64,000 nucleotides of DNA from positions 1-64,000 of the forward strand of contig CAXHJY010000578.1 of NCBI GenBank assembly GCA_964016885.1, given 5' to 3'. Source of the DNA: Eledone cirrhosa (lineage: Eukaryota). Each line of letters starts with the position of its first letter. Position 1 is the stretch's first letter. Below are positions 1-64,000 of the stretch, piece by piece. The notes beneath the pieces are model-generated. The model ran no database searches. It saw only the letters and a program-made list of their open reading frames with translations, and was not told the origin of the DNA. A program made the translations under genes and the position numbers.

Positions 1-14019: not shown

Positions 14020-14305
14020 TAGGGTTGGATTTAGACCTTGGGGGTCCGGGGCACTTCAGGTTTCGAATTAGAATACAGAGCACCCCCCACCCCCTCCCCA
14101 ATTTTACATATCAAAGTTAGCTTGGCGCAAGTAACTGAAATTCACAAGTTATCCATACAGGTATTAAATTCGAAAATTCTAACCATCCTAAAATTAAAAA
14201 GTCCAGCTGAGGGCACAAATAAATTGCTTCGGCCGTCGCTGGTGGGGACTCCCACTGTAGGGGCCACGGGTATTTGCCCCCCCCCCCCCATTAAATCCTG
14301 CCTTG
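14020..14305. mobile_element. Decayed hAT-like MITE
   Basis: Ends agggttggattta..taaatcctgccttg with GC-rich subterminal ggggcc motifs. Confidence 0.5.
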
Positions 14306-14569
14306 TATGTACATATATACGTATCTGTGTTTGTTGGCAGTACAATAGTATATTACTACAGACAGGTAATATTGAAGTGACAAATGTACTTCAACATGTG
14401 TGTCAGCCACCTCGGCATTTGTTAGAATAGAGTGTCACGGTTGGACGGATATATGCCAGCCAGAACAGCGCCTGAGTATTTAGCGCCCTCGGTGCCCTGT
14501 CCCCTCCCCTCTCTCTCTCTACACACACACTTATATATATATTATTGTATACATACACACACACATACA

Positions 14570-14604
<35 letters not shown>

Positions 14605-14789
14605 TTATATATGAGAGTGAGAGAGAGGGGTGGGTGGCTTCTACACAGCTAGAACTGATTCATTTGTATGAAAGTTATATATGTATATGTGTGTGAGAGA
14701 GTATTTTGTATGGTGAATAATTGTCGACGACAATCGTTTCTGACTCTGGTCGTTATCAAGACGGTGCTCTCTTACCCTGCTCTCTGTTG

Positions 14790-16850
14790 GCACTCAATAT
14801 AGGCAAAAACATTGTTTTGACAACCATCTTGCTGGGGTGTACCCCTGGGTTTCCTGCCGGCTGGTTTTGGCCGTAAAATCTGTCCAGTGATTCTTTGCTG
14901 AGAGATTCCGTAGTATCGGAGCTGTGATCTCTCAATTTGGAATAGTGACTCTACCTGGAACGACACCCTGATATCTGAGCTACGCACTCCTTCGAGTAAC
15001 GTTACTCCAAAGACCCTTCGGAGGAATCCCATTTCGGCCGTATGTATTCGTGATCGTATTCTTTCGGTCATTACCCCAAATTCATGACCATAGGTAAGAG
15101 CTGGCACGAAAACCGAATTAAAGATAGTGAGTTTGGCTTTTACACCTTCCCCACTTCTTTTGATTACCGAATGCTATGCTGAAGCTGGTGCACTAATGCA
15201 CCAGCTGCTGTAATTATTGGATTTAATTCATTCAGCCTCCTGCCTTCCATCATTAGTGAACATGGCCCTGAGATACTTGAACTTCTCCACCTGCTTCAGT
15301 GGAACGTCACTCGCTTGTGGAGTGCTCTGTGCAGGCTTCTTTGAGAAGACAAATGTCTTTGTCTTCACATCACTGGATTTCATTTCAGCCCTGCAGCACT
15401 CGGCATTAAACCTATTGAGTGCTTGTCGAAGATCACCTTCTGATGAGTTGAGTAATATCATACCATGTGCAAATTCCAGTCGACTGAACCTACATCCAGG
15501 CCACCCGGCCCACACGAGTCAACCAGAGAACACCATCTCTATTTAAGGCTTTTTACATATCTGGTCGAATTTCATCCTCCCCAGCGGCCATGCTACATTT
15601 GTGCTCTTTAATTGCTCTTGAGACGTCAGCATCCGAGAGATTAGTAATCGTTCCCAGATGCACCTCATGTATATCAGATGATGTTGCGACCGTGTTTAGG
15701 AAATTAAAAAAGTATTCTCACTACCTCGTGAAGGTGCACATCTCCGAAGAGAGGACTCCAGAGGCATTCCTAGCAGCAGGCGTGGAGGACCTCTTTTTAA
15801 GAAGTCGGTGGATCATTTGCCAGAATACTTCATTTGCTGAAATAAAGACGGATTCCAGCTTAATCCAAAGTCCTCTCATGGACGTCTTTACAGTGCAAGA
15901 AGATATAATGTTTTCCAAGCCAAGTTTTGTAAACATCCTTCTTTGCTCGAACGGCATCTTTGGCATCTTGATTGAACCAACGGGTTCCCCTGCCACCTGG
16001 CATCACACAAATCCGCTTTCGCCCGCAACATTTAACAGGTGAAGCAGTAATGCCCAGCTAAACAGTCTCCACTCAGTTTCAACGTCCTCAGTTTGCTCAG
16101 GGAGTTCTCTGAATTTGGATGCATACCTGGTCCTGACCTCCTTTTCAGCCAGCACTTCCTACTTTATCCTGTAGGTCGAGCTAAACATGCCAGTTTTGTG
16201 GGTATTCTTGGCTTTAGGTAGTATCAGGCTGCAGATAAGTAGATGATGATCAGTTGACAACTCGATCCCTCTCTTAACACGAAAATCCAACACAGAATCG
16301 AAAAGATCAGAGACAAAATTAATAATTATTGATTTCTGTCTCTGATTTCTCTTATACCATGTGTATTTATGGATGTCTTTGCGCTGGAAAGGTGTTCATA
16401 ATAGTCATTACTAGAACAAAAGTCTAATAAAGCCTCTCCATTCGTATTTAGATCGGTAGCATCAGATCCCTCTCCACTAGTTCCTACTCCTTACCTGTAA
16501 GGGTTGTAAACGTTCCAGTTTCCAAGCGTTACAGTTTGCTTCATTCTGGGCCGACATTGGAGTCTCGGGATACGCAGCCTTTGTGCGTCCATTTCACGTT
16601 TCCCAGGACAGATCACAGGCCCATCACCAGTTCTTGCAGCGTTGTATAGAGACTGGAATATATTTTTCGGATAGGTCCCTCTACCTAAGACCTGAACACG
16701 CCCCTTGTTACCCGCCACGAAGGACGATGCGGTATGAATACCTTTGTTGTATCTCACCATATTGCAGTATTTTAGTGGTCTTATTCACGCCAATTTGGTA
16801 CTTTTTCAGACCTGCGAAGACTAGGCTTTTTTAAAGACGGCCTTTACTTG
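14790..16850 (-). pseudogene. Decayed, internally deleted RTE LINE of Rex3/Expander type
   Basis: APE start TLGNWNV, VPLKQVEKFKYL, PALTYGHEFGVMTERIRSRIHTAEMGFLRRV..QIERSQLRYYG, GRKPRG. Confidence 0.85.
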
Positions 16851-16974
16851 CCTTGTCGTAACTACATCACTAGATTCATATCACAATACATAATTATAAT
16901 ATAGATAATCAGCGGTCGATCAAGCAAGGCAGATTAATCAATAATCAGACAATTTGCTTATATCATTACATCGA

Positions 16975-17365
16975 GAGTAGTGGGATAACAAAATTGGTAG
17001 AGTGTCGAATAAAATGTCATTGCGATATTTGGCCTCACTTTTTACATTCTGTATTCAAGTCCCACCATTGCCTTTCTTAGTTGATAAAATAAACTGGGGT
17101 TGATTTAATCAACTTTGCCCTTCCTCAATTTTTCCCTTCTCTCAGATTTACCGGTCTCGTGTCTATATTAGAAATCACTATCAAGAGTGGTCAGAGTGGT
17201 GTATATGCAGAATAGTTAGAGCGCCGGACAAAACAGTTTACTACATTTGTCCCGTCAAGGTCAACTCTGTCTCAATAAAATAAAATACCAGTCAAATACT
17301 GCATTGATTTAATCAACGTTGCCCTTCCCCTAAATTACAGGTTTTGTGTTTAAATTAGAGATCAA
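16975..17365 (+). mobile_element. Two decayed type A SINEs
   Basis: gataaaataaa..ctggggttgatttaatcaac and aataaaataaaataccagtcaaatactg. Confidence 0.65.
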
Positions 17366-17569
17366 CAATAACAATAATAACAACATCAACACTGTTTACG
17401 TGTTCATGGAATGTAAATAATTGGATTGTAGCTTTAGAATGTTATTTAGTCTCTTCAGAAAGTTTAATGGAAAACACGAGAACACTAGAATTGTCGCTAA
17501 TGTCGACAACAGTTGAGCGACTAATGAGATGAGTCAGCTTTGTCGCACATCTATTACTCATCTTTCATC

Positions 17570-19880
17570 TCACCTACTACAGTATTACCACCTACAACAC
17601 TACCACCTACTACACCACCTACTACAGTATTACCACCTACAACACTACCACCTACTACACCACCTACTACAGTATTACCACCTACAACACCACCACCTAC
17701 TACACCACCTACTACAGTATTACCACCTACAACACTACCACCACCTACTACAGTATTACCACCTACAACACTACCACCTACTACACCACCTACTACAGTA
17801 TTACCACCTACAACACCACCACCTACTACACCACCTACTACAGTATTACCACCTACAACACCACCACCAACTACACCACCTACTACAGTATTACCACCAC
17901 CACCACCACCTACAACACCACCACCTACTACACCACCTACTACAGTATTACCACCTACAACACCACCACCTACTACACCACCTACTACAGTATTACCACC
18001 TACAACACCAGCACCTACAACACCACCTACTACAGTATTACCACCTACAACACCACCACCTACAACACCACCTACTACAGTATTACCACCTACAACACCA
18101 CCACCTACAACACCACCACCTACACCACCACCACCTACAACACCACCACCAACTACAATACCACCACCTACAACACCACCACCTACACCACCACCACCTA
18201 CAACACCACCACCAACTACAATACCACCACCTACAACACCACCACCTACAACACCATCTACTACAGTATTACCACCTACAATACCACCACCTACAACACC
18301 ACCACCTACTACACCACCTACTACAGCATCACCACCACCTACAACACCACCACCACCACCACCTACAACACCACCACCAACTACACCACCACCAACTACA
18401 CCACCACTACAGCATCACCACCTACTACAGCATCACCACCTACAACACCACCACCACCTACAACACCACCACCACCACCACCACCAACTACACCACCACT
18501 ACAGCATCACCACCTACAACACCACCACCACCTATAACACCACCACCACCAACTACACCACCACTACAGCATCACCACCTACAACACCACCACCACCACC
18601 ACCACCAACTACACCACCACTACAGCATCACCACCTACAACACCACCACCACCACCACCACCAACTACACCACCACTACAGCATCACCACCTACAACACC
18701 ACCACCACCACCACCACCAACTACACCACCACTACAGCATCACCACCTACAACACCACCACCACCACCACCACCAACTACACCACCACTACAGCATCACC
18801 ACCTACAACACCACCACCACCATGATCACAATTACCAACAGCTACAGCATCACCACGACCATCTTCAACAAAAACACCATTACCTCCTATATTACCACCA
18901 CCACCACTACCTACACTAATATCACCTACTACACCAACACCACAACTACCTCCAGTACCATCATCACCTACACCACCACCACTACCTACTACACCACCAC
19001 AATCACCATCGCCATCACCCATTACAGCATCACCACCTATATCTACACCACCACCTACAACACAACCATCGCCATCACCCCGCCACCAGCTTCACCACAT
19101 GCACCACTGCCTACATCTCCACCAACACCACCTACATCACCACCATCACCACCGCCACCAGCTTCACCACATGCACCACTACCTACATCTCCACCAACAC
19201 CACCCACATCACCACCACCACCACCATCACCACCGCCACCAGCTTCACCACATGCACCACTACCTACATCTCCACCAACACCACCCACATCACCACCATC
19301 ACCACCACCACCACCTACATCTCCACCAACACCACCCACATCACCACCACCACCACCATCACCACCACCACCACCTACATCTCCACCAACACCACCTACA
19401 TCACCACCACCACCATCACCACCGCCACCAGCTTCACCACATGCACCACTACCTACATCTCCACCAACACCACCCACATCACCACCACCACCACCATCAC
19501 CACCGCCACCAGCTTCACCACATGCACCACTACCTACATCTCCACCAACACCACCACATCACCACCACCACCACCATCACCACCACCACCACCTACATCT
19601 CCACCAACACCACCTACATCACCACCACCACCATCACCACCGCCACCAGCTTCACCACATGCACCACTACCTACATCTCCACCAACACCACCCACATCAC
19701 CACCACCACCACCACCACCACCGCCACCAGCTTCACCACATGCACCACTACCTACATCTCCACCAACACCACCCACATCACCACCACCACCACCATCACC
19801 ACCGCCACCAGCTTCACCACATGCACCACTACCTACATCTCCACCAACACCACCCACATCACCATCACCACCACCACCGT
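17570..19880. repeat. (CCA/ACC)-derived compound minisatellite with higher-order units
   Basis: Three successive unit types (cctactacagtatta, ctacagcatcacc, gcttcaccacatgcacc); plus strand very G-poor. Confidence 0.92.
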
Positions 19881-20339
19881 ATTACTCACTTCACTTCAAA
19901 CGACAGTCCTCTATATGCAGCGTCATTTATACATCATGTTGCTTCTATGTTATTGTCTACCTGTAGATGTATGTGACGGATACAATACTTTGAAGTATAT
20001 GTGAATATGTGATCGGATTTCAAATCGCGCTATGGTCAACTTTGCCTTCAGCTTTTTCAGATCAATAGATAAAGTAGCAGTTCAATACTTGGGTCGATCT
20101 CTCCCCCACACACACTTCTCTCTCTTTCTTTCTTTCTGTAAAAAAACGACTGTTCTGACTTGGGGAGAGATGGGCTCCGCCAGGTTTAAATATTCAAGAC
20201 ACGAGACTCCTCTACCAAGACTTAAGCGGCTCATGGAATGTATTGGTCTCTCTCTCTCTCTCTATCTCTCTCTCCCTCTCTCTCTCTCTGTATGTATGTA
20301 TGTATGTATGTATGTATGTATGTATGTATGTATGTGTGT

Positions 20340-20625
20340 GTGAAGGCTTAGTAGTTAGGCTGTTCAACGGATTTACAATCGCAAAGTCGTGAGTTCGATT
20401 CCCAGTGGCGCATTGTCTCCTTGAGAAAGACACTTTATTTCATGTTTCTTCAGTCCATTCAGATGGCATAAATGAATTGAACCTGCATTTCAAAGAACCA
20501 ACCTAATTATACATTGTATCAAGCTGAATCTCCCCGAGAACTACGTTATGGATACACGTGTCTTTTGAATGCTCAGTCACTTGCACGTTAATTTCACGAA
20601 CACTCATCGTTAGAGCCGATAGAGG
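20340..20625 (+). mobile_element. SINE type B
   Basis: gtgaaggcttagtagttagg head and type B body. Confidence 0.75.
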
Positions 20626-20759
20626 TCTAACATATTTTACAAACGTTTACAGTAATTAGTATTCTTCAAGCATCTTTCCAACGGCGGAACAATTATTAAT
20701 CCATACCTCCATCACATACCGCTAAAGTCACAAACAGAGAAATACATTTTCGAAAACAA

Positions 20760-21032
20760 GTCCTAGCTGCTGCAAAACACCGTGGTGCTGCATTGGTTTT
20801 GCTTGGCAAGCCACATTTTGCGCCTGTCGCTCACTCGGCATGTAGGGACTGTCATGCCATGCTCATTGCAGAAGGAAAAACGAGGTAGAGGCCGCCCCAA
20901 AATTACCTGGCACAGAACATTCTAGGAGGACCTCAAATACACAGGGACTAGTTGGACAGGTGCGGAGAGAACCGCAGTAGATCGACCATGCTGCCTGATG
21001 CGTCTTAAGGTACAGGAAGACCTAAAACTAAG
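20760..21032 (+). pseudogene. RTE LINE 3' fragment
   Basis: ASHILRL..KRGRGRPKITWHRTF*EDLK..TSWTGAERTAVDR, typical of RTE C-termini. Confidence 0.7.
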
Positions 21033-21289
21033 ACCTTCCTTCCGCCGGTCGCTAAAGCCCTGAAAAACGTCATGGGCACTGCCTCTCCCTCCTTGTCCAA
21101 ACGATTAGAAATATTATTGCTTTACTTCAATGTTATGGATCGTTGTTCCTTAATGTGAGATTCTTCAGCATGAGGCGTATATATTGTACCATATGTTATG
21201 CTATATATTGTGCTATATACTGTGCTATATATTATGCTATGTACTACACTATATATTATGATATACTAACTTCTCACAGATATGCAACC

Positions 21290-21625
21290 AAATAAAATAA
21301 TTTCAACTTAGTTTGGTAAGCTGATGAACCTAGTTTTGACCACTTCTTGCTCTAACCACACTAAAGAAAAGTACTAAACCTGCATTTTCCACTAACAGTC
21401 CACACACACATACACACAACACACGTTAAACCATGTTACAGTTCTTAACAATATACAACCTTCTTCATTGCTTTGGATATTTCCACAACACTGTACCACA
21501 ACAAAGATGTTTAACGATATAGTTATTGATCTGAAGAACATTAGCCAAGGTTCAGCAATGCGCTTCTCTGAAGTCTACGCCCCAGGTGGTTTCCTAGTTG
21601 ATATTAATAGTAGCGCCAGTCCTGC
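21290..21625 (+). mobile_element. Old non-autonomous DNA element, hAT-like; related copies at about 27645-28580 and 48815-49447
   Basis: Shared aaaataatt..cttgctctaa.cacactaa..actaaacctgcatttt..caaagatgttta; end atagtagcgccagtcctg resembles 49428-49447. Confidence 0.55.
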
Positions 21626-21799
21626 ATTAACCCTGTTTACTAATAAGGAATTTTTTTTATTTTAGTTATACACATAGTTGTAAAGTATTATAATTTTAGA
21701 GAGCCGTTTTTGAAAAGGAACGTTTTGAATAAATTTAACCATATCCTGAATAGAGTTGATATATGATCTGTTTGCACAACTGTTAATAGTAATTAATTG

Positions 21800-22095
21800 G
21801 GAAAGGCACGTAGCTTAGTGGTTACTATATATCCGGCTCGCGGTCGTAAGTTCGAGTTCTGGTGACGCGTTGTGTCCTTGATGGAGATACTTTATTTCAC
21901 ATTTTCAAAGTTCATTCAACTGGCAAAAATGGGTTGTAGAGTAATTCAAAGAGTAATTCACATGTTGCGCCACACTGTATTTCCCTGAGAACTACGTTAA
22001 AGGTGCATGTGTATGTGGAATGCTCAGCCACTAGCCTGTTAGTTTCATGATCACATCAACTGGGACGTTCGTCGTCGGGACCGACCGAAGGCTTA
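21800..22095 (+). mobile_element. SINE type B
   Basis: tRNA-like head and type B body. Confidence 0.75.
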
Positions 22096-22654
22096 CACAC
22101 CTTCACGCATGAACACACTCATACACACACACATACACACACATACACACACGCATACACACACACACACAATCATATCCAATTGGTCATTTGCTGCTAT
22201 GGAAACAACCATACGCCATGTTACCCTATATAGCGGGGAAGTCGTGCGGAAATCGATGATTTCATTGTCGCCGATATTAATTAGTTTTTAATAAGATTTA
22301 CCTGGTGATATCAACAAATATTCTACACTTCTTTATTTTCTCTGAATAGTGTACCTGTTTGTTCTTGTGTTCTGCTCCGATTGTTTCCTGAGTCACCGTA
22401 AACAAATAAAACAACAACAAAAAAAACAACAAAAAAAACGAGCAGTTACATACGTTGCCTCGATTAATATTTAAATATTTGGTATGTAAAGACTATATAA
22501 GGCGGCGAAATCGCATTATCATTAGGACGCCAGATTAAATGTCTCGGTTTTTATTCCATCACACTACATCCTGTATTTATAAACTGCTCGATAAATAAAG
22601 TGACAGTGAAAGACTTGGGTTGATCCCCACCTCTCTCTCTTTGTATGTATATAA

Positions 22655-22715
<61 letters not shown>

Positions 22716-22843
22716 AAAGTTCTATTTAAAATTGTTGGGATACAACAAGTAAATATTTTATAACTGAAATAAAGCACTCAACAAGTTTTTGGAGTAGATA
22801 TACGATATTAAATAAATGGAAACTATATTTATAAAACCATATT

Positions 22844-22908
22844 TATTTCATTATACATATTTCAGGGATACCAAATTAAAATATGGCATGCCTTCATCAG
22901 ACAAAATA
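22844..22908 (-). ncRNA. Type I minimal hammerhead ribozyme (P1)
   Basis: Reverse complement of 23070-23134. Confidence 0.8.
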
Positions 22909-23069
22909 CAATATATAAACAGTTTTATAAATAATTTTGACGTACCCTATTAGATGCGACCATTATTTTTTGGAAGCTGTCTGTGTTTTCTATCCAGACA
23001 GCTTCCAAAAAATAATGGTCGCATCTAATAGGGTACGTCAAAATTATTTATAAAACTATTTATATATTG

Positions 23070-23134
23070 TATTTTGTCTGATGAAGGCATGCCATATTTT
23101 AATTTGGTATCCCTGAAATATGTATAATGAAATA
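23070..23134 (+). ncRNA. Type I minimal hammerhead ribozyme (P1)
   Basis: tattttgt CTGATGA agg c atgcca-loop-tggtat c cct GAAA tatgtATA atgaaata. Confidence 0.82.
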
Positions 23135-23166
23135 AATATGGTTTTATAAATATAGTTTCCATTTAT

Positions 23167-23212
<46 letters not shown>

Positions 23213-23219
<7 letters not shown>

Positions 23220-23643
23220 TATGTATACGTACATACATATATGTATACAGATGTACAGTAGTATGTATATATATATATATATACATACATGCACACATAT
23301 ATATGTACGTATGGATTCACCAAACATTTATTATAATGCTCGGTGTGTTTGTAAACAAACATCCCGAATTAAGCCGTACAGTGTCTAGCAACCACCGTTG
23401 CTCATTTGTTCAACACTGACAAAGGAACGCTGTACTAGTTTCAGTGTTGAACAAATGAGCAACGATGGTTGCTAGACACTGTACGGCTTAATTCGGGATG
23501 TTTGTTTACAAACACACCGAGCATTATAATAAATGTTCGGTGAATCCATACGTACATATATATATGTGTGCATGTATGTATATATATATACATACTACTG
23601 TACGTCTGTATACATATATGTATGTACGTATACATACTTATAT
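23213..23643. repeat. Long palindrome, arms about 205 bp, 21-nt loop
   Basis: Arms 23213-23419 and 23441-23643 with few mismatches. Confidence 0.92.
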
Positions 23644-23709
23644 TTAAGTAACAGCCGTACTAAGAGTGAGAAATGAAATTTCGTTTCATTTTTTCCGTAT
23701 ATATATATA

Positions 23710-24867
23710 CTAGCATTAAAGCCCGGCGTTGCTCGGGGTCATTAAGTTACCAAAGTTAGGTTGCACCACCCATTTTATGGCAGCACTTTTTTGTGTGCCA
23801 AGCATTGGGTGAATGAATTGCAGACCTGGAAGCAGGAGCTGCGCCAGCAGTGACAATTGTAGTTTCGCCTATGGATATTATCTCTGTGCAAAAAAGTGTT
23901 GAAATTTATTGTTTCACAGTACTTGCGCAACACGCGCGTAGACGATGCCAGCCGAACAACAGAGCTGCGATGGAGTTGTTCTGCATGGTTGTCTGTGTGT
24001 TTTCTAAATTTAAGACAGTAGGGAGGGTTGTGATATGAGGGAGAGTTAGCTGTTGTTTCTAGCAGGTTTAGTGACCTCATAGAGGATATGTGTTTTCTAA
24101 ATTTAAGACAGTAGGGAGTGGTGTGATATGGGGGAGAGTTAGCTGCTGTTTCTAGCAGGTTTAGTAACCTCATAGAGGATATGTGTTTTCTAAATTTAAG
24201 ACAGTAGGGAGTGGTGTGATATGGGGGAGAGTTAGCTGCTGTTTCTAGCAGGTTTAGTGACCTCATAGAAGATATGTTTTCTAAATTTAAGACAGTAGGG
24301 AGGGGTGTGGTATCGGAGAGAGTTAGCTGCTGTTTCTAGCAGGTTTAGTGACCTCATAGAGGATATTATTGTTTATCATTATCTATAAAAGGCAGATTGT
24401 TGTTGTTGTTGAAGTGAGTGTGTGTTTGTATGCGTTTGGAAAAGAGGTTTTAAAAAAGATTTATCGCTTGTTGTTGAATAAATGTATCTGTATAAAAGAG
24501 AAAGTACCAAAATGTGTGGGTTGTAGTTAGAGGTAAGCAGATGATATGAGAGAGTAAAACGGACAGTATCACCATCAAGCTTGGAAAGAGAAAGTAGCAG
24601 AAGTATGAAGTTGTATAGATTTTGAATGGTAGTGGAAAGAGTTTAGCAGTTTAAATGACAGAGAAAAATCGTAAAATATTGAGTTTTATCTATTTTTTGC
24701 GTAATTGTGGGTGAAATTGAAAAAATTATCTGTGCCAAGACGCAATCGAAGCTATTTCGAATACTGAATTGTAAATTTCAATTGAAGAAATTCTATATCG
24801 TAGATTTCTATAAGAAAGGAGCATGACCACACACTGAGCTTTATAGATTATGATATATAGAGAGAGA
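23710..24867 (-). mobile_element. Non-autonomous Helitron with internal 93-bp x4 tandem repeat (23996-24365)
   Basis: Minus-strand 3' end cccgagcaacgccggg hairpin + CTAG; 5' TC(TATATAT) near 24861-24867. Confidence 0.75.
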
Positions 24868-24983
24868 TATGATTCCAGTTTCTCAGTGAAATAACAACCC
24901 AACCAGGAACTGGGCATATCAGAGTATTGACAAAATTATACACCTCAACAACGTATGTACTTGTCTATACCACACTAATTCGG

Positions 24984-25038
24984 ACTGCCTGAAGAGGTCA
25001 CAGCCAAAGATGGCTGTCACCGAAATATATATAGCAGT
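24984..25038 (+). ncRNA. Type I minimal hammerhead ribozyme, different family
   Basis: actgc CTGAAGA ggt c acagcca aaga tggctgt c acc GAAA tatatATA gcagt, followed by aataaa. Confidence 0.88.
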
Positions 25039-25267
25039 AATAAACGAAGATAAATTTTAAACATTTGACTTATTTATTTGACTTTATTTTATATATATAT
25101 ATAGTAATAATAATAAATGTGAAGACTAAAATCCAAAGAGGGCTCGATAAGGATAAATATATATCAAATATATAAAAACCATAGAGAAAATATTTATTGA
25201 AATAACAGATTAAGCAAAGAATCGCAGGGTGAAAGCAGCGATTCTTTGCTTAAACTTTAACCTGCTA

Positions 25268-25404
<137 letters not shown>

Positions 25405-25923
25405 TGTTGCCTCGAAGAGATCGATATATAATATATAACGATCATGTGGCTCTATGATAACTCTATGAGAGAATTAGAGCTAAAAGTCCGAGACCTCAGA
25501 GCTTTGCACACTGCCCAATATCATAAGAAACCACATCTCTAATATTTTACAGAGAACAATTTAATTAGGTTTCAAAAAAAAACAAAACGTCCAGACAGAA
25601 TAAGTATTATAGTTACAAGTAGAACATCGGCAAATGAAGTCAAGAGTTGCAATCATCAGTAGACATCTTGAAATTCTAGAAAAATATTAGTTCCCAAAGA
25701 ACGAGAGACCAGCCACTGCTCAAGGCACGTGTAGAATAAAAATAAAATTAGAATGTTCGATAAGATGAAAATGGTAAGCGGTAACGCTAGAAATAGGTCA
25801 CACATTAATACACAAAACACTGCTCGACTAAGGAGTAAATATATGAAAAGAGATCTATATATAATATATAATGATCATGTGACTATGATAGTTCTATGAG
25901 AGAATTGAAGCGAAAAATCGAAG

Positions 25924-25988
<65 letters not shown>

Positions 25989-25989
25989 A

Positions 25990-26110
25990 GAGGTTATATT
26001 TAATTTGTTGGGATACATTTTATCTGATGAAAGCGCACCATGGTGGCCCTTGAAATATGTATAATGAAATAAATATGGTTTTATAAATATAGTTTCCATT
26101 TGTTAATATA
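25990..26110. mobile_element. Short P1 element: inverted terminal 27 bp fused to a plus-strand HHR arm
   Basis: aggttatatttaatttgttgggatac (P1 outer end) followed by the opposite-orientation HHR segment. Confidence 0.75.
26017..26070 (+). ncRNA. Type I minimal hammerhead ribozyme (P1), short stem II
   Basis: attttat CTGATGA aagcgcaccatggtggccctt GAAA tatgtATA atgaaat. Confidence 0.78.
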
Positions 26111-26965
26111 TTGTATATATATATCTATAGTTTAATAAATGAACAGAGAGGCAGTACAAATGATATGGTTTTTAGTTTCACGCTTGAGAGTGGGGGGATA
26201 TATATATAGGAAAATAGTTAGGATCCCGACGGATGAGTATCGAGTACTCTGATGCGTTATGGTCCACCTGGTATCTTACCACACTTTCTTTGCTATATAT
26301 ATATATATTTCACTGGAAGAAACCGGCTGAAGAGTGATGGCCTCTGCCCGATTTGAAATGTCCAAAACATGGCATGTGCCATGACGGCGGCCCTATGAAT
26401 CCATCAAGAGTTAATGGCCTTTTCCTTTTTTCTTCTTTCAAAGCTTAAATATCACACCAACAACGTATAATTAGTAAATCCTTTAAGTTTAACGTCTATT
26501 ATAAGATCACTTATCTTCTTGTTTAAACAGACCAAACTACTATAAGATTCATTTAGTTTATATTACTGACCGTCAGTCTAGTAAGCTGTTCCTCAGACAC
26601 ACGCTCACTCTGTTGTTCAAAACTCACACTCAAAAAAATAATAACAACAAACGTTTATGGTGTTTTTAAAGTAGGGAGAAGTAATTGAAAGCGCCTGTCT
26701 TGCTTAATAAGATGGAAATGTGTGCGTGTATGTTTGACTTCTGCCTGTTCCGATGTTGAGTGATTCAGTTGATTCGATCAACGGAATAGCATGCTGGTAA
26801 AATTAACGCGCAAGTGGCTAAGCATTCTACACTCGCGTGCATTGTTAATGTAGTTCTTGGAGAGAGATGTATGTGAGTGAGGGTGTACGCTTATCTGTAT
26901 TTACACATACAGCGCACGTTTAATATACTGTTCCGGTTTTGTATGTCCTTTAACTATCATTAACC

Positions 26966-27021
<56 letters not shown>

Positions 27022-28021
27022 TGTGTGTGTGTGTGTTTCAGTGACATAATAGACAGGATCCTCGTTAACTCAAATTATAAGCGAGTTTGAACACAGCGCT
27101 ACAAATTAATCAAACACTTATTAATTATATAAAAATGAGCTGCAGCTACGCGTCGTATCTCTATCCATGCCGTAGATCCTTAACTTCTGATGGTGTCGTA
27201 GGGGCGCCGTCAACGTACACAGCATATCGTGGGCATTTAAATCAGGCGAAGCCCTTTTCTCCCTAAATCTGAGCAGAACCGATTTCTTTCAGAGGAAAAA
27301 AAAATGTATATATATATATAAAGAGGGAGAGGGAGAGAGACAATTGACCCCTAATGCTGGATGGGTATTCTATTTATCGCTCTAAAAAAAATGATAGGTA
27401 AAGTTGCCTGAGGTGAGAACACGGAGCCGAATCACATTCTATCCGACGTTCTAACGGCTCTGATAATTCGCCATGCTTCAAGGTATCTATTTATACAAAA
27501 CTAGATTGAGCCTAGTGCATTGTTCTGGATTTAGAGCAGTACTAGTTATGGGAGACAAATTATACATTCTTCTACTAATGCAACCATCTCTAACCAAATC
27601 AAACCTAGATTTTCATTGATAGATTTAATCCTTTATACATATGGCCAGTACCTGGGCATTCCGCATCCTAGGCAAGATCTACAGTGAGCGCCCCTTCTCT
27701 TACTTATGCTCTCCTTTCTCACAAAGAAAATAATTTCAAGCTGACAAAACCTTGTTCTTGACATTTCTTGCTCTAATCACACTAAGTAAATTATTAAACC
27801 AGCATTTTCTACTACACACACCACCAACCACCCACACCAAATCATGATCATAACACCATACGACCCTCTTCACCGATATTTCAACAACGCTGTTATGTGG
27901 CAAAGATGTTTAGTGATTTATTTATTGATTGCAGGAAATATATATTTAATATACTTCGTTTTTGTATTTGTTTTGCAAGGTTTCTTATCTGAAAACGTGT
28001 GTTAAAACAGATATTGTTATA

Positions 28022-28415
28022 TATTGAGAGGGACATACTACCAATAAAAACATATGCACCTGTTAGTTTTCACTTCAATTTATCATAAACTTGCAGTTGG
28101 TTGGTTATTTATTTATGGTTATTTATTTGTTTATTATCAAAGTTCTTTCGTCAGACATTCTGTGACCTCCACAGTAACTATTGTTTTTATTTTGTGTCTC
28201 GCCTTTGTTCTGTCCTACACCATCTTGTTTTTGTGAGCTGTGTGCTCACAGCTCACAAAAACAAGATGGTGTAGGACAGAAATGTGTGACGAAATAATTT
28301 TGACATTAAACAAATAAATAATCATCTATTAAACTAACCAACTGGAAATTTATAATAAATTGAAGTGAAAAGCAACAGATGCATGTGTTTTTATTGGCAG
28401 CCTGACCCTCCCAAT
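28022..28415. repeat. Diverged palindrome with a perfect inner 35-bp-arm hairpin (28208-28281)
   Basis: ttctgtcctacaccatcttgtttttgtgagctgtg-tgct-cacagctcacaaaaacaagatggtgtaggacagaa; outer arms imperfect. Confidence 0.85.
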
Positions 28416-28624
28416 GCATAACACTAAATTTAATATACTTATACAAATATGTATAAAATTGTTATCTTTTAAAGTTCAGTCATGCGCTTCTCTGAGGGCT
28501 ACCCTAGGCAACTGCATAATTATGATAGCTTTAATGGTTACATCAGCCCTGATTATACCCCTCCCCCTCCCAAATGTACGGCCACATGTCATTGTTAGAA
28601 ATCAATATGGCTGAATGACACCAT

Positions 28625-28790
28625 TACTGTTGAAGTGTGTGTAACTGCTTTTCTCTGGCTATGTATGTTTGTATGGATGCATCTATGTATATATGTAAGT
28701 ATGTATGTATATATGTATGTCTGTATATATGTATGCATGCATACATGCATGTATGTATGTGTGTATATATGTATGTGTATGTATGTGTGC
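28625..28790. repeat. (TATG)n-type microsatellite
   Basis: Direct observation. Confidence 0.8.
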
Positions 28791-28927
28791 ATTTCATGTG
28801 TTTAGTTGGCGTCCACTGGTGAATATCGACCTCTGTAAGTTGATAGTCAAAATGACAAAATGGCATTTGTTGAAAGAAATTAAAAACCAGAATGAAATGT
28901 GACACACACACAAACAAATGCTACACG

Positions 28928-29060
28928 ACATGTAGCCAATAGCAACATGTAGTCCACGTCAACATGTAGTCCATGACAACCTGTAATCCATGACATGTAG
29001 TCAATGATAACATGTAGGTCAGCATGACATGTAGTTCAACATAACATATAACAGCATGCC
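28928..29060. repeat. Degenerate catgtagtc tandem repeat
   Basis: About 7 copies of acatgtag(t/c)c. Confidence 0.7.
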
Positions 29061-29203
29061 ATTGATACAATAAATCTAATCTACATTTTTAAAACCAGTC
29101 AATATATATACAGTGTACCCTCGGCATTCGCGGTCCCGGTTATTTGCGGAATTTTCCTTAGAACCTAACTGATAATTGTTCGTGGAAACTATATATATAT
29201 ATA

Positions 29204-30098
29204 CTAGCAGTGGTACCCGGCGTTGCACGGGATAAGGTATTTTGGAACGTGGGCCGCCAACAGACCTAATCGTGGACAAACTGCATGTCTGGACAATATG
29301 TAAAGAAAATAAACCGAATATTCTGATGGCTGGATAATCTTTAAGATTTTACTCGATGAGGCAGGAAAAATGCAGGTTTTCACCTAATGCGAGTCCTAGG
29401 GGAGCAAGAAAATAATTTTTTTTTATGTGCATAATATGCCTTGAAATTTCGGGTAAATCGGCTAACCTCCAAAAAGACCTAAAAAACTGAAAAAAATGAA
29501 GTTTTTCACCTAATGCGAGCCCTAGGCCATAAAAAAGTTGGATTTTCTTTGCTCACGGTATGAAGAAGAGACTGACTCAAGGAAATCGCTCTGACGTAAC
29601 GCCTCAAAAAAAAAAAAAAACTTAAAAAGCTGAAATAACGCTGTTTTTCACCTAATGAGATCAAAAAGTTGAATTTTTTATGTGCATAACACTCCCTGAA
29701 ACAAGTAATACACATGTAAAGTTTGAAAAAAATCGGTTGGGTACTTTTCGAGTTTTAGGGATTCAAACTCACACACACACACACAGACAGACAGACATCC
29801 TCAGGGGAGTGACGTAATGCAGACAGTCAGGCATACAAACAGATATTATAAGGGCGCGACGTTATATGTATGTATCTATCTAAAAAGAGAAAGACTAAGA
29901 ATTATAGAGAGAGATGGCTAAATCGCCTAATGCGGTCCCTAGGGCATTGAAAATTTGAAATTTCTTTTGCTCAGAACACTCCCTGAAACAAGTATTACAT
30001 GTGTAAAGCTTGAAAACAGCCGCTTTGGTGGTTCTCGAGTTTTAGGGATTCGAACTCACACACACACAGACAGGCATCCTCAGTTTTATATATATAGA
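29204..30098 (-). mobile_element. Non-autonomous Helitron
   Basis: 3' hairpin cccgtgcaacgccggg + CTAG at 29204; 5' TCTATATATATAAAACTGAGG at 30098. Confidence 0.75.
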
Positions 30099-30856
30099 CT
30101 AGCAGAAAACCACCCGGTGTGCGGTTTTCTGCTAGCAAATCTAGTGTATATACTGATATTGTTGAGATTTGGATGAGAAATGTTTTCGGCACTACATGTT
30201 CACCGTCTCTCGGTGTGTCTTATATGCATGTATAAATATATATGTTATCTATACGGTGAAATCTTTGAAATAAATATATGTTAAAACGAAAAAGGAGAAA
30301 AAGAGATTAGTGACGGAAATATAAACGTTATGATATAACGATGGAAATATATAAACGTTTACGATAAAACGATGGAAATAGAAACGTTTATATATAATAA
30401 GCCGAAACACTCGTAAGCCGAAACACTCGTAAGTCGAAACACTCGTAAAGCGAAACGTATAAATAAAGATTAATGTAATGAATTTGAAAAGCATAGAGAT
30501 TTGAAACCGCGTCTATTTGTTTCCTTGGCATTTTTTACAGACGGACAGACAGACAAACAAACAGAGAAATGCCCATTATATATTATAAGTAGACTTGGCA
30601 TGGTGTCAAGTCAGAACCGCCTCGAACTGGTTACTTCTGGCTTGTGCAAGGTGTCTCTATAGCAACCAGCGATTCCCTCGGCCTCAGTGACCAAAGTCAG
30701 TGGAGAGGGGAAGGTAATTTTTCTATAGCGACAGTGTTTCTTTTGGTAGTACCAAAGTGGAGAAAGGAAGGGGAAGGTAATATTTCTGTAGCACCTACAT
30801 TTGAGTTTTAGGGACAGACAGACAGACAGACAAACAGAGAAATGCCCATATATTTC

Positions 30857-30897
<41 letters not shown>

Positions 30898-30923
30898 CAC
30901 ACACAGAAATGTATATATATTTC

Positions 30924-30990
<67 letters not shown>

Positions 30991-31605
30991 CACACACAGA
31001 AATGTATATATATTTCTTAGAACAAAATTATTATTAATGTTTTGCTGTTCATAACAATTGGAATTGAAAAATTACTTTTGAAATTATTAGTTATTTTACT
31101 AATGCTTAGATATGTAAAAATGAAGCAATGTTTCTAATAATTGTTTGTACTTTTGGCACAAGGCCAGCAATTACACAGTACATTACTGGTACTTTATTTT
31201 ATCGACCCCGTGAGGATGAAAGGCAAAGTTAACCTCGGCGGTATTTGAACTCAGACCGTAAAGGGACGTAACTCCATGCTATGAAGCATGGTGTCCGACT
31301 CTCTACAGATTCTGCCAATCCACCGCCCTAATGTCTGTACGTAATGAGGGAGTGAGAGGGGAGAGAAAGAAAGGCAGTGATGAAGTGACGAAGTGACTCT
31401 CTCCTCATCCTCCATCTCCCCATTCATCACAGCGATAGAGGGGAGGAATGTTAGTGTGTTACAAAGAGAAAGAGTGAGAGTGAGAGAAACAGACAGACTA
31501 AACGAGAGGGATAGCTGGGGAGAGAGAGATAGCAACCACGCGCGCACGTGTTTCCACTGTCGGACAGACAGACAGAGAAATTGGTGGTTATATATTATAA
31601 GTAGA
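30099..31605 (-). mobile_element. Composite non-autonomous Helitron carrying a type A SINE (31138-31328)
   Basis: CTAG end at 30099; 5' TCTACTTATAAT at 30593 and 31605; inverted copy at 50024-51944. Confidence 0.75.
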
Positions 31606-32365
<760 letters not shown>

Positions 32366-32600
32366 AAAGGTAAAGATCTCATTCGGTCACGAATGACCAT
32401 GGGATTTGCACCTAAAAAGCTTCCCCCCCCCCCCCCCCCGAGGCACGAGTCCGGACAAGGTTGTTTGTGGAAGACCAGCAGTCGCCCATACCAGACTCCC
32501 CTCTCCATGCCACCGATGATGTCCAAGGTAAAGGTAATGGCCGATACAGCTTGGCACCAGTGATGTCACAACTCATTTCTACAGCTGAGTACACTGGATC
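32366..32600 (-). mobile_element. SINE type C 3' part; fuller copy at 55531-55847
   Basis: ggtaaaga..gtcacgaatgacc..ggatttgcacct..caaggttgtttgtggaagaccagcag shared. Confidence 0.75.
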
Positions 32601-33167
32601 AGGAAATACAGTTAGCAGAGGTTTTAATATCACATTTTATATCACATTTTAATATCACCTTTTATATCACATTTTTTTCCATGAATTTTAAATAAAATGT
32701 TTTTAGAATATACATAGACAGTTTGAAATGTGGGCTACATCGAACTTTTATTTTACTGTGAGCGACTGTAAGAACCTCATTTTGTATTGCTATCTAACTA
32801 TATGACTATAAAATCTATAAGAGAAATTTCTTTTTGTAGAATTTTCTGAATGTCGTGACCAATTTTATTTATTTTGTGATCCTCCAATGCGTCAGAACTC
32901 GTAGTTTGAAAAATCCTGCGTTACATAATACGATTAATCCTTTCTCATTTTAGAATTTATATCTTGCCATTTCAGTTACTCTCTTACACCTTTTCTACCC
33001 TACTCTCCCCACTTCTCAAGGTAACCACGAATGACGTCCTTCTCATGTTATAAACCGGCTTTTCTATAAAGGAGTCAGTTTGTAAATTTAGAAAGTGTTA
33101 TATTTCTTCTATATGTGCTTATTACTAATTTTAACGAAATACATTTGTTTTTGTCAGAATTAGCAAC

Positions 33168-33468
33168 GCTGATAATAGGCTCAGGCCAGATATGATATGT
33201 AGGCACCCACGGCTGTAATAGGCCCTGGCTAACAGTGAAATGTAGGCCTTACAAAAGCTGGTAACAGACCCAAACCAAATGTAAAATGTAGGTCCCCAGG
33301 GCTGGTAATAGGCTCAGGCCAGCTGTGAAATGTTGTCTCCTCTCCCAGCTGGTAATACGCCCAGGCGAGATGTAAAATGTAAGCACCCAAAACTGGTAAT
33401 AAGCTCAAACTACATGTGAAATATAAACCCCAGCAATGATGATAATCGGTCCGGTAATACAGGCCCCA
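33168..33468. repeat. Degenerate minisatellite, period about 44-47 bp, 6-7 copies
   Basis: gctg(g)taataggc..tgtgaaatgtagg at 33168, 33212, 33257, 33301, 33348, 33392. Confidence 0.8.
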
Positions 33469-33639
33469 TTTTAAACTACTCTATAAGTATCTTTGTAATC
33501 AATGCTAAATACATATGACTTGTGTATGGGTTACAGGTATAAACATCTACAAGCAAATATAATGTAAAAAGAATTAGAACATAAAGGAAGTAGTCCCATG
33601 CCGACCCTCATGCTCCATTCCTCTCTCTTGGTCTACATG

Positions 33640-36240
33640 TATGGTAATGGTAGTGTCGGATTATATAACTTGAACTATTCAATTGATGTTCTTTGCATTC
33701 TTAGTTCAAATCTCGGCAACGTTGACTTTATCTTTCATCTCACAAGGATCAATAAAATAGTTATCATTAATACACTGTGTATCCATTCAATCAATTATAT
33801 TTCTTATCTATACTCTTCTCGCTGTGTGCTAAATTTAGAAACAAATAGATTTTTTGTGAGTTTCATCCGTGTATAGATAATATGTAATGTGATCAATATC
33901 GAGCCACTTAAATCTCGCTGAGGTCAACTTTGCTTTTCGGGTCTCTATAAAAATAAAGTTCTAGTCGTATACCGGAGTCGAAATAATCAACTTGTCCCCA
34001 CTTCAAAATTGCTGGCGTTTTGTTTTGTCAAAATTAGAAATCATTATAGGTGATCACATTAGTTTTATCTCAATTTCTAATAAGAGGCTATCATTGTTAA
34101 AGGGGCCTTTAACTTCTCATGTAATGGCGCCGTCTTGATACGCTACGTGATTTGAGAATTTTAAATCTGACGGAATCCTTCTCTCACTAGGCTGGAACTC
34201 AGTCAATTTCTTCTAGAAAGAGGAAGAAATGATCTCAGTATTGTACTAGGACTTTATTTATCGTCCTCGAAAAATGAAAGGCAAAGTTGGCCATGGTGGA
34301 ATTTGAACTCAGAGAGCAGTAAGCCGGAACAAATACTGAGACATTTTTAATCCGACGTTCTAACGATTCAGCCCATTCGCTACCTGTTTTGTTAACAGAT
34401 ATGGTGCATGTAATGGCGGAAAATATCAGTGGTTGTAGTAGAATCGGAAGAAAGTCAAACAAATGTCCTGTCCTGTTCATTTAAGGTGCTTAACATAGCA
34501 GTTAGAGTGTAGGACTCTCGATCATAAGGTCATGGGTTCGATTCCTTGAACAGGCAGTGCTTAGTGTTTTTGAACATGACACTTCATTTTATGTTGTTTT
34601 ATCATAATTAGGACTGGGAGCTTCTATCATTAAAACACTCGAGAAATCTCGTATGAGGCCAGCTAAACGTGCATAGATGTGAGCTGTAAATTACTATTTT
34701 ATTTTTTTAATTTCAATATTTACTTACTACCCTCCAGATTCTGAGTTCAAACCCCGCCGAGTTCGACTTTATCTTTCATCCTTCGGGGGAGGGGGGGGGG
34801 GGGGTCAATAAAATAAACACCAGTTGAGGTCATGTGAAGGCGTCCAGCCTAGTGGTTAGGGTGTTGGTCTCTTGACCGTAAAGTTGTGGGCTTTATTCCC
34901 GAACCGGAAAGTGAATATCAGTAGTAGCAACTGGGGTTAACCTTGCAACGAACGTTTCCGTTCAAGGGACAGTCATGAATTCTCAGTCGCTCAGCGCCAC
35001 ATTAAACCGGAATAAGCTCCGTCATTATCGTTCAACTAGTGTCAGCATGGAAAGGAAAATATACTAGGGTCGATATAAACAACTATTCCTTCAACGATTC
35101 GTAAAGTCGTAGATTCGATTCCTGGATCAGATAGCTCGTTGTGGTCTTGAGCAAGACGCCTCATTCGACGCTGCTTTTCATGATAGGACTGAGTCCCCAG
35201 TCATTAAAGTACTCGAGAATACACTCCTACGATGTTGCAACTCATAGGAGGCCAGCTAAAACCTACGTAGGTGTGAGTGTAAATTTCCTTCTTTGTTCAG
35301 CAATCCCATAGTGTGAATCATCTAATTTATAGATACATAGAATCACAGAAAGACCAAGTAATCGACTCGATTTATCTGCAGTAGTGGAACTCCGTTGGTT
35401 ACGACGATGAGTTTTCCAGTTGATACGATCAACGTAACGGCCTGGTCGTGAAATTAACGTGCAAGTGGCTGAGCATTCCACAAACACGCGTACCCTTAAT
35501 GTAGTTCTCAGGGAGAACATAATGTGACAAGGCTGGCCCTTCGAATTACAGGTACAGTTCATTTTTGCCAGCTGAGTGGACTGAAGCAACGTGAAATAAA
35601 ATGTCTTGCTCAAGGACACAGCGCACCGCCGGATATCGAACTCTCAATGCCACGCGCCTTCACATTTATCCGCAGTAATGAATGAATCCAAATTACTACA
35701 GGTTTACCATCGATTTTCTGGCACCATTAGTTCCAGACATGTGCCGAATTATTGATTTTGCTGATCACGTTATAAGGATTTCTGCTTTAGGCACACGGTT
35801 AGCAATTTGAGGTGAGGGGAAAGTCGATCAAATCGATCCCAGTAATTGCCAGGTGTTTTACTTTATCAATTTCAGAAGGATACAAAGCAAACTGATCACA
35901 GCGGGATTTGCATTCAGAACGTAAAGAGCCGGAAAAAATACCGCAAAGCATTTTGTCCGACGCTCTAACGATTCTGCAAATCTATCGTCATCAGAGGTCA
36001 CGTAATAATAATTTAAAGTAAATTCCTTAGATACTAGTTATTAATAACGTTTTTCGCTACTAAACCTTTATAACACATCTTCAGACCTGCCAACCTCCAA
36101 AAACCCAAACGGGGAGTACCATGAAAAAAAAGTGCCCCCAGACGAGGGAAACTGGCAACATGGGGAGATTTTACATAATTGTTCCTACTTTTGGCACAAG
36201 GCCAGCATTTATCCCAGTGCGTTACTGGTGGTTTATTTTA
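33640..36240. mobile_element. Cluster of decayed SINEs on both strands (types A, B and a variant)
   Basis: Type A at about 33910-34045(+), 34235-34380(-), 34735-34825(+), 35780-35990(-); type B at 35385-35665(-); variant at 34485-34700 and 35095-35290. Confidence 0.7.
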
Positions 36241-37353
36241 TACATATTGAAAACTATACCCATTTTCACAAGAAAATACTTCTGTCACCCACCCCAAAGT
36301 GAGTGGAAGATCTCCCCGTCGACGAGGAGAGTTGATAGGTCTGCATTTCTGTTTATTCACTAGAAACATATGAAAACTGAAAACCTCACTTTCCACCTCA
36401 ATTATATGTTGACACTTGCACTGTGTTTGGAAAGTATAACTAGGGATGAATGTAAGCAAAATAGGATACGAATTCCACCCAATTCAACGGAGCTGCAGCA
36501 ACCGCCAGTAACTAGTTATTGAGACGATTGTAAATAAAACACTACACCACCTATGACTAACCAGTAAAAATCATGATATTCAAGTGTCCGCTCATAATTT
36601 TGTCCGGATAGAATGAGGTGCCTGACCATCAATGGCGTATCTGTAGTTTAAAAAGTGTCGAAAGGACAAGAGAAATCCAGGTAGGATCTACTTCAGGTCT
36701 GCCTTATTCATAAGGCTGACGGGGGAGAAGTGTACGAGGGTTCAAATTCTTTTCCCTTTTTTTTTTCTTCGCTACAGTGGAGTGAAAGATTGAAGTGATA
36801 GAGGGGGCCCCAAAATACTGGGAAACCCAGAGGCCAAGCCATGGGTAAATACGACCCAAGCTGTCAGTTCAGTGGGTTAATAGGACTCAGATGTGCTTCA
36901 AATATTAAAAGTAAAATACATTCATGAGAATTTCTTTGAACCGGAACTTAAGTAAATAAGTAAATATGTTATAACAGAGCTCAGTGTGTTGAGACTATGG
37001 ACGGAATGTAGTGTTAATCCCATGTGACGTTTGTTGTTGTTGAAAGTATGAAAATATTTGTACTATTACACATCATTACGTAGTTAGGGTGTGTTATTTA
37101 ACACAGATTATGTTATGGAGACATACAGAAGTTTTTTAAAGATTTTAACCTGATTATACCAAACCATAACTGAAAGTGTCCAGTATAATGCAGCATACGC
37201 GACCGGAAAACATAAAAAAAAGTTCTAAGGACCTGTAAAAACTCTTTATGACCTGTTCCACCATCATTCTTTTCTTGGGTGTTTTCAATCTCTAGTACTT
37301 AACTGGTACTTTATTTTATCGACTCTGGAAGGATGAAAAGCAAAAGATGACCT

Positions 37354-40300
37354 ATGATCAGGTCACTCTTGAGTGCTACTGGTAACATATAAACCAGTAC
37401 AACCTGTTGCATGGTCGGGTCGTCGGCGACTAAACTGGCAACCCCACCAAGTTTACTTGGTGAGGAGGGTGATTTTGGACACCCTGCACGACAAAAACAA
37501 AACCTGACAAAGGGCGGAAGAACTGATAAGAGTCAATGGCCTTCCAAAAATGTGTAAATATGTATATACACATGTACATATGTATGTGTATGTATATACG
37601 TGTGTATATGCCTGGGGTATCATGGAGGGGCATGTACCTCTGTAGGAGGGGCCGGGGCTAGCCATGCCCTTTTCAGGACAGCTCGTCCTGCATTGGGTCC
37701 GACCTGAGACTCAGCTCTCACCTGTGGCCCCAAGAAGCTGTAGCATACGACAGCGGCCACACCCTGGTAAACCGCCTTCGCTGGCGGGAAGAACAAGGTT
37801 GAGGGTAGCCGGACGGATCTGAACCCCCCACCCCCAGTGAGTTAGATAGGGGATCCTGCCCCTGCATGCGAAGACTGGACCCGGCGGAGTGAGTGGAGGA
37901 CAACATCGTCCCAACAATCACGAAGGCGGCGACAGCAAGTGGTGTGGAGCGCTAGGGCACGACAAGGCACTACAGACGTCGTGGCCATCCACTGCAGCCA
38001 GGGAAGTCCCTGGTCGTGACGGTCCTCCGTACCACTGGATTCTGGCTTCTGCGACCAAGTGAGTGGGACCGTCACTGTGCACTGGCCCTCCCACTATAAA
38101 CCTTTCCCGCACAGGTTTCTTCTTTAGCGTGCACTCCCAAAGCCCTGCGGCGATGGGCGAGAGACGGAGGTAACAGGTGGAGGTAACCTCTGGGATTTGC
38201 CAGTCTCAAATCTACACGTGGGCGGCCTGGATGCGCAAGTCGTTCTTCTCCTGACCCTGGGAGGACAGAGGAGATCAGGCCTTCCACCGGGCGACTGAGC
38301 AGCCCTTTTCAGGAGAGCACTGCTCAACCTCGCACGAGAGGAGGGGCGATAAAAGGAGCCCTAACCAAATGCTCGTCCCACACAAAGCCCGCCAGTCTAC
38401 CGCGGCTGGAGGTTTTACCCTCGCAAGTGGTCGAAACCAACATAATAGAAAGAAGAACTTGATTCTTGGCGGATGGAATATGCGCACCCTCGTGGATAGG
38501 GAAACCTTCTTGAGGCCAGAGAAAAGAACTGCTCTCATAGAAAAGGAATTAGCTCGCTACCGGATCGACATAGCCGCCCTCAGCGAGACTAGACTTGCCG
38601 AAGAAGGATCAGTAGCAGAACCGAAAGGAGGCTACACCTTCTTCTGGAAGGGCAATGCAAAGGACGAGGACAGAATCCACCGGGTAAACCTGGCCATCAT
38701 GACTTCACTCTGCAAGCTAGCTACCAGACCTCCCAACACCTGTGAGTGCGCGGCTGATGAAGCTCCGCTTCCCCCTCGACCCATCTCGGCATGTCACAGT
38801 CATCAGCGCGTACGCCCCCACTCTCACCAGCAGCGATGAAGCAAAGGATGCTTTCTACGGGGAACTCAACGCTCTCGTGAAGCGCGTCCCCCCAAGCGAT
38901 AAACTCATCCTACTGGGGGACTTCAAGGCAAGAGTCAGGTCTGACAGCAGCAACTGGAGAGGCGTGCTGGGACCTCACGACACAGGGAAGCTGAACTCTA
39001 ACGGCCTCATACTGTTGAGTTTCTGCGCCGAGAACGACCTCACCATCACCAGTAAACTGTTCCGCCAAGCAGACAAGTTCAAGACGACATACATGCACCT
39101 CAGATCCAAACAGTGGCATCTGATTGACTTTGCCATATGCCACAGAAGGGAAATCTGTGACGTCAGAATCACCAGGGCCATGCGTGGTGCAGAGTGTTGG
39201 ACCGACCATCGCCTTGTCAGGACCCTCCTGTCACTGCACATCACCCCGACGCATCGCAAGACTCCGAAAGTCTGTAGGCCACTTTCGACGTCGCACGACT
39301 CAAGCAGCCAGAGCATCGTGATGCGTTCACGGAAGACCTTGACGGCCGGCTGACTGCCCATGGACCACTGACCGGACCGCCAACTCAACAGTGGGTCCAG
39401 TTCAGGTCGCTGGTGACAGTCAGCCAAGGCAACCATCGGGCCGAGGAAGAGAGTCCACCAGGACTGGTTTGATGAGAACGATGAGCGCATCAGACAACTC
39501 CTGGACGAGAAGAGGAGGACTTTCATTGAGTGGCAGAATGACAGCTCCTCCACCTCGAAGCGCGACCGCTTCAAGCACCTCCAGAGGCAGACCTAAGCAG
39601 GACAAGTGGTGGGAAAAGAAGGCCGAAGAAGTCGAGAGATGCGCTGGCACAAAGAACTCCAAGATATTCTTCAGCGCCATCGGGGAAGTCTATGGACCCC
39701 CCAAGCCTGTCACCACGCCGGTGATGTCTGCTGACGGTTCGATCCTGCTGAAGGAGAAGAGCAGCATCAACTCGAGGTGGAGCGAGCACTTCAGCAACCT
39801 GCTCAACAGGCCCTCCACTGTCGACTCTGCCGCCCTCGACTAAGTCCCACAGAAGCCCGTAGTCGCTAGCCTCCCCCCTCCCCCCACCCACCTCCGCCTC
39901 CACGTTGGATGAAGTCACGAAGGCAATCAACTAGACCAGCTCAGTAAAGGCCCCTGGGAAGGACTGGATTCCTGCCGAGATCTTCAAATCGGCCGGTCCA
40001 GCTGCTCTGAGGCTCTTCCACACCCTCCTCGTCAGCATATGGGAGGAAGAAGAGGTGCCTAAAGACTTCAGGGATGCTACAGTTGTTTAAGAACAAAGGC
40101 AGCAAAACTGACTGTGGCAACTATCGGGGCACTTCTCTCCTGTCCATCGCTGGGAAGGTCCTGGCTTGAGTCATGCTCAACTGCTTCATTGCCAACATCT
40201 CGGAGGACAACCTGCCTGAGGCCCAGTGTGGGTTCCGCCCAAACCGCAGCACGATCGACATGATCTTCTCTGTACGCCAGGTGCAGGAGAAGTGTGTCGA

Positions 40301-41709
40301 GCAGAACATGGACCTCTTTGTCGTCTTCATAGACTTGACGAAGGCATTCGACACTGTCAACAGGGAGGGCCTTTGACACTGTCAACAGGGAAGCCCTCTG
40401 GTCGATCCTGTCGAAGTCTGGATGCCCGACAAAGTTTGTGAACCTGATACGGCAATTCCATGACGACATGACCGGGCTGGTGCACTCGGGCGGAGAGGCA
40501 TCGGAGCCGTTCGGAATCACCAACGGCGTCAAGCAAGGATGCGTGCCTGCTCCCGTCCTCTTCAACCTGTTCTTCACCTGTGTGCTCAATCATGCCGTCA
40601 GGGACCTCGAGCACGGAGTGTATCTGCGATACAGACTGGACGGCTCCCTGTTTGCCCTGAGGCGCCTGACAGCCAAGACAAGGACCGTCCAGAGGATCGT
40701 CCTGGAGGCACTTTTTGCTGACGACTGTGTCCTCATGGCCCACAGGGAGTCTGACCTCCAACTCATCGTCAACAAGTTCGTGGAGGCCTCCTGCCTCTTC
40801 GGTCTTACAATTAGCCTTGGCAAGACTGAGGCCCTGTTCCAGCCTGTACCTGCCTCCGTCGCCCACCCTCCTTCCATCTCCATCGGAGGCACCCAGCTAA
40901 AGACGGTGGACGATTTCAAGTACCTCGGCAGTGTCATCAGCAGCGATGGAAGCCTCGACGAGGAGATAAACGACAGAATATGCAAGGCCAGTCAAGCCCT
41001 CGGCCGCCTGAGGACACGCGTCCTGAACCAGCACAACATCAGGCAGTCCACCAAGCTGAAGGTGTACAGGGCCGTTGTTCTCACCAGCCTCCTCTACGGA
41101 TGTGAGACATGGACCCTGTACAGAAGACACCTGAAGCAGCTGGAACGGTTCCACATGCGCAGCCTGCGGTCAATTATGAACATCAAATGGCAGGACAAGG
41201 TCTCCAACATCGAAGTTCTTGACATGGCTGAGACAACCAGTATCGAAGCTATGATACTGAAGAGCCAACTTCGATGGGTGGGACATGTCATCCGGATGGA
41301 CGATCATAGGCTTCCGAAGCAACTGATGTATGGGGAACTCTGTTCGGGGAAACGAAAGCGGGGCAGGCCTCTCAAGAGGTTCAAAGACTGCGTGAAGTCC
41401 ATTATCAACAACACTGGAATCGCGCCAAAACAACTCGAGTCCCATGCTCAGGACAGAACTGAGTGGCGAGCCCTTACCAGACGCGCCCAAGACTCTTTTG
41501 AAGAGAAGAGATGGGCAGAGGTCACTGAGGCCCGTGAAAGGAGGAGAAAGGCATCAACACCTGCCCCAAGCGACTCCGGTCTCTTCCCCTGCCCCCACTG
41601 TCTCCGGGCCTGCAAGTCAAGGATCGGCCTCCACAGCCACCTTCGTGCCCATGGCAGACGGAAACTAAAACAAAGAAGATGTCATCATCGTTTACGATGG
41701 ACAACCAAG
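37354..41709 (+). mobile_element. Near full-length RTE/BovB-type LINE inserted in a type A SINE, with 57-bp TSD
   Basis: TSD at 37297-37353 and 41710-41766 (1 mismatch); GC-rich 5' UTR; APE-RT-C2H2 coding region; SINE resumes after 41766. Confidence 0.93.
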
Positions 41710-41715
41710 ACTTAA
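38369..41715 (+). pseudogene. RTE ORF (APE endonuclease, RT, C-terminal C2H2) with frameshifts and stops
   Basis: LGGWNMRTL, DIAALSETR, SAYAPT, LLGDF, WTDHRL, QCGFRPNRST, FIDLTKAFD, GVKQGC, LFADD, CPHCLRACKSRIGLHSH; small tandem duplication near 40350-40392. Confidence 0.93.
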
Positions 41716-42261
41716 CTGGTACTTTATTTTATCGACCCTGGAAGGATGAAAAGCAAAAGATGACCTCGTTGGGATTTGAATTCAGAATGTAAGGAGTCAG
41801 AAAAAATACCACAAAGGCCTTTTCTCCGACGCTCTACCAATTTACCGGGTTTTTTTTTATTTTTTTTTTTTTTATTCTTAGAACTTTTATTTGAAACCGC
41901 AAATTTACAAGACATAAGCAATAAAGGTAAACACAGACAAACATACGACTGTTTCTACACACTGTCTGTCTACCAAATTCCATTCACAAGATATTTCTCA
42001 ACCGATTTCTTCCAGAGAAAGAGATATAAAGGAGGAATCAACCCGAGTATTGAACTGCTATTTTATTCATCGACCTTGAGAAACAAAGTAGACCTTGACG
42101 GGATATGAACTGAGACATCAGACAGCCGGAACAAATACCACAAAGCATTTTCTATCCCACATTCTAACGACTCTTCGACTTCGCCAACTTAGTATCGTTT
42201 CCAATGAATAAATATGACAAAATCTTTATGATTTTCTTTCCTGTTCTGTTTCTAGTGTACA

Positions 42262-42440
42262 TACCGTATTTCCCGGCGCCGAAGACGCTTCGTCCTCGAG
42301 GACGCACCCTAATTTTGACAACCAAAAATTAAAAAAAAAAAAAAAAATAATAAACAACCTTCAGCCTCCAGGTCGCATGGTAGATTTTTGAGACTTATTT
42401 TAGGAAAAAAGTAGCGTCTTTGACACCAGGAAATACAGTT
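42262..42440. mobile_element. MITE of Tc1/mariner-pogo type
   Basis: TIRs ccgtatttcccggcgccgaagacgct / agcgtctttgacaccaggaaatacag, TA on the left. Confidence 0.7.
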
Positions 42441-42626
42441 TATAATGTAAAGCCAAGTTATTGACATTTTTATAGCTTACTAGCAGAATGGTCCGGCGTT
42501 GCTCGGGATTTGCTCCAGGGTTCTTATATATTTGATATATATTTATCCTTATCGAGCCTCGTGAAATAAATACGTTTGTTTATATTTTGTTATTGTGTAG
42601 GCAAAAATATCTGTACATGAATATAC

Positions 42627-42668
<42 letters not shown>

Positions 42669-42750
42669 CGATAAATTAACGGAGGCATAGGCCCTCGCTA
42701 TTCCCTGTAAATAATGTGCTCAAAGGAGAAGAAATCCTGAGCTCTTTAAA

Positions 42751-42919
42751 ATACAATATGTTGAAAAGGTAACACACCAGAGAGAGGTATACAGTGCGCT
42801 ATCAATAAAACAGGGGAAAAAACCCACCAGTGTATGGAATCTGGTGGTTTTTTCCCCTGTTTTATTGATAGCGCACTGTATATCTCTCTCTGGTGTGTTA
42901 CCTTTTCAACATATTGTAT
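42751..42919. repeat. Near-perfect palindrome, arms about 80 bp, 10-nt loop
   Basis: Arms 42751-42830 and 42841-42919. Confidence 0.92.
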
Positions 42920-42977
42920 ATATATATAAATATATATATATAAATATATATATATATAAATATATATATATATAAAT

Positions 42978-43026
<49 letters not shown>

Positions 43027-43144
43027 AATATATATATATATAAATATATATATATATAAATATATATATATATAAATATATATATATAAATATATATATA
43101 TAAATATATATATATAAATATATATATATAAATATATATATATA

Positions 43145-43180
<36 letters not shown>

Positions 43181-43313
43181 AATATATATATATAAATATA
43201 TATATATAAATATATATATATAAATATATATATATAAATATATATATATAAATATATATATATAAATATATATATATAAATATATATATATAAATATAAA
43301 TATATAAATATAT

Positions 43314-43346
<33 letters not shown>

Positions 43347-43542
43347 AATATATATATATAAATATATATATATAAATATATATATATAAATATATATATA
43401 TAAATATATATATATAAATATATATATATAAATATATATATATAAATATATATATATAAATATATATATATAAATATATATATATGAATATATATATATA
43501 AATATATAAATATAAATATATATATATAAATATATATATATA

Positions 43543-43594
<52 letters not shown>

Positions 43595-43695
43595 TATATA
43601 TATAAATATATATATATAAATATATATATATAAATATATATATATAAATATATATATATAAATATATATATATAAATATATATATATAAATATAT

Positions 43696-43774
<79 letters not shown>

Positions 43775-43784
43775 TATATATATA

Positions 43785-43836
<52 letters not shown>

Positions 43837-43839
43837 TAA

Positions 43840-43930
<91 letters not shown>
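42920..43930. repeat. (TA)n with periodic AAA
   Basis: Direct observation. Confidence 0.95.
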
Positions 43931-43934
<4 letters not shown>

Positions 43935-44171
43935 AGGCGTGTGGCTGAGCGGTTAGAGAATTGGATTCACAATCTTGAGGTTGTGAGTTCGATTCCTGGA
44001 CCGGGCGATGCGTTATGTCCTTGAGCAAGGCACTTTATTTCACGTTGCTCCTACCTGGAGTTGCGACCGATAGATAGTATTAGCAACTGGAAAGACCAAC
44101 GGAAACATTGTTGCCTCGGTCCGATTTGAGGAAAATCGATCGCTAAAAAAAAAAAAAATATATAAATATAT

Positions 44172-44204
<33 letters not shown>

Positions 44205-45549
44205 TAAATATATATATAAATATATATATAAATATATATATAAATATATATATATAAATATATATATATAAATATATATATATAAATATATATAAATATA
44301 TATATAAATATATATATATAAATAACAGATTAAAGTTTAAGCAAAGAATCGCTGCTTTCACCCTTAACGGATCTTCTGAAACTAAAAAAATCAATCTGTG
44401 AACGCAGAAGTAAATATTTCGAAAAACACACTATATATATACATACACACTATATATACTGATACACACACACACATACATAACGTAATAATGTAATGCA
44501 GACATTCAGAAACACAGACAGATATTATAAGGGCGCAACGTTATATCTATGTATCTATCTAAAAAGAAAGACTAAGAATTATAGAGAGAGATCGCTAAAT
44601 CGCCTAATGCGGTCCCTAGGGTATTGAAAATTTGAAATACTTTTTGCTCAAAACACTCACAGGACCATAAGTATTACATGTGTAAAGTTTGAAAACAATC
44701 GGTTGGGTGGTTATCGAGTTTTAGGGAGCTGACAGACAGACATTCTCTGTTTTAGATATATAGATAATGGCGAAGCTGGTATAGGAATACATTGGACAGG
44801 CTTTATGGAGTTGGGTGTAGAATTGTAGAGAGATTAAATGTCATTTATATCTGTGAGAATTTTAATTTTGCTATTTTCATTTTCTAAACTCTGTTAACTA
44901 AATTGTTACTAATTTCATGAAACTGATTTATCGACTACCATTTCTTCACTGCATCATGTAGTTCTACAAATATTAGGAAAATAGAATCTTTAATCGATTA
45001 TTAATTCAGCTGCCGTGTGTTTATTCTACACGTTGTTTTTACTGTTCATATATATTCATTTACTTCCAAAACTTAATGCTTTTCTCACCTGTTTATTGTT
45101 TAGTGAGAGAGGAAAGAGTAGTGCTCATGACTCTTTTGAGGGCTTCTGAGACAGAAAGGAGAGATAAAGGGCCAGGTGGTGATGCTAAACCAGGTAACAG
45201 ATTAAGTCTACCGCCCATGCAAGTTACGGTGAGATTTGAACTCAGAACAGAGCTGAAACAAATAACGCAAATCTGACGCTCTAACACAATTGTAGGCAAA
45301 CTACTTTTTGAATGGCACGCCTGATTTCAAAATTGCCTTAAATTGTTTAGTAGTGTGACCCGTCTTATGATGAGCAATATCCTATGCGGCCAACTGCTCG
45401 AAAAAGGTTGCCCATTCGCTATTTCAATCTTGTCTGATAATGAATAGGAGATTCATTAAAATTCCTTATTTGGCCTCGGCTTCAAGTTGCTTCTTTAATT
45501 TAATCAAAACTGAAACAACATGTCTGTACATTTTGCAAGATATTATCAT

Positions 45550-45928
45550 ATCGACTCACAATCGTACGGACGTGAGTTCGATTACCAGAGGTGCGTTGTG
45601 TCCTTGAGCAAGATATTTTGTTTTGCATTGCTCCAGTTCACTCAGCTGGCAAAATTATTTGTTCCTGTAATACAAAGAGCCAATTACGCACTTTGTGATG
45701 CTGAATCTCCCTGAGAACTGCAGTAAAGGTACACGTGTTTGTGGTATGCTGTACCTGTAATTCAGAAAGCCAGCCTTATCACACTATGTCACGCTGAATC
45801 CCTTCGAGAACTATGTTTAGGGTGTATCTGTGGAATGCTCAGTCACTGCCACGTTAATTTCACGAGCAGACTGTTACAGCGATCGAACAAATAGAACACT
45901 CGTCGCCGTCGGAACCGACGGAGGGACT
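45550..45928 (+). mobile_element. SINE type B with internal duplication
   Basis: ctgtaat.caaag.gcca..gctgaatc..gagaact segment occurs twice. Confidence 0.75.
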
Positions 45929-46704
45929 TATTATATCGATACCTTTTATATAGATGACATTTAAGCTCCAGTCAGCATACATGTTCCGAAACCTTAACTA
46001 GCCTAGACTTGATCGCTATTCAACACATTGTTAGATCTTTAAAAGAAGTTATTTATTAATCTAATATGTTAATAGACTAAGACAGCAGTAATGATTGTTC
46101 AAAAAATGAAGGCTACTGTTATTGTTTCAAAATCTTCTAAATACAACTTGTCGATCTTTTATGGCAGCAGAGTTAAAGTATTACATACAAAAAAAAACAG
46201 ATACAAATAAATACGTCAATGAGAATTTAAATAAATCTCTATGATGACAATTGCAGGAAAAGAAAAAAAGACAACCGGCATGATTTGTTTCCATTGTTTT
46301 AATGTTGGGCACTAAATACATAAAACCTAAATTTAGTGTACAAGTGAAAGCCAACAATGTATTTCTATAGCGATAAAATTTTCTGTTCTTTAGTGGTGTC
46401 TTGTATTTATATAACGACTTGTCATGACTTGATATTTTGTAATTTTTATGGTGAATATCTTTTGCTTCTTAAAAGTACTATGAATCAGTCATCGTTGTTT
46501 GAGGTGGTACTTCTCTGCTACTTCAGATAAAGCTGTCATCTTTCAATTCTTTGTGATTTACTAACACCAAACGTTGCTGCGACCAAATTATGATGATAAA
46601 CATACTTTTGTAATTGTTGTTTTTATAGGACGTTAGAAATATTTCAAATAGTATTTAAAATAAACTTGAAGAGATCAAGAGAGGTTCTAAAGAAATACAT
46701 TTGT

Positions 46705-47275
46705 AGGTACGTTGTGTAGCGAGTGGTAGAGTATTGAACTTACGATCATAAGGTTGTGGGTTCAATTCCTGGACCGGGCGGTGCGTTGTGTTCTTGAGCA
46801 AGTTACTTTATTTCATATTACGACTCATGGCTGAACTAGAACTCATATCATTAAGACACCCGAGAAAACTACATTGAGATACAATTTCATAGGACGCCAG
46901 CTAAACTTGCATATGTGTGAGTTTCATCCTTAGGGAGTCGATAGCATAAGGCACCAGTAATGCACTGGGGTCGATTTAATCGACTTTTCCCTCCCCCCAA
47001 ATTGCTGGCCTTGTGCCTATAGTAGAAACCATTATTATTATTACAGTAGGGTGGTGGATTGGCAGTATCGGTAGAGAGTCGAACACTATGCTTTGCAGCA
47101 TAGAGTTACGAGCCTTTATGATTTGAGTTCAAATCCCGCCGAGGTTAAATTCTTCTTTCATCCTTACGGGGGTCGATAAAATAAAATACCCACTGGGGTA
47201 GATTTAATCGATTTCCCCCTCCCCCAAAATTGCTGGCCTTGTGCCTATATAAGAAACCATTATTATTATTATTAT
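46705..47275 (+). mobile_element. Three adjacent SINEs; full type A at about 47050-47275
   Basis: tRNA-like heads, type A core, (ATT)n tail. Confidence 0.8.
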
Positions 47276-47996
47276 TAGTAGTAGTAGTAGTAGTAGCAGC
47301 AGCAGCAGCAACAATGCTTTATATTGACATTCCAATTCAATGCAATATGAAGCTCTAAAACCCTACAAAACAATATCGTACAGTGATGAAGCATATTTAA
47401 AAATAACACATGGCTGTGCGTGATTATTGGAATCAGTTCCAGTCTCTTAAGTCTAAATGACTAACATTGTTCATAATCCAACAACTATGTTTCATACTTC
47501 GTTCTTCTGTTATGAAATAATTAAAGACAATAATTAAACACGACAAGCAATTAGTAATACATTACTAAACAGTTAGCAATTATTACTTTAATATATAACT
47601 ATAGTTAATTTATTCTGATATTGGAATCAATTTATGAACAACTTCATAAATCCTTCGCAATTATTTACTGTACTATAGCACGAAGGAAAATGGACATGTA
47701 GGACGAAAAGCATTTAATTTCCTCTTTGGCCACCTCCTGGAAAAGACAATTTTGTGAACAAGGGTGGAATTTCATAATAATTATATCCAAGTTGAACAAC
47801 GGTTTAAAAGAATACGCCGCTGGAAAGATGCATATGAGGCTATATAACTACATAAAAAGACACGACAAAAACAATGAGTGTCCTAGAAAAATGAAACTAA
47901 TCCATAAAGAAATATAGAAACATTTTACGACAAAACAACGTATGTTGTGCATGTAGTAACACAGGAAGGAAGGAATGTATGTATATATACATACAT

Positions 47997-48035
<39 letters not shown>

Positions 48036-48409
48036 CATACACACACACATATATATATATACATACACACAAGAATATGCACTGGTTAATCATTATACAA
48101 ACCCCAAGGTCAATACCAAATACACTAAGATAGTCCGTTCACGCTAGTGTACACATACCATACCTTCTTACTCCTGGTTAATATGTTTTTCACTCGAGTT
48201 AATTGATTTAAGCTGCCTTTAGTGGCTTTGTGTCGATTCTCACAAATTTATAGTATTTATATTGACGTACATACCAATATATTTTACATTGAAACACTAA
48301 TTAGTGCAGAACAAATATATTTCTACTACTCTGTCTGTCTGTCTGTGCGTGTCTGTGTCTGTGTATCAGCAACAACAGTGGACAGACATCACCAAACAAT
48401 GTTTTTTTA

Positions 48410-48690
48410 TGCTGAGCTCCTCCGCAAAATCGGATCGTCGGCGGCCCGTTTGAAGAGGGAGCCACGCGAGGTTGGATGGCTGTTGCAGCGGGTGTCACTG
48501 TTGCCATCGTCAGCGGGGCGCAGCACTTCTGCCCTCTTGCCCAAAGCACAATCACCCTCCCCACTCTTCTGCGACACCAGAGCTCTTGCCCTCTCCTTTC
48601 CTTCCGTTCTTTTTCTTTTTTTTTCTCTATATTTCTCTATTGTTTCTTTCCTTTTGCCCCCCCCCCCTTTATTATTGCCGTCATTATAGT
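48410..48690 (+). mobile_element. CRE-type extreme 3' fragment
   Basis: AELLRKIGSSAARLKREPREVGWLLQRVSL parallels the C-terminus of the 5507-5956 ORF. Confidence 0.7.
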
Positions 48691-49689
48691 TGTCAAAAGT
48701 AGAAACAATTATTTTTAAATAAATAAACTTGGATATCAACTGAATTGATATCTTAATTACTCAATGCTTGTGGAAAGATTGAAATAAATAAGTTTTTTGA
48801 GGGCTGTAACATGCAGTACCGGTGCCTGGGTATTTAGTTCCCTAAGCTAGCTCTATAATGTGCATTCCATTCTCCTAAGTAAAATAATTCTAAGCGGACA
48901 AACCCAGGTTTTGGCACTTTTTGCTCTGACAACACTAAAAAAATTACTAAGCCTGCGTTTTTCACTACACAGTTCACACTCACCCACGCCAAATCACATG
49001 ACAGGCTATGACCCTCTCCATCGATTCGGATATTTCCACACGGCTGCTACATGATAAATATGTTTAGTGATTTATTTATTGGTCGCAGGAAATACTTATG
49101 TATTTAAGTTAATCATACAAACTGTGATACTTTAGCATTTCGTAATGCGCCTTTCTGAATGCGCGTGGTTTCGTGATTAGGGTGTTGGACTCACGATTAT
49201 CAGGTTGGGGTTTCGACTTTTGCGTAGGGTGTTGTATTATGTTCTTGGGCAAGGCGCTTTATTTCATGATAAGACTGGGGCCCCCTATTATTAAAGCACC
49301 CGAGAAACCTCCTATGAGATGCAACCTTGTCGGACACCATCTAAACTTGCATAGGTATAAACTGTAAATTTCATTTTTTTCCCCTCTCTCTCTCTCTGGC
49401 GCTGTAGGCAGCTGCCAAGTTGGCCTTAATGGTAGCGCCAGCCTTGGATACACTGAAACGAGAATTAATTAGCACCTAACGAACATACTTAGTATGTAAT
49501 TGGTTCAGTAGAGATACTAAGTTATGTGTAGGTCTATAACGAGATCATTATGTTCTATGTTGCAGTTACAACATTATGTTCCCTGTTGAGAACAATTAAT
49601 AAAGACCAGTCTTACGACAATTTTTCTTTGTAAAAAATTCCATACAAACTTCGATGATACAATCGTGTGTGTGTATATATGTTTATATA

Positions 49690-49862
49690 TATATACAATT
49701 TCGTACGACACACACACACAATTTCGTACGACACACACACACAATTTCGTACGACACACACACACAATTTCGTACGATACACACACACAATTTCGTACGA
49801 TACACACACACAATTTCGTGCGATATATATATATACACAATTTCGTACGATATATATATATA
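49690..49862. repeat. acaatttcgtacga-(CA/TA)n tandem units; related units at 53350 and 53535-53725
   Basis: Seven units of about 23-27 bp. Confidence 0.85.
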
Positions 49863-50023
49863 TTTGAAAAAAAGGTAAAGAATGACTTCACTTGTAGTTC
49901 TAAACAATTTCATTTAATTTTATAATATTACTAGCAGTGGTACCCGGCGTGGCACGGGATAAGCTATTTTGGAACGCGGGCCGCCAACAGATCTAATCGT
50001 GGAAAAACTGCATGCCTGGACAA

Positions 50024-50375
50024 TCTCCTTATAATATATAACCAGCAATTTCTCTGTCTGTCTGTCCGACAGTGGAAACACGTGCGCGCGTGCGAATGCT
50101 TTTTGCGCACGCGTAGAGAGAGAGACTACAAGAGGGGGATAGCGGGAGGGAGAGAGGGGGGAATTGAGGAGTGCTACAGAAACATATATACATTTCTGTG
50201 TGTGTGTAATATATATATACACACACAGAAATATATATATATACACACAGAAATATATATACATTTCTGTGTGTGTAATATATATATATATATACACACA
50301 CAGAAATATATATACATTTCTGTGTGTGTAATATATATATATATATACATACACAGAAATATATATATATATTTC

Positions 50376-50424
<49 letters not shown>

Positions 50425-51944
50425 CACACACAGAAATGTATATATATTTCTGTGTGTATATATATATATATATATTACACACACAGAAATGTATATATAT
50501 ATACACACACAGAAATATATATATACATCCCTTAGCTACTGTACTGTATCTGTTGCTATCTCTCTCTCTCTCCAGCTATCCCTCTCTTTTAGTCTGTCTG
50601 TTTCTCTCACTCTCACTCTTTCTCTTTGTAACACACTAACATTCCTCCCCTCTATCGCTGTGACGAATGGGGAGATGGAGGATGAGGAGGAGGAGAGAGT
50701 CACTTCGTCACTTCATCTCTGCCTTTCTTTCTCTCCCCTCTCACTCCCTCATTACGTACAGACATTAGGGCGGTGGATTGGCAGAATCTGTAGAGAGTCG
50801 GACACCATGCTTCATAGCATGGAGTTACGTCCCTTTACGGTCTGAGTTCAAATACCGCCGAGGTTAACTTTGCCTTTCATCCTCACGGGGTCGATAAAAT
50901 AAAGTACCAGTAATGTACTGTGTAATTGCTGGCCTTGTGCCAAAAGTAGAAACAATTATTAGAAACATTGCTTCATTTTTACATATCTAAGCATTAGTAA
51001 AATAACTAATAATTTCAAAAGTAATTTTTCAATTCCAATTGTTATGAACAGCAAAACATTAATAATAATTTTGTTCTAAGAAATATATATACATTTCTGC
51101 GTGTGTAATATATATATATATACACACACAGAAATATATATACATTTCTGTGTGTGTAATATATATATATACACACAGAAATATATATACATTACTGTGT
51201 GTGTAATATATATATATATATACACACACAGAAATATATATACACACAGAAATATATATACATTTCTGTGTGTGTAATATATATATATATACACAGAAAT
51301 ATATATACATTTCTGTGTGTGTAATATATATATATATATATATACACACACAGAAATATATATACATTTCTGTGTGTGAGATATATATATACACACACAG
51401 AAATATATGGGCATTTCTCTGTTTGTCTGTCTGTCTGTCCTTCCCTAAAACTCAAATGTAGGTGCTACAGAAATATTACCTTCCCCTTCCTTTTTCCACT
51501 TTGGTACTACCAAGAGAAACACTGTCGCTATAGAAACATTACCTTCCCCTCTCCACTGACTTTGGTCACTGAGGCCGAGGGAATCGCTGGTTGCTATAGA
51601 GACACCTTGCACAAGCCAGAAGTAACCAGTTCGAAGCGGTTCTGACTTGACACCATGCCAAGGACCATTTGAAAATATATTTCCATCGTTATATCATAAC
51701 GTTTATGTATCATAACGTTTATATTTCCGTCACTAATCTCTTTTTCTCCTTTTTCGTTTTAACATATATTTATTTCAAAGATTTCACCGTATAGATAACA
51801 TATATATTTATACATGCATAAAAGACACGCCGAGAGATGGTGAACATGTGGTGCCGAAAACATTTCTCATCCAAATCTCAACAATATCAGTATATACACT
51901 AGATTTGCTAGCAGAAAACCGCCCACCGGATGGTTTTCTGCTAG
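50024..51944 (+). mobile_element. Composite Helitron, inverted copy of 30099-31605, nested in another Helitron (49931- to about 52908)
   Basis: A|TC 5' end at 50024, CTAG at 51941-51944, same embedded SINE at 50768-50960. Confidence 0.78.
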
Positions 51945-52915
51945 TCTATATATATAAAACTGATGTTGTCTGTGTGTGTCCTCATTTTTGCAAAGTCTAT
52001 ACAAATCCACATTTCTACTCCGATTGACTTCAAATTTGCATTTATATATTCTTTGTGGTCTAAAGATATTAACTTCAGCTTTTATTTTTCAATTTTCTGT
52101 TGTTAAAGGGGTGTTAGGCCATCTCCATCGCGCTCTTATAATATCTGTCTGTATGTCTGGCTATCTGCATTACGACATTCTGACGAACATTGATGACGTA
52201 TTATGTTCGCTATTTTCCGTTCATTGCAAGGAACGTCTTCACGAACTAAAGTATCGTCTCCTGTTTTTCTTCGGTTGCAACATTTTTCGAAATATTTACT
52301 TCTGCGTTCACAGATTGATGTTTTTAGTTTCAGAAGATCCCGTTAAGGGTGAAAGCAACGATTCTTTGGTTAAACTTTAATCTGTTATTTTAATCTATAT
52401 ATGTATATATATAAAACTGAGGAAGGATGTATGTATGTATGTGTGTATGTGTCTGTGTGTGTGTGAAACCCGAGAAGTACCCAACCGATCTTTTTCAAAC
52501 TTTACATGTGTATTACTTATATTTCAGGGAGTTTTATGCACATAAAAAATTCAACTTTTTGATCCCCTAGGGATCAAACTCACAGACACACACACACACA
52601 CATACACACAGAGGCATCCTCAGGGAAGTGACGTAATGCAGAGAGTCAGACATACAGACAGATATTATAAGGGCGCGACGTTATATGTATGTATCTATCT
52701 AAAAAGAGAAAGACTAAGATCACTAAATCTCCCAATGCGGTCCCTAAGGCATTGAAAATTTGAAATATTTTTTGCTCAGAACACTCCCTGAAACATAAGT
52801 ATTACATGTGTAAAGTTTGAAAACAGTCGGTTGGGTGCTTCTCGAGTTTTAGGGATTCAAACTCACACACACACACACCTACAGACATCCTCAGTTATAT
52901 ATATATCGATGAGTA

Positions 52916-53098
52916 GGTAGATCTAGTAAGTTCTTTGTTAACTTCGGTAGGAAGATTTTTAAAGATTCCTGGCTAACTTTCCCGGATTCGTCGGTGGCGA
53001 TGTCAAACTGACGAATGCGAGAAAGTTATCTGGGAAGTTAACCAGGAATCTTTAAAAATCTTCCCACCGAAGTTAACAAAGAACTTACTAGATCTACC
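52916..53098. repeat. Palindrome, arms about 67 bp
   Basis: ggtagatctagtaagttctttgttaacttcgg..ccgaagttaacaaagaacttactagatctacc. Confidence 0.9.
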
Positions 53099-53466
53099 AA
53101 CTTATAATATTATAAAATGAAATCAAATTGTTTAGAACTACAAGTAAAGTCATTCTTTTCCTTTTTTTCAAATAAACCTAACTGTACCAAGAATTTCACA
53201 CATTTTCGAATATATATATATATATATATATATAGACCAATGATGGTTGGCAAATCACTGACGAAGGACTATTTTTATCATATCTAACCGATGTGCAAAC
53301 CACGCAGTATTCTTCTTTCTTCTCATGTTTTTTATATATATATATACATACACAATTTCGTACGATGTAAATATATTTCCGTAGGAAGGGTAAAGGAAAG
53401 GAGAGTGCTCTATCTATGGTACAGAGCTATTTAATTATGTAATAAACAACACGAGACAATTATTCC

Positions 53467-53530
53467 ATTTACCAAAGGTTTCACGAAGACAGACGAGCTC
53501 ACAGAGACGTCTGAAATCGCTCATCAGAAT
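53467..53530 (-). ncRNA. Hammerhead ribozyme motif, short stem I
   Basis: Minus strand: att CTGATGA gcga ttt cagacg..cgtctg tct tcgt GAAA cc ttt gGTA aat. Confidence 0.65.
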
Positions 53531-53535
53531 CAGTA

Positions 53536-53579
<44 letters not shown>

Positions 53580-53615
53580 GCACAATTTCATACGACACAC
53601 ACAAACAATTTCGTG

Positions 53616-53677
<62 letters not shown>

Positions 53678-53741
53678 GCACAATTACATACGATATACAC
53701 ACACACAAACAATTTCGGGCGATATATATATATATATATAT

Positions 53742-55080
53742 ATTTCAGTTTAGTAGTCATTTACAAATATTAAGCTCTAAGAAAAATACTTCTGAGCATT
53801 ACATTACAATTTAGAAATTAAAAATTAAAAAATATATGATCAACACTACTGTGTTTTTTTTTTTGCAAAATGACAATAATTTTTTAGCCAGATAGAAATA
53901 CCTTAATTCAAGTACATATAGTCCGTCTGTATCGATCTAGAGAATTTTAAATATTAAATCTATACTTACAGACGTAAAATGGCAACTGCCTGGTGCCTAG
54001 ACAAGTTTAAATTTCAAAATTCAAACCTTTTCAGCAGATCGGGTAGAACTTCAAAACATAAACCTGTTTCACAAGGGATGTTATACTAATGAAATAATTA
54101 ATTAATTACGGAACAACTATTTATAAAATAATTATTAGTAGAGTAATCAATTTTCTGTGATCTACGGTAGGCACCCAGAAATTAAAATCACTTCTCCTAA
54201 GACAGTATCTTAAGACTGATCTGTCGCAAGCCTAATACATGTGCTTTTGCACACGACCTTCTCAGCATTCTGGCACATATCCATGGCGCTAGAAATAACA
54301 GCCGTGAATATGTGATTATGAATTCAGCTCGACCGTAGGAGCAGTTAATTTCAGTTTAGTAGTCATTTACAAATATTAAGCTCTAAGAAAAATACTTCTG
54401 AGCATTACATTACAATTTAGAAATTAAAAATTAAAAAATATATGATCAACACTACTGTGTTTTTTTTTTTGCAAAATGACAATAATTTTTTAGCCAGATA
54501 GAAATACCTTAATTCAAGTACATATAGTCCGTCTGTATCGATCTAGAGAATTTTAAATATTAAATCTATACTTACAGACGTAAAATGGCAAATATTTGTA
54601 AATGACTACTAAACTGAAATTAACTGCTCCTACGGTCGAGCTGAATTCATAATCACATATTCACGGCTGTTATTTCTAGCGCCATGGATATGAGCCAGAA
54701 TGCTGAGAAGGTCGTGTGCAAAAGCACATGTATTAGGCTTGCGACAGATCAGTCTTAAGATACTGTCTTAGGAGAAGTGATTTTAATTTCTGGGTGCCTA
54801 CCGTAGATCACAGAAAATTGATTACTCTACTAATAATTATTTTATAAATAGTTGTTCCGTAATTAATTAATTATTTCATTAGTATAACATCCCTTGTGAA
54901 ACAGGTTTATGTTTTGAAGTTCTGCCCGATCTGCTGAAAAGGTTTGAATTTTGAAATTTAAACTTGTCTAGGCACCAGGCAGTTGCCATTTTACGTCTGT
55001 AAGTATAGATTTAATATTTAAAATTCTCTAGATCGATACAGACGGACTATATGTACTTGAATTAAGGTATTTCTATCTGG

Positions 55081-55117
<37 letters not shown>

Positions 55118-55190
55118 TGTCATTTTGCAAAAAAAAAACACAGTAGTGTTGATCATATATTTTTTAATTTTTAATTTCTAAATTGTAATG

Positions 55191-55191
<1 letters not shown>
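53742..55191. repeat. 606-bp unit: 1.4 tandem copies followed by an inverted, circularly permuted copy
   Basis: Unit restarts at 54348; inversion at about 54592; flanked by (TA)n. Confidence 0.92.
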
Positions 55192-55232
<41 letters not shown>

Positions 55233-55530
55233 CAGAGGAGGACGGCCGATTGAACAGATATTTCGAGACTAGAAATAGGTAGCAACCATGCTTGCCGATA
55301 CATCGATCTCCATCGTTCAATCGACCCTCTGAAACGATCGTAAAAACAATGAACTAACTATCTACCTACACCTGACTTCTATTTTTATTTTTTGTTCTAT
55401 GCACACACGCGCACGCACACACACACGCACGCGCGCACGCACGCACACACGCACACACACACACACACACATACGAAAGTGTATTTTACATTGTTAGATG
55501 ACGGGGAATATATATAATATATATAAATAT

Positions 55531-64000: not shown

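Follow-up and report, generated by a model that had tools for sequence, protein, structure and literature searches.

The window analysed here is the whole stretch of 64,000 nt of Eledone cirrhosa DNA presented above (contig CAXHJY010000578.1). It contains a palindrome whose two inverted arms of 179 bp each (22805-22983 and 22995-23173) differ by one mismatch (22920/23058) and enclose a centre of 11 nt (22984-22994). The earlier note had described these arms and the (TA)n on either side of them; the structure is real, and its coordinates and flanks were confirmed. The following features are found at the locus:

22644..22712, no strand: (TA)n target, left flank
22713..22983, minus strand: left pLTR copy with tail, family positions ~+7 to +275
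22713..22800, minus strand: tail of ~88 nt, between the short and the long 3' end
22844..22908, minus strand: type I hammerhead motif, predicted cut after 22852
22984..22989, no strand: junction filler of 6 nt, matching neither arm
22990..23173, plus strand: right pLTR copy with the short end and no tail, family positions +2 to ~+185
23070..23134, plus strand: type I hammerhead motif with a 2-bp stem III and a self-complementary loop, predicted cut after 23126
23174..23218, no strand: (TA)n target, right flank

Compared with a natural full copy, the left pLTR copy is 97.8% identical (271 nt) and the right one 96.9%. The extra sequence beyond the left palindrome arm (22713-22804) is the family tail, whose end is one of the two 3' ends of the family; in full copies, the tail continues into the ORF about 50 nt further on. 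The whole palindrome is predicted to fold as one hairpin (about -290 kcal/mol), and a direct tandem array with a hammerhead per unit is absent at the locus. The adjoining segment (23213-23645) is a 92% palindrome as well. It is formed by a folded-back copy of another dispersed repeat (496 candidates), which is often present as direct and inverted copies and in which neither a hammerhead core nor a source ORF was found in 18 loci.

Each arm carries one hammerhead motif, on opposite strands, with cores that begin at 23078 (plus) and 22900 (minus). The earlier note had placed the cleavage site after an AUA at 23126, and on sequence grounds both the motif and this position (AUA triplet at 23124-23126) hold. 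The type I assignment is based on the conserved core and the covarying stems I and II, together with a stem III of 2 bp. Across 17 related motifs, 94.1% of the cells in stems I and II were paired and 13 of the 19 pairs showed two-sided changes, a level reached in 0 of 500 shuffles, with slid controls at 37-51% paired; since the motifs are mutually related and were selected with a search pattern in which the core is fixed, the control is a generous one. The covariation argues for stems I and II, not for catalysis. Rfam scans returned no hammerhead family and only hairpin-like miRNA matches under the gathering score, and the monomer fold was no more stable than shuffles (z -0.76). Two copies of the stem III segment cofold at -4.2 kcal/mol, and a layout with a tiny self-complementary stem III has been linked to dimeric activity (PMC4209133). 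The AATAAA pointed out in the earlier note is present and overlaps stem I in an AT-rich 5' leader. Its role as a poly(A) signal is unsupported, the copies ending in (TA)n at two fixed sites beyond it. Hammerhead-like cores of other repeat families also occur in the window, at 24989 (plus) and 53527 (minus).

Because the whole element folds as a single hairpin, both ribozymes are predicted to be hidden in a transcript that reads through the locus: each hammerhead would pair with its antisense copy and would thereby be kept from folding as a ribozyme. Copies that start at the predicted cut do not form a hot spot. Among the 304 matches that differ from the native base just before this site, the first 30 were checked and included four (possibly five) true junctions, the remainder being substitutions or short deletions that retain the hammerhead upstream. 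The lack of a hot spot is no test of catalysis, and it agrees with the finding that uncleaved RNA is the main template of the Poseidon PLE (PMC11167929).

The arm has 1415 candidate matches in the 3.0-Gb genome, of which the top 40 were scored and were mostly 97-99% identical. A 34-nt hammerhead pattern gave 652 exact genome matches, and a downstream 42-nt pattern shared with the sister families gave 4257. The search for a PLE ORF upstream of the arm ends, which the earlier note had suggested, was successful: a frame with RT and GIY-YIG lies upstream of the arm in several of the 10 copies that were extended in this direction, and in 18 of 30 loci found via the ORF start, a pLTR ending in the tail leads straight into the ORF. 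Two copies keep open frames (746 and 750 aa) with YRDD and VVY...YVG motifs, and one intact-frame copy (L249) has a hammerhead on either side of the ORF. As in EN+ PLEs, the pLTR comes from a partial tandem and overlaps the 5' leader, the single ORF consists of RT followed by a C-terminal GIY-YIG (by motifs), and an optional tail and an inverted 5'-truncated copy are found. The family protein itself gave no match in Pfam or PDB; one of its 236 homologues scores GIY-YIG at E 3.7e-4, below the cut-off.

The Hydra clade of C-terminal EN+ PLEs, which includes Hydra-1_Obim and Penelope-13_HM (Craig et al. 2021, PMC8557442), is characterized by RW[K/R], DKT, a CxCX5C linker, and CxxC and CxH flanking E and N, and is devoid of CCHH (PMC8557442). 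A CxC motif and an IFD are likewise absent from the clade. The family protein shows RWR in most copies (RSR in L249), DKT at 118-120, C604/606/612 (CxCX5C), C702/705 (CxxC), E708, N720, and C729/H731 (CxH), and CCHH is absent from it. Two further traits of the clade, a hammerhead and insertion into (TA)n, are both present. The arm is the pLTR of a high-copy autonomous PLE, not an independent retrozyme; the source element is of Hydra type as judged by the above motifs, from which the clade placement is taken. Like the published members of the clade, the element combines a single RT-then-GIY-YIG ORF with the clade motifs, a pLTR hammerhead, and (TA)n targets (PMC8557442). Hydra-1_Obim from Octopus bimaculoides has a hammerhead and a (TA)n preference as well (PMC8557442, supplement), but its listed hammerhead sequence differs from the one described here, which therefore belongs to a different family. 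Moreover, the gap between stop codon and pLTR is about 1.35 kb and the element is near 4 kb long, whereas generally <3 kb is given for the clade, and the tail of about 88 nt exceeds the published 30-40 (PMC8557442).

Head-to-head inverted pLTRs with palindromic junctions have been reported before (Arkhipova et al. 2013, PMC3846280), and PLE insertions may comprise an inverted 5'-truncated copy, often with a tail at one end only (PMC8557442). The inverted pLTRs, the one-end tail, the palindromic junctions, and a TCACT motif are thus all shared with published insertions (PMC3846280); in the present case, in contrast to those (PMC3846280, PMC8557442), both copies are reduced to the pLTR. In PLEs, pairs of hammerhead motifs on opposite strands have been reported at distances of 100-700 bp (Cervera and De la Pena 2014, PMC4209133), and Penelope-13_HM has an inverted 5'-truncated copy with hammerheads on both strands (PMC8557442, supplement). 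The ambisense form, of which the earlier note was not aware as a described family in cephalopods, was hence already in print. We are dealing with a new family of a described clade, and inverted solo pLTRs are a known kind of structure.

The 3' ends of the family fall on two fixed sites, 88 nt apart, each leading into (TA)n: among the first 100 copies listed, 44 have exactly the short end, 43 exactly the tail end, and 13 stop elsewhere or a few bases off. In 25 of the 26 pairs held in one locus, a short arm faces a tailed one (p=8e-7), the remaining pair being short and short; this count omits two further close pairs that lie in separate loci. The same combination was read by eye in 9/9 pairs of the sister families, and it is present in 13 of the 15 palindromes at the hot spot (two were unscorable), a set that partly overlaps the 26 pairs. 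The arms differ at 1.4 positions within a pair and at 3.0 between pairs (22 pairs), they agree at one diagnostic site in 22/22 pairs, and the two arms in the window share a variant that is absent from all other pairs. These shared subfamily variants imply that both arms came from one source, unless conversion has homogenized them; gene conversion could be an alternative cause of their likeness.

At the 5' side, 27 of 100 copy starts lie at -1 to +14, two at -56 to -2, 25 at +15 to +85, and 46 further upstream, the 5' ends within one pair not being independent. The A at position +1 belongs to a TCACT motif, which is found at the same place in the sister families despite differing neighbouring sequence and was called Inr-like in previous work (PMC3846280). 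Position +1 is likely the transcription start, as far as can be told from the motif and the distribution of ends. When +1 is intact, it is preceded by the native C in 399 copies and by another base in 83, 44 of which have G. In the first 30 of the loci without the native C, G stands before +1 in 13 of 20 true junctions (15-24% expected) and at 4 of 25 other ends (p=0.002). Replication in the sister families is weak, with an extra G in 22 among 100 copies listed of 507 and in 4 of about 17 independent junctions (~12% expected). In LINE-1, an additional G is the mark of a copied cap (PMC11702581), and by analogy the extra G seen here likely has the same origin. Counts of the short-plus-tail rule, the sharp 5' edge, or the extra G were not found in the available parts of PMC3846280 and PMC8557442.

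We interpret the palindrome as head-to-head 5'-truncated pLTRs, one tailed and one short, of an autonomous PLE with Hydra motifs, which likely entered the (TA)n in a single insertion; we put the probability of this reading at about 0.88. It draws on the family identity of the arms, the two fixed 3' ends, the short-plus-tail pairing, the common source of the arms, and the variety of centres described below. In the mechanism that we envisage, the RT-endonuclease would nick both target strands, after which each nicked 3' end would prime reverse transcription at one of two internal RNA sites (~+187 and ~+275). Both cDNAs would extend to or near the RNA 5' end and be joined by microhomology or filler, each would template the second strand of the other, and the two hammerheads would be passengers in the insertion. 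In vitro, the Poseidon PLE from Anolis carolinensis cuts and extends both strands of the DNA, and reverse transcription begins at two internal sites, one on each side of the tail (Frangieh et al. 2024, PMC11167929). Poseidon belongs to another clade, though, and its hammerhead overlaps the ORF start, whereas the hammerhead of the present family sits in the 5' leader, some 190 nt before the ORF (PMC11167929). No printed account of Penelope twin priming or of a second-strand model since 2022 was found in a literature search of partial coverage that included few subscription papers.

It is possible, if rather unlikely, that the same PLE gave rise to the inversion by self-priming or fold-back of one strand, either on an antisense template (PMC3846280) or from a single cDNA, and that endonuclease resolution left the tail. 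This would explain the common arm source and the short-plus-tail pairing and fits the observation that many fold-back centres are small palindromes; it is also the proposal already published (PMC3846280). With a single fold-back from the tail end, however, the tailed arm should extend further 5' in every case. By eye, the further-5' arm is the tailed one in 6-7 pairs and the short one in nine, and in the window it is likewise the short arm, which suits twin-strand priming at two RNA sites and is not predicted by a single fold-back from the tail end. The accumulation of copy starts at a sense-strand initiator-like motif and the two start sites bracketing the tail in vitro (PMC11167929) also speak against it.

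Far less probable is an independently amplifying, non-autonomous ambisense retrozyme, in which the fold-back would be transcribed, cleave itself, and re-insert as a unit. All 28 pairs of copies within 10 kb of each other among the first 100 of the 652 matches are in head-to-head orientation, which favours the reading as inverted pLTRs. Such a unit might be favoured by the 17 of these pairs that lie within 500 bp, by centres that recur at up to three loci, and by the common junctions in unrelated flanks at the loci L156/L166 and L154/L171. Against this, a pattern search for fold-backs revealed 38 loci folded at the same spot as in the window, with 30 different centres by our own count; the centre in the window occurs at one of these loci only. 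The fold-backs must therefore form anew at insertion and do not represent one amplified non-autonomous family. The same +2/+12 junction is found with the tail on one arm or on the other, so that at least part of the repeated centres can be put down to recurrent microhomology, and some re-copying of fold-backs may take place. In addition, the palindromes belong to different subfamilies, same-strand neighbours were absent among the 28 pairs (first 100 matches), and no more than five of the 30 copies sampled begin at the predicted cut. Metazoan non-LTR retrozymes form direct tandem arrays (Li et al. 2026, 10.64898/2026.07.22.740005), which were not seen here among the 100 matches listed, although a PLE-derived type I hammerhead with a tiny self-complementary stem III is common to both (10.64898/2026.07.22.740005, PMC4209133). 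As part of a coding element, the arm does not amplify as a non-coding unit of its own. The small non-autonomous ribozyme retroelement of the earlier note is thus very unlikely, and the finding that the note had foreseen as fatal to it, an arm that is simply the pLTR of a PLE lacking independent amplification, is largely what was obtained; its claims of a retrotransposon origin and head-to-head integration hold.

An assembly or library fold-back artefact is hardly credible, even though the window lies on a 95.7-kb contig and no read or contig spanning the exact locus was found among the reads and contigs searched, because the arms differ at both ends and by one base with filler between them, the outer ends are the two canonical 3' ends of the family, and the fold lies in the same place at 37 other loci, almost all of them on contigs of several megabases.

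The copy in the window is likely a dead end, and taken by itself the locus is unremarkable debris from an already known class of retrotransposons. The family as a whole bears on the question of how PLEs make tandem and inverted structures, which has been stated as open (PMC8557442). Its hundreds of young copies, with 3' ends at two sharply defined sites, a clear-cut 5' edge, and a short-plus-tail rule that holds almost strictly, deliver predictions that can be tested in vitro.

The earlier note had also suggested that the hairpin might serve as a dsRNA and ADAR substrate. The arms in the window show no A-to-G editing signature, but indirect support comes from a sister pLTR palindrome with an editing-type cluster. 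This sister fold-back occurs at four places on contig C1 (loci L318, L328, L329, and L331; L318:1308-1696 and near 83.20, 147.54, and 181.21 Mb). Compared with an unedited sister copy, it carries 29 A-to-G changes on one strand, which affect 29 of the 82 adenosines of the paired arms but none of the 61 in loop and tail (p=1.4e-8). The 5' neighbours of these sites are U (17), A (11), C (1), and G (0). ADAR has a 5'-neighbour preference that matches this U/A-rich, G-free pattern, and it also prefers a 3' G, a preference not seen at the 29 sites. The fold-back sits downstream of another Hydra-type ORF, inside the 3' region and on the sense strand of that PLE, with which it was copied, and an 81-nt contig from a public run matches its edited arm. 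It represents one ancestral event and the sole case among the 464 distinct arms scanned. The cluster looks like ADAR hyper-edited RNA that was written back to DNA and lends support to the view that such hairpins may be edited when transcribed. Within the limits of the partial literature coverage, with few subscription papers, no printed account of ADAR-edited retrotransposed copies was found. RNA editing may in this way turn into heritable sequence via retrotransposition. We give about even odds to the wider proposal that the fold-backs record the PLE insertion cycle (twin priming, run-off at a capped start with an extra G, and end-joining), that transcribed fold-backs serve as substrates of ADAR in the germ line, and that their hyper-edited forms return to the genome and are spread by other PLEs.

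Related sequences are also found elsewhere in the window. A second head-to-head hammerhead palindrome, of a diverged sister family, lies at 10276-10621, with cores at 10447 (minus) and 10562 (plus) and the tail on the left arm, and single sister-family pLTR fragments with hammerhead cores are located at 26010-26121 (plus) and 61722-61912 (minus). A broken Hydra-type PLE ORF extends over 2438-4177 on the minus strand (34-59% identity by tblastn). Apart from these elements, the window contains a perfect inverted repeat of 498 nt with a 213-nt spacer (53880-55088) and a long ACC-rich tandem array with a strong strand skew (17587-19878), which could encode a Thr/Pro-rich protein.
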